Under the pieces are notes generated by a model that saw only the letters and a program-made list of their open reading frames with translations, was not told where the DNA came from and made no database searches. Of a DNA stretch of 64,000 nt, positions 1 to 64,000 are shown one piece after another (the first letter of the stretch is position 1; each line of letters opens with the position of its first letter). This DNA is from Mantamonas sphyraenae STR306 (taxonomy: Eukaryota > Protista > CRuMs), in assembly GCA_026936335.1 (NCBI GenBank), contig JAPMXV010000035.1, positions 62,001 through 126,000 on the forward strand. Direction: 5' to 3'. Both the position numbers and the translations under genes were made by a program.

Positions 1-1275
1 TCGTTGGCAGTGTGCTCGGGCACAGCCAGCGTACGCACCATCTCTGCGCTCAATTCCAGCGGCATCCACCACTGTAGCCACGCCGCCATCCGTGCCTGCT
101 GCCCCATGTGCTGCTTTCCTGCGGCCCGTCGCATCAGTTCTTGATGCTTCTTGCGTCCATGCTTGCGCATGTCTTTCTCCTTGGCCGCTGCCAGTGTGCG
201 CACCACCAATCCGATCAAGTGGTCCCTGTATCCGTACACACTCTGCTCCGCCGCCATTTGCGCGTCCTCTTTGCTCTGTTCCAGAAGTTCTCCCAGCTGC
301 AGCTCCAACATGAGCACATTGTTCATCGTGTACCAAGCGGCAAACACCGCCGCAACCTGCCCGCCCTCCAGTACCGCCTCCAGCCGCTCCACGTCCAACT
401 CCTCCCGTACCACACGCAACAATGACTTTTGGCAATGAAGCACCGCCAACGATCGCGCACAACTCTCCAATGCGGGCGGCCGGTACGCGCGAGACTGATT
501 CTGCCACGGCGCATCATCATCCTCACCTTCTTCGCTCTGCTCGTACAAACTTTGCACCTTGGCTAGCTTTGGTATCGATCTGCTCTCCTGCGCAAAGCTA
601 CTCAGTGCCGCCACAAACCCTTTGCCCGTCTGCTTCCGCGGCCGCTCCTGCTCCGCCTCCCACACAGCTTTGCGAGCCCCGTACGCCTGGTAAGCCTGTA
701 CAAAAGGAGCGTGGAAAGTGTGCACTGGGTACACGCACCCCTGTGCGTGCCATGCGCACGTTCTTGGTAAACACGTTGCCGTCCTTGGCCTCTTGCGAGC
801 CCATTTTCCCCTTTGCCCGCTTCTTTGCTCCTCGTGCTTGCCTCTTGCTTCCGCTGCTGCTGCTGCTGCTGCTGCCGCCGCCACTGCTCGTGTGGTTGCT
901 CCCGACGACTCCTCGCACTTGGCTCCCCTTTGCCCCTCTGTATTTTGTCCGCGCCTGTCGGGCCATGGCGAGCAGCTGCTCCACGTCGTCGTCAAGCAAC
1001 GCTTCCGCCTCCTCCGCCTCTGCTTCCTCGTCCTCTCGCGCCTGCTCTTCCGCTGCACGTGCCTCATCCTCCTGTTTCATGTGTTGCCTGGTGTGGTGTG
1101 TTTCCACAGGGTGTCAGTGTTCACCCCATCGGCCTCTGTCCCACTATGCGCTCGTCACTCACCTCTTCAACGATTTGATCATCCCTGCGTTGTCTGCACA
1201 CACCCGTTCCATCAGCGTTTCCGAGTACACCAGGTTTCCGTGCACACGCACCAATTCATTCAGTAGCGATTCCAT
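1..1275 (-). CDS. Hypothetical protein, 3' end runs off the window; about 3 exons
   Basis: ATG 1275 (MESLLNELVRVHGN...), GTGAGT donor near 1162, middle exon QHMKQEDEARAAEE..., second intron near 740, then a stop-free frame (AYQAYGARKAVWEAE...WLQWWMPLEL) to position 1. Family not recognised. Confidence 0.55.
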
Positions 1276-1287
1276 GGCCCCAACTGT

Positions 1288-2807
1288 TCACTCCAATGCG
1301 CTGTATCGCGCAGCCGCCTTTTTCTTGGCCACCACCCCGTACTTGTCCGTTGGCAAGATCACATTCTCCTCCTTCACAGAACCCAGCCCCGCTCCTTCGT
1401 TGTGCATCTGCACACGGATGGGTTCCACAATCCCCTGGCCATGTTTGCCCAGGCCCTGGCCCTTTTGCCACCCCATCTGCGCCAACAGCTTGCCTCCCTT
1501 TGTCTCGCTCATTTTCTCGCCGGCCTCCACCTCAACGATGCCACTCCCACTCGCACCACTTGCTCCCTTTGCGTCCATGCCTTTCTTGCGATTGCCCTTG
1601 CCCATTGTGCTGCGCCGCAATCCGCTCGCCAGTTCCGTTTTCCCGTGCAGAATCCGCCGTTCGGCCGCCCGATCCCGCGTGAACCCCGTCGATCGCCTGT
1701 GTGCTTCCACCCATCGCTGTTTGCATCCTTCGATGTTCTCCTTGTGCAGCGACGACTCCACAAGATGCCTCTGCAGCAACTCCCGCGACGCCACTCGCCG
1801 ACGGCACACCAGACACACATACTTGTCCCACACAGCCCCATACTCGCTCCAGTCTGGCTGGGCTGCCACAGCCACCGTGTCCAGCCCCTCGATGTCCTCC
1901 ACACCCACGTTCCATTTGTCAATGTCTGCTTGGCCCCGCCGTTTCCTCCGTCTTTCTTCGTCACCTTCCCCGTCCTCTGCATCCTCCTCCATGCCATCCT
2001 CCCCGCCACTGGCCACATTTCGTTTGCCTCGTTCGGTTTTCCGTTTCTTGCTCACATGCTTACCGCTCGCCGTCGTCGGGTCGCGGAGTCCACGTTGTTT
2101 CCACGCACTCCGTCGTCCAGCAGCTGGCCGTACACGTCGTAACGTTGGAAGCGCGCACTCATAGAGTCGAAGCGGTAGTACACTTGTGTGGGTGTGTGCA
2201 GGTAGTACCCCGTGTTCGCGTCAAAGTAGAAGCTGCTTTCGTCGTGCCAGAAGAAGCCGCTCGTGGCGTCGTACACATATCCGTCACTGGCCACCACCTC
2301 GTCATCCTCAAAGGTCTCGTCCGCACCCGTCACCCGCTTCACCATCGTCCTTGCATGCAGCCGCTTGTCAAACAACGGCGGTCGAACACCTTGCTCTTCC
2401 ACTTGCGCACTCGCCTGCGCCGCTGCAATCACCTCCTGCGCCATTTGGAACCTTGGATCGCTCTTTTCCAACACTGGCCCCGCCACTTTGTGCCTCTCTG
2501 TCTCTTCCCGCTGCCCTGGGCCGTTTGCTTGTCTGCCGCCGTCCCTCTCCCTGCGACACCGCCTGCACGTGTAGTCCTCCATGTAGTTCACCGTGCGGCA
2601 TTCCTCGCACATCCACTCTTGTCCATCCCTGCCTCTCCGCCTTTGCTGCTCCTCCCACGCTTCGTCCTCGTCCCTGCTCGACGCTCGCCCTCGCCACCGT
2701 CTCTCCCTTGCCCGTCCCCACTCTCGCTCCCGTTCCCGCTCCCATTCCCGGTCTCTGTCTCGTCCTCGCCCCCACTCTCTCTCTTCTTCCCACGTGCGTC
2801 TCGACAT
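1288..2807 (-). CDS. RBM5/RBM10-like splicing protein with RanBP2 zinc finger, OCRE, C2H2 finger and G-patch (no RRM seen)
   Basis: WMCEECRTVNYMEDYTCRRC; YVYDATSGFFWHDESSFYFDANTGYY; CLVCRRRVASRELLQRHLVESSLH; GGKLLAQMGWQKGQGLGKHGQGIVEPI. Frame change near 2060 is either a missing G or a 47-nt intron (2055-2009). Confidence 0.85.
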
Positions 2808-2873
2808 TCCACCAGCTGCAGATTTGGTTCCCACGGCGCACTCCTCGGCAACTCAACCGACCCTGGCGCAAAC

Positions 2874-3515
2874 ATCACCCAGCCTGCCCCTCCACAGTAC
2901 TTTGAGCAGCAGAGCCTGCAACGGTGTGCTGTACACACAATCAACAACCTGCTTGGCGATGCAGTGTACACCGCAGACCAGTTTGACGAGATGTGCTACG
3001 AAATGACCGAATTCAAGTGGAACAGAATCAACCCACACAAGTCATTCTGGGGCACAGGAAACTACGACGTCAACGTCATGATGCTCGCCCTCTCCAAGCA
3101 GGGCTACGACACACGCTGGTACAACACGACACAAAAGCACATGGCCTCTGTGGACAACGTGGCCAACTACGACGTCCTCACAGGCATCATCGTCAACCAG
3201 GTCACACCCCGCTTCCTCTTTGGCAAATCTCACCACTGGTACGCCATTGTGCCCCACGAGGGCCACTGGTGGAACATGGACAGCACTCTCGACGAGCCTA
3301 AGCTCATTGAGGGCCAAATCGGCGACGAACTCGCCCGCCTCACATCTTCCGGCACAGACACCGTCATCTTTGTAGCACCACAAGGTGCCCAGATCTATGC
3401 GGACCAAGGCGATGATGACGACGACATGGGCGCGCTCGACCTCGACGACAACGACGACGACGACAACGACGACGACACCAGCAACGACTCCCAGAAGCAG
3501 AATAGCAGCGAATAG
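2874..3515 (+). CDS. JOSD: Josephin-domain deubiquitinase (JOSD1/2-like); start codon unresolved
   Basis: YFEQQSLQRCAVHTINNLL, NPHKSFWGTGNYDVNVMMLAL, HHWYAI, WNMDS; acidic tail. No nearby in-frame ATG before the catalytic Cys; start placed at the in-frame ATC at 2874. Confidence 0.9.
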   Translation: MTQPAPPQYFEQQSLQRCAVHTINNLLGDAVYTADQFDEMCYEMTEFKWNRINPHKSFWGTGNYDVNVMMLALSKQGYDTRWYNTTQKHMASVDNVANYDVLTGIIVNQVTPRFLFGKSHHWYAIVPHEGHWWNMDSTLDEPKLIEGQIGDELARLTSSGTDTVIFVAPQGAQIYADQGDDDDDMGALDLDDNDDDDNDDDTSNDSQKQNSSE

Positions 3516-3584
3516 ACACGCAATCACATGTCCACCAGCACCCTCACTGTGCATGTCATCCTTTGCGCACGCACGCCCATCCCA

Positions 3585-4348
3585 ATGTCCAAGCGCTTCC
3601 CCGATCTCGACGCGTTTGCCTTTCGAGCTGCGGCCAAACGCCAACGCCTCGAGGTGGAGGGTGGGGACCGGGAGAGCAACAGCAGCCAAACCGTCTCCTC
3701 TGTAGACTGCTTCACACATGCAGATCCCAAACACACTCGCAAAAAGGACGTCGAAAGGCTATCGCACGACGAAAACGCGCTGCCTGATCATCTCGGCGAC
3801 AACCTCGCCCTGCTCGTTGTGGGCATCAACCCAGGCAAACAGTCTGCAGCTGCAGGCCACCACTATGCAGGCAAAACAAACCTGTTTTGGCCACTGATGA
3901 ACGAGTCTGGGATCACACAGAACAAGGGCTTCAAGGATGACGGCGACCTGCCCGGGATCGGCTTCACAAATCTCGTCCAGCGGACAACCAAGGGCTCCGA
4001 TGATCTCACAAATTCCGAAATGCGTGCAGGAGCAGATGCTCTGCATGCCAAGCTGCACAAACACACCCCTTCCATTGTTCTCTTCAACGGGTTTGGCATC
4101 TGGCGAGCGTTCTCTCGCCAGGGTCCACCAGATGACCCCACACAACCCATCCGCCTGAACACACACCCGCATACCCTCTTCTTTGTCACTCCGTCCACCT
4201 CGGCAAGGGCTGCAAACTACTCACGCGAGGCCAAACGCGAGTGTTTGACGCTGTGCACCAGGCCATGCAAGCAAACAACCAAGAGCAGCAACAGCAACAG
4301 CACAAGGAGCCCCATGGACGAGAACACGCTCCGGGCACTCCAGAGTGA
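3585..4348 (+). CDS. TDG: TDG/Mug family G:T/U mismatch DNA glycosylase
   Basis: LPDHLGDNLALLVVGINPG, GHHYAGKTNLFW, GIGFTNLVQRTT, TPSTSAR. As assembled the frame runs into the E3 gene; with one added G at 4241 it would stop at TGA 4346-4348. Confidence 0.85.
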
Positions 4349-7300
4349 CAATGTGGACCTGCAGGTCGGCGCCCTGACCGAGCTGTGCACGTTGCTGTGC
4401 ATCGGCGTGGAGGAATATATCCGCGCCTTCCACGTGCCCACCTATGTTCCTGCCATCGTCAAAGTGCTCCAGCATTCTGTAGAGACAAACCAGTTGGATG
4501 AGGTCACGGTGCTCGCAAACCGGGCCATTGCCCTCACCCTCGAGTTTGTGCCCAATTCCTGCGCCCAGGTCGTCCACGAGGGCACCATAGAGCTCCTTCT
4601 CACCCAGGTATGTGTCCCGCCACGCACCCCTTTCCGTTGCCACATCCCACTCCACCCGAGTGCATCTACTCCACTTCTGTCTCTCTCTGCATGCACGGAT
4701 TGCGGGCAACCTGATCACCTGCCTCTTTGCCCAATTCCCTCCGTGTTCTTTGCCCTCACAACCCGCACATCCTTCGAATTGCGTAGTTGCGCAATGTCAT
4801 CAACCCAGACACCGCCGAGGAGGTGCTCAAGAGCCTCGAAAAGATTGCCATCGACTCGCCCCAAGCCCTGCTCGACGACGGAGGCGCTCTCTCCACCCTG
4901 CTTGCCGCCGTCAACATTCTGCCCCAAAGCATGGGGCGCATTCTCGCCACCGTCTCCAGCATCTGCATCCACCTCGAGCCACAGTATGCCGAACAAGTCT
5001 TTTCCGAGGTTATCCCCATTCTAGCCACCCTCCTCCTCAACTACGACGACGAGCAGGTCATCAGCCGAGTTTGCGACTGCCTCGTACGTGCCTCCCTCTC
5101 CCCATGCACACCCAACCCTTCCCTGCGTCCTTGTCCATTTGCTCACAGTCCACCCTCCACCCATCCCATCCCAACCGCAGGCCACTGTCTTTGAACGCAT
5201 GCGCAGGTCGGGTCTCCAGCTCGACGACAAGGTATCGCTCCTTCTCGAGCACAACCTGCTCCACAACCTGCAGATTGCTCTCGTGGCCAGTTACGATCCA
5301 TCCATGTCTCCCTCCTCCACCTCTGTCTCCTCAGCCTCTCCATCCCTCAGTCCGGCGCCGCCATCGTCCACCGCAAACCTCAAGCAGTGCGCCACACTCC
5401 TCAAGTTTGTCGCCACCCTCTGCTCGCTGTCGCCCATTGTCACTGCACATGTCTTTCTCGAGTATCCGGACATTACACACGTCATCTCCCGCATCCTCGT
5501 GCCCTCCCACAAGTATGCCTTTGACCACAACGCCATCGAACAGATGCCGTTTGCCGCCCTCAGCAACGAGGACGAGCTCTACGCTGTGCTCCTCCACCTC
5601 CTCTGCACCATTTTCACCCCTCTTCCCACAGCTTCCCTCTCTTCCGCTGCTCAGATCTTCATTGTGCCCATGCACACCTGGATGTGGGAGGACGACTTTC
5701 ACAATTTCTACGAGTACGACCGCCTGTCCAATCTCAAACTCGAACGCGCCTACCAAACTGCCTCCGCCCCGTCTCTCTCCCTCCACATCCACCGCGGCAT
5801 CTACACTGTCCATTTTGACCGCATGAAGCAAACCAGCTTTAACGGCATCGTACGCAACGTCCAACGCCGCGCTCAGCCATCCATGTTTGCTCAACAGCTC
5901 GTTCTCGTCAACGACGACTCGCAAACCTCGCCCGGTGCAGCCTCCTCGGGAATCTGGGGCTCCGTCGATGAGGATAGCACAAGCACAGCACTTGCCTCCT
6001 CCTCCTCCTCCTCCTCCTCTTCCTCTCGCATCAAGTCGCCGTCCTTTCTGCGTCGCCGCAGCCGCAAGGCCAGCTCCACAGACGGCACAGACAAGGAAGA
6101 GAGCACCTCACCGACACAGGAAGGCAGCAGCAGCAGTGACGGCGCCGCCGCTACGCTCAGCCCTTTCCAGCGCTTCAAACGCAAGTTGTTCCGCAGCACC
6201 AGCGACAGCACAGACGGAACAGAGGCAAACTCGAGTACAGATGACAAACAACAGGATGACCTTGAGCCACTGGACCTGCAGCAGGACTCGCTGTCGCTCT
6301 CGCAGAGTGAGGCAGCTGCTCCCGCAGTGGAGCTCGACACAGACGCCATCATCGCCTCCCTGCGTGGCTACGGATGGAAAGTGGACGATGTAGTGGACGT
6401 CACTCAGATAGGTCGCACTCGTGCACAGGTGCTGGCCGAGAACACGGACATTGTGATGCACGTGATCGACCACTGGCTCCCAGCACTCTGCCAGCGCTTC
6501 CTGGAGTCTGACGAGACCGCTGTGCGCCTACAGACACTCACTGTCATCAGCCGCATTGTTCATGTGGCCACCCAGCTCGTGAGTGGCCAGCATGTCGCCG
6601 CAGCAAACGGAAACCAACCGTTGCGCAGCGATCTGCAGGCTCAGATGCACATGGTCGAGCATCTGTCCCAGGGAGCGTTTTCTCTCGCCTCCTTCCTGGT
6701 GCAGGTGATCAGCATTGCCACGTCTGCGTCAGGCATGAGTGCCACCCGAAGCGGGAGCGCGCTGGCGAATCTCCGCTCCGTCTCACGCACCCTCAGCTTT
6801 GACGACGACCATGACCGCAGCAATGCCATAAGCACGTCGCGCAGTCGCCTTTCCAACGTTATGCACGAGGTTGCTTCTGCCACGGGCGGCAGCAGCTCCT
6901 CATCTGCTGGCGCCGAAGAGGGCCCTTCCGTCGTGGGCACATATGTCTTTATGTACCATCTCACCCTCGACCTCGTGGCCATGCTCCTCGACCGCACTCC
7001 CCTCCTCTTTGGCCATCTCATGGTCAAGGAGGGCATTGTCGACGCCCTCGAACGCGTCCGGGCCCCACCCATCACCACCTCCCACTCCCTCGCCATGGCC
7101 GTTCGCAAACGCCTGTGCACCTACACCGTCACAGGTCAGGAATTTGCCACCCAGATCTGGTACCATTGCCACACCTGCGGCATGGAGGACACCACGGGAG
7201 TGTGTGAAACCTGTCGCAACACATGCCACAAGGGCCACAAGACGGCCCTCGCCTACGAAAGCTCCTTCTACTGTGACTGTGGTGCCTCGGGGGACTGCTC

Positions 7301-10300
7301 CAGTCTCGACACCGCAGGCAGCGGCAACTCTGCAAACGGAAGCGGAGCTGCAAAGCTGACCGCTGGCACAAACTCGGACACCGCCGCCGTGGATGAAGAA
7401 CCACACAGTGTGTACCTGCTCGACCATTGCTTCTCTCCCAGCGCCATGCAAGACTACATTCAGGATAGCCAGGCCGGTTCACATGCATCGTCGTCCTCCT
7501 CTTCGTCCTCCTCCTCCTCCTCCACAGAGCAGCCGCCCATGCCTCTGTCCGACGTGGCCCACTTACTGGCAGAACTCCCTCCACATAGCGACGCAGACCT
7601 TGCGCTGCAAAACTTGTGCACGCATCTGTGCGCCGATCAGCAGGCGCCCTCCACATTTGAATTCCTGGGCAGCGGCATTGTCGATGCCCTGTTGCGCTAC
7701 GTGAGCAACACGGCCAACGACACAAGCGGACGAGGTCCTTCTGCAAAGGCACGCAGGCGTCACTTTGTCGACACGGTGGCCGTGTCCCAACCGCATGCGT
7801 TCCGCAACCTCGTGCAGCAGCTCAACCGTGCCCTGACCCAAACCGAATGCCTGCCCAACACATTCAAGGAAAGCAACACCATCAGCAGATTTCTGGCCTC
7901 ACGCAGCTTCAAACGCCGCTTCCACATCAGTCTCATCCAACTGGACCAGCACGGCGTCGTCAACGCACGCAAGCTCGACCCCGTGCGCGTCTCTGCCGAG
8001 TCCATTGCCTCCATCAACAACCTGGAGCTCTTTCTCCGTGACTACCACGACATCGGCGTCTCCTCCAGCATGGAGTTTTACTTTGAGCGCGATGAAAACG
8101 TGCTGCCACGCAACAAGATGCTGCTGGAGGCGGTGATCGAGTCCCGTCTCGGTTCGGATGACATGTCCAGTGGAACGACGTCCTCCTCGTCGTCCGCATC
8201 CGCGTTCACACAGGACGCACTCCACATGGACACCGCCGGCCATTCGTTTCCCAAGAAGTTTGGCACGTTCGACGAACCCATCTTTGACCTGCAGCAAGTC
8301 AGTTTTGACAACATCTACGGCGAGGAGTACCACGTGTACTACCGCGTGACGGACATGGCTGCGAATTCGCTGGAGCGCTCGTTCAGCGCCTCTGGCCAAG
8401 AGCTGCTGAAGCACGTGACGCCCAAACACTCGCCCAAGTCGCACCTGCTGACAAAGAGCGACAGCAACAGCGGATCCACACACGAGCTGTTCACTTCGTC
8501 ATTTGAAAAGAGCGTCGAGGGATTTTTTGGGCAGCCAGCCGGCGGGCTGCTCTGTCTGCTGCACGAGTGCCACACCATGGACAAAGAGCTGGTGGCACGT
8601 GCACAACACCAGGTCCAACAGGCAGAGATGGCGAGCAGGCAACGGGGCAAGGTGACGCTTGGCCAGCAGGTGCTGGATCTGCCCACAGAGTCGGATTTGC
8701 TCGAGTTGGATCTGCCGCTGCTATCGCCCGCCGTGTTGCACAACACCCAGATTGCAGGTAAGGTGATGCGACTGTTGCAGAACCCGGCTGCGCTGGTGTT
8801 GGGCCAGTTGCCCAAATGGTGCGATATTGTGGCGTCGCACTTTGCCTTTTTGTTGCCCTACGAGGTGCGCAGGCACTTCCTGTACTTTGTACACATGGGT
8901 GGAGATGCACGCGCTCTGTTGGTGCTTCACGAGGATATGATGCAGCGACAGCAGCAGAGTGCGTATGTGTCGCCGCCCAAACACGTACGAGTGCCACTTC
9001 CACGCCTACGAGGAACACAACGACGGCACGGGCTCGCATGCGTCCCAACACTGGTTGGCAAACGTGGACAGCACCTCCTCCTTCCGCGTCACTCGCCTCT
9101 CTTCCCTCAAGCTCTGTGTGTCCAGGGCCCGCATCGTCGACAGCGCCTCGCATCTCCTCCAGCTGTACGCTGGGATGGGCGCCCCGTTTGAATTTGAATA
9201 CGTCAACGAAGCAGGCACGGGTTTGGGCCCCACCATGGAGTTCTTCTCTCTCATGGCGCGCAACCTGCAGCGCGTGTCGCTGGCCATGTGGCTCACAGAT
9301 CAGCAAGACGTCGATGCCACCGGGGATGATACAGACGATTCACACGGACATGCGGATGGGCAGCAGGGAGGTGACGCGGGTGCGGTCAACGAGACACAGG
9401 ATGCATCTGTGAGCCCATATGTGTTTCGCGAGCATGGCCTGTTCCCCATGCCTCTGTCCATGTGCGAGAAGCGCATCGGTGCCAAAAAGGCGACCATGAG
9501 TGCCATGGATACCCAGGATGATCCGCAGCGCATCCTGGAAGTGTGCAGCACCGATGAGCTGATGGACTATTTCCAGCTCCTTGGACGCTTCCTGGCCAAG
9601 GCGGTGCAAGACAACCGCATTCTGGCCATGCCTTTGAGCCGCACGTTTCTCAAGCAGCTCGTGGGGGAGCAGGACATGCGCCTGGCCGACCTGGAATACG
9701 TTGATCCGCCTACCTTTCGAACCCTGGCCATGCTCAAGCAGGTGTGCAGGGTGCGCCAGTCACGCAACGAGGCCAACAGTACGGAAGACAGTCGTCGCGG
9801 TGGCGATGAAGAGGATCAGGAGAGTGAGGAGGACGACGAGGAGCTGGGCTTGGACGGGGTGGCCATCGAGGATTTGGGACTGGATTTCACGCTGCCCGGA
9901 TGCCCCGAGGTGGAACTGTTCCCGGGAGGCGCAGACGTACAAGTGACTGCACACAATATCGATATGTACATTGATACGGTGGTAGAGAGCATGCTGGGAA
10001 CGGGTGTGGCGCGGCAGATGGAGGCGGTGCGAGCCGGTTTCTCGGAGGTGTTTCCCGTGGAGCTGTTGCAACTGTTCACCCTCGATGAGCTGTCCATGAT
10101 TCTGTGTGGCAGTGCTGAGGACGACGAGGAGGCGTGGCAGAGCGACACGCTGCGCCAGGCCGTGATGTGTTCGCACGGGTACAGCCCAGACAGCCCTGTG
10201 GTAGGCTATGTCCTGGACATCCTGAGCTCCTTGGATTCAGATGACCGCACCGACTTTCTGCGCTTCCTCACCGGATGCCCACGCTTGCCCATAGGCGGAT

Positions 10301-10491
10301 GGAACGCACTCCAGCATCGCTTCACCATTGTCAAGAAACCCAGCGACGGACGCGACCCAGACAGCCTGCTGCCCACCGCATCCACCTGCTTCACCTACCT
10401 CAAGGTGCCCGAGTACTCCAGTCGTGAGACAGCGGAACGCATGATCAAGCTGGCGCTGCGCGAGGGGCACGTTTCCTTTGATTTGTCCTAG
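4314..10491 (+). CDS. TRIP12/Ufd4-like HECT E3 ubiquitin ligase: ARM, WWE, UBR-box zinc finger, HECT
   Basis: ARM start LQVGALTELCTLLCIGVEE; WWE WMWEDDFHNFYEY...YTVHFDRMKQ; UBR box CTYTVTGQEF...CHTC...CHKGH...FYCDCG; HECT EAGTGLGPTMEFF...LPTASTCFTYLKVPEYSS...SFDLS*. Introns about 4608-4785 and 5085-5180; frame change near 8963-9071 (intron or extra base). Confidence 0.9.
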
Positions 10492-10580
10492 GGTGCGCGC
10501 ATGCGAACATACACACACACACAACACATACCCTTTGTGTACATCCACATTTCTGTCCGTGCACATTTCGATTTCGGTCT

Positions 10581-11825
10581 TCATTCATCCGCATCGGCCT
10601 CAAAAGTGCCCGCGAGGTCGCTCTGCAGCTCTTTGATGATGCCAGGGATGCGCGACTTGTGCACCAGCATGACCACGCGATACTCGGCCACGTCCCCGTC
10701 AAATGCCTTTTTCAGATGCATTGTCTCTTTGCTGAGCATGGCGGGAAAGGCAAATGCGCACTCGGCCTGCTTCAGATACACTTCGTCCTCAAATTTGATA
10801 AAGTTCAGCGTGCTGAGGTCCACCTGCTGGTATTGTCCCTCCTTCTTGGCACCTTTCTTGCCACTCTTCTTGCCCTTCTTGCCGCCAGACGACGACGACG
10901 ACGACGACGAACTGGAGGTTGTTGTCGTCGTACCCGTTTGGCTCGCCAGAAGCTCCTGCTGGCGCAGCTTGCCGTCGTTGGCCCACTCGCGATGGCCACG
11001 CGACAGAAGCAAATACCATTCAAAGCGGAACGAGTCCTGCAGCTCCTTGGTGGGTTCGTCTTCCCAGGCCCAGGTGATTTCGTCGTACAAGCCCTGCTGC
11101 AGAGGCAGTGCCACAGCAGGAGGCATGTTGAGCATGCGTTCAGAGAGAACCCAGCCGCACTGCAGGTCAGCCTGGGCGTCGGTGGCGTCCGCCAGCTTCT
11201 GGCGGGTTTCGGAGTCCGCAAACCTGTCAGCGGCGGTCAGCAGATACTTGCGCAGCTGCTTGACAAATGTGGCTTCGGCGTGGCGTTGCATGTTAACGAC
11301 CGAAGTGACGCCAAACACATCTTCGCTCTGCGAGGAACTGAGCTTGACCACGGTGCCCACAGTGTTTTGTTCAATCACATGCTCGACCAGCTTGCCTTTG
11401 TGGAACGCGTTGCGGTCGCAGTAGCCATTGACCAGTTGCTTGATACCATCGTAGTCCGCTTCGGTTGGATCAAAGAACTCGATGGACACCTGCATGAGTT
11501 CCGTGACGTCGCTGTTCTCGTCAAAGTCCGCCAACGGATCTTCCGCCGCAGGCTCAGGGCGCGGACTGATCATCAGCTGTTGGTTGTGAGACTCGTCGAT
11601 CAAAACACTCTTTTCCTCACTCGTACGCCGCTTCTCCTGCTTGCGTGCAGCTCGTGTGCGCTGGTTCACAGGCGTGCCTTTGTTGGAAGAAGACGACGAC
11701 GACGACGCCGCTGCTTTGCCTTTGCCTTTGCCCTTCTTGCTGCTGCCAGACTTGAGAGCACTGCGCAACTTTTTGTCAACGTGGGTGTCCACGAGATCAT
11801 CGGGGGGATCCTCACGCTTGCTCAT
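10581..11825 (-). CDS. BCCIP: BCCIP/Bcp1 family protein
   Basis: VSIEFFDPTEADYDGIKQLV, VGTVVK...DVFGVTSVVNM, GWVLSERMLNMPPAVALPL, FIKFEDE. Confidence 0.9.
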   Translation of the reverse strand: MSKREDPPDDLVDTHVDKKLRSALKSGSSKKGKGKGKAAASSSSSSSNKGTPVNQRTRAARKQEKRRTSEEKSVLIDESHNQQLMISPRPEPAAEDPLADFDENSDVTELMQVSIEFFDPTEADYDGIKQLVNGYCDRNAFHKGKLVEHVIEQNTVGTVVKLSSSQSEDVFGVTSVVNMQRHAEATFVKQLRKYLLTAADRFADSETRQKLADATDAQADLQCGWVLSERMLNMPPAVALPLQQGLYDEITWAWEDEPTKELQDSFRFEWYLLLSRGHREWANDGKLRQQELLASQTGTTTTTSSSSSSSSSSGGKKGKKSGKKGAKKEGQYQQVDLSTLNFIKFEDEVYLKQAECAFAFPAMLSKETMHLKKAFDGDVAEYRVVMLVHKSRIPGIIKELQSDLAGTFEADADE

Positions 11826-11919
11826 TGTTACAGTAGCGCCGATTGTGTGGGCGAGTGAGGGCGCCCTGGCAATGCCCACCACAATGTCCACCACAATGTC
11901 GATTCATTCCGAAGAAGTG

Positions 11920-13520
11920 TCATTCATTCATAAACTCTGTGGTGTGATAGACAATGGCGTCATGTGCAAGCTGGCTGAGCTCATCGATGGCTTGGGAAAA
12001 CACCGGCGGCAGATCAGCCAGATCCAATTGCTTGTGATCGATGGCTGTGGCGATGAAATGCACAATGCGAAGCATGCGTGCGACTGCGCGAGCACTGAGG
12101 AGCTGTGTGGCGTTGCGAGCACGCATGCGAGAGACCCATTTGCGAAGGATGACCGCTGGCATGGCGTAGTCCATCCAGTGAAGGATGGATCCCAGGTGGA
12201 CGCCGATGTAACTTTCCTCAACATCCTTCTCCTCCACCTCTTCCATGTAGGTCGCATGCGAGGAGGAGGCGACGTGGAACAACCGCGCTTCCTCCATCTG
12301 CTTTTCTTCGCGAGTCAGCCACCGCTGAAGCTGCTTGTCCACAGGCGGTAGTTTGGGCTGGTAGGAGACGGTGGTCAACGCGTGCTGCGCAAACAGGATC
12401 CACGTGTTGTGCACAAACTGATCCAAGAGGTGTGCATCCAGGTTGATCTCTCCAGCAGGCCACGGATCACGGGTTCCATACACAGCTGCGAGTGATACAG
12501 CGATTCTACGTACATGTTGCAGTCCCCCTCCAGGCTGCCTGTGCGGTACTGCGAAGAAAAGGACATCCTGCGCGCAACTTCGGTGGACAACGCGTCGTGC
12601 GTTTCATCAAAGAATCGAAAGTTGCGAGAGTCCAACACAATCACCTCACACTGGCCATCGTGATTGTTGGCTACCAGGGCAGCCCAGTGATCGTGCATGC
12701 CCACCATGAACGCCTGTGAGGTGTTTGGTTCCTGCATCCCCTGCCACACCTCCTCCAGCGCCTTGACATCCTTGCGCTCCCATGTGCCAAATGCCACGTC
12801 GTTATACACCGTCACCAGCGATCCACACTGACCGGGTGTCCCCTGTAGCCCCGCAGCTGCCTCCAGCGCCTTCAGAGGTGGGTACTCGTCCTGCAACCAC
12901 CGCAGATACGTACGCTCCATGATCCCCTCGCGGATTTCGTCGCTATACCACGGCCACATGGGCTCTTCGAAACCATCTGCGTGATCGATGAGTGCACGTT
13001 CGATGCGGCCTGTTTGAATCACCCGCAGCGCAGGCGACTCAAAATCGGCCAGCACCTGTGTGGCCATCTCTTCATCCCGTGTGTGGATGGCAGCCAGGGT
13101 AAGCATACAGTTGTGAAGGGCATAATAGCCACAGCTGTTGTTTTTGCGTTGCCGAGCCGTCTTGATCTGCACGACGTCGAATTCCCCGTTTCCGCCTTGA
13201 ACTCGCTTGCGAAAGAGCACCTGGTCGTCGGTGATCAAAGGGGCCAGCAGTCTCTGATTCCTGCTACTGCCTTCTGTCTCTTCCTTGTCTTTGTCTTTGT
13301 GTTCCTCGTCCTGAAGACCCTGCAACACCGGCAGTTTGCTAAGCAAGGCAAACGCGTCCAGCACGTCCTCCACGCGTTCTGCCAGCACCTGGGCAATCAG
13401 TTGCCGCACCCCTTCGTCTGCCACCGGTCCTTCTTCGCTGTCATGTGTGCCCTCCCCCTGCTCCTGGAGCTCCTCCACAACCTCGACGATTTCGGGCTCC
13501 GAGTCGGTGCTGAGATCCAT
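11920..13520 (-). CDS. Uncharacterised papain-fold (Josephin-like) cysteine peptidase with helical C-terminus
   Basis: QRKNNSCGYYALHN ... HDHWAALV ... VIVLDS (Cys-His-Asp order). Two ORFs join by one added G at 12452 (RGLLGEINLDAHLL). Confidence 0.6.
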
Positions 13521-13575
13521 CGGCGTTGTTGATGAATTGCGCGCACTGCCGCACACAACCCCATCTGATTTGAAC

Positions 13576-14235
13576 ATGTTCTCCCGCAACACCAAGACGT
13601 GTGTCAAGAGCAGCGTGAGCGTGGCTGGCATTGTGGCAAGCCGTGCGGGCTATGCCAACGAGGCGGTGGCCGACGCCCTGCTGAACAAGACCCTTTCCGA
13701 CCCTGTCATGTTCCTGGACAAGAGCGACGGCAACCAGGACGTCAGCAGCGACTCGCTGCTGTCTGGCAACAAGGTCCTGCTCGTCGGTGTCGTGGGTGCA
13801 TTCACAGGCAGTGAGTTTGGCCTTGCGGAGGGTTTCCACCGTCCAATCTTCCTTCCTCTTCTGACCCCGTCCCTTGCTGTGCCAGCCTGCAACGATCAGC
13901 TTCCTGCCTTCTCCTCCCTGTACGACGACATCGTGGCCAAGGGTGTGGACACCGTTGCAGTGGTCACTGTCAACGATGTTTTCGTCAACAAGGCCTGGAA
14001 GGAGCACTTTGGCGTGCGACCCGAGGTGCGCGTCCTCACCGACGCGGAAAACTCCCTGGCTCGTCAGCTCGACCTTGCCATCGACCTTTCTGCAGCCGGC
14101 GCCGGTCTGGGCGAACGCAGCCACCGCTACGCCGTCCTCTTTGACGATGGCAAGATTGTCAAGGCCACCGTTGAGGATTCGCCTGCCGAGCTCAAGGTGA
14201 CCTCTGCAAAGAGCATCCTCGAGGAGCTTCTTTGA
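13576..14235 (+). CDS. PRDX5: Peroxiredoxin-5/type II peroxiredoxin with probable mitochondrial presequence
   Basis: KVLLVGVVGAFTG|TCNDQLP after removing intron 13811-13885; VNDVFVNKAW; GLGERSHRYA; AATAAA near 14264. Confidence 0.92.
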   Translation: MFSRNTKTCVKSSVSVAGIVASRAGYANEAVADALLNKTLSDPVMFLDKSDGNQDVSSDSLLSGNKVLLVGVVGAFTGSEFGLAEGFHRPIFLPLLTPSLAVPACNDQLPAFSSLYDDIVAKGVDTVAVVTVNDVFVNKAWKEHFGVRPEVRVLTDAENSLARQLDLAIDLSAAGAGLGERSHRYAVLFDDGKIVKATVEDSPAELKVTSAKSILEELL

Positions 14236-14292
14236 GAACGCACACTGTAGCACACTGCACTGCAATAAATTACACACTTCATTGACCCAACG

Positions 14293-16455
14293 TCACACGT
14301 AGTCGTAGCCCCCTGTGCTACTCCCACTGCTGCTGCTGCTGCTACTGCTGCTGCTGCTGCTACTGCTGCTGCTGCTGCTGCTGCTGCCGTTGTTGTTGTT
14401 GCCATGGCTTTGAAGCTGTGCCAATGGATCGTCAAAGCGTCGCCTGCGCCGCCTGTGCGCTTCCATCATTTCGTCGCTGACTTCGTCCTCGTCGTCGCCC
14501 ATGTCGCCGTACTTGCGTTTGCGCTCGTCGCTTCCTCCTTCGCCTGCCGCCAACGCCTTCATCCTGCGTTCCTTGGCCTCCAGTTTGCGCATTGCCTCCT
14601 GTACCTTGTCCTCGTCCAGCTTCTTGGCCTTGCCGCTGCCGTCCTTGTCCCTGCGGATGCCTTCCTCTGCATTCTGCTCCATCATGCTTTTGGCCTTCTT
14701 GCGCTCCTGCACCGCACGTGTCTGCGACTCGCCCATCATGCGTTCCGATGCAATGGCTGCACGCACGCCTGCCTCTCCTGTGCAGTATGCGTTCTTGCTG
14801 GTGGCCCGGCAGCACTTGTATCCCCAGCTGCCGTTGTGCCAGTACGAGCCCCACACCGACGTGTGGTTGCCCGGATGCACATCCTCGTCGTACTTGGACC
14901 GTGGCACCGCACGTTCCAGACCCTTCACCACGCGTCCGTCCCGTGCGTACTCCACGTAGTTCTCCGTCTGCTGCAACGCGCGCAACTCGGCCGCGCTCTT
15001 CATGTACTGCTGGCCCCCGTAGCGTTCGATCACGCTCGCCTGCTTCTTGTTCTTCAGCTTGTTCTTCTTCTCCAGGTATTCTTTGTACATCGCCTCGGCC
15101 TGCGACGGCAACCCCTGCGCGTGCACGTCGTTCCCACGTTCCGCCGCCTCCCACGCAAAGTGTTGCATCTGTGCAAACTCGCGTGTGTCGCCACTCACAC
15201 GCTCAAAGTTGTCTCCCATAAACGTGCTCCCGTCTGGCCGTGCGCCCGGATTCGGGTTCTCGCGCATCGAACGCGTTTTGGGATCGTAGTACGCGCTGTT
15301 CACGTCCAGGTTCTCCAGATACTTGGCTCTGTCTTCACGGATGCGCAGGTTGCGAATCGTCGTCTTTGTGCGTGGATCCCGTTTCACACCCACGCTCTGG
15401 TTCGCACGCGTCTCCTCCTCGATCCGCTTTGCCTCGTCCTCATCCTCCGAATCCGACGAGTCGGCATCCAACTCGTCCAATTCATCCACCTCCTCGCCAG
15501 CCGCACGTCGCTGCTCCCTCTTCTCCGCCGCAGCCTTGGCCTTCTCCCGAAACTCCGCCTCCCGCTTCTTCTTGCGTTCCGCCTCCACCTCTTCGTGACG
15601 CCGCACAATGTCCACGTGCTCGCTTGCGTCGTAGCCTGCCCATCGGTCGCGTTTGCTTTCGTAGTCAAACTCCAGGTCTTGCACCACTTCGTCCGCCTGG
15701 ATGTTCCTGTTGGTCAACTTGGCCCCCTTGCGCCGCGGACGCTCCATGCAGTCCCGTGTCTTGTGTGTCATGGCTCCACAGTTGGCACACGCGCCCTTGC
15801 GGTACTTTTTCGCCGCCGGACCCGCTCGTGTGCCTCGTTTGTACCACTCTTTCGACGCCTTTTTCTTCTCAAGCAGGTTCCGCTGGTGCTTCAGCGTCGG
15901 CGCATCGGTGTTGTAGTACCACGGCGTGCTCGAGATGTACTGAGGGATGTGCGGGTTGATCTCGTTGCCCTCTTCATCCACCGCAGCAGGCGCTGTAGCA
16001 GTGTCCAGGGGAGGTCACGGCATCGTGTCAGCCCATGGGAGTCGTTGGGAGTCGGGAGACGACAAAGAGGGCAAAATGGCCCCCCCGCCGAGTGCTCTTC
16101 TTCCTCTCTCGCTCGGTGTGTGGGTGTCATACAGTATGAATACTGGTTCAACATCGGCCATATCGACCATTGTTCAGTAATTAAAACAAAGCAAAAAAGA
16201 ATGATAATCATCCACCGTTCTTTTGCACCGAGACGAGAGAGAGCGAAGAAGCGGACTTCGCATGCGCGCGCACTTTCCGCACGTCACGCAAGCAAAAGGC
16301 CACACGGCATTGCCCACACACACACACACACACTCACACACGCTCACTCACTGTTCACACATTCACGTACCTGTGCCTGCCTTTCGCGCCTCCTCAAGCG
16401 CCTTCTCCTTGAGATACTCCTCGCGGGTCTGGCGCTTGCCCGTCGAGGTGGCCAT
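14293..16455 (-). CDS. SLU7: Pre-mRNA splicing factor SLU7
   Basis: Exon 1 16455-16371 (KEKALEEARKAGT), intron 16370-15993, exon 2 with APAAVDEEGNEINPHIPQYI, zinc knuckle CANCGAMTHKTRDC, LRIREDRAKYL, NHTSVWGSYW. Confidence 0.97.
16123..16216 (-). ncRNA. Intronic box C/D snoRNA with two guides antisense to LSU rRNA
   Basis: AT-rich island in the SLU7 intron: box C UGGAUGA (16214-16208), guide UGCUUUGUUUUAAUUA directly before D' CUGA (16177-16174), guide GUAUUCAUACUG before variant D AUGA (16130-16127), GGUG/CACC ends. Both guides complement conserved 28S segments recalled from memory (UAAUUAAAACAAAGCA; CAGUAUGAAUAC). Confidence 0.8.
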
Positions 16456-16511
16456 GAAGAGTCTTGGTTTGGTGCCAACCGCGCCGATGGTTCCAACACA
16501 TTCAACCAACC

Positions 16512-18623
16512 ATGATGGGCTTCGGGGCGGACGACCGCGATAACCACAACCGCCGCTACGAGCCCCAGCGCTACGAGGACCGCTACGAGCGCGAACGTGG
16601 AGGAGGAGGACAACAACGTGACGGCGGGGGCGGTGGCGGAGGCGGCTACGACGATTACGAGCGCAGGCGTGGCCGATCCTCCTACAATGACCGCAAGCGA
16701 TACAGGTATGTGTGTGTGGAATGGGCGTGGGATGGGTGTGGGTGTGGGTGCGTGTGTGTCTGTCTGCCTGTGGGCGCCCGCCGTCCTTTTCCCTCACCCC
16801 GTTTCTCGCCTCAAAGCGAGTGCCTCTCCTGGTTTCCTCTATCCCTCGCAGCTACTCACACATGCACGTTGCACACACACACAGGTCGCAGTCTCGTTCC
16901 CGGTCTCCCCCACGACAGTCTCGTTCGCCCTACAACGACCGATACTCGCGCTGTACGTCTGCCAGAGGCATGAGAGGCACGGCTTCCGCAATCCTCGTCG
17001 CCCAACTCCTCTTTCACGCACACACACAAGCACACACTCACCCTATCCTTGTCCCATGGCCACACCCAAACCCGCACACACATCCTCACACGCATCCACA
17101 CAGCACACTATGACTCGAGATCGCGCTCGCCATCCGGGTCACGATCGCCCATGCGAGACCGCGATCGCCATCGAAAGCGCAGCCGTCGCGACGGAGGCGG
17201 CGGCGGCTGGGACAAAGGGCCGGCACAAGGAGTGGGCACAGGCTCAGCATCGATGATGGGAGGCCCAGTTGCATCCAGCAGTACAGGGTTTGCAGGCATG
17301 CACCCGAGCAGGATGAACATGATGGCAGGTGGTGGCGGTGGTGGCGGTGGTGGCATGATGGGTGGTGGTGGGCCCCAACGGTTGCCCAACGGACGCACCC
17401 CGCAGGAGGAACGGTTGGCACGCAAACTGTACATTGGCAACGTGGATCGAAACGTGAGCGAGTTGGACCTGCGCAACATGTTCAACAACACGCTGCAAGG
17501 CATCCAAGGCAGCAGTCCCGCCGCCCAGAGTGGACGTGCCATCCATCACATCACTCTGGTACCGGACAAGGGCTTTGCCTTTGCCGAGTTTACCGCCAGC
17601 GAGGACGCCGCGTTGGGCCTCGGCTGCGACGGCTTCAACATCAACGGCACCGTCATCAAGGTGGAACGCCCGCGTGACTATGTCCCTCTGCCAGGCGAAC
17701 AGCAGCCCATGGGACGTCACGGAGGAGGAGGTTTCCGTGGAGGCGGTGGAGGCGGTGGCTTTGGAGGAGGTGGCGGCGGAGGAGGATTCGGAGGAGGCGG
17801 CGGCTTTGGAGGAGGTGGTGGCTTCCAGGGCACGGGAGCCAACGCAGGGTTCATGCCGATGGGATCCAACAACATTTCGTTGCCCAACCCGAAGAAGCTG
17901 TATGTGAACGGCTTGCCGTTCCATGTGGAGGACGACGAGCTGCGCGAACTGTTTGCCCCGTTTGGCGAGCTCAAAACGTTTAATGTTATTCGCGACGCCG
18001 AGGGCCGCTCCAAGGGCTTTGCCTTTGTGGAGTACGTGGACGGCGACGTGGCCGACGCCGCCATCGAGGGTTTGAACGGCCTGGAGATTGGCGACACCAA
18101 ACTCAAGGTGCAATTCTCCGGCGGCAGCAACAACGCAGGCGGCTTTGGCTCCGTGCCCCTGGCCCTGACCACCACCAGCAGCCCCGAAGAGGACGACTCA
18201 CCACCCACCCGAGTCCTTTGGCTCCTCAATGTCTGCTGGCGACGCGATCTCCTCGACGACGAAAAGTACACCGACATGTACAACGACATCTGGGCAGAGT
18301 GTGAGTCGTTTGGACCGCTGCTGGACATGAAACTGCCCCGTCCGCCACCTGGTCGCAATCCCCAGGCCCAGCCGGGTGAACGCATGGCCTTTGTCAAGTT
18401 TGAGCGAGTCGAGGACGCCCAGCGTGCGCGTCGCGAGCTCGCCGGACGCAAGTTCCACAGGCATGTCATCATCACCTCCTACTTTGACGAGGATCTGTTT
18501 GATCGCGATGACCTGGAAGCCACCACAGCCGGCAACGGCGACGGCGGAGGCAGCGACAACAACAACTCAAACAACAACACCACCACCACCACTACAACCA
18601 CGAGCACCAACGCATACGCATAG
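16512..18623 (+). CDS. U2AF2: U2AF large subunit (U2AF65): RS domain, two RRMs, UHM
   Basis: RS-rich N-terminus; ARKLYIGNV; KGFAFAEF; KVERPRDY; KKLYVNGLP; SKGFAFVEY...AIEGLNGLEIGDTKLKVQ; PTRVLWLLN...ELAGRKF. Intron 16706-16884 and a second ending at 17103. Confidence 0.93.
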
Positions 18624-18671
18624 ATGCAGACAGCAGACAAAATGAAAACCCCATTCATTTGGCATCCAGCA

Positions 18672-21477
18672 CTACTCCATCCCTTCCACCGTGGCTGCCA
18701 TCGCCATGCGGAACACCAGGCCCGTGGGGTTCCGCATGAGCAGCAGCCGTTCGCCCGTGTTTATGTTGACCGGCAAACGCAACCATTGCTGTGCTGCCAC
18801 ACAGCCCAGCGCCAACGGATGGCCCTGGCGATCGGAGAACATGCCTGTTGTGACGTAGCCCACCACGCGCCTGTCCGACGACGCATGCTTGCGCACCTCC
18901 TGTCGCGTGTGTTCCTGCAACACCTCCACATCCTCGTGCTCCTTGCCTTTGCGCCGTCCCATTGAACGCACTGCCTCCTGTCGCTGCCAAAGCTCCACAT
19001 CGGCCTCCTCTGGCTGGCAAAGCATTGCACAAGCCTCCGCTCGCCCGCGGCTCATCGGCACCACCCGCACCTGCACCAATGCCACAGGCAGCAATGTACG
19101 CAGCCTCTTCATCGTGAGCCTCCCTCCACGTGTCTCCTGCGCCACCCGTGCCAACACAGCCCCGTCCACCTCCTCCTCCTCCTCCTCCGCTTCCTCCTCA
19201 CCACGCCCCTCCTCTTCATTTCCCAGCTGCTCCAGCATGCCAACCAGTCGCTGGCCACGCACCACAAAGTATGGCATCACTGTGCGCCGCTCGTCATTGT
19301 CCTCGGTGGTCGATGCATCCTCGTCCACCTCTCCGTCCATCAAAGCACGCGCCATGGCATCGATCCCAGGCAACACCTGTGTCCAGTTGGGTTGAAAGGG
19401 TGACGTCACTCCGTTGAGAGGATAGTTGACCCTTTTGTCCGCCGGGGTGCGTTCCCATTTGCTCTGCGCCTCGCTTGCCTCCTCCAGTTGGCTCTGTACA
19501 CACGCCACACTGTCCGCATAGTCCGCGGGGTACCATGGCAGCACCTGTTCTGTGTGCACCTTGTGCTGGTTCTCTGTGCCCACCACTCGCACTCCCGTGT
19601 ACACCAGACTGTGCCAAAACGCCATGCCCCACCCACGAGGCAGGATCAGATCCCACCCGCTTCCCAATCCATCCTCGTCACCGCTCTGTTGCACCACAAT
19701 CGCATCCGGATGCACAGTGTCCTCGCTCTCTGGTGTGGCCCCTCCCGTCACACTGACCCCCGTCTTCCTGCGACGATCGTTCAACTCCACAATGCTCTCC
19801 AACCGTGCCATTCCATCCCTTGCCTCTCTGTCCCACAACGCACTGGCCGCAACCGATTCTGCCTCTGGCCAATCCACCATCAGCGCTTGCCATCGCCTGC
19901 GTTCTGCCTCGGCCTCCCTCTCGTTGTCCTCCTGCTGCCCTTCCCTCTCGTCTTGCAACTGTCCAGACTCGTCTTCATCCATCGCTTCCTTTCCCCCCTT
20001 CCTCACAGGTGCGCCTAGCCTCAACAGGCGCTTGCGTTTGGCCAGTTCCCGTCGCTTCTCGGCCGCCGTTGTTCGCTTCTCCGGCGGAAACGTCAGCCTC
20101 GGATCCTTCAGTTCCATGGCCAACACCACACCTGCAGGCACACTTCCTGCACTGCGCACCCTTTTGATCACATCCCATGTCTGTCTGGCACGTCGCAGTC
20201 TTCCTCCCGTCGCATGCTCGCCTCGCTTCCGCTTCCCACTTTCAGTCCTCTCCCCATCCTCCCCATCCTTCCCTTGCCTCGCTCTCCACTTCAACACATT
20301 GCTCAGTGTCACCGTTGCACGCGGGCCTGTCAACTCAAACCGAAGCAACTCGCCTCGCAACCCCGTCACCTGCACTCCTTTCCCTCCGGCGTGCCTCTCC
20401 AGCGCCTCCAATGCCTCGGTGTACGCTGCGCCAGGCACCCACAGCCACAATTGCCTTTGTGGTTCATCAACCAGCATGGCTGATGACGACGATGACGATG
20501 ATGATGATGACGACGACGACGGTTCATCGTCCTCGTCCACCCGCTGACGCTTGGGTGCCCCTTCCACACCACTGCTGGCCTGTGGACGCCACATGAAGCG
20601 CACGGGCGCAATGCAACCAAACGGGTAGCGTCTGTGGTGATACAGTACAAAGCTGCCTTCCCGTCCCCCGTCCACATACATGCTGTTCAGCAGGTTGGAT
20701 TGTGTGCGATCACGAAACGCATCCAGCACTCCCATGATGGCTGTCTGGCTTCCCATAAGCTCCACACAGCCATTGTATGATGCATCGTGCAGGGTGCACA
20801 TGTTGCATGCCGCCTTGAAAGAGCTGCGGATGGCCCTGTCGTTTGGATGCAACGCCACCTTGCAGCCCCACTGCGCCTTCATCTTCATCCGCTTGCTCTG
20901 CCAAAGATGTGTTTCCAGCCACATTGCCTTTTGGCTTCGTCGTGCATACTCCGCTCCAAGGTCCACCTTGTGTCGCACCTGTTTCCGTGGCCGCTTCTTC
21001 CCGCCCCCGACACTCGGTTTCTTCACCACCTTTCCTCCTGCTGCAGAGTTCTTCCCCTCCCGGATGGCCCGTCCTCGCAGGTGTGCAGGAAGCCGGTGCA
21101 CCTTGTGACTCATTGTCCGTCGTCTGATGTCGTCCGTGTGTTCCCACCCGTTCTCGTGTCAGCTGGACGCTGGTTTGCATGATCTCCAACCCGAGAGCTC
21201 CCCCTCTCTCTTTTCTCGTCTCCTTCTTACCGCAGATGCCTGGGCAGCGTCTGGAAAGCACGCCTCCTCCCTGTTGTCCTGCCCTTGACCTGTGCGCTCA
21301 AGTAGTGGATTTCCGATGCACGTGCCTGACACCCCCACCGTGTTAAATCACCTTGTGTCCGTCTTGCACTTCCTGCCGACCACCACCACTCACCTTAACG
21401 ATATCGTGCACGCGCAAAGCCTTTGGCAACACCGCCTTGCCATTGCCCTTGTCCTTCCCCGACAAAGACGATGACAT
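18672..21477 (-). CDS. POP1: RNase P/MRP protein subunit POP1
   Basis: AFQTLPRHLR|RRTMSH, WLETHLWQSKRMKM, LHDASY, GWDLILPRGWGMAFW, GYVTTG; two short 5' introns; ATG 21477. Confidence 0.93.
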
Positions 21478-21521
21478 TTCCAAAAATCCCTTTGATTTGC
21501 CTTTTCAACCGCACGTCAACC

Positions 21522-24500
21522 TCACGCATCCTCAAGCAACATGCACAGATCCTTGCAAAACTTCACCACAACGTCAACAAGCTCGCCCGCAATTCCAGAC
21601 GGCTGCAGATCCTCGGTGAGCCCGTCGATGGTGGCGCGCAGTGCCTGGGCGGCCTCTGCATAGTTGCCCTTCTTCAGCCATTGCATGGCTGGCAGCACCA
21701 TCATCAGACTGTGGTACAGCATCATCACATCCTTTGCCTCCTGTGTCGCATCGTTCTTGTGCACCAGCGTGCCACGCGGGTCCATGGTCGACGCCACCAT
21801 GTATGCGCTCAGCTTGGCCTGCGAGATTGCCACGCGCACTGTCACGTGCCAGAAGCGGATCACCATGTCCACCAAGAGCTGCTGTTCCCTACTCAGCACC
21901 TGTCGCGAGCTCAGCTGCCACGCTGCCACCTCCTGCAGCGACTCTACAAGTCGTCGGAAGCTCAGCACCAGCGTCGCCGTCAGATCCGTTTTGGTTTTGA
22001 TGTCCACCAACTTTTCGCCAAGCGAGCTCGTCAGCTTCTCGTATGCCTCTGTCTTGTCCTGCAGACAGAACGCCGTGTGGCGTGTCTCACCAAAGGCGTC
22101 CGGGAATCGCAGAGGGGTTTCGCCAAAGTTGAGTTGCACTTTGGTGTTGCTCGACCCGATGGCCACCATGGGGTACCACTCGCGGTACTGTTCACCCACC
22201 ATGCTGTTCAACTGCATGGCGTTGCCCAGGAACATCCCGTTCACCGCAAATGCCACTGTGCACGAGTCCAGGTTCAGGTACACCGACAACGTGTCACCCT
22301 TGCCCACGTAGCCGCCGTACGCATGCTCGTATCCGTGCTGCACACTGTTGCCACTGACACCGTCCATGCCATACGAATCCAGCGTGTCTCCTGGACGCAC
22401 GTCCAGTCGACTCGGTTTGTCGTTGCACGTCCATCCCGCTGCAATGCACACGTTGTCCACTCCCACACGGCTGCTCTTGTCCACCGTCACCTCGTACACG
22501 TAGCTGCGTGCGGCCACAGGAAAGTCTGCCACCGCCGTGCGCCATGCTCGGTTGCTCGTCTTGCTCATGTAAAACACAGATCGAGCCGCACCGTACACAA
22601 ACTTCTTCTGGCCCAGATTCACGCGCACACGCGCCTCACTGCTGTGCATACCCACCGCAGGGTACAACACTGCGTCGCTGGACACACCTGTAAACGCCTC
22701 GCCCAGGTATTCGCCGTTGCGCGTGAAGAAGATCACACCCCGGCGTCGGTTCCAGTACGCGCCAATCACGTCGCCCACGTTCCAATGCGGTCCGTACTGC
22801 AGGCCCTGGCCGTTACTCTGGCCGTAACGCTTGCCGTCGTCGCCGTGGTAGCCGTAGCTGTTGTTGTACCATCCGGGCAGCCCGTTCACGTGCCGTGTCA
22901 CAAAGCCCATCGTCACCACGTTGCTTGGCCCCAATGCCTCCACAGTGATTTCAAAGTAGTACGAATCCAGGCTCTGTGCAATGGGTCGCGTCGTGCGCAT
23001 CGTGGCCTCTGTCCCGCCGTTCTGTCCTTCGCCCGTGTACTTCATCGTCCATGTGTTTGCATCCCACTGCAGGTACTGTCCGTTGTGTGCACGTGCTACC
23101 GCCCATCGGTTGGGAATGCGCTGTTCCACTGGTCCCGACCCTGTTACTGTGCTGCTGCTGCTGCTGCTGCTGCTGCCGTAAGCTGATTTCGCCACCCGCC
23201 GCCGTCTGAATCTCCAGGCCATCCTTGGATACCTTGAGGTCGTTGTGCCTTGCACTGTCCATGTTCAACACACCCGTGGGTCCACTGTGAACGCCTCCCA
23301 GCTCCTCCAGACGAGCCACCTGCACCTCAAGCGCTGCCAGACGTTGCTGTTCGAGCTCCTGTGTCTGGCTGATTTCGCCTGCCTGCGGACGCGTGTCCAG
23401 CGCATCCTCCTCACTCATCTGGCTGACATACGGCATGTCTGCCAGCGGAAACGGGACCGCCGGCTGATACGATGGATCCAGCAACGAGATTTCAGACACA
23501 CTCACGTCCGGTTGGATGTAGCCAAAAAACTGGCTGTCGCTGATGCTCAGGCCTGACGCAGGGATGGAGCTGATCTTGGAAGGTTCAAGAGGCATGTCTG
23601 GAAGCAGTTCACTGTGCATCGACAGACTCTGGCTCTCCTTGGCTGCAATCGGAAGCTGCTCCAGCTCGTCGCGAAGGGCCTCGTCCTCCTCGGCCAGGCC
23701 CTCCTCTTCCTCGCGGTCTGTGTCGGCTTCGTCATCGTCGGAGTAATCGTCGTAATCCTCCTCACCCATTGGCATGGGCGGTTCCAATTCCTTCTTGACA
23801 TCCGACACATGCGTGTCATCCACATCCGCCGCCACCTCCTTGCTCTCCGGCGGCAATTCATCAAAGTCGGGGATGTCATCCATGGGCCTTGCCGTGCGCC
23901 TGTCCTCGTCGTACTCGCGCTCGGCCTCCTTTGCGATTGGCGTCGGCTCGGCCGGTTTGGGTTTCTTGCCTTTGTCCTCGTCCAAGTCTTCCAGCATCTC
24001 GGATTGAATGTTCAGCTCCTCCGTCACCTTTGCCGCAATCTCCTGTGTCCTCTCGATCTGATCAGCGAGCTCTTGCAGCTGCTTGTCTTGGTCCTTCATC
24101 AGGCTCTCGCCATCCTCCAGGGCCATCTCGTTGAATTCGTCACCAAAAGCACCGTCTTCGTCTTCTCCGTCGAAAAAGTTATCGAAGTCATCGATTCCAT
24201 CGAGCTCATCGATTCCACCATCAAACCTCGCCATCTCGTCAAACCTCTCATCGTCCCTCAACTGCTTGTCCTCCTCCAACTCATCGATCTCGTCAAACTC
24301 GAGCAAATCCACGGTCTCCTTCAACACGTGCTCCTCCTCCTCCAATCTCTTGCCTCGACCGACCTTCTTCTTGTACTTCTTCCTGGTGTACTTGGGCTTC
24401 TTCTCTTTCCTTCTGAGATAACCAGGCTTCTTTTTCGTGATGCGCTCCGAATCGGACGAGTCAAAGTCGCTGCCGTCCTCGTCCTCGGTGGAAATCGGTT

Positions 24501-26445
24501 CACTATCGCTGGAGATGATGCTGTCGCTGTCGCTTTCGCTATCGACGTCGGTGACGTCAAACTGGTCGATGCGCAGGCCCATGTCCGCCTCTTCGGCACG
24601 AAGGCAGGCATCCAGCACAGACAGCTCTTCACGCAGCGCCTTTTGGTAGTAGGTATACTTGACTTCGAGCTGATCGGCCACGGCTGCATCCTTGGCCTTG
24701 TTCTCCTCTCGCTGGGTGGCCCATGCGTCAGCCTTCTTCTGCAGGTCCTTCAAGCCCTTGTCGTTGCTGTACTTCTCTGTCAGCTTGGTGAGCTCGTCCT
24801 TGCAGGCGTGCGACCACTCGTTGGGTGCATACAGACTGAAGCCCTTGTAGGCGTAAAAGGTGGTCTGCACATGGGTCTGCACCTGGTCCAGGTAGTGGAA
24901 GGCCAGGTTCTGGTTGTACTTGATCCCTGTGCCCACAAAGAACATGCACAGCCGGTCGTTGCTCTGGTGCAAGGCACCCCAGTCTGCATACGAGTAGGTG
25001 TTTGTGTACCCTGGCGAGTTGTCCGCAGTGGCCACGCGCTGGCGGTACGCTTCCTGGACGAGACGGGTGTGCGGATCGCGTGCGCGTGCATGTTGCAGCA
25101 GTGTCACACGGTCGCTGCTGCGCGCCACACCCACCCACTTGATCTTGTCCACAGCCATGACAGTGCCATCCTCCAGCTTGACCTCCGTGGTCATGTCCAC
25201 AGGGTGGTAGGCGATGTTCAGCACAAAGATCGACAGCGAGACAAAGGTGAGCACGTTGAACACAAATCCCAACACGGCAATGGCCTGGCTCAGCTGACTC
25301 AGCGAATCCCAGTTGTTCATGTCGCTGGCAAACATGATGCCAATGAGGGTGCAGCAACCTGCCGATGCAAGCACAAATGCAGCCACATAGGCCTTGGCGT
25401 AGTGCTTGTGGCCAAGCACGTCGATGGGTGCCTTGCCTTCACGCTTGATGATGATGTTCTTGCGGATTTGTTCCATCAGGTTGACACCCTTGATCACAAT
25501 GTCCGTCTTGGTCATCACCGAGTAGAAAATGACCAGGTAGAACAGACACACGAGGGCGTAGCCCACGCAGATGCCCACCACCAGCTGTGGTTCCACCTTG
25601 AGAAAGTCGGTGAGCACAGTGATCAGGGCATACTCGACAAACACCTGCATGAGGGTCAGCAGGGCAAAGATTGTCAACGCAAAGTACCGCGTCTCGTCCT
25701 TCTGGGCTCCCTGCACGAGCTTCTTGAAGAACGTCTTCTTCTCCAACACAATGGGGTTGGTGGGCGTCAGGATCAGAAAAGGCCCCTGCGCGCATGGGAT
25801 TTGGGTGGGAACGTCGGGTTGGCGAACGGGGCTGTGTCAGCAATCGGGGTTGGTCAAGAAGCCGCCAGAATTCGGCCTGAAACCACAAAAGCAAACGCAC
25901 AAAGAGCATGGTGATGGCCGCAAATCCAAACGCCACGCGGAACAGCACAAGGAGGTCCGATGTGTTGACCGGTGCCATGTCCAGAGCAAGTGAGACCATG
26001 CTGGAGGTGTGCGTGTGTGCGTGTGTGAGTGTGAGTGATTTCTGTGCTCAGAGGGCCAGCCTGTGGCTCCGGGACAAGCCGCCTCGCGCGAGGACCACAC
26101 CACACGGACGGGATCGGCGACGTGAAACTCACTTGTATCCAAAGTACCAGGCCGAGCCGAGGAAGCCTCCAGCCAAGTCTGTGTGTGGGGATGGGGGGAG
26201 ACGGGAGGAAGCACAAGGTGAGCGCGGTGCGAGGTGAAGGGAGGCTGGAGGTGCAGTGGAGCTGGCAACGACAGCGTACGTTTGGGGTACTTTTGGGACA
26301 TTTGAAAGGTGGTTTCGATGTACTTCTTGCTGGTGCTGACCACAGCCGTGCCACCGATGGCGCTGGTCATAAAGGCAAGATTGCCCAGCAGCACGTCGTT
26401 GACGCCTGTCCCCGAGCCTGGCGCAGGCGACGCCGTGCCGTTCAT
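21522..26445 (-). CDS. Large multi-pass membrane protein with acidic region, Qc-SNARE-like coil and two SPRY domains
   Basis: Several hydrophobic helices (LLVLFRVAFGFAAITMLFV; YFALTIFALLTLMQVF; AIAVLGFVFNVLTFVSLSIF); LMKDQDKQLQELADQIERTQEIAAKVTEELNIQSEMLEDLD; SPRY YYFEITV...LPGWYNNSYGYHGDDG...YPAVG; second SPRY-like repeat. Frames join by single extra bases at about 25830 and 23196; 5' exons less certain. Confidence 0.65.
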
Positions 26446-26694
26446 GCTGCTGTTGGTACCGTTCCTGTGATGTGATGATGATCCATGAGGGAAAACCAAT
26501 GGGACGAGTGAGCGGGAATGCATGTGCGTGATGTTGTTCTGGGGACGTGTGGCAGGCAAACGCACATGAAGGGCTTTGTTTTCGTTGCCATCTGCGGGGC
26601 ACCCAGGATGGAGATGGATGGATGCACGTCTTGCAATCCCTTCAACCAACTCCCCCCCCCCCCCCTCCCACCTTCCCTCTCCCTCTCTCTGTGT

Positions 26695-28585
26695 CTACTC
26701 GGCCCATCCACCGGCCTTTTCGACGGCCAAGTTCCATCGCTTCCAGCGCTGCTCGCGATCCTCGTCGGACCAATTCTCCGGGGCAAACTCTGTGTCGTCG
26801 CCCTTGGCACAGGCGGCCACGTCGTCGAGGTCAGACCATACACCGACGGCAAGGCCAGCGGCAAAGGCAGCGCCGAGGGCGGTGGACTCTGTGTTTGCGG
26901 GACGGACGACAGACACGTTGAGGATGTCCGCCTGGAGTTGCATGGTCAGGTCGGACTTTGTCATGCCACCATCGACACGAAGGGAGGTGAGCGATACGCC
27001 GGAATCCTTCTGCATGGCCTCCAGCACCTCGCGGGTCTGCCAACACACACTCTCCAATGTGGCGCGTGCAATGTGACACTTGGTGGTGTACTGTGTCATG
27101 CCTACAATGGTGCCACGCGCATCGTCCTGCCAACGGGGTGCAAACAGGCCGGAAAACGCAGTCACAAAGTACACGTCTCCGGTGTCGTCCACCTGTTCCG
27201 CAAGCTCGTTCACCTCCTTCGCCTGCTTGATGATGCCCAGGTTGTCCCGCAGGAACTTGACTGCTGCCCCGGCAATGGCAATCGATCCCTCCAACGCGTA
27301 GCACGGCTTGCTGTCCGCTCCCACCTGGTATGCCACTGTCGTCAGCAGGCCGTGTTTGCTCTGCACTGCGCTTGTGCCCGTGTTCTTCAGCATGAAGCAC
27401 CCTGTGCCGTATGTGTTCTTGGCCTGGCCCGGTTGGAAGCAAGTCTGTCCAAACAACGCCGCCTGTTGGTCTCCCAAACACTGTGTGTGTGTGTGTGTGT
27501 GTGCCCACAAGAGGACAGGACAAAAAGTCAGCGACCCACAATCACACACCACACCTGAGACTCCATCACCATTCCATCGCCCAACACAAACGTACCCCTG
27601 CCACAGGGACGCCCTTGAGGGCACCCGATGCCATGGTGCCATACACCTCGCTGCTGGAGCGGATTTCCGGCAACATGTCCATGTTCACCTCCAGAGCTTC
27701 GCACACGCTGCTGTCCCATTGCAGCGTCTCCAGATTCATCATCATGGTGCGACTGGCATTGGTCACGTCTGTGATGTGTGCTCCTCCCTCCGTCCCTCCC
27801 GTAAGGTTCTGGAAGGGTCCTTGTTGTCAGCGAGCCACGCTCCTCCACCACCCACTTCCACCCCACCCCCTTCCCCCCACTCACCCAGATAAGCCAGGTA
27901 TCAACGGTGCCAAACATGGCATTGCCAGCATCCATGGCCTCCTTGACGGCATCGACGTTGCGCAGGAGCCAGACAAGCTTCATGGCGGAAAAGTAGGTGG
28001 AAAACGGGAGGCCGCAGATGCCACGCCAGGCGTCGACACTGCCATGCTTCTCCACCATTTCCTTTACGAGTCGCTTGGTGCGTGTGTCCAGCCACACAAT
28101 GATGTTGTGCAGGGGCTTGCCTGTGGTGCGGTCCCACACACAGACACTCTCGCGGTGGTTGGTCACACCCACTGCCTTGATGTCCTCCTTGTCCAGACCC
28201 AACATGCTCATGTTGCTCATGGCACTCTCCACACACTCCTCCATCGTTGCAAGCACCTCCACCGGGTCGTGTTCCGCCCACCCTGGTTTAGGCGTAATCT
28301 GCTCAAACTCCCTGCACCCCACCCAGTGACCGTCCCCGGTCAGTTTCAGCAACTCGCTGTGTGTCCCAGTCACAAAACGTCCACTGTGGTTTCAAAACGC
28401 CACAAAAGGGATGTGCATGCTCTCATGGGCTTCCACGGGAGCGCTGGAAACACGCCGTTTCCCTCCCAAACTCACTTTTGCGAAAAGGTCACCAGGTTGG
28501 CCTGCGAATCAAATACCATCGCACGCGAGGACGATGTGCCCTGATCCAGGGCTACCACAAACGGCGGCGCAAAGTTAATGGACAT
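26695..28585 (-). CDS. GK: Glycerol kinase (FGGY family), 4 exons
   Basis: [79 protein letters not shown]. Confidence 0.96.
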
Positions 28586-28682
28586 GGCGTGTCTTGTGTG
28601 TGGAGGGGAGCGGTTTTGTTTTTGGTGTGTTCCTGTGGATTTGCTTGGCGAGCCGCGGGCATGCATTCATGCTAAAAAGTTG

Positions 28683-31092
28683 CTACTGGGGGGCATCTGC
28701 TGATGCTGTGCTGCCGCCCTGGGTGCTGATGTTGCTGTTGTTGTCTGCTTCGTTGCTGCTGCCTGCGTCGTTGCCCTTCCCGCTGTCGCTGTCACCACCG
28801 CCTGTTGTCGCACCTGCACCTGCACCTGCACCGCCACCGCCGCCTCCTCCTGCGTTGGCCGATCGTGTCTCTCCTCCATCGTTGCTTCCATCCCCTCCTG
28901 TGCCGGCGGAACCGTTGCCCGCGCCGTTGTCCGACTCGCTGCCGTTGCCTGCGCCTGAACCGCCGCCCGACGTCATGTTTGCATTGCCAGCGCCTGCGTT
29001 CATGCCGCCTGCGTTGCCCATGTTGCCGCCGCCTGTGTTGGTGTTGACCATGTAGTTGGTGTACATCATGCTCTCGCTCCCCGTGCCGCTGCCTGCCAAA
29101 AACGGAGAAAAGGGCTGCGCCTGGGGCGAGCTGAACCACGGCTGTCCCGGGAAGCCCATCAGGTACTGCTGCTGCATGCCTCCACCCTGCATGGCCATGG
29201 CCTGCATGGCCTGTTGCTGCTGCTGGTTGTCCACGCCGCCGCCGCCCATCATGGCCTGCTGCATCGCCTGCATCTGCAGTGCCATCTGACCCTGTGCCTG
29301 TTCGCCCTGATCCATGGACGAAAAGTCAAACAGGCGATACTCTTGCTGTGCCATGCCTCCGCCTGCCCCGTTGCCCATGCTGCCTCCCATTCCGCCGCCA
29401 CCCACCATCGACACGTTGCCGCCGCCCATCATCCCTCCACCTGCGCCTCCTCCACCCAGATCCTCCTCGCCGTTGTTCAGCAGCTGCCTGCGTACGCCCT
29501 GGCCGCGACCCTTGTGACGTGCGTATGCGCCACCCGACTGCGGCGACAGGCCACCCACGTTGTTGCCTGCCCCGTAGCCGCCGTCCTGTCCCTCGCCACG
29601 ATGGTGATGGTGGCGTTCGCTGCGCGAGCCCTTGACACTGCTGCGGTATCCTCGTTCGTTCGTGTGATTGTTGTTGCGTCGTCCGCCTCCGTTGCGTCCC
29701 TTGCCTCCCGTCGTGTAGGGGCGTCCACCCCTGTCTCCTCCTCCTCCGCGTCCGTTGTTGTTGTTGCGTCCTCCACGCGGCGAGCGATAGTCGTCCTGCG
29801 TGCGCCTTCCTGAACGGTTGCCTCCTGTGCCTCCTCCTCCTCCTCCTGTACGCCTGGCACTCGACTGCGGCGTCTGCCCGCGTCGCTTGTTCTTCATCTC
29901 GCTCGACTCGCAGTACTCCACGCGAAGGCAGCGATCGAACCAGCGTGCGCCGTTTTCGTTTTCGATGGCCAACGCTGCAGCCCTGGTGTCCTTGAAGCGG
30001 ATGAAACTGAACGAGTTGATGGGTGTGAAGGGTGCATCCACACCCTGAGCTGCCAGTTCCTTGCGTCGTTCCATCTGTTCCCGCTGCTGTTCCTTTTGGT
30101 TTTCGTTGAACAGCGTGATGTCCTCAATCGTCCCGTACGCCGCAAACCGCTCCTGCAGGATTTCCTCCGTCACTTCATCCGTGTTGAGGCCTCCCACGTA
30201 GATTTGGTACGGGTTGACACCCAGCGACTCCGGGTCGTTGTTGGACGAGGCCCATTCGACCACCCAGATGCTGCGTTCGTCGTTCACAGCCGCCTGACGC
30301 GCCTGTGCCTCCTCTTCGCTCTCGTCCTCCTGTGGTTCGTCTGTGGCCAGTGCAATGATGTCTTTGAGGGCGTTGAGGGCATCCTCCGCGTCCTCCCGGT
30401 AGGTGAATTTCACAAAGCCGCAGCCGCGGGACTGGCTGCTGTGGTGGTTGAACATCAGTGTCACAGACTCCACCTCGCCGTACTCCTCCATGTACTCCCG
30501 CAGTTTCTGTGCTTCCGAGTCAGTGTATGCAGGCAAGCGGGCGTGGGGCAGGCAAGGCTGCGAAAAGTGTGATCAAGGTTCGAGAGGGAAAAAAGGGGCA
30601 AAGGGGCGAGTGGGGGGCTTGTACAACACCGGCAGACCGTGGCACACGAGTCAACCGTGGAACACCTACCTGCGAGGTGAGGTCGCCAAGCTTGGCGACA
30701 AAGAGGGTGCGGTTGACCTTTGCTCGTTCGACGCGGATACGGCGTTCGTGGAGGTAAACGCCTTGGGTGTGTTCGATCGCCGTGAGCGCATCCTGCACCG
30801 AGTCGTACTGGACAAACGCGTACGGCTTGGCGTTCTTGTCCTTGAGGGTGATCTTGATGACGTTGCCGTACTGTGCAAAGAGGTCCTGCAGGTCGTCTTC
30901 GGTGGCGTCGACCGAGAGGGAGGCGACAAAGAGGCAGGCTGCAGCCGGCCCGCGTGTGCTCTGGTCGGATTGGCTGTCGTTGTCTGTGCCGCTCCCACCA
31001 TCTGTGCTGTTGTTGTTGTTGTTGTTCGTGCTGGTGTTGTTGCTCCCATTGCCTGGGCTGTTGCTGCTGTCGTGTTTGATGTCGTTGCTCAT
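28683..31092 (-). CDS. Rim4-like RNA-binding protein with three RRMs and a G/N/M/Q-rich low-complexity C-terminus
   Basis: RRM1 PAAACLFVASL...KPYAFVQY...GVYLHERRIRVERAKVNRTLF closely matches the remembered yeast Rim4 RRM1 (CIFVASL...RPYAFVQY...AKVNRTL). Intron 30669-30507 restores the frame. Two more RRMs (CGFVKF; IYVGGL...FSFIRF). Confidence 0.8.
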
Positions 31093-31179
31093 GGTGGATG
31101 ACGGGTGGGTGCCGGTGTTGAACGTGCTGTGGTTGCCCCGGCGCTGCACACGCAACCCCCCCACACACACACACACACC

Positions 31180-31380
31180 ATGAACATTCTCCTCCTCATT
31201 CTCGCCTCCTTGCTGCAGATCAAGATCACCAACAACAGGGACATCCCCACCTGGGTCATCCTCGTGGCTGTCCTCGCCCTCGTCGCCGTCCTTGCCTTTG
31301 CCGTCAAGACCGTCCTCGACGCAGAGGCCGAGGCTGAGGTGCCCAAGAAGAAGGCACGCGACCGCAGCAAGCGCAAGTGA
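31180..31380 (+). CDS. Small (66 aa) membrane protein with basic tail
   Basis: accATG context, C/G-ending codons, hydrophobic WVILVAVLALVAVLAFAV followed by KKKARDRSKRK*. Confidence 0.55.
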   Translation: MNILLLILASLLQIKITNNRDIPTWVILVAVLALVAVLAFAVKTVLDAEAEAEVPKKKARDRSKRK

Positions 31381-31693
31381 GCACCCTCCCTCCTGTGTTT
31401 GGTTTCCTCACACCCGTCTCCCATGCATCCCATGCGAGTGACTTGGGGCCCAGCAGCGGCCAGAGAGGGGTTGTGCGCTGCCAGGCAATGCAACCAGCCC
31501 GTTTCTTCTCCCTCTGAGCATCATCAACACCTCTCTCGCATTCTCCACATGCTTCCCCCATCCAACAACCCATCTGTCTTGCGCTGTCCCTGCACGTACG
31601 TGAGCACCTGCTGCATGCGCACGCTGCATGCTCAGCCTGCCGTTCGTCGAGCTCGACCAGCGACTGCGTCAGCTGCACTACAGTAACCCTTGC

Positions 31694-31695
<2 letters not shown>

Positions 31696-31721
<26 letters not shown>
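31696..31721 (+). repeat. (CA)n microsatellite; similar tracts near 27482-27503, 33609-33635, 51250-51272 and 59573-59616
   Basis: Directly visible dinucleotide runs in introns and spacers. Confidence 0.9.
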
Positions 31722-31724
<3 letters not shown>

Positions 31725-31742
31725 TCACGCATCCACATCCAC

Positions 31743-31988
31743 ATGACGCTCACATTGGTGGTCATCACTCCCGAGGGTCAGGAGAACGAGTCCTACCCGA
31801 TTGACTTTGAGATTGCAAACAGCGTGGGAGAGTTCCGTGCTGTGGCGTGCGAACTCACGGGACGCGCTCAATTGAGGCTCATTTTCGCAGGCAGGGTCCT
31901 CAACAACGACGAATCCCGCTTGGTGGACACAGGCGTGAGCAAAGAGAGCACCCTGCATGCACTTCCTGTGGCTGACGGCCAGGAGTGA
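31743..31988 (+). CDS. Stand-alone ubiquitin-like domain protein (81 aa) without C-terminal di-Gly
   Basis: SVGEFR...QLRLIFAGRVLNNDESRLVDTGVSKESTLH follows the ubiquitin pattern; ends PVADGQE*. Confidence 0.75.
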   Translation: MTLTLVVITPEGQENESYPIDFEIANSVGEFRAVACELTGRAQLRLIFAGRVLNNDESRLVDTGVSKESTLHALPVADGQE

Positions 31989-32098
31989 CACTTGCAGCTG
32001 GCCAAAACACGTTTGCAGAAAAATCCAAAACGCGACTTCATCCTTCGCCGCGACTCTCGCTCCCACGCGCACCCTCCCTCCCCCGTGCCCATCGATCA

Positions 32099-32893
32099 TC
32101 ACTTGTCAAACGTGAGACCGCGCTTCATAATCTCCTGAAGCTCCTGCTGTCGCTCCCTTGCCCTGATCCTCCTGTTGGAGAACCAGCCGTTGAGCTGCTT
32201 GAGGGTCAGCTTGCGGTCGCCCAGGTGGACGTTTTGGTTGGCCTCATCCAACAGCTTCTGCTTCTGTTGGGCCGTGGGGAAGGGTCGCGAGAGATGTGCG
32301 TTGAACCAGGTGGTCATCACCTCCACCGCAGTGTCGGACAGTGGGTTTTTGCTACGAGACTTGCCGTTGGGGTTGTATGGCACAATGGTGGTCTCCTTGA
32401 AGGTTTGCAGGCTTCGTTGCAGCTGAGCGTTGTTTGAGTTCTCGAGAACCGAGGTGTTTGCCCTCTCGTTGGCAGCCTCGTTGGCAGCACACTGCCGGAG
32501 TCGTTGCAGGCCATGGATGATGGCCAGGCGTTGTTGCTGCACCTCCAGCTCACTGTCGGCTGATTCCATGGTCGATGAAGAGGACGACGACGTGTTGGCA
32601 AGCTCAACCATCTTCTTGGCGGCGGTGGCAAACGCGGCGAGGATCTGCTTCCCGCGAATGTTGTCCTCATGCAGTCCCAGGTCGCTGGCTTCCAATTGCA
32701 TCAGCTTGTCGGTTTCCTCGGTGTATTCGCTCATTGTCATCGTCTGCGTGGGCACCTGGGCAAAGCCCAAGCTTGGGTCGGCTGTCTGCGCATCAGACAA
32801 GATCTTGTCTCGCACAGCACTCAACGAGATCGAAGAGCGTTCTCGCTTCCTTTCAGACTTTACTTCGTAGCCTTCGAGCTTGGGCAGGGTCAT
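32099..32893 (-). CDS. TALE homeodomain protein A (264 aa, intronless), PBX-like helix 3, 9-aa insertion between helices 2 and 3
   Basis: MTLPKLEGYEV start at 32893; TAVEVMTTWFNAHLSRPFPTAQQKQKLLDEANQNVHLGDRKLTLKQLNGWFSNRRIR. Confidence 0.88.
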   Translation of the reverse strand: MTLPKLEGYEVKSERKRERSSISLSAVRDKILSDAQTADPSLGFAQVPTQTMTMSEYTEETDKLMQLEASDLGLHEDNIRGKQILAAFATAAKKMVELANTSSSSSSTMESADSELEVQQQRLAIIHGLQRLRQCAANEAANERANTSVLENSNNAQLQRSLQTFKETTIVPYNPNGKSRSKNPLSDTAVEVMTTWFNAHLSRPFPTAQQKQKLLDEANQNVHLGDRKLTLKQLNGWFSNRRIRARERQQELQEIMKRGLTFDK

Positions 32894-32963
32894 TCTGGAT
32901 TGATTGGATGCGTGTGCGCGGGATCGAGACCAACTTTGGAAAGCGAGACGCAGTGGTTGCATC
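32894..32963. promoter_or_regulatory. 70-bp bidirectional spacer between the two homeobox genes, containing GGATTGATTGGATG
   Basis: ATG-to-ATG distance seen directly. The motif reads CCAATCAATCC on the minus strand (CCAAT box) and contains TGATTG, which resembles a PBX half-site; function inferred. Confidence 0.5.
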
Positions 32964-33602
32964 ATGCTGCCCAAACTCCCTGGATACCAGGTTGTACCCG
33001 AAGTATCCATCTCTGCTGAAGACCACCCTCTCACAGAGGTCCGGGACTTGATTGCAAAGTACTGCGTGTCCGAGATCGAGTCGCAGAAGTGGTTGACAAA
33101 AAGGAAGATTCAGAAAAAGCTCCAGCAGCTGCTCGACGAACGGAAAGAGGCACTCCAAGACTGCATAGGAATCAGTGACGTACTGGACGCAAATTTGAAA
33201 GAAGCCATCGGAGCCACCATCTCCTCAGCCCTCCGCACATCCAAGGCTCTGAAACAACTCACGTCGCAAATGGCACGGATCACGCTGGAGGTGAAGGACA
33301 GCGAAACAACTACGGCCAAAGAGGAAAGCGGAAGCAGAAAGCGCACCATTTCCATCCCCAACAACTCCATGGCCAACCTGTTCAACCCAGAAGACTCACG
33401 TCGCAAGCGCAAGCGACTCCCCAAGACTGCCGTTGAGGTGATGACCACGTGGATGTTTGACCACAAGGACTTCCCCTACCCAACCCACGAGGAAAAGGTG
33501 GATCTGGCCGAACGCGGAGGCTGCACCATCCGCCAACTGGACAATTGGATGATCAACTTTCGCCGTCGCCGCGGCCGGGAGCTCGCAATCAGCAAGAAAT
33601 GA
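32964..33602 (+). CDS. TALE homeodomain protein B (212 aa, intronless), MEIS/KNOX-like Ile50 with divergent helix 3
   Basis: MLPKLPGYQV start at 32964; RRKRKRLPKTAVEVMTTWMFDHKDFPYPTHEEKVDLAERGGCTIRQLDNWMINFRRRR. Confidence 0.92.
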   Translation: MLPKLPGYQVVPEVSISAEDHPLTEVRDLIAKYCVSEIESQKWLTKRKIQKKLQQLLDERKEALQDCIGISDVLDANLKEAIGATISSALRTSKALKQLTSQMARITLEVKDSETTTAKEESGSRKRTISIPNNSMANLFNPEDSRRKRKRLPKTAVEVMTTWMFDHKDFPYPTHEEKVDLAERGGCTIRQLDNWMINFRRRRGRELAISKK

Positions 33603-33670
33603 GTCACATCACACACACACACACACACACACACAACACATAGCCACTTTTCCATTGTTGCACCTGCGTT

Positions 33671-35995
33671 TTACTCTTCAGCTGCAGCAAACTCGCCGCT
33701 GTTTGTGGTCGCCTCCTCCTCCTTCACGCCATCCCACCACGCCAGCCTATCCAGGGCCAGATGGAGACGCAGATGGAGACGGAACTCAAAGTTGTATCCT
33801 TTGCACTTTTTCGCATTCTTGAAGCACTGACGAGCCTGTGCAAAGAGCTTTGTGCGGTCGTCGGACGCCTCCTGCTTCTCCTCTGCCACCTGCTTCATGA
33901 TCACATAGCCACTCTCGTACCAGGCATACGGCACAATCCACGACTCGCTGTCAATGCTCTTTTCCAGCTCCAAAGCACTTGCCAACGCAGCCTCGGCCTC
34001 GTCGTACTGCGCCAGATTCTTCAGCAACGCACCCTTCAGCAGATGCAACAGCGCCTGCTCATCTGCACTCGTGGCCAGTTCCGTGGCCGCCTCCACCTGC
34101 GCTTGAAAGACGTGCAACTCGTCGTGGCCCATCTGGGAGAAGCCGTTCCACAGGTAGATCATCTCCACCGCAGGCAGCAACATACGATGGCTCTCTGACG
34201 TGCAATACACGTCGATCTTGCGCAACACATACTGCTCGACACTGAGCACGCGTCCGCCAAACTTGCGCAGGGGCAACTCCTTGATGGTGGCCAGGATGGG
34301 CCATGCCTCGTTGGCATACTCCTCCGGCTTTTCCGTCAGCACACACACCGCCTGCGCATACAAGTAGAATGCCTTGCTCCACGAATTCTCCTCTGCCAGC
34401 TGCTGCCAGTATGGCTGCGCTTGGGACCACTCCTGTTCAAACATGTGACACCAGGCCAGTTCGTACGCGCAGAGGTGCTGCAAGGGAGCCCAGTCGGGCT
34501 GGGCCTCGCCTGCCACACGGAAGGCAGCCACAGAACGGTCCACCCTGCGACGCAGGCGTTGCAAGCGTCCGTTCATCCAATGGTACAGGGCACATCGAGG
34601 GAAGCGAGCGAGGCCATCCTGGAGGACCTCGGCGGCCTGGATGGTGTGCAGGTCTCCGGGCAGGGAGAAGAAGGAAGGCACGATAATGTAAAAGAAACCC
34701 AACATGAGAGTGGCCAGGGGCCCTCGGATGCCCTCCAACTTGTGGGTGGACACCACCTCGAAGAAGCCCGTGTCACGTTCGGCCGGGAAGCCAAAGAACT
34801 TGACGATGCGAAGGACAATGGGTGGGAGCACAGAGACGACCAGGTTGAAGGTGCCCACACCAAAGTGGATGCCACCTTCCACGTTGTAGTCCATCAACCC
34901 ATTGGGATTGTACTCCTCCAGGCCTCCCTGGGTGTCAAAGCCCTCGGGTTGGGGAAAGTGCACGTCCAGGCAGTGCCGCAGGTCCGTGCGACTGTTGGCA
35001 TACATCTTCCACGCATTGCGCATGTTCAATCCCCCCTTGGCATAGCTCACCAGGTTCTCCTGCAGGAATTGCAGCATGCCCGTCAGAAGGCGCGATTCGC
35101 CTGTGATCAGGCGCAAGTGCAACACTGCCGCGTCGTGGTCGGCGTCCGCACGCTTCTGCTCCTCCTCACGCTCCATCCACTCCTTCCACCGCGCCTCATC
35201 GGCTTCCTGCTGTGACACACCTCCGTTGCCCCAGGAGCTGAACCACGAGTTGGATCGACCCTTGCGCGACGACGACGACGTCGACGAGCCGCCTTCACCC
35301 ACCGCCTCCTTCACCAAACTGCCCTTGCGTTTGCTCGAGGACCCACTGCTGCTGCTGCCAGCGGCCCCTCCAGCCCCGTGCACGCTGTCCGGCACATAGA
35401 TACTGTCTGCCAGCAATTTGTTGTCCTGTGCATGGGCGACAATGGGCCGTGTAGGGCGTGGGTTGGTGTGTGTGTGTTTTGTGTCAGCGACCCTCTTCAC
35501 CCGCCGTCCCCCCCGGTGCCTCATTTTTGCGTCCCATCGCCCACCACTCACCTTGTCGAGCTCCTTCTGTGCATAGGTGCACACATCCTCCAGCCGTTGC
35601 ACAGCCACGTCCATGTCATCCTCCTGGAAGGTCATCACGGCGCGGATCATGGCCAGTGCCGCCCAGCCGTGCATAAAGATCGGTGCCCGTTCTGCGCGTT
35701 CGCCAAAGAACTCTTCGGCCTCTGCAAACTGGTTGTGCATGAAGAACAGTGCCTCTCCTTCCTCCACCTCCTTGTTTGTCTCTGTGCTGTATGCCTGCGG
35801 GTTGCGTTCCAGGCATGTGGGCAGCATCGACACTCCCGACCGCAGCAAGTGCGCCTCCTCTCCGTCCAGCAGTGTCTCCACCAAATCGTCCTCATCCCCA
35901 CCATCAGCACCAACCACCACTCCCGTCGTCGTCACTTCCACACCCGTGTCCTGTGCCTCAAAGAATTCGTCGTCCGACGAGTCAGAGTCGGACAT
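33671..35995 (-). CDS. TTC39: TTC39/Iml2 family TPR protein
   Basis: AMIRAVMTFQEDDM, YAKGGLNMRNAW, GIHFGVGTFNLVVSVLPP, HLCAYELAWC, ENSWSKAFY, GYNFEFRLHLR; in-frame intron about 35551-35426. Confidence 0.92.
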   Translation of the reverse strand: MSDSDSSDDEFFEAQDTGVEVTTTGVVVGADGGDEDDLVETLLDGEEAHLLRSGVSMLPTCLERNPQAYSTETNKEVEEGEALFFMHNQFAEAEEFFGERAERAPIFMHGWAALAMIRAVMTFQEDDMDVAVQRLEDVCTYAQKELDKVSGGRWDAKMRHRGGRRVKRVADTKHTHTNPRPTRPIVAHAQDNKLLADSIYVPDSVHGAGGAAGSSSSGSSSKRKGSLVKEAVGEGGSSTSSSSRKGRSNSWFSSWGNGGVSQQEADEARWKEWMEREEEQKRADADHDAAVLHLRLITGESRLLTGMLQFLQENLVSYAKGGLNMRNAWKMYANSRTDLRHCLDVHFPQPEGFDTQGGLEEYNPNGLMDYNVEGGIHFGVGTFNLVVSVLPPIVLRIVKFFGFPAERDTGFFEVVSTHKLEGIRGPLATLMLGFFYIIVPSFFSLPGDLHTIQAAEVLQDGLARFPRCALYHWMNGRLQRLRRRVDRSVAAFRVAGEAQPDWAPLQHLCAYELAWCHMFEQEWSQAQPYWQQLAEENSWSKAFYLYAQAVCVLTEKPEEYANEAWPILATIKELPLRKFGGRVLSVEQYVLRKIDVYCTSESHRMLLPAVEMIYLWNGFSQMGHDELHVFQAQVEAATELATSADEQALLHLLKGALLKNLAQYDEAEAALASALELEKSIDSESWIVPYAWYESGYVIMKQVAEEKQEASDDRTKLFAQARQCFKNAKKCKGYNFEFRLHLRLHLALDRLAWWDGVKEEEATTNSGEFAAAEE

Positions 35996-36447
35996 GTTGG
36001 TGGTCGTTTTTTTGCGTTGCCTGCTCGCTCGCTGCACCCTGCACTCTTGCAATGTGTTGATGTGTTTTTGCGTGCATGCGTTCCTTCTGTCTGTGTCTTT
36101 GTCGCTGTGCGTGGTGTCAGCCATCATCGGTGTGGCAGTGGCGATGCGCCGTCGTTCCCACCCCAACAAACAAAACGTGAGTGCACCAGAACATACATGT
36201 TCCCTCTCCATAGCAACATCCTCCTCCTGCTCCCCACCACCACCACATACCCGTATGCATTCCCGTGCCATGGGTGCATGCGTGTGTGCCCGGGAACCGA
36301 ACCACAAACGCGTCCAAACGAGTCGCGCAGCCCTTTTTTGACACGTGGGACCCTCTCGTTTTTGGCCGCCCTCTCCCTTTTTTCCCGTTAACGCCCCTCT
36401 GGCCGTTCCTGACACCATCTGCGTGTGCACAGCGACAACAACACACC

Positions 36448-37112
36448 ATGTCCACCCGTGCTACCGCCTCTGCCGTCTTTCCCCTGCCCATCGACACCGT
36501 CTGGGCTGCTCTGCGTGAGTTCACCTTCCCTGGTGACCTGATCAGCACGATCGAGTCTTGCACCCTCGGTGACGGCGAGTCCTCCACTCAGGTTGGCGCC
36601 ACCCGGTACGTTGCCTTTCTGCCTTGCCTCCCGCATCTCTTCAGCCCCATCCCATCCCGTCCTGCCACCGTGTGCGTCTCCAAACTCAGCCGGACGGAAA
36701 AAAAATCCGACACAAAAAAAAGCGTGCCCCCAAATTTTCCGTGTGTGTGTGTGTGCCCCTCCACTATGGCTGACACTGACATGTGTCGCGCACGCCTCTG
36801 CCTTGAATGCACAGTACCCTGAAGTGGGCCGAGTCTGGAGCTGTGCGTGAGCAGCGCCTGATTGCCCTGAGCGACCAGCACTACCAGGTGACTTGGGAGC
36901 TGGTTGGTGCCGAGCCCATCGTTGAGGTGTCCGCCATCATCACCACCCTGTCGCTGTACCGTGTGACCGAGACCAACGAGACCCTGGTCATGTGGTCCTC
37001 CGACTTCTCTGCCGACGTCACCAACGACTTTATCCAGTTTGAGCAGACCTCGTACGCTGAGAACCTGGCCGAGATCCGCGATGCCCTCTCCGCCAAGAGC
37101 AGCAGCTCGTAA
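36448..37112 (+). CDS. SRPBCC/polyketide cyclase-like (START fold) protein
   Basis: PIDTVWAALREF...QVGATR|TLKW...VREQRLIALSD...TLVMWSSDF; intron 36606-36814. Confidence 0.85.
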
Positions 37113-37221
37113 ACGGCTGGTCCGAGTCGATCACACTCCGTTTTGTGGTTGTGATGATGACGTAAATGCAGACTGACCCGATGATGTCATGCACACCACC
37201 CCCTATTTGTTCATTCCAAGT

Positions 37222-38517
37222 CTAGGACCTGTTTTTGCTGGTCGGCGGATCTTCAGCCACCTTGGCCACCACTTTGTCCTTGTCCTCTCCCTGCTTTGCC
37301 TGTGTCTCTCCTCCTGCTCCCAATCGATCCTTGGTGTTGCTCCACATGTCCTGCACGGGTGCCAGCATCTTTGCCATCACCCCTTTGTTGTTGCTGCTGT
37401 TGTTCTCGTCGTCATCGCCCTCCCGCGGCTGCACCGTCTGTTCGATGGTCTGTACCTCTAGCCTGGGTCGCAGGCGTGACTGCAGAAACAGGTCGCCCGG
37501 TCCCTGCACCAGCACATAGGCTGGCTTGGGCAGGAAAAAGGTGCGAAGTGCATCCCGCACCCAGCCAAGCACTCCTGCCACCCCCTTGGCTGCCCCCAAC
37601 ACACTCGCCATCCCCTCCTTCTCCACAGACACCGCAGACGCAGATGCCCCCTCCGGCGTAGCACCACCCCCCGCACTTGCCCCTGCTGCTCCTGCACCCC
37701 CTGTGGTCCCATCTTGCTGCTGCTGCTCCGGCTCCTTCTCCTGCTCCTCCCAGAAGCCTTTGCCCTTGCGCGCCGAAACGCTGAGGCTTCCATTCCAGGC
37801 CACCACATGCTTGGGTTCCACCACAAAGCGTTCGTCCTTGTCCAAATGGAGGCGAAAGAGGCCTCCGTAGCTGGTGATGGCCAGGGTGCCTGTGCCCTTG
37901 GCGCGCAGACGGCGAATGCCCAAGGCACTCGACGGGTTCAGCCTCCCGCTCAGCGTCACGCCCGGCGTGGAAGCCAGATAGGCGTCACGTCGCATGTACA
38001 CAGCACCGCCGTCCATGTCAATGACGGCAATGTCGCCAATGTTCTCGGGGGCCACCAGGGCGTCGCCTTTGCGGCCATTCGTCGTTTCCACCTGCTGCAA
38101 CACAAAGGGACCGCCGGCCATGAGACGTCCCATGGCACGTGGCCAACTCGATGCACCCACCACAGACACGGTGGACTTGAGGTGTGCATTCATGCCCACC
38201 ACCGTGTCCCCACGTGCTTGGAAGCCACTCTTGCCCTCAGGCAACTCCACGTGCAGCATGCAACCCAGACCGGCATTGACGGTGGAAAACGTGCATTCCT
38301 GGTATCCATTGCCAAACATGGCAAAGTGTTGCGTGTCTTCCGCCGTCGTCAGTTTGTTGCTGCGGTCCTGATGACTTTCGTCCGCGCTCCCGCCCGCCTG
38401 CATCGTCCCGTACTGGCCGCCCGTCATCACATCCGCCGCCGCCGCCGTCATCCTCGTCCTCGTCAACAACACACTTGCCACGCGTGCTTGTCCCTTCACG
38501 CTTTGTCGTGCAAACAT
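37222..38517 (-). CDS. AIM24: AIM24 family mitochondrial protein
   Basis: Basic presequence; GRLMAGGPFVLQ, DALVAPENIGDI, GTGTLAITSYGGLFRLHL, FVVEPKHVVAW, VQGPGDLFLQSR. Confidence 0.8.
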   Translation of the reverse strand: MFARQSVKGQARVASVLLTRTRMTAAAADVMTGGQYGTMQAGGSADESHQDRSNKLTTAEDTQHFAMFGNGYQECTFSTVNAGLGCMLHVELPEGKSGFQARGDTVVGMNAHLKSTVSVVGASSWPRAMGRLMAGGPFVLQQVETTNGRKGDALVAPENIGDIAVIDMDGGAVYMRRDAYLASTPGVTLSGRLNPSSALGIRRLRAKGTGTLAITSYGGLFRLHLDKDERFVVEPKHVVAWNGSLSVSARKGKGFWEEQEKEPEQQQQDGTTGGAGAAGASAGGGATPEGASASAVSVEKEGMASVLGAAKGVAGVLGWVRDALRTFFLPKPAYVLVQGPGDLFLQSRLRPRLEVQTIEQTVQPREGDDDENNSSNNKGVMAKMLAPVQDMWSNTKDRLGAGGETQAKQGEDKDKVVAKVAEDPPTSKNRS

Positions 38518-39314
38518 GGATGAGATGCGTTGGCCAAACCTGCGACACACAACCACTCACACACACACACACATACGGTTCCACCACCTCCCACCATCCA
38601 TCCATTGCACATCCCTGTTTTTCTCATTTTCCTCATGGTTCCATGCATGCGCACATGTCACCACCAAACATCCTCAAACCTGGCTGCGCACCGGCTGCCC
38701 ACCCTCACTCAGCCAAAAACTCCAATTCAGTGTGAGTGACCATGAAGCAGCCCAGCCCACCTCCCATCTGTTCACTGGCCCATACACGCACACCTGTGTT
38801 GCCTGTGTACCCTGTGTCCCTGTGTCCTCGTGTGTCTGTGCTGCCTGTGTGCCGCCCTCTGGCTGGCCCGCTGCGCCATGGACCACATGCGCATCCGCCA
38901 GCCACACTCTCGGCGCCCCACACACGCACACACACACCTGCACATCACATACACAGCACACACGCTGCCCACATGCCCCCGTGCAGCGGTCACCCATGCA
39001 TCCATGTCCCTGGCACCTGCCTCTGGGCCGTACGCCACGCGAGCGCCTGCTTGCATGCAGCCGAAAAAATGCGCCTGCTGCAAACACGCCTCGCACACGA
39101 CGCTACGCCCACGCACACGCTTGTGTGTGCATGCATGGCGTGCACCGTGCATCCTGCATGCAGACCAGACGTATGCACTGCATGGTCGACATCCTGCACG
39201 TGTGCTGGAGCCCGTTTTGTGTGCAGCCTGGCCCAGCCAATTTGCAGCCGCCGCCAAAAAGTGCCCTCTGCTGACGCGCGTTTGACCCGCCCTTGCGGCC
39301 ACCCCAACCTGCAG

Positions 39315-39803
39315 ATGCCCCACTCGTTCGGTAAGCGCGCTCGCACCCGTGACCTGTACTCGCATGGTCACCGCCAGGGTGGTGTGATCAAGATCTCCAC
39401 CTACCTGAAGAACTTCAAGGTGGGCCAGTATGTCGATATCAAGAACAACCCCACGCAGCAGAAGGGTATGGCGTACAAATTTTACCATGGCAAGACGGGC
39501 CGTGTGTGGAACGTGACCCCGCGCGCTGTTGGTGTTGAGGTCAACAAACTGGTGAAGCATCGCATCCTGAAGAAGCGATTCCATGTGCGCATTGAGCACG
39601 TCGTCCGCTCCCGCTGCCGTGAGGAGTTCCTGAACCGCGTCAAGGCCAACGATGCCCTCAAGGCCGAGGCCCGCAAGAACGGTCAGCCCGTGCCCTCCAC
39701 CAAGCGTGAGGTCGTTGGCAAGCCCCGTGCTGGCTTCACCGTCAAGATGAAGGGACGCAAGCCCACCTATGCTCGCCCCGCCGAGTACTCTGAGCTCTTC
39801 TAA
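39315..39803 (+). CDS. RPL21: 60S ribosomal protein L21 (eL21), preceded by a probable 5'UTR intron 38732-39314
   Basis: [58 protein letters not shown]. Confidence 0.98.
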
Positions 39804-39948
39804 GCAGCAGCTTTCCCCTCACTCTGCAATGAACGCACACCACGTTCCTTGTACCCACACCTTCCCCTCTCTCTCTCTCTCTCTCCCTCTCTCCTCCTCT
39901 GAAACAAGGTTCTTGTGGCGATCTCTGCATTCCTTTTCCAACATCTCC

Positions 39949-42900
39949 TCATGCACACCACTCCAACATCTCCTCACGCACACCGTCGGCAAACACATCG
40001 GCGGGGGCATTCTCCAGGGCAGTGCGCCATGTGGCCAGGTCGTCTGCACGCGAGTCCTCCTTGACCCACCACGCCTGGTACTGGCTCCACAGAAACTCGG
40101 CCTCCAGGATGTCCACCTGCAGCCCCTTGGCCTCTGCCAGCTTGCCCAACAGATAGTCCTTCTGCACACACAGACCCTTGCTGGCCAGCAGCGCCTGGTA
40201 GTCGTAGACACGACGAGCACCATCCAACCCCTTGAGGATGACAGGCTGCATGGCCAGGAAGTACTGCACCAGACGTTCGATGCCCAGTTCCACGGGCACC
40301 ACCGCACCCTTCCATCCCAACACGGCCTTGGTTTCCTTTGCGTCTGCCTTGCGTCGCTGCGGGTCAAACTTGTCGTATTCGTCCTTGACCACCAGGAAAC
40401 GATCCTCGTGGTCGTTGTCCGCCGTCACAATGAACAGCTTCTCACCATCGGCACCAGGTCCCTCCTTGTCGTTCAACTCATCGGCCAGGGCATCTGCCTC
40501 CTCCTTGGCCAGGTTGCTTGCACGCACGTCTGCCCAGTGCGTGTGGATGTACCGCACCTCCCGGCCAATCATCGGCTCCAGCACTTGCTTCACATACACC
40601 GCCAACTCCACCATGTCGATTTCCGTCGTGTCGTTGCCAATGTTGTACACCCGATCCAGCAGCTCGGGGCCCGGAAACACACTTTCGTCGCAGGTGAGCA
40701 AACTCATCTGGCCCTCGATCTGGTCTGCCACGTACGTAAACGAGCGTGTCTGCTTGCCACTGCCATACACCGTCATGGGCTTGCCCGTCAGTGCCTGGTG
40801 CACAAAGTTGGTGATCACACGTCCGTCGTCCGGGCGCATGTACTGTCCGTATGTGTTGAAGATGCGACTGATGCGCACATCACACCCTCGCTTCAGCGCA
40901 CACCGAAGCAGTGTCTCCCCAAACCGTTTGCTCTGGTCGTACTGCGATCGCTTGCCCGTAATGTTGACGTTGCCCAGGTATGTCTTGACCTGCGGGTGTG
41001 CCAGCGGGTCGCCGTAGCACTCGCTGGTGCTGGTGAAAAACACTCGCGCCCCCTTTGCCATCGCCTGCTCCATGGCCAACCGTGTGGCCTGCAGTCCCGA
41101 ACGCAGCGTGCCCACCATGTCCTTGTAGTAGAACTCCGGCGAGGCCAACGAGGCGCCCTGGTAGATGGCAAACACCTGCAGATCCTCCGCAAACTTCCAC
41201 GGCTGGCTCACGTCAAAGTTGATAAACTGGTAATTCTTGCGCCAGCGTTCCTGCGTGTAGAAGCGTCGCACGTTCTCGTCGATGCCTGCCGCCAGGTTGT
41301 CGATGGCAATCACCTGGTAGCCGTCGCTCAACAGACGACGCGTTAGGTGGGTGCACAGGAATCCTGCGCCACCCAACAGCACCACCAGCTTCTTGTCTCC
41401 GTCAATCTCCAGGGCACCACGGCCAGGGAAGCGCTTGTTGCTGTTGCTGGACGAACCCGCAGCAGCAGGCACTTCCACGGCACCCACCACAAACGCAGTC
41501 TTGTCCTCGTCCAGATGGGTCACCTGCACCACAGTGTCTGCCCCGTCTGGAAGCACCTCCACACTCTTGCTGAGGGCATCCAGAGCCTCTGGCTGCATCT
41601 CGGCCATGGTCTGCACCAGGGTACGCAGGACGTCGAGCACCTTCTCCTCGTCGGCCTCCTTGTCCTGGCCCTGCATGACTGCAGTGCCCGCCAGCTTGGC
41701 CCCAGCCACGTGGGTCTCCAGTCTGCTTGTGTCTGCCGTCACATACAACGGATCCATGTAGCCCGGCTCGGCAAAGGCGTCGGCGACACGTTCGGCCAGG
41801 GCGCCAGCGTTGCACGCATCCCAGACACACTTGGCAAAGTCGTCCAGGGCCACCACATGGTCGGCACTGGCCACGTTGAACACACGATGCTGCTCAAAGT
41901 TGACACTGAGGGGCTTGCCACGCTGGTACACGGGGGCGTAGGCCTCGGCCAACCAGCGCAGACGACGGACCACGGCGTCGACGCACGAGACGCTGACGGT
42001 GCGGTAGGCGTTGCACGACGGGTCCTTGCTGGCGTAGTCAAAGGTGTCCAGGTAGAGGGTGGGCACGGCGGTGTCATCATCGCTCTGGGCCACCACGGAG
42101 GGCACCTGGGCAAGCAGGTCACCCAACACTGTGCCATTGGCCAGGGCTCCACTCTGCCACGCCTGCGTGCCCACACACACACCAATTCGAGCAATGATCA
42201 CATCCACACCCAGTTCCCGGGAACCCGTGGAAACCCAGGCTTCGCTCGTGCGCGCGCTCTCCACGTACGCACTCTGGCTGCCGTACGCACTCGTGTACCC
42301 ACGAAACTCCTCGGGCACACTCAGAGTGTATCCATTGGCATCGGCACTGGCCATGCCCGAGAGGGCAATCTGGGAAAACCCGTCGTAGACGTCGCCATAG
42401 ACGCCGGTGCTGGACACGAGGACCATGCGGGCACCCTTGCTACCACACAGGCCCAACAGCGCTTGCATGACCTCGGGTTGCATGCAGGCCCACAGGTCGC
42501 TGCCACTCTCCTCCCATTCCTGCACTTCGGCCGTACTGGATGCCAGTGGGAACACGTACGCCTGCGCAAGGGTGCCTTGCAGGGCAACGGCGGTCAAGTG
42601 TCGGGGATCGACTTCCTGCTGCGTGTAGCCCGGGCGTCCCTCCAGTTCCACCAGCTTGCTCACACACGGGTCCACCGGTGCGTTTGGGTTGGGATTGCGT
42701 GTGCGCAGGTAGGTGACCACACATCCGCCGTCGTCGTTGTCCTTCTGCTTGTCCTGGTCCAGCAAAGAGACGAGCAGTGTGACCAGAGCCGTGCATGGCG
42801 TGCCAAACACAAGCACCCGGCGACGAGCAAGAGGCACTCCCAGTGCCCCAGCCACAGTGGCTGCATTCTCATCCCCACCACTGCTCACAAAGTATTCCGA

Positions 42901-43087
42901 CAGTGCACCCCACAGTGCCTCTTGCGTTGCCTCATCGGGTGCTGCTGCTGCTGCTGCTGGTGCTGCTGCTGCTGTTCAGCAGGGCTGCTCCCGCGGCCAC
43001 AGCCTCGGACAAACGCTGCCCACGCACGTGTTCCACAACCTCCTGCACCTTGCTGCCACTTGATTCCGACACAGAACTCATGCTCAT
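39949..43087 (-). CDS. UXS1: UDP-glucuronate decarboxylase (UXS) with an N-terminal degenerate second SDR domain
   Basis: GGAGFLCTHL, TSTSECYGDP, GNVN...RSQYDQSKR, RIFNTYG...DDGRVITNF, QTRSFTYV. The N-terminal half has SDR landmarks without the catalytic Lys. Start at 43087 needs removal of one base at about 42938. Confidence 0.85.
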
Positions 43088-43164
43088 CTTGCTGTTGCTG
43101 CTTGCACCACTGCTCATTCAGACCAGGGAGAGACACAGAGAGAGAGAGAGAAAGAGAGAAAGAA

Positions 43165-45237
43165 ATGGTGCCTCGACGCCCGCTGGGGCAAAGGATAGCG
43201 GACATGAGTGACGAGTGGAGTGACGAGGACGAAGAGGTGCTGCGTTGGCGCCAACAGTTCCAACTGGAGCAGGAGGAGGAGGAGTTGCGGCAGCAGATCG
43301 CCTCATTGAACGCAGAGTTGGGTCTGGAAGACGAGACGACGGCGCCGGGCTGGACGGACGAGGATCTGCATCCCACCTTTGACATCCCGGCAGAGGCAGA
43401 CGCACTGTCGTCCAGCCAGGGGATGCAACACGACGATGACGATGATGGCACAGAGGCAGGTGGGGTGGCTATGACGAGGCAACCCCAGCGTCAGCGTGGA
43501 GCAGGAGCCAGGGCGAAACGAACAGGCGGCGGCGGCGGCAGCAACGCACGTGCAGCAGCAGCAGCAGCACGTGGAGGATCAGCAGCCAGACGCAAAGGCA
43601 GCAGCAACAACAGCAACAACACAGGGAGGAAAGCAACAACAACAACAACGATGAGCAACAACACCACACACACAGGGGTCCAGGAACAGGGAAGGAAACA
43701 AGGGAGTGGCGGGAAACGGGCGGGGAGGACGAGTGGCGGCGGGGGCACCATGGGAGGCGGTGGTGGGACAGGTGGTGGTGGTGGGACACGTGGCACACAG
43801 CAGGACAAGGGGGGGTTTCAATGGGATGGGATGGAACAGGTGTTGGAACAGCAGGAGATGAACGCAGAACTGCTGGTGTTGCTGGACACCAAGGACCGAC
43901 AAATCAAAACACTCAAGGAGGAACTGGTCAAGGCCACCCATCAACTGTTGGAAGCCACCCAGGATGAAGATGCCCTCGATGAGGACTTTCGCAACGCAAA
44001 GATCAAGGAACTCGTGCGCCAGAATCGGAACCTCACCGTCGAGTTGGAGAAGCAACGGACAAAGCTTGCACGCGTGCAAAGCGAACACAAGCGCACCCAG
44101 GCACAGGCAAAGCGAGCACAACAGCAGCAGCAGCAGCAACAGCAGCAGGGATTGTCGTCGGCGGCAACCTCCTCCTCCTCCTCGGCGTCACGGGACGAGG
44201 ATGATGACACAGAGGCAGACGATGGGATCGATGCATGGAAGGAACGGTACCATCAGGTGAGCAAACAGTTGCAGGAGTATCGAGTGAGCACACAGAGTTT
44301 GAAGAGTGAGCTGGGACGAGCCACACGTGTGCTGCAACGGGAGGTGGGCGACAACGTGGACGTCTCCAAGCTACTCAAGGGCCACGAAGAGACCAACGAT
44401 GGCTGGCGTGGACGTGCACAGACCATCCAACTGCTGCGTGCTCGCATAAAGCGCATGGAGCGTGAGGCGGCGTCACCATCACACAATGACGACGGCGAGG
44501 ACGACGGCGAGGATGGAGCCACGCCACACAGCCCCAGCGGCAGTCGTGTGGATGTGGATGCCAAACAGGCGGAAACCATCGCACGCATCGAAAACACACG
44601 GCGGGAGGCCATGGAGGCGTTGGAGGAACGTGTGCAGGCCGCCGAGGAGGCCAGCGCACGATGGAAACGCAAGTATGAGGGTGCTTCATCACGCAAACAG
44701 ATTGCGGACAACGAGCTCAAACGGGTCAAGGAGCAGATTGGCGTCTTGCTGGAGAAGGAAGAGAATGACAACAAGTACGTGGAGGTGCTCAAGGCCAAGC
44801 TGGCAAAGTATGAAAAGGGTGTGGGTGGCACCGGTGCCGGTGCTTCTTCTTCCTCTTCTGGGGCTGGTGATGGCACGCGTCGGCGTGGAAGTGCTGGTTC
44901 ATCATCATCATCCTCCTCCTCCTCTTCTAGCCCGCGTCCCCTCGCTTCTGCCTCCTCAGAACGCATGCAACGCCTCATCAAACAAATCGACACCCAGGAA
45001 CGCATCATTGTCGCCCTGCGCACAGAATTGGAGGATCTCAAGGCCTCCGAAGCAGGGAGTGTGCAGGCGAGGCGTCGCGAAGCCGAGTTGCAGGCAAGCC
45101 TTGCATCCATGCAACTGGCTCTCGAACGCGCCCAGAGTGACGCCGACGAAGCAAAGACCATGCGTGCAGACTTGCGTCGTCTGCGCAAGATGAACGAACA
45201 CTTGTTGGGAGAGTTGAAGGAGAAGACGAGAGGATGA
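43165..45237 (+). CDS. CCDC13: CCDC13-like centriolar coiled-coil protein
   Basis: KIKELVRQNRNLTVELEKQRTK; RVLQREVGDNVDVSKLL...GWRGRAQTIQLL; long coiled coil. Start could be 43204. Confidence 0.75.
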   Translation: MVPRRPLGQRIADMSDEWSDEDEEVLRWRQQFQLEQEEEELRQQIASLNAELGLEDETTAPGWTDEDLHPTFDIPAEADALSSSQGMQHDDDDDGTEAGGVAMTRQPQRQRGAGARAKRTGGGGGSNARAAAAAARGGSAARRKGSSNNSNNTGRKATTTTTMSNNTTHTGVQEQGRKQGSGGKRAGRTSGGGGTMGGGGGTGGGGGTRGTQQDKGGFQWDGMEQVLEQQEMNAELLVLLDTKDRQIKTLKEELVKATHQLLEATQDEDALDEDFRNAKIKELVRQNRNLTVELEKQRTKLARVQSEHKRTQAQAKRAQQQQQQQQQQGLSSAATSSSSSASRDEDDDTEADDGIDAWKERYHQVSKQLQEYRVSTQSLKSELGRATRVLQREVGDNVDVSKLLKGHEETNDGWRGRAQTIQLLRARIKRMEREAASPSHNDDGEDDGEDGATPHSPSGSRVDVDAKQAETIARIENTRREAMEALEERVQAAEEASARWKRKYEGASSRKQIADNELKRVKEQIGVLLEKEENDNKYVEVLKAKLAKYEKGVGGTGAGASSSSSGAGDGTRRRGSAGSSSSSSSSSSSPRPLASASSERMQRLIKQIDTQERIIVALRTELEDLKASEAGSVQARRREAELQASLASMQLALERAQSDADEAKTMRADLRRLRKMNEHLLGELKEKTRG

Positions 45238-45247
45238 ACAATCACAT

Positions 45248-47707
45248 TCACGTTGTCGCTGCCATTGCTCGCTGCTGGTCCAGGGCAAACACCATGGAAC
45301 GTTCCATGTGTTCCAGAGTGCTGGCTTGCTTCATGAGGGCATACGCCTGCTGCAGTTCCTTTGTCTCGGCGGCCATTTGCGCGTCCAACTCGACCACCAC
45401 GTCTGCAAACTGCTCCACTTGGGGCACATGTGATCCCACCACGTCGCCAATACTGTTGAGCAGCGCTTGGCTACGACGCAGCTCCTTCAACAGCTCCCGG
45501 TCATTCACCTGCACGTGGCTCAGGGGCATCCGTTGTCGGTTGGCTTCCACAGCAGCACCCAGCTCGCCATAGTTTGTCAGCAGTGCCCCCAACGATTCAC
45601 CCATCAGGGCCATGTTCTCGTGCTGCACTGCACAGAATGCTTCCAGACGCGCCAGGTGGTTCTGTCGTGTGATCTGCATCCGCGTCTCCTTCAACGCCTT
45701 GCGTTCGTCTTCCAACTGGCACCACACGTCGTACAGCATCCTCTCCGCCTTGTTCTCCTCCACCGCAAACTCGCTCTGTGTCATCACGTTGACAAAACAC
45801 CATTGCAGCAGCTGGTTTCGACTCATTGTCAGCTGCTCCTCCACACTCCCACCCCGTTTCTCGCTGATCTTCTTGCTCTTTGCCTTGATCTTGCGTGGCT
45901 TCACGACGTCCGTGCTGCTGGTGTTCCCGACGCCACTCTTGCTGCTCGTGGCGCTGCTTGTGCTCGTGTTGTGACCCCTCTTCTTGCGTGTGCTCCGTGC
46001 GGGCGTTCTGGTTGTTGTGGTCCCTGTACGTCCCGTCTGCTTGCGTCCCGTGGACGGGGTCTTGTGTGCGTAGCGGTTGAACCGTGCCGAACCGTACACA
46101 GCCGCACTGACCCCGCTGCTGTCCAAGTCCACCGCCTTGGCCGGTGTCCGCTCCGCAAACGAATCCGACAACCGTTGTTCCACACTCAGCGCACTTGCAT
46201 TGTTGTTGCCGTGTCGGCTGCTGTTGCCACTACGATCCAATGCACGTGAACCTCCCGCTCGTGCCACCCCCGTTGTCCCTCCAGCCACCGCCCTGCTCTT
46301 GGCTGCACTCCGAGGTCGCTTGCGTGTGGTCGTCGACTTCTTCTTGCCCGTCGATCGCTTCTTGGCATACCGATCAAACTTCTTACCACCAGCACCACCA
46401 CCTGTCCCTGTGCCTGTGCTGTGCTTGCTACTACTCTTGCCCACAGGGGTCTTTGTTGCTGCCTTGCTGCCATTGTTGTCCCGCCTGCCCACGGCACGCT
46501 CCTGCCTCTGCATGGCTTCTCTGCGCTCCATTCGCTGTCGCTGCTCCACAGCCACTTCGATGGTGGGCGATGTGGCCACTGGCAATGCAAAGTGCTTGGA
46601 CGTGTCCACCCCCCCCGCTGAATCCGATGCAAACGAAGCCCCAATGCTCACTGCATGCCCTGGTTCCTCCCCTCGTCTTTCAATCAAGCTCTCGTCCATG
46701 TCAAACGTCACATCCACCGTACTCTCGTAGGGTGTCCTGCTCCCGAGTCCACCCCTCCATGCCAACTCGTCCTCCTCTTCCTGCACCTCCTCATCCTTCT
46801 GTCCCATCCTCGCTCTTCCATTGCCCGCAGGTGTCACTCTCGGTGTGCCTTCGCCCATGTCAAACAACCGCTTCCGCAGCTTCCGCACAGGCGAGCCGGG
46901 TGTCTTTGCCCCCTCGCCTCCTCCTCCCACGCTTCCAAACAGACTCTGACCAAACCGACGCAACACTTCATCCTCCTCATCCTCTTGATCCTCCTCCTCC
47001 CCGTTCCCATTCCCCTCCTGTCGTTGCTGTGCCTCATCACTCGCACGCTGCTCGGCCACCCGCTTGGCCAATTTCCCGCCACTCAGCGTGTGCAGGTGAT
47101 TCTGAAGAGCCGATGGGTTGGCCAGGAAGCCCGAAAAGGCATCCAATGCACTTTGTGGCCCGTCTTGTTCGTTCCCCGTGCTCTTGCTTCCTCCCATGAA
47201 GCTGCCCTCGCTGCCAAACGAGTTGTCCACACGGCCCTCCTTCGACGCCTCTGCATGCCCGATGCTCGACATGCTGCTGTCCCGCGATGCCACAAACGCC
47301 TTGTCCACCGTACGGTCTGTATCGAATCGCCCCACGCCGTTCGTTTCCACCCCAGTGTCAGTGCCTATTGGGCCCCGCCGTCCCAGGATCTTGGGAAATT
47401 TGGCGCGCCAAACTCACCCGAGCGTGCAGACGTCCCGCTCGTGTCCACCGATCTGTTAGGTGTCATGCCATCGCATCATGTGCATGCGTGGGTGGTGTGG
47501 AGATGGCCACATGTCCAAGAGGTGTCAGTGTATGCCTCCCATGCAGCCTTCCGGACGCCGAAAAGGGCAAACGCACTGGGAGAACGAGCGGGCAAACGCT
47601 GCTGCCGCAGGTGAGACCCCTTCCAATGCCAATTTTTGGGCAGGAGTGACAGGTTGCACAGGTCTGGCGCTCACAAAGCCCCTTTTACTCTTTGCAGGGG
47701 TGGACAT
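45248..47707 (-). CDS. QWRF/HAUS8 (augmin subunit 8)-like protein
   Basis: Basic disordered N-terminal half, then NQLLQWCFVN...KAERMLYDVW and coiled coil; 5' exon structure uncertain. Confidence 0.65.
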
Positions 47708-47763
47708 GGACGCACACGGCCGTGTTAGGGAATTTGTTTGGCTCGCCTCGAGCTCCCACTCCC

Positions 47764-50295
47764 TCAACCCGACTCCTCAAGCAATTGCTTGACCGAACGG
47801 GACACCCAATGGGCCAAACTCATGGTGGTCATCATGGGATTGACACCCGAGGCTGACGGGAACAGGGATGCATCGGCCACAAAGAGGTTGTCATAGCCCC
47901 ACACGCGTCCGTGGACGTCTGTGACGGAGGTGTCAGGATTGCTGCCCATGCGACAGGTGCCCATCTGGTGGGCGGAAAACAGCACGCTCTTGTTCTCTGA
48001 CACGCCACGGCTGGCCATCTCGTCCAAGAAGGCCTTGAAGGCGTCCGACTGGATGACCTCGTCACGGGGCACACCCGAGGGCACATCAAAGGGAGCCTGG
48101 CGCGAGCCAAGACGCACTGAAGTGGCGCCTGCCATAACCAGGATCTTGGCGGCCTCCTGCATGCCTTTGATCATGTGTGCCTCGTCAAACTGGCTGATGG
48201 CATAGTCGACCTTGACCTTGCCCTCGTCGTCATGGTACACACGTCCGGTGTCCCTGTCACGCACCAGCGGGATGACCAGACTGACGTTGCGTGCGTTGAG
48301 CAGCAGGTCTTTGGTCTCCCGTCCGCCTGTCCAGGGAACGGCAGAGGTGAGGAGGCCCGGATGCACGACGGGAGTTTCCAGCTTGATGCCATGGTGCTTG
48401 CCATCCATGTCCGCAAACTGGTTGCTGACAATGGTCATGGGCACACCCTTCCACCCACACATCTCCTTGTCAAAGAAGCCCAACACACCGGTGGTCGGGT
48501 GCAGGTGCAGGTGACGTCCCACGTTGGGGTTCGCCACGCCGCTGCGACGCAACACCTGCGGCGAGTGGAAGGAACTGGCAGCAACCACCACCGCACGTGC
48601 ACGCACAAACAGATTGCCCACACTACTGGCCAACTGTTCGTTCGTCGCCTTGCGTTCCTCGTAGCTTGCGTTGTAATCCACCAACGGCGTGCTGCCATCT
48701 TTGTTCAGGCGGAACAGACGCGCATGCACACCCCATGCCCTACGCTGTCCATCCTTGCCACTCGCACCCTCCTTCTCCTCTTCAGGACTCATCTCGATGC
48801 GATCGACACGTGCACCCACCACAATGTGTGCGCCGTGGTCGTGGGCATCCTGCAGGTACGTGCGCATGGTGCCCTGCTTGCTTCCAGTCTTGCAACCAAA
48901 GGTGCAGAAGGAACACAGGCCTGCGTCGCAATGGGTTGTGTTGCGTGCAATCACGCTGTACTCGTACTCCAGGGCCTCGCAGCCTGTGGCAAGGGCCTGA
49001 TCCATGGCGTTGTGATCCTTGCCATTGTCTGTGCTCGCATTCACCCTCTTCCACACCGCCTCCACAGACTCTGCAAACTCCTGGCTCTTGAGTGCCTCCA
49101 AGCCATGTTCCTGGGCCCATTCCTCCAGCAGCCACTGGGGTGGACGGAACGAGGCACTCCAGTTGACGGTTGTGCCTCCACCCAGCGTGGAACCCGACAG
49201 AGTGGAGATGGCGATGTCATCTGTGCTCACCACCCCCTTTCCCTCGTACAGTGACGCATAGCCACGGTATTCGTCCTGCACAAACGTCTCCTCTGTGTTG
49301 TAGCCCCCCTTCTCCAACACCACCACCTTGTACCCTGCCTTGGCCAGCTCTCCGGCCACCACACCACCCCCTGCACCGGAACCCCACCACCACCACATCA
49401 CACTCCATTTCTTGTCCTCCTCCTGCGGCTCCTGTGCGCTGTGCACCTCCAGACCCGGTTTGGGGATGCTTTCTTGGTTCACCTCCACCTGCGTGTGGCC
49501 AACGGTGGCCAGCAGTGGATTGGCTGCCTCCTTGTTCTTTGCATCACATCCACTCATAAACATAAACGCAGAAAGGCGGTACACAGACGCTCCAGCCTGG
49601 CGCAGCTTGTGTACGCTGGAGTCCAGAAGGCTAGCAAAGAACGTCTCCCTTTGTGCACTCGTCAGCACCTGCAGTGGACGCATAAACTTGCCCATCGACA
49701 GAGCTGTCATTCCTACGCTTGTTGCTGCCAGAGTGTGTTTTGGGGGGGGGGGTGTTGGGCAGGGATAACGGAGCACGCGGAAACGGGTGAGCGATTTCGG
49801 GAGGAAAGCAAGCGAAAGGGCTCCCACACGCCCCTACGCACGGTACACGTACACATGAGGGCCACAAGGGAGCGAAACTCGTAGGCCTGCTTCTTGTCCT
49901 TCTCGCACTTGAGGAATTCGGCGATGCGCTGAGGCACATCGTTGTCGCTGGCGCTGGTTTTGTAAAAGGCAATCGTGGCTGGGGGTGTCGTGGTGAGCGC
50001 AGAGAAACAAGCAAGGGAAACGGTGGAAAGCGTGGTGTGGTGAACATGGGACGAAAACGACGGTGTGTTGTGGAGACTGTGTGTGTGTAGGGGGAGGGGG
50101 GATACGCATACCCTTGTCGGTGACGCCTTCCGGCGGAGAAACGCTGGGGAAGAGCGTGTCGACGGCACAGATGAGGGTTGCATACTGTCGGTCGGTGAAA
50201 AAGTCAAAGGGATCGTTGTGGGTGGGACCCTGGAAACCCTGGTAGAGATCCCAGGCCACAAACAGAACAATGGCAACAACGATGATTGCAAACAT
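47764..50295 (-). CDS. FAO: Long-chain fatty alcohol oxidase (GMC oxidoreductase) with N-terminal membrane anchor
   Basis: GSGAGGGVVA, GSTLGGGTTVNWSASFR, CTFGC, NVGRHLHLHP, FSAHQMGTCRMG, DASLFPSASGVNPM; two 5' introns. Confidence 0.92.
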
Positions 50296-50460
50296 CGGGC
50301 GTGCGCTTCGTTTGCTGCCGACGGCGCCGTGTTTGCACGCCTTCATTGCATGGCCCATGAGAGGTGGAGGTGGAGATGGAGATACACAGACCACCCAGAA
50401 GGAATCAATCAGCCACATGTGCACCATTGCTGCCAAACCATCATCCCCACAAAAGCAGCA

Positions 50461-52510
50461 ATGAGCGGCGTTGCTGAGATCCCGACGGACGGAGCCGTGA
50501 TGACCACCATGTCGCAGCTGGTGGTGGCAGCGGAGCAGTATGATGCAGTCAAGATTGAGCACTTTGTCCTCTTGGCTCTCATTGTGTTCAACCTTGTTCG
50601 CTGTGTGCGCAGTACGTGGTTTTGCTCTCGTTCCCGCCAAAATTCGCTCGCTCGTGCCACAGTCCCGCTTGCCCCGCTCACACACCACACTCGTCCTCCC
50701 TTTTGCTCCACACTGCAGACTTCTCCATGAAGGGGTTTGCACGCTCCATCCCGTTTGCCGGACGCATCATCGACAGGTGAGGAGGAGCCAGGCACACAAA
50801 GGCCTCATTGCGTCTTACACACGAAACGCACTCGCTGACACACTTGAGACGCCCCCACAGCGTGCTGTCGAAGGAAATCGACGGCTTTCTGGAGGACAAC
50901 TTTGGCGAGGCTGAGAAGCTGCGCGAACGCGTGGGACTTCCCGATCAAGGGTCAGTTGCATAGTTGCCGACGGGGAGCGGGAAGAGGCAAGAGAGGGTGG
51001 GAGGCGTGCACCGGCTGACATGGAGAACGCGGACGATTGCAGAGAGGCCTACGGGGAGATTTTGGAGGAGATGCGTGCCATGCACGACGAGGATTGGGAC
51101 TGCACAACTGGCAAGACCTTTGCATTTGTGTACACGACGACTGTGCCCGAGGTGAGCGAATGGGAGAAGGGCAACGCGCGAGGGCTAATTTCCATGGCGG
51201 GAAAAGAGAACATCCAACACCGCGAGGGCATCCGCTCACCCCACCTACGCACACACACACACACACACACACACGCACATCACCCGACTGGTCCTGCGAT
51301 GTGACAGCACCACGAGTTTGTGAAGCAGGCACACAACATGTTTATGGACGAGAACGGGCTGAACCCGATGGCGTTCCCGAGCCTGCGTCGTTTCGAGAAC
51401 GAGGTGGTGTCCATGACGATCGACTTTATGCGAGGAGGCCCCGAAGTGGTGGGCAACATGACGTCGGGTGGCACAGAGTCCATTCTGCTGGCCATCAAGA
51501 CGTACCGTGACCGTGCGCGTGCGTTGTACCCGCACATTGTGGCCCCGGAGATTGTCATGCCCTGCACGGCCCACGTGGCGTTTGACAAGGCAGGCAAGTA
51601 CTTTGATGTGAAGATCAACCATGTGCCGATCAAGGAGGACGGCAGCTACGAGGTGGACATGGATGCGTACCGCAAGGCAATCAACAAGAACACGATCCTG
51701 CTGGTGGGCTCTGCGCCGTCGTACCCGTGGGGAGTGTTGGACCCCATTGGCATGATCTCTGCCCTTGGACAGCAACACAACCTGCCTGTGCATGTGGATG
51801 CATGCATTGGTGGCTTCATGCTGCCCTTTGTCCGCGAGGCAGGATACCCTGTGGGTGAGTTTGATTTCACCCTTCCGGGTGTCACCTCCATGAGTGCCGA
51901 TGTCCACAAGTATGGCTATGCTCCCAAGGGGGCCTCTGTCATCATGTACCGTGGTGCATCTCTGCGCAAGTTCCAGTTCACCACGTACTCCGAGTGGGGC
52001 GGCGGTTTGTACGCCTCCCCCACCATTGCCGGCACGCGACCCGGAGGCCCCATGGCCGGTGCCTGGGCGTCCATGCGTGCCATGGGCCGTGAAGGATACA
52101 CGCAACTGGCGGAACTGTGCATGGAGACGGCGGAGTATGTGCGCAAGCGAGTGCGTGGGGAGATCAAGGAACTGGAGATTGTGGGCAAGCCCGTGATGAC
52201 ACTGCTGGCCATCAAGTCCCGTGATGCCAAGGTCAACATCTACGCTGTGGCTGATGTGATGGAACAGAACGGATGGCACATGGAACGCCAGCAGTTCCCC
52301 GATTGCATCCACATGACCATCATGGCCCCGCATGCACAGGTGGCCGAGGAGTTGGTGGACGACCTGGCTGCGGCCGTGCAGGAGGTCAAGCGACGACCGG
52401 AACTGGCCCAGGAGGGATCGGCTGCCATGTATGGTTACGTGGGCAAGATCCCCGACCAGGCGGTTGTGGACGACTTTCTCACTGGCATCCTGGACAAGCT
52501 GTACAACTGA
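50461..52510 (+). CDS. SGPL1: Sphingosine-1-phosphate lyase (PLP-dependent)
   Basis: N-terminal TM; GKTFAFVY; NGLNPMAFPSLRRFENEVV; TSGGTESI; HVDACIGG; SMSADVHKYGYAPKG; GTRPG; about 4 introns in the 5' part. Confidence 0.92.
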
Positions 52511-52537
52511 GCAGTGGTGTGTCATGGAGCATCAGGT

Positions 52538-52538
<1 letters not shown>

Positions 52539-52568
<30 letters not shown>
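52539..52568 (+). repeat. (TGAGGG)x5 telomere-variant-like tandem repeat
   Basis: Five perfect hexamers about 30 bp after the S1P lyase stop. Confidence 0.9.
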
Positions 52569-52571
<3 letters not shown>

Positions 52572-52654
52572 GTGCAACAAACAAACCAGGGATTGCGCAG
52601 GGTTGGGCGTTGGGCAAGGCAAGACAAGAGCGTGCAGGGCTGTGGCATGTTTTC

Positions 52655-53146
52655 ATGGCCGAACAGAGGCACTGGGTTGCAAGTGAGCAGGAGCACAGAT
52701 GGGGGTGAAGCCACACGCAGCCGTGATGAGAAGCCAAAGGTAGGGAAGAAGGCGCTGGGGGTTGGGTGAGTGCTTGGAGACTGATCAGGAACCCTTTTGT
52801 TGCACAGCGGCTGGTGGCGACGTACGACACACGTGTGCCAAGGGGACAGTATGTCCATGGGGACGATTGCAAGACATTGTTGGAGATGCTGAGCGAGGAG
52901 ATGCAGGAGTCGGAGCATGGCCAGGGAGAGGTCGCAGAGTTGAGCCAACGCAAGCGGGATGCTGAAGAAGCGTTGACACAAGCGGAAAGCACGCAGACAA
53001 GCAACCACACGACGACACACACACACACGATGGACACACACAGCAGTAGCAGCAGTAGCAGCAGCAGCAGCAGTAGTAGTAGCAGTAGCAGCAGTGGGGT
53101 GGTTGAACTGGTGGCCAAGAGCAAACGACAACGCGTGGAAAGGTGA
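52655..53146 (+). CDS. Small hypothetical protein, probably spliced
   Basis: Coding-like last exon NPFVAQRLVATYDTRVPRGQYVHGDDCKTLLEMLSEEM...; possible ATG 52655 with GTGAGC and GTAGGG donors. Confidence 0.4.
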
Positions 53147-53265
53147 AGAGGGCATGCTTTCATGCAGGGAGCCCCTCGATGGGAAACAAACAGAGGGAAA
53201 GCGAGAAGAGAGGGGGGAGGAAGCGGGGTGGGAATATACGATGGTGTGTTGCTCATGGGTATTTA

Positions 53266-54052
53266 TTAATACAGGGCGGCTTGGACAACCTGGACAAAGA
53301 CAAAGGCCTGCTCAGCCATGTCGAGACGCTTAACGATGAACTCGGGAAGGGTGATGGACCGTGTTTGCAATGCCCACTTGTCCAGACACAAGTCCAGACT
53401 GGGTTGGTGTTCACCACGGTCGGGAAAGAGAGCAATGATCAACACGTCCGGGTTGAGCTTCAGCAGCAAGCTCACCGTAAAGAAAAAGTCGTCGTACACT
53501 GTGAACCACACACATGAGGAAAGGGGGGAAGGGGGGAGGGAGGGCAGAGTGAGTGAGTGGATACGTATTGCATCACAAGGGGGTTGTTGTGTGGGAGACA
53601 CACGTACACAGGGTGTCAAAGAGACAATCAGCAGCAAGGACGACGTCTGGGACATCCCATTCGTCCAAAAGGGCCTTGGAAGCCTTGCCCCACTCCAGTA
53701 CATGGGATGTGCATGTATCTGGGTTTGCAAAGAGACCCGCATTCTGCTGGAGGTTGAGTTGCAGGTGCTTCTGCACCGCCTGGTCGTCTCTGTCGGTGGC
53801 ACGTACGCTGGCAGCCCCCAACATAGCACAAATGATGGAGGGCAAGCCTATGCCAGCACCCAATTCAAGCACATGGAACCCTGTGATGAGGAACGGGTGG
53901 TCTTGGAACAGCCAGGCTGCCAGCACCAACCCGGCTGGCCACAGGTGCATGGATTGACCCAAGGATGTGTCGATGCCCTCCAACAACTCCACCCCATCCT
54001 GTGTGTACTCCTCCATCTGAGGGAAGACGATGGTTTTCGTGCGAGTGCTCAT
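53266..54052 (-). CDS. METTL23: METTL23-like protein methyltransferase (family 16)
   Basis: HLWPAGLVLAAWL, VLELGAGIGLPSI, RATD, LEWG, VLAADCLFD; one intron about 53607-53500. Confidence 0.8.
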
Positions 54053-54085
54053 CCAACCGAACTTCGTTGTCGCCTCCCCAGAGAG

Positions 54086-55389
54086 ATGTTGCGTCCGGCT
54101 GTCCTGGTCCTGATTGGCTTTGCCGCAGGTGCGCTGCTCATTTCCATGATCTCCACGGTGGAGAATCACACAGGAGAGGTTGTTAAAGAGGTGGTTGTTG
54201 AACGGGACCCATCGTTGACCTGTCCCAAGTGCCACAGTTGTCCTCCCTGTCCAGGCAGCAGCGGCAGCAGCAAACATCATCATCAGCAGCAGCACGAGGA
54301 CAAGAAGGACCGACCCACCGACGCAGAGGACATCCATCACATCCATGGCACCCTTCCTGCCTCATGGGTGGCCGATGAGGACAAACAACTCGACGACGGC
54401 ACCCATCCTTCTCAGAAGTTTGACCCAGCCAACGACATGATCACACGCGTCATGCATGAACTCACCACTCCTTACGAACACATCATTGAGTTTAGTACGT
54501 GTTCCCACACTCTCTCCGTTTATGTCCGGTGTGTGCCTTGGCCTGTGTGTGTGTGTGTGTGTGCACGTCGGCACGCTGCCGCGCACACCCCAGGGGCAAT
54601 CGAGCTCGCCAGACACGGACACAGCACGGGAAACGACTGACACCCGAGGATGACACACAGATGGAGGCATGGGCTCGCGTGTGCAGCACCTTTGCACCAC
54701 GTTCAAGTGCTCGCTGGCCGTGAACGTGGACCCGTCGGCGAAAGGTGTGTTTGGGAAAGGAAAATGCGAGTGACAGCCGACAAAGCGGCTGCTGCTGACA
54801 CACAGAGACACTATGTCCACCCACACATCACACACACGCATAGCACTGGCTGCTTCTCACTCGCTCCATGCAGATGTCAAGACGCTGCAGGGCACAGTGG
54901 ACGACATGGACCCAGAGTTCGAGCAGTGGAAGGGCACCTTTGATGCCGTGGTCCTGCACAACGTCCTGGACACCATTCCACGCGATCGCCTCTTTCGAGC
55001 CCTCTCCAACATCTGGGACGTAGGTTGGCCAATGAGGAGGAGTGTGTGTGACTGTGTGTGGCGACAGCGCTCGCACCGATCGCTGACCCGGAACCCCAAC
55101 ACAGCTGCTGAAGCCCAACGGCCGTGTGGTCATGTACCAACGCGCCCCATTCCTCCACTGCTGGGGAAAGAGCGTGGTTGCAGGCGCCGAGCAGAGTGTC
55201 ATCGACTACCCAGAGATGTTCATTGCCACGGGCATGTACCACATGCTCGTCGACCAGATCATTCAGCCTGCCACAGGCCAGATCTACATGGAAGGGATCA
55301 CAAAGCCCAACAACAACCTTGGACGCCTCGCCATCATCCAAAAAGGAGCCGAGCACCTTCGCAGCGAGCCATGGAAGCACTACGGCTGA
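54086..55389 (+). CDS. Signal-anchored class I SAM-methyltransferase-like protein (paralog 1)
   Basis: N-terminal TM AVLVLIGFAAGALLISMI, stem, then GTFDAVVLHNVLDTIP...ALSNIWD|LLKPNGRVVMY; several introns. Confidence 0.65.
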
Positions 55390-55398
55390 CTTGCTGCG

Positions 55399-55468
55399 TA
55401 AATTTTGATTCACATAGAAATCGATGATATGCCACGCTAGGTATGATTTGTGCTTGAATCAAAATTTA
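55399..55468. repeat. AT-rich 14-bp perfect inverted repeat with 42-nt spacer between convergent genes
   Basis: TAAATTTTGATTCA (55399-55412) and TGAATCAAAATTTA (55455-55468). Confidence 0.85.
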
Positions 55469-55478
55469 ATGGTCCATT

Positions 55479-58422
55479 TCAACACCTCTCGAAAATCTTG
55501 TACAGTTTGTGCAGGTCAGCCACTTGTGTGAAGGTGCCGTCGGTAGCCAGAGTTTTGCCAGGAAGAAGGCTCTTGCGCATGCCTGGGAACAGGACATGCT
55601 TGAGAATGTGGCGGTAGTGACCCGGTTGGGCTTGCTGCGCCATGTCGTTGCTTGAGCGAGGCTTGTCTGCCTCCGTCTCACCGATGGCCAGCTGCTCGGC
55701 TGCCAACGGGGTGCCTGTTTCACTCGCATCCATGGGCAGGAGCGCATAAAAGCGAGCAATGGCCTGGAGCAGTGTGTGGAAGCAGGCCTGCTCCTCATTC
55801 CACTCCACGGTGGTCGCCATCCAGAAGAGCAGCTGCGGCAGATAGTCCATGCAAGGCACGTAGCCGTCCAGGATCTCTGGCAGCGACGTCAGCATGCCGT
55901 GTTCGTTGATGCCAATGGACAAGTAGTCGTCCAACATCGGGGCTCGCTCTATCAGCAGCTGCCGAACGCTGGTCACAAACTCCTCCTTGTCACCGTTCTG
56001 CGCATCGTCCCAGGCATTTACAGGCGCACTCAGAGCCAACCGCAACAGTCTGTCGACAGCCACAGGCGGCTCGATGGCGATGCTGCCAAAGTTCTGCCAC
56101 TTCTGCAGACCCAGTTGGTAGAACAGGGCCCTGCTCAACTCGCCAGCATCCACCACAAACAGGCGTGTTTGGTGTTGCAGCAACACATTGCGCCTGTCCG
56201 CGGCGCCCACGTACACATGGCCGTCAATCACCTCGCACAGATCCTTGTGTGCGTTGCTTTCCACACCACTGATCAGGTTGTGGATGCTTGTCAGGTACAC
56301 CGGTCGTACCTTGCGCTTTTTCTTTGCAGGCTCACTTGTCGATCCTGATCCTGTCGTCTGGGACGTCGTCGATGCCTCAGGTTGGGGCGTTGGAAGCGGT
56401 GGAGCAGGAGACGACGACGAAGATGATGACGACGACGTTGATGATGACACCAGTGGATCGGCTGCTGCAAACGCGGCCATGGTAGGAGGAGCAGTCGAAG
56501 AGGCCGTAGTGGTGGTGGTGCTGGATCCGATCTGCGTCTCAACGTCCATGTGTCTCTCTGCGTCGCCCTGCACGGCGTCGGCAGAGTCCAGTCCATCGTC
56601 CACGTCGTTTGGACCCACCGCCTGTGCGACCATGTCCTCTGTCGGGTCATGCCGTTGGATGGCCTCCTGTCCAGCGACTGTGTCGCGAGGGGCAGGGAAC
56701 AGCGACACAAAGGTGTCTTCATCGTCCTGCGTGCTCTCATTGTCGTTCTCCCCATCCTGCTCTTCCCTGCCTCGTTTCCGAGATGCCTGTGACACAGATG
56801 CATCACTAGCAATGCTTTCTTCGTCGGCTGTGCCGTTTCTCTCTGTGGCTGACGCTGCGTGTGTGTCCTGCACTTCCATGGATGGCTCCCCAATGGTGTC
56901 TGTGTGTGTGGGCACCGAACGCACATACTTTTCCATGTCTCCATGCTGCTGCCCAGCGTGCGTGCGCACCATGTTGTACTCTTGCACACGCTTTGCAGGC
57001 TGTCCGCTTGACGATGCCTGGCTGCTGGTCGCCTCCACGTCCATACCCGCCGCCGCTACGCCAGATCCGTCGCCCTGTGGGCCATGCTGCAGACTGGGCA
57101 CATACTTGTTGATTGCACTCTGTGTGTAGTATGTCCTGCTGTCGTTGGAGCCCAGCAACTTGTCCTGCAGGGCGTCCTGGATGTGTTCGATGATGGCGTC
57201 CTGGTGTAGGAAGTGCACCTCGCGCTTGGTGGGATGCACGTTGACATCCACGTTCTCTGCTGGCAGCTGCAGGTCCAGGTAGGCAAAGGGGTGTGTGTTT
57301 TTGGGCAGGTACTGAGTGTACACGGCGTGGACGGCCTTCTTCAGCGCCCCACAGTCCACCAGCCGGTTGTTGATGAAGAGGATGAACTGGCTCTTCTTCA
57401 CACTGTAGTTGGCTTTGGACACATAGCCCTTGAGGGTGTACGGACTCATGTCCCGCTTGTTGGTTGCGCTTTCGCCACACTCAAACTCCAGCAGCTCTCG
57501 TGCCACCTGGATGGTGTATGCCGCACGTATGTTGTCCAATACAGACGCCCCCGGGTTGGTGTGCACGTCGCTCGATGTCTTGCCTGCCTTTTTCAGGGTG
57601 AAGCTGACCCCTGCGTAGCGGATGGAGTACTTGTTCATCACGTCCAGGATGCGGTTGTATTCGTCTGCTGCACTTCGGAACGCACGCAGACGTGTCTGGT
57701 TGTTGTAAAACAGGTCTTCCACGGTGATGGTGGTGCCTGTGAGTCCTGCACACGCTTTGGGTTCCTCCAGCAGCTTCGACGCGTCGTACGACGCCCTGTG
57801 ACGCCCTATGGTGTCAGACTGAGAACGGGGGAAAGGAGGGGCAGGAGAGACGTACCTGTATGCACATGTTTGTTCTGCTGTCTTGCTGACAATGGTCACA
57901 TGGGCCACGTGTGTGATGCTGGCCAGGGCTTCGCCACGGAAGCCAAAGGTGGCGAGCTTACCCAAGTCGTCGTACTCGCGCAGTTTCGACGTGGTGAACC
58001 GCTCGCACACCACAGGCAGATCGCCGTGCTGTGGTTTCACGTGTGTGGTTGGTGTGTTGGATACCAGCGTGTCCATAGAGCGTGTATGGGCAACGGGGAA
58101 AAGTGAGTGATCGCTGCAGGGAACCTGATCAGGAACAGCACAACCCTCCCCTCCCCTTCCCCCCTTGCCTCTTTGCACTTACATCAATTCCATGGCCGTT
58201 GTCCTGAATCTGCAACATCTTGAGGCCTCCCGACTTGACGGTGACGGTGATGGAGGTTGCACCAGCGTCCAGGGAGTTTTCGAGCATCTCCTTGAGGGCC
58301 GAGGCTGGGCGCACAATGACTTCGCCAGCAGCCACGCGGTTGATCACCTCCTGTTCCAACTTGCGGATGCGCCTTGGAGCAGGGTTCTCGGAGGCATCTG
58401 TCCCGTCGGCGGTGCTACTCAT
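55479..58422 (-). CDS. MLH1: DNA mismatch repair protein MLH1
   Basis: [60 protein letters not shown], invariant C-terminal LYKIFERC*; two introns near the 5' end. Confidence 0.98.
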
Positions 58423-58516
58423 TGGGTTGGCAGCAGCTGGTGGTGGTGATGTGTGTTGTGTTGTTCGGGTGTGCGGCGGCAGCGCGGGAGCACACAGGTC
58501 AAGGACAGCACGCAAG

Positions 58517-60909
58517 ATGAGTTCAGGAATCGTCAACCTGAGCGAATTGGCCATGCAGTCACGTCGACAGGCGGCCCAAGGGCACGGAGAAGCAAACTCT
58601 GGGAGCGGAGGAGGAAGGAAGACGGAAACCGACCGCAGTCCAAGCCAGGCGGCCGCACAGCAGCATGGGGCCTCCTCAGTGCATGGGATACCACGCACGG
58701 GTAGTTTTGTCATCAACGGATCCACAGGCGTCGTGCAGCAGGGTGTGGCTGGCACCACATTCACAGGCTTCTTCAAGAAAATTAGCGGCGGGAGCGCACG
58801 CACGGAAGGCGTGCACGTACGAGGTGAGAGCGGCCAGAGGAGGGATGGATGGTCGGCCACACACTTGCCACGGTGTGGGGAAACCCATGGTGGATGTGTG
58901 TGGAGAGAAGTAGAGAGGAAAGGAGGTTGCGGAAGGGTGTGGGGAGGGCTGAGACAGAAGAGGAAGGAACAATCGGAGAGAGGAGAGGGAAGGAGAGGCA
59001 CTCACACAGAAGGGTGTGGACACGGACCCTGGCACATGCGGGCTGGGACGACATGCACATGCGGTTGCGGTTGACAGACGGGATTGCAGGGGATGCAGAT
59101 GGGGATGGGAAGCACGATGGGACGGAGGAAGAAGGGGAGAAAACGGGAGTTGGCGCGAAGAACGGCATCCATGCTGGAGCAGGGCAGGCATACGGGGGCA
59201 AGGGCGTGCCTGCGCATGTGGGTGGAAAGTACGTGTACGCAGTACACGGGCGAAACCATCATACGCAGGAAACAGAAGGAGGGCCAGGGATGCAACAGGT
59301 GGCAGGGAAAGGGAGAAACAGCGGGAGAAACGCACACTTGCGAGGAATGGGAGGTGGTGCAAGGGGAAGCACATCTGAGTGGGCACACGGACATGTGAAC
59401 GCAGGCGACGACAGGTGGCCATACACCATGGCCAATGTGCATGGCGAACAACGAACCAGTGGGATGGAGGAGCACCATCTGCTGGGCAGTGAGTACGACG
59501 ACGACGACGTGCTAAGTAGGTGGACTACGTGGGGGTGAGCAGGAGGTGGACAATGGGAGAGATGGACGACTGACACACACACACATCACACACACATCAC
59601 ACACATCACACACACAGGATCGCTGCCTACGGATCTGCCCTTGTACGTTTCGACCAGCGAAGACACCGAGTCACAACTGACCATGGACGGCATGGGTCGT
59701 GTCACCACGTCGATGATTGAGGAACGGATGAACACGCCATCGGAACTGTACGTGATGTCTCCGTATGGGAGCATCCGGCGTGAAGTGGTAGGAGGTGGAC
59801 AGGGGCAGGGACAAAGTGTACGCGTGGTGTACGGGCATGACCACAGCCAACCGAGTCATCAGGAACACATGTATAGCAACAGCAACGGCAGGGGGGCGAA
59901 CCACCACCGACAGAATCACCACAATCAACACACGCACGAGGACTTTACCATTGACGAACACGAGGTGGCGGCGTATTTTCCAGCATCGCCTACAGAGGAG
60001 GAGGAGCTGATGGCCAAGCACAGCTTTGACATTGGCGGCGGACAGACCAGCAACTTTACCATGGGAGGGAGCACCAGCACAAGCAAGACAAAGAAGAACA
60101 AGGGAAGCAAGAAGAAGCACAACCGCAACCACAACCACAACCACCAGAGTGCGCACACGGGACAGCCCTTGACTGTGCAACAAGCGCTACAAGCAGCCAA
60201 GATGCGGCAGACCATGCAGATGGAGGCATTGAACAGGAACCAGCCTCTGTACATCGACCAAACGATGGACCGTGACCGGTTCAATCCACAGCAAGCAGCA
60301 GCTCCAACGCGCAGAGAAGAGAGCCAAAGAGAGGCAGGTGAGCATGGGCAGGCGCATCAGCAGACGAAGCAGGAGGGCAGCCACGAGACAGTCGTGGTGA
60401 GTGCAGAGAATGTGACACCCACCAAGCGTGAGGCCATCCACACCGAGGAGGAGGACGACGACGATGACGATGGTTCCTGGGGATACGATGACAATGCTCG
60501 GGATGGTACTTATGGAGAGAAGCCCAAGCGGAAGAAAGCAAGACGCAGCAGCAGCGGCAAGAAGCGAAACGGAGAAGGAGCAGCAGCGCGACGCAAGTCG
60601 TACGCACAGGTCGGCATGGACGACGCCACTGCCCGCGCTGCCGCACTGCGCAACAAGAGACGCATGGCATTCACCAAGGAGGTGACATACAAGCTGCGCA
60701 GGTGGCTGTACTACCACGTGGACAAACCCTATCCGACGGAGGCGGAAAAGGTGGAGCTGATGGAAAACACCGACCTGGAACTGATCCAGATCAACAACTG
60801 GTTCATCAATGCCAGAAGACGCACCCTCAACACACTGCGCAAGCTCAGTGAGATGAAGGGGGGGGAAGCATTGACACAGCAAGAGGAAGAGAAGTATCTG
60901 TGGCCATGA
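58517..60909 (+). CDS. TALE homeodomain protein C (MEIS/KNOX/TGIF-type) with long disordered N-terminus
   Basis: [43 protein letters not shown]; frame-consistent exons 58517-58823, 59078-59515, 59618-60909. Confidence 0.88.
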
Positions 60910-60971
60910 GTGAAATCCCCCTTGTTTGTCCATCATCGCCCATGTGTGACTCTGTCTCGCTCTCTTTCCTC

Positions 60972-62036
60972 TCAGATCTCGCTGTCACTGGGGTCGGCAA
61001 TGGTCTTTTGGATGAGCACCACCCTGCTCTGGCGTGTTTCAGAGGGAGGGAACTCCATCTGACGCTGGGTGGCGTAGTTGAGCTTGCTCTCAAAGATGGT
61101 GCGGTACATTCCGCTGGCCTCAAACATCTTTGCATAGTCGATGATGTGTGAGTGACCACCACGTGTCTTGTATCGAGTGGGGCAGTGGTGCTCCTGGTCA
61201 AACACGTGCATGACAATGATCCCTCCTGGGGCAAGGTGCCGGTGCACATTGTGCAGTGCTGCAAACAGCCACGGGCGTGCAACCACGTCGATGGTGTACG
61301 ATGTGATGATGAGATCAAAGGTGCCCACCAGTTTGGGATCCAATTCATCGTGGTCGTCCATGGTGCCCACGTAAAACTTGAACTCGGGAAAGTCGGCCGA
61401 GTTCACCTCCTTTGCCAGCGGCGACGGGTCAATTCCCACGCCCACCTCACACGTCCCCCATCGGTCGCACATCTGTTTCATCCTCGATGCATACGCAGGT
61501 CCTGTGTCGATGATTGTGAGTGTGGGGGCGGGGGTTTGGGTGTCAGCTCGTTCGCGCTTTCGGGGGCTGATTGCAAAACACGCGGTTGCGAGTGCGCTTG
61601 TTGTGTGGCACAGTGCGTCATACAACTCCCATTCTGCCATGTATCTCATGGGCGCACCACAGAAGCATACAATGCACACACGCCTGGAGCGTGTGTGTGA
61701 CACAGTGGCGAGAAAGAGGCGGCGGGGAGAACGGTGTGGCCGCGGCTGTCAAAGGCAGCAAGGGAGGAAGGAAGGAAAAGGAGTGCCAAACACACCATAG
61801 TCCAGAATGCGCTTAAACTTGTGCCCCAGACGATCCAGGGTGAGGAACACAATGTCCTTGTTGATATCCCAGGCCTTGTATGCACCCAGGTTGGCACGGA
61901 AGTACGCGTCGGCCTGGTCGCGACTGCCGTAGCTCATGTGGCCGCGGTGTTCGTCGGCTGTGACTCCACACACGGCACACAGCAGGACCAGAAGGGCCAT
62001 CGCAAGCACAGACAGTGTCTGTGGACGTGATTCCAT
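60972..62036 (-). CDS. Secreted or signal-bearing class I SAM-methyltransferase (paralog 2)
   Basis: Signal LSVLAMALLVLLCAVCG; RILDYG|CFCG; GVGIDPS; GTFDLIITSYTIDVV...HLAPGGIIVM; two introns. Confidence 0.75.
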
Positions 62037-62110
62037 GACGTGAAACAATTTGGATTGGTTCGCAGCAAGCAATTTTGCGTGTCGTTTCGTTTGTTGTTTG
62101 CCATCGCTCT

Positions 62111-64000
62111 CTAGCATCCTCCAGGTTCGTACTCGGTGCCTGGATCCTCACCCAACACAGGGACAGTGGAAGCGGTGGAAGCACCGGCCATGGCAGCCTG
62201 AGCCTCCTGTTCTTCGGCGAGCTCACGTGCACGCTGCTGGGTCTTGCGTGGCTTGCGATAGCGGGTCTCGATGGGATCAAAGCCACGTTCGGGAGCACCA
62301 AACTGGGCCCATGCGGGTGTCTCTGCCATGTAAGTCGACGGTGGAGAAGGGTTCGGTGCCAGCCTGCAGCTCAATGAACTTGTCAAAGTCGATGTGGGTG
62401 TACCAGCTGCCGTTGATCTTGAACTTCTTTGGTGAGGCCAGCAGGATGCAACACGAGTGTTCGTGCTCACTGGCCACCTCATACTCTCCTTCCGTCAGTT
62501 CGGCAATCTTTTGGGAGAAGAGCAGCACCTCCTCGTGCCAGGGCACGTTCTGCATGCTCAACGACGACCGCTTGCCATTGCCACAAAAGGTGACCCCCTT
62601 GATTTCCACAAAGTCGGGCATGCCCCGCATGATCAGTTTGCAGTACTCCTCCATGTCCTCCATGTTCCACCCCTTCACCAGCGTCATGCGAAACACCGTG
62701 CGCTGGCCCTTGGCTCGCAGCGAGTCGATGCTGCTCAGGAATCGCTCCCAAAAGTCTTCAAACAGGGGACGATCCACCTCTTTCATGGACTCCTTGGTGG
62801 GTGCATCCACAGAGATGTACAGTTGGGTCACAGGACGCAACTCGTCAATCTTCTCCGGAAACTGGGCGTTGGTCACCATGAACGAGGAGATGCCACGAGT
62901 GTGCATGTCGTCCAAAAAGGTGTTGATCTCTGGGTAGATGATGGGTTCGCCCACCAGCGACAGGGCACAGTGACGCGGTGTGAACCCCTCCTCCAGTCGT
63001 TCCGGTTGCACCCCGGGCACCCCACGCATGGTGTTGATCATGGCCACATGCTTCTCGATGGCCTCGTCCAGAATGAACCCCGGTTCGTCCTGTTCCCAAC
63101 GCCACTCTCGTCCCACAGGGTTCTTGTGGTGCCGCCAGCAAAACACACACTTGTTGGCACACGCCATGCTGGGTGTCATCTCCATGCACCGGTGTGACTC
63201 GATGCCGTAAAAGGTGTGTTTGTAGCAGCCTCCACGCCCACGAAGCATGCTCTTGGTCCATCGGCACATCTTGACCCCACTGTGGCTGCCAATGATCTTG
63301 TACCCCTGCTTCTGCAACGATGCCTTGTGGGATTCAGTCAACATCACACGCACCTCCTTCCCATTCCTCACCTCCAACCCATCCATGGCCTCCCCTTCCT
63401 CTGCACTGTCCTCGTCCTCCTTCTCCTCCTCCTCTTCGTCGTCGTCCTCCACCGCATCATCCGCATTCTCCCCCTCCAGTTGGATCACAGGTCGCTTGCG
63501 TGCCTTCTTGCCCACTCGTCCTGCCTTCTTGCGTGTCTTGTTGCCTCCACGGCGTTGACGCAGAGACGAGGACGACGACGACGACGACGAGGCCATCATG
63601 GAGCCCATGTCCTCCACATCCACCAATGGTTCGGCATGGTCATCCCCATCCTCATCACTCTCATCCTCACTGGCATACTGGAATTGCGTTGGGTCCATCT
63701 GCGACAGCAACCCCTGCGACCACACCTGGAAGGCCGCGTTCATGTCCTTGCCTGGTGCACTGTCACCCAGCCCCAGACGCCACATGCGCTGTGCTCCCAT
63801 CTTCTCCAGTCGATGGTTCGTCTTGCGTCCCAACGTGTTGAAGAACTTGCTGTAGGCGCTGTCGCCCAGTCCAAACACCGCAAAGCGCATCTTCTGCAGC
63901 CACATGGCTCCCATGCGTTGATCCTGCGTGGCGTCCTTCAGCAGATCAAAGAATGTCCTGCACTTCGGTGGTGCTCTGTGGTACGTGCAGTCGGTTGCAA
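62111..64000 (-). CDS. TYW1: TYW1 wybutosine biosynthesis radical SAM enzyme with flavodoxin domain, 5' truncated
   Basis: FAVFGLGDSAY; GYKIIGSHSGVKMCRWTK; CANKCVFCWRH; HCALSLVGEP. The conserved tail YMAETPAWAQFGAPERGFDP lies in the next frame (extra base at 62332). Confidence 0.96.

What the first reader, a model, noticed from the sequence alone, without database searches (positions are those of the whole stretch)
32099..33602. Head-to-head pair of paralogous TALE homeodomain genes: candidate mating-type (HD1/HD2-like) locus in a protist
Seen: two short intronless TALE homeobox genes are divergent with 70 bp between ATGs. One helix 3 is PBX-like (WFSNRRIR, compare PBX WFGNKRIR) and the other MEIS/KNOX-like (Ile50, WMINFRRR, plus EDHPL...KYC recalling the MEINOX HPL motif). 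Both have predicted helical N-terminal halves. Known: heterodimerising homeodomain pairs control the haploid-to-diploid switch (basidiomycete bE/bW and HD1/HD2 are divergently transcribed pairs; yeast a1/alpha2; Chlamydomonas GSP1/GSM1). In basidiomycetes only one partner is TALE-class, whereas here both are. Inference: an independently evolved self/non-self or zygote-programme locus. Caveat: tight head-to-head spacing is common in this window, so orientation alone proves little.
Basis: partly seen in the sequence, partly recalled or inferred. Interest (0 to 1): 0.9.

Follow-up and report, generated by a model that had tools for sequence, protein, structure and literature searches.

The report
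Fungal-style mating-type locus in a protist
In the deep-branching protist Mantamonas, two back-to-back homeobox genes each occur as two very different versions exactly in the part predicted to bind the partner protein, the pattern of the self/non-self mating-type locus so far described in mushrooms, smuts and rusts.

Summary
Observation confirmed. The genome matches diploid Mantamonas sphyraenae (CRuMs). Two intronless TALE homeobox genes (A, 264 aa; B, 212 aa) are divergent, 70 bp apart. A has a PBX-type recognition helix. B has a MEIS-type helix and an HP-x11-C motif in MEIS/KNOX register. New here: both public DNA runs show a second haplotype that is hyperdivergent only in the helical N-terminal halves. 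In B it has 26 substitutions in 97 bp, in frame, mostly amino-acid changing (about 27% against 0.2% in the next gene). In A, 73 bp (codons 12-36) do not align. Homeodomains are nearly identical between haplotypes, and the assembly has no second copy. This variable/constant, head-to-head anatomy is that of basidiomycete bE/bW (HD1/HD2), built from two TALE genes. Meiosis genes are present; TALE genes are few (8 hits). Best reading (about 0.6): a self/non-self locus whose cross-allele A-B dimers switch on the diploid programme. Not shown: dimerisation, mating, phasing, more alleles; the polymorphism control is only 4.2 kb. I found no paper and no earlier scan finding of this on other DNA.

The parts
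32099..32893 (-). Gene A: intronless TALE homeobox gene, 264 aa, PBX-type recognition helix (Ser50, Ile54, Arg55)
   Evidence: orthologue in Mantamonas plastica (P0001); RNA contigs at 32118-32317 and 32381-32722
32162..32308 (-). Homeobox_KN match of A (residues 196-244), with a 9-residue helix 2-3 insertion; no haplotype difference listed here
32788..32860 (-). Allele-variable segment of A (codons 12-36), right after the LPKL.GY.V motif; second haplotype does not align at 80%
   Evidence: table 5 (joint 32787-32861 in both DNA runs) and table 8
32861..32887 (-). N-terminal LPKL.GY.V motif of A, shared with B and partly with the M. plastica orthologue
   Evidence: (arms I2)
32894..32963 (.). 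70-bp intergenic region, presumed bidirectional promoter
   Evidence: promoter role is inference
32964..33602 (+). Gene B: intronless TALE homeobox gene, 212 aa, MEIS/KNOX-type recognition helix (Ile50, Arg54)
   Evidence: no RNA contig in the one shallow RNA run
33024..33065 (+). HP-x11-C (MEINOX / KN-A-like) motif, residues 21-34, at the start of the long N-terminal helix
33116..33212 (+). Allele-variable segment of B (codons 51-83): second haplotype has 26 substitutions and 4 one-base gaps of net zero length; at least 11 residue changes in residues 51-78
   Evidence: tables 3, 4, 8
33450..33569 (+). Homeobox_KN match of B (residues 163-202); no haplotype difference listed here

Best explanation
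A self/non-self (mating-type or compatibility) locus that works like the basidiomycete HD locus but is built from a PBX-type and a MEIS-type TALE gene. Shown: head-to-head pair, complementary recognition helices, helical N-terminal halves, and two versions in a diploid that differ strongly only in one N-terminal segment of each gene. Inferred: each haplotype carries a matched A/B pair whose variable segments prevent A1-B1 binding. After fusion of cells with different haplotypes, A1-B2 and A2-B1 heterodimers form through the N-terminal helices, bind composite TALE sites and start or license the diploid (zygote/meiosis-competent) programme. The two variable segments lie only about 255 bp apart, which would keep them from recombining into a self-compatible pair. 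Rare-allele advantage would keep the alleles old.
For: Bubbles at 32758-32915 (A) and 33086-33242 (B) in both DNA runs, two paths each, with depths 17.7/14.5 and 28.2/17.2 (X1), 19.6/39.9 and 28.9/39.1 (X2). B segment 26/97 sites against 5/2214 in the neighbouring TTC39 gene (Fisher p 7e-33; the segment was chosen after seeing the data). 7 of 9 changed codons before the first gap are non-synonymous, the frame is kept and no stop appears; Leu64, Leu74 and Leu78 are unchanged while neighbours vary. One copy only in the assembly at DNA and protein level. Strain diploid with 0.5/0.5 SNPs (PMC10492846). Mnd1, Hop2 and two Spo11-family genes present. Same anatomy defines bE/bW (PMC10601111; PMC2916851). 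TALE dyads drive haploid-to-diploid transitions elsewhere (PMC6219170, PMC6368402, PMC13353863).
Against: No sexual cycle, cyst or even dividing cell was seen in culture. No B transcript in the RNA run, although that run is shallow here (neighbour depth 4-6, fragmentary). HAP2 not found, in a search whose control also rang nowhere. Pfam PBC, Meis_PKNOX_N and KNOX models do not match. Variable segments are short (about 25-33 codons) compared with fungal variable domains of about 100-150 residues. Control region is only 4.2 kb, and FALCON's 6.4 Mb of associate contigs show the genome is heterozygous in many places. The alternate A segment could not be read, so its frame is unknown. Haplotypes are unphased. 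One strain only.
Confidence: 0.6

Rival explanations
1. A co-regulated PBX/MEIS-type heterodimer for a life-cycle or other switch, without allele discrimination. The divergent segments are co-evolving interface variants brought together by hybrid origin or old allelic divergence.
For: PBX/MEIS-type dyads are ancestral and widespread (PMC6219170). Tight head-to-head spacing is common here. The N-terminal halves evolve fast: A versus its M. plastica orthologue aligns only at p=0.02.
Against: A hybrid or long-asexual origin should raise divergence across genes, yet the homeodomains and TTC39 differ at well under 1% while both variable segments differ at roughly 25% or more.
Confidence: 0.22
2. 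The alternate contigs are not alleles but come from a second, unassembled or collapsed copy of the pair (a paralogue or silent cassette), or are tracts copied from such a donor by gene conversion.
For: Logan contigs are short and unphased, and their depth is not a copy number. The genome has inverted duplicates, for example the TALE gene on contig C27 at 98% identity.
Against: Both paths share the same flanks and have equal length in B. Flank depth (30-38 and 49-52) is not above the single-copy neighbour (41 and 53). No second copy in the assembly. The partial alternate B segment resembles neither gene A nor the rest of the window.
Confidence: 0.1
3. An ordinary lineage-specific inverted duplication of one TALE gene with relaxed selection on the N-terminal halves and no role in sex.
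For: Shared LPKL.GY.V and TAVEVMTTW motifs; N-halves align at p=0.005; A+B clade not rejected, p-AU 0.39.
Against: Relaxed selection does not create old, in-frame, localised allelic divergence in both genes at once. The recognition helices are of complementary types. A is conserved in M. plastica.
Confidence: 0.08

Closest known systems
Basidiomycete HD mating-type locus (Ustilago bE/bW, Coprinopsis/Agaricus HD1/HD2, rust b locus)
   Same: Two divergently transcribed homeodomain genes; allele-variable helical N-terminal region facing the short intergenic region; conserved homeodomains; heterozygous in the diploid or dikaryon (PMC10601111, PMC2916851, PMC8305134).
   Different: Here both partners are TALE-class (fungal HD2 is not), they are homologous in their N-terminal halves, the proteins are short with almost no C-terminal constant domain, the variable segments are about 25-33 codons, and the organism is a CRuMs protist. 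No Mating_N Pfam match; the ESM Atlas look-alike to an HD1 cluster scored 0.76-0.78, which is chance level.
TALE life-cycle dyads: Chlamydomonas GSP1/GSM1, Ectocarpus ORO/SAM, Galdieria BELL/KNOX, animal PBX/MEIS
   Same: One PBX-type and one MEIS/KNOX-type homeodomain; MEINOX-like HP-x11-C motif in the MEIS-type partner; N-terminal helical region.
   Different: In the papers read these partners are separate loci controlled by gamete- or phase-specific expression; none is described as a head-to-head pair with allele-specific N-terminal segments. PBC and KNOX/MEIS domain models do not match here.
Bostrychia moritziana sex-linked TALE pair (bioRxiv 10.1101/2025.02.11.637652)
   Same: A PBX-type and a KNOX-type TALE gene tied to a sex-determining region.
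   Different: There each sex chromosome carries one partner (U: PBX, V: KNOX); here each haplotype appears to carry both, so discrimination would have to be allelic.

Membership tests
TALE homeodomain superclass | Homeobox_KN domain with three-residue loop extension | tested here: met
   both above the Pfam cut-off; no gap against PBX/MEIS in the helix 1-2 loop
PBC/PBX class (gene A) | PBX-type helix 3 (WFGNKRIR) and homeodomain grouping | tested here: inconclusive
   WFSNRRIR (Ser50, not Gly50); best PDB and fold matches PBX/Exd; falls in a mixed clade with WFGN domains at 89/89, below the starred level
PBC/PBX class (gene A) | PBC domain (Pfam PF03792) in the N-terminal half | tested here: not met
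   no match in A, in P0001 or anywhere in the genome
PBC/PBX class (gene A) | PBL domain of Joo et al. 2018 | not tested
MEIS/KNOX (MEINOX) class (gene B) | Ile50 recognition helix of WFINARRR type | tested here: met
   WMINFRRR; best PDB matches PKNOX1/Meis, E about 1e-12
MEIS/KNOX (MEINOX) class (gene B) | KN-A / MEINOX motif HP-x11-C | tested here: inconclusive
   Exact register with P0046 and P0049; chance 5e-4 by shuffling, 3 chance hits in 76,802 background residues; but the conserved aromatic-Pro after HPL is missing and the local alignment is not significant (p 0.58)
MEIS/KNOX (MEINOX) class (gene B) | Full Meis_PKNOX_N, KNOX1/2 or ELK domain | tested here: not met
Basidiomycete-type HD mating locus | Divergently transcribed homeodomain gene pair | tested here: met
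   70 bp between ATGs
Basidiomycete-type HD mating locus | Allele-variable N-terminal regions with conserved homeodomains, heterozygous in the diploid | tested here: met
   two versions in one strain, unphased
Basidiomycete-type HD mating locus | One TALE-like HD1 plus one typical HD2 partner | tested here: not met
   Both are TALE; so it works like, but is not a member of, the fungal family
Basidiomycete-type HD mating locus | Heterodimer forms only between different alleles | not testable with these tools
   Needs two-hybrid or pull-down; no multimer prediction available
Basidiomycete-type HD mating locus | Many alleles in populations; segregation with mating compatibility | not testable with these tools
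   Only one strain in public runs; no relatives in metagenome scans

The most novel reading that the evidence does not exclude
Mantamonas, in the sister group of Amorphea, has a multiallelic homeodomain mating-type locus in which the ancestral PBX/MEIS-type TALE dyad itself does self/non-self recognition. This would be an HD-type locus outside fungi and either a striking convergence or a relic of how early eukaryotes checked gamete fusion.
Probability: 0.5. Interest if true: 0.93.

Novelty: new variant of a known kind. Interest (0 to 1): 0.86.

Why it matters
It has been proposed that TALE heterodimers arose to ensure that the diploid programme starts only after fusion of proper partners (PMC6219170). 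Allele-specific homeodomain recognition is described from fungi, where one partner is not TALE. A linked TALE/TALE pair with allele-specific N-terminal segments in a CRuMs protist would join these two observations, give genetic evidence for outcrossing sex in a lineage where sex has not been seen, and can be tested at once: four short intronless genes in a two-hybrid matrix.

Tried and rejected
Large TALE expansion: rejected, 8 Homeobox_KN hits (about 7 genes; a lower bound) and no close paralogue of A or B. Second genomic copy: none. Orthologue of B: not found by two word-based searches, a profile search whose top 150 was filled by multi-homeodomain proteins, or two metagenome scans; these blanks are weak. 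Synteny in M. plastica: no contig on record. Recent gene conversion between A and B: synonymous sites in the shared motifs often differ, so any conversion is old. Mating_N similarity in ESM Atlas: chance level. Structure searches recover only the homeodomain. A PBX-like site in the intergenic region: not above chance. Contaminating second species as source of the alternate contigs: rejected because homeodomains and flanks are nearly identical. Left out under the operators' rules: spliced TALE genes (L004, L007/L008, first exon of L001) were not joined and L004/L007/L008 were not put in the tree; the alternate-haplotype segments have no reference and were not sent to any search tool; the PBL/KN-A alignments of Joo et al. 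were read but not typed into a profile.

Full report
Verdict. Its key prediction was tested and met: both genes carry a hyperdivergent allelic segment in their N-terminal halves. The best reading is a self/non-self locus that works like the fungal HD mating-type locus (about 0.6). Function is not shown.

Organism. The assembly has 25,061,354 bases in 78 contigs, matching the FALCON assembly of Mantamonas sphyraenae (25.06 Mb, 78 contigs; PMC10492846). The only full-length relative found for gene A is a Mantamonas plastica protein, P0001. The paper reports a diploid with SNP frequencies near 0.5/0.5, a culture isolated by micropipette, and no cysts or dividing cells seen. No held paper contains both Mantamonas and homeobox.

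The pair. Gene A (32893..32099, minus, 264 aa) and gene B (32964..33602, plus, 212 aa) are intronless and 70 bp apart. Both pass Homeobox_KN. A matches Exd/PBX1 best and has a 9-residue helix 2-3 insertion absent from P0001. B matches PKNOX1/Meis best. In a 58-row homeodomain tree A and P0001 are sisters (99/99) and sit in a mixed clade with WFGN-type domains (89/89); B is unresolved outside it. Holding A and B together is not rejected (p-AU 0.39). B has HP-x11-C at residues 21-34 in register with a PKNOX-family and a KNOX-family protein and with the KN-A alignment of Joo et al.. Chance by shuffling is 5e-4, but the local alignment is not significant and no PBC, Meis_PKNOX_N or KNOX model matches. 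AlphaFold predicts one long helix for B residues 22-113 and several helices for A.

Relation of A to B. The N-terminal halves align weakly with each other (p=0.005), about as well as A with its own orthologue (p=0.02), and not with two other Mantamonas TALE proteins. They share LPKL.GY.V at the start and TAVEVMTTW in helix 1, where A is closer to B than to P0001. Synonymous sites in these motifs often differ. Inference: either a mantamonad inverted duplication followed by divergence of the recognition helices, or an old PBX/MEIS-type dyad with patchy, old gene conversion between the inverted arms. The data do not choose.

Context. The genome has 8 Homeobox_KN hits, including canonical WFINARRR and WFGNKRIR types elsewhere, and no close paralogue of A or B. 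Mnd1, Hop2 and two Spo11-family genes are present. The HAP2 search was uninformative. Other divergent pairs in the window have 87 and 94 bp between inferred starts, so orientation alone is weak evidence.

Decisive result. Contigs of public runs were laid on 31730-35900. X1 and X2 cover the whole stretch unspliced and behave as DNA runs; X3 skips the 126-bp intron of the neighbouring TTC39 gene and is therefore RNA. In both DNA runs gene B splits at 33086-33242 into two 157-bp contigs: one with 1 difference from the assembly, one with 26 substitutions and 4 one-base gaps of net zero length. In both, gene A splits at 32758-32915, and the alternate contig skips 32788-32860, which does not align at 80%. 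These are codons 51-83 of B and 12-36 of A. No difference is listed in either homeobox core. TTC39 differs at about 5 of 2214 sites and the rest of A at 5 of about 690. Applying the 18 listed substitutions and the gaps gives an open frame with at least 11 residue changes in B 51-78; 7 of 9 changed codons before the first gap are non-synonymous. Eight substitutions were not listed by the tool and probably lie at 33199-33212, so residues 79-83 are unknown. Depths of the two paths are of similar order and flank depth is not above the single-copy neighbour, consistent with two alleles, though contig depth is not a copy number. The RNA run has contigs on A (depth about 4) and none on B; it is shallow here, so absence is weak.

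Mechanism. Shown: anatomy, complementary recognition helices, localised two-version divergence in both N-terminal halves. From established knowledge: in rusts and smuts the N-terminal variable domains of the same allele prevent dimerisation and cross-allele dimers drive development (PMC10601111; PMC2916851); TALE dyads switch on diploid programmes in green, red and brown algae. Inferred: A1-B2 and A2-B1 dimers form after fusion of unlike cells and license the diploid programme; tight linkage of the two variable segments (about 255 bp apart) protects matched pairs from recombination.

Membership. TALE superclass: yes. PBC class and MEINOX class: resemblance in the homeodomain, defining N-terminal domains not met or inconclusive. 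Fungal HD locus: not a member, because both partners are TALE, but it shows two of that locus's hallmarks (divergent pair, variable N-termini with constant homeodomains).

Limits. One strain, unphased short contigs, a 4.2-kb control in a genome with 6.4 Mb of associate contigs, no orthologue of B found, no interaction data. Spliced models were not joined, alternate segments without a reference were not searched, and the published PBL alignment was not typed in.

Noticed in passing
window 58517-60909 (+) and 55479-58422 (-): A third TALE gene with canonical WFINARRR helix lies head-to-head with MLH1, 94 bp between inferred starts (first exon inferred). No MEINOX motif in its main exon.
   Followed up: partly
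RRM domains confirmed, Rim4 orthology not tested.
   Followed up: partly
window 31743-31988 (+): 81-aa ubiquitin-like ORF convergent with gene A; two non-synonymous haplotype differences; no RNA contig. The 31730-32787 side shows about 13 variant sites per kb against about 2 per kb in TTC39.
   Followed up: partly
L007/L008 (G000:C27:117210 and 127979): A WFGN-type TALE gene present twice in inverted orientation about 10 kb apart, 98% identical over 2.5 kb, with an apparent intron in codon 52 of the homeodomain.
   Followed up: no
L004 (G000:C36:203749): PBX-type TALE gene with an apparent intron at homeodomain position 44/45, the position Joo et al. regard as ancestral.
   Followed up: no
G000:C35: Four of the eight TALE hits in the genome are on this one contig (94.2, 95.5, 122.7 and 314.6 kb).
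   Followed up: no
L018 (G000:C25:234821): Long open frame with at least two tandem divergent homeodomain-like repeats.
   Followed up: no
window 32111, 32952, 33152: Both DNA runs differ from the assembly at these sites in the reference-like contigs; assembly errors or collapsed heterozygous sites.
   Followed up: no
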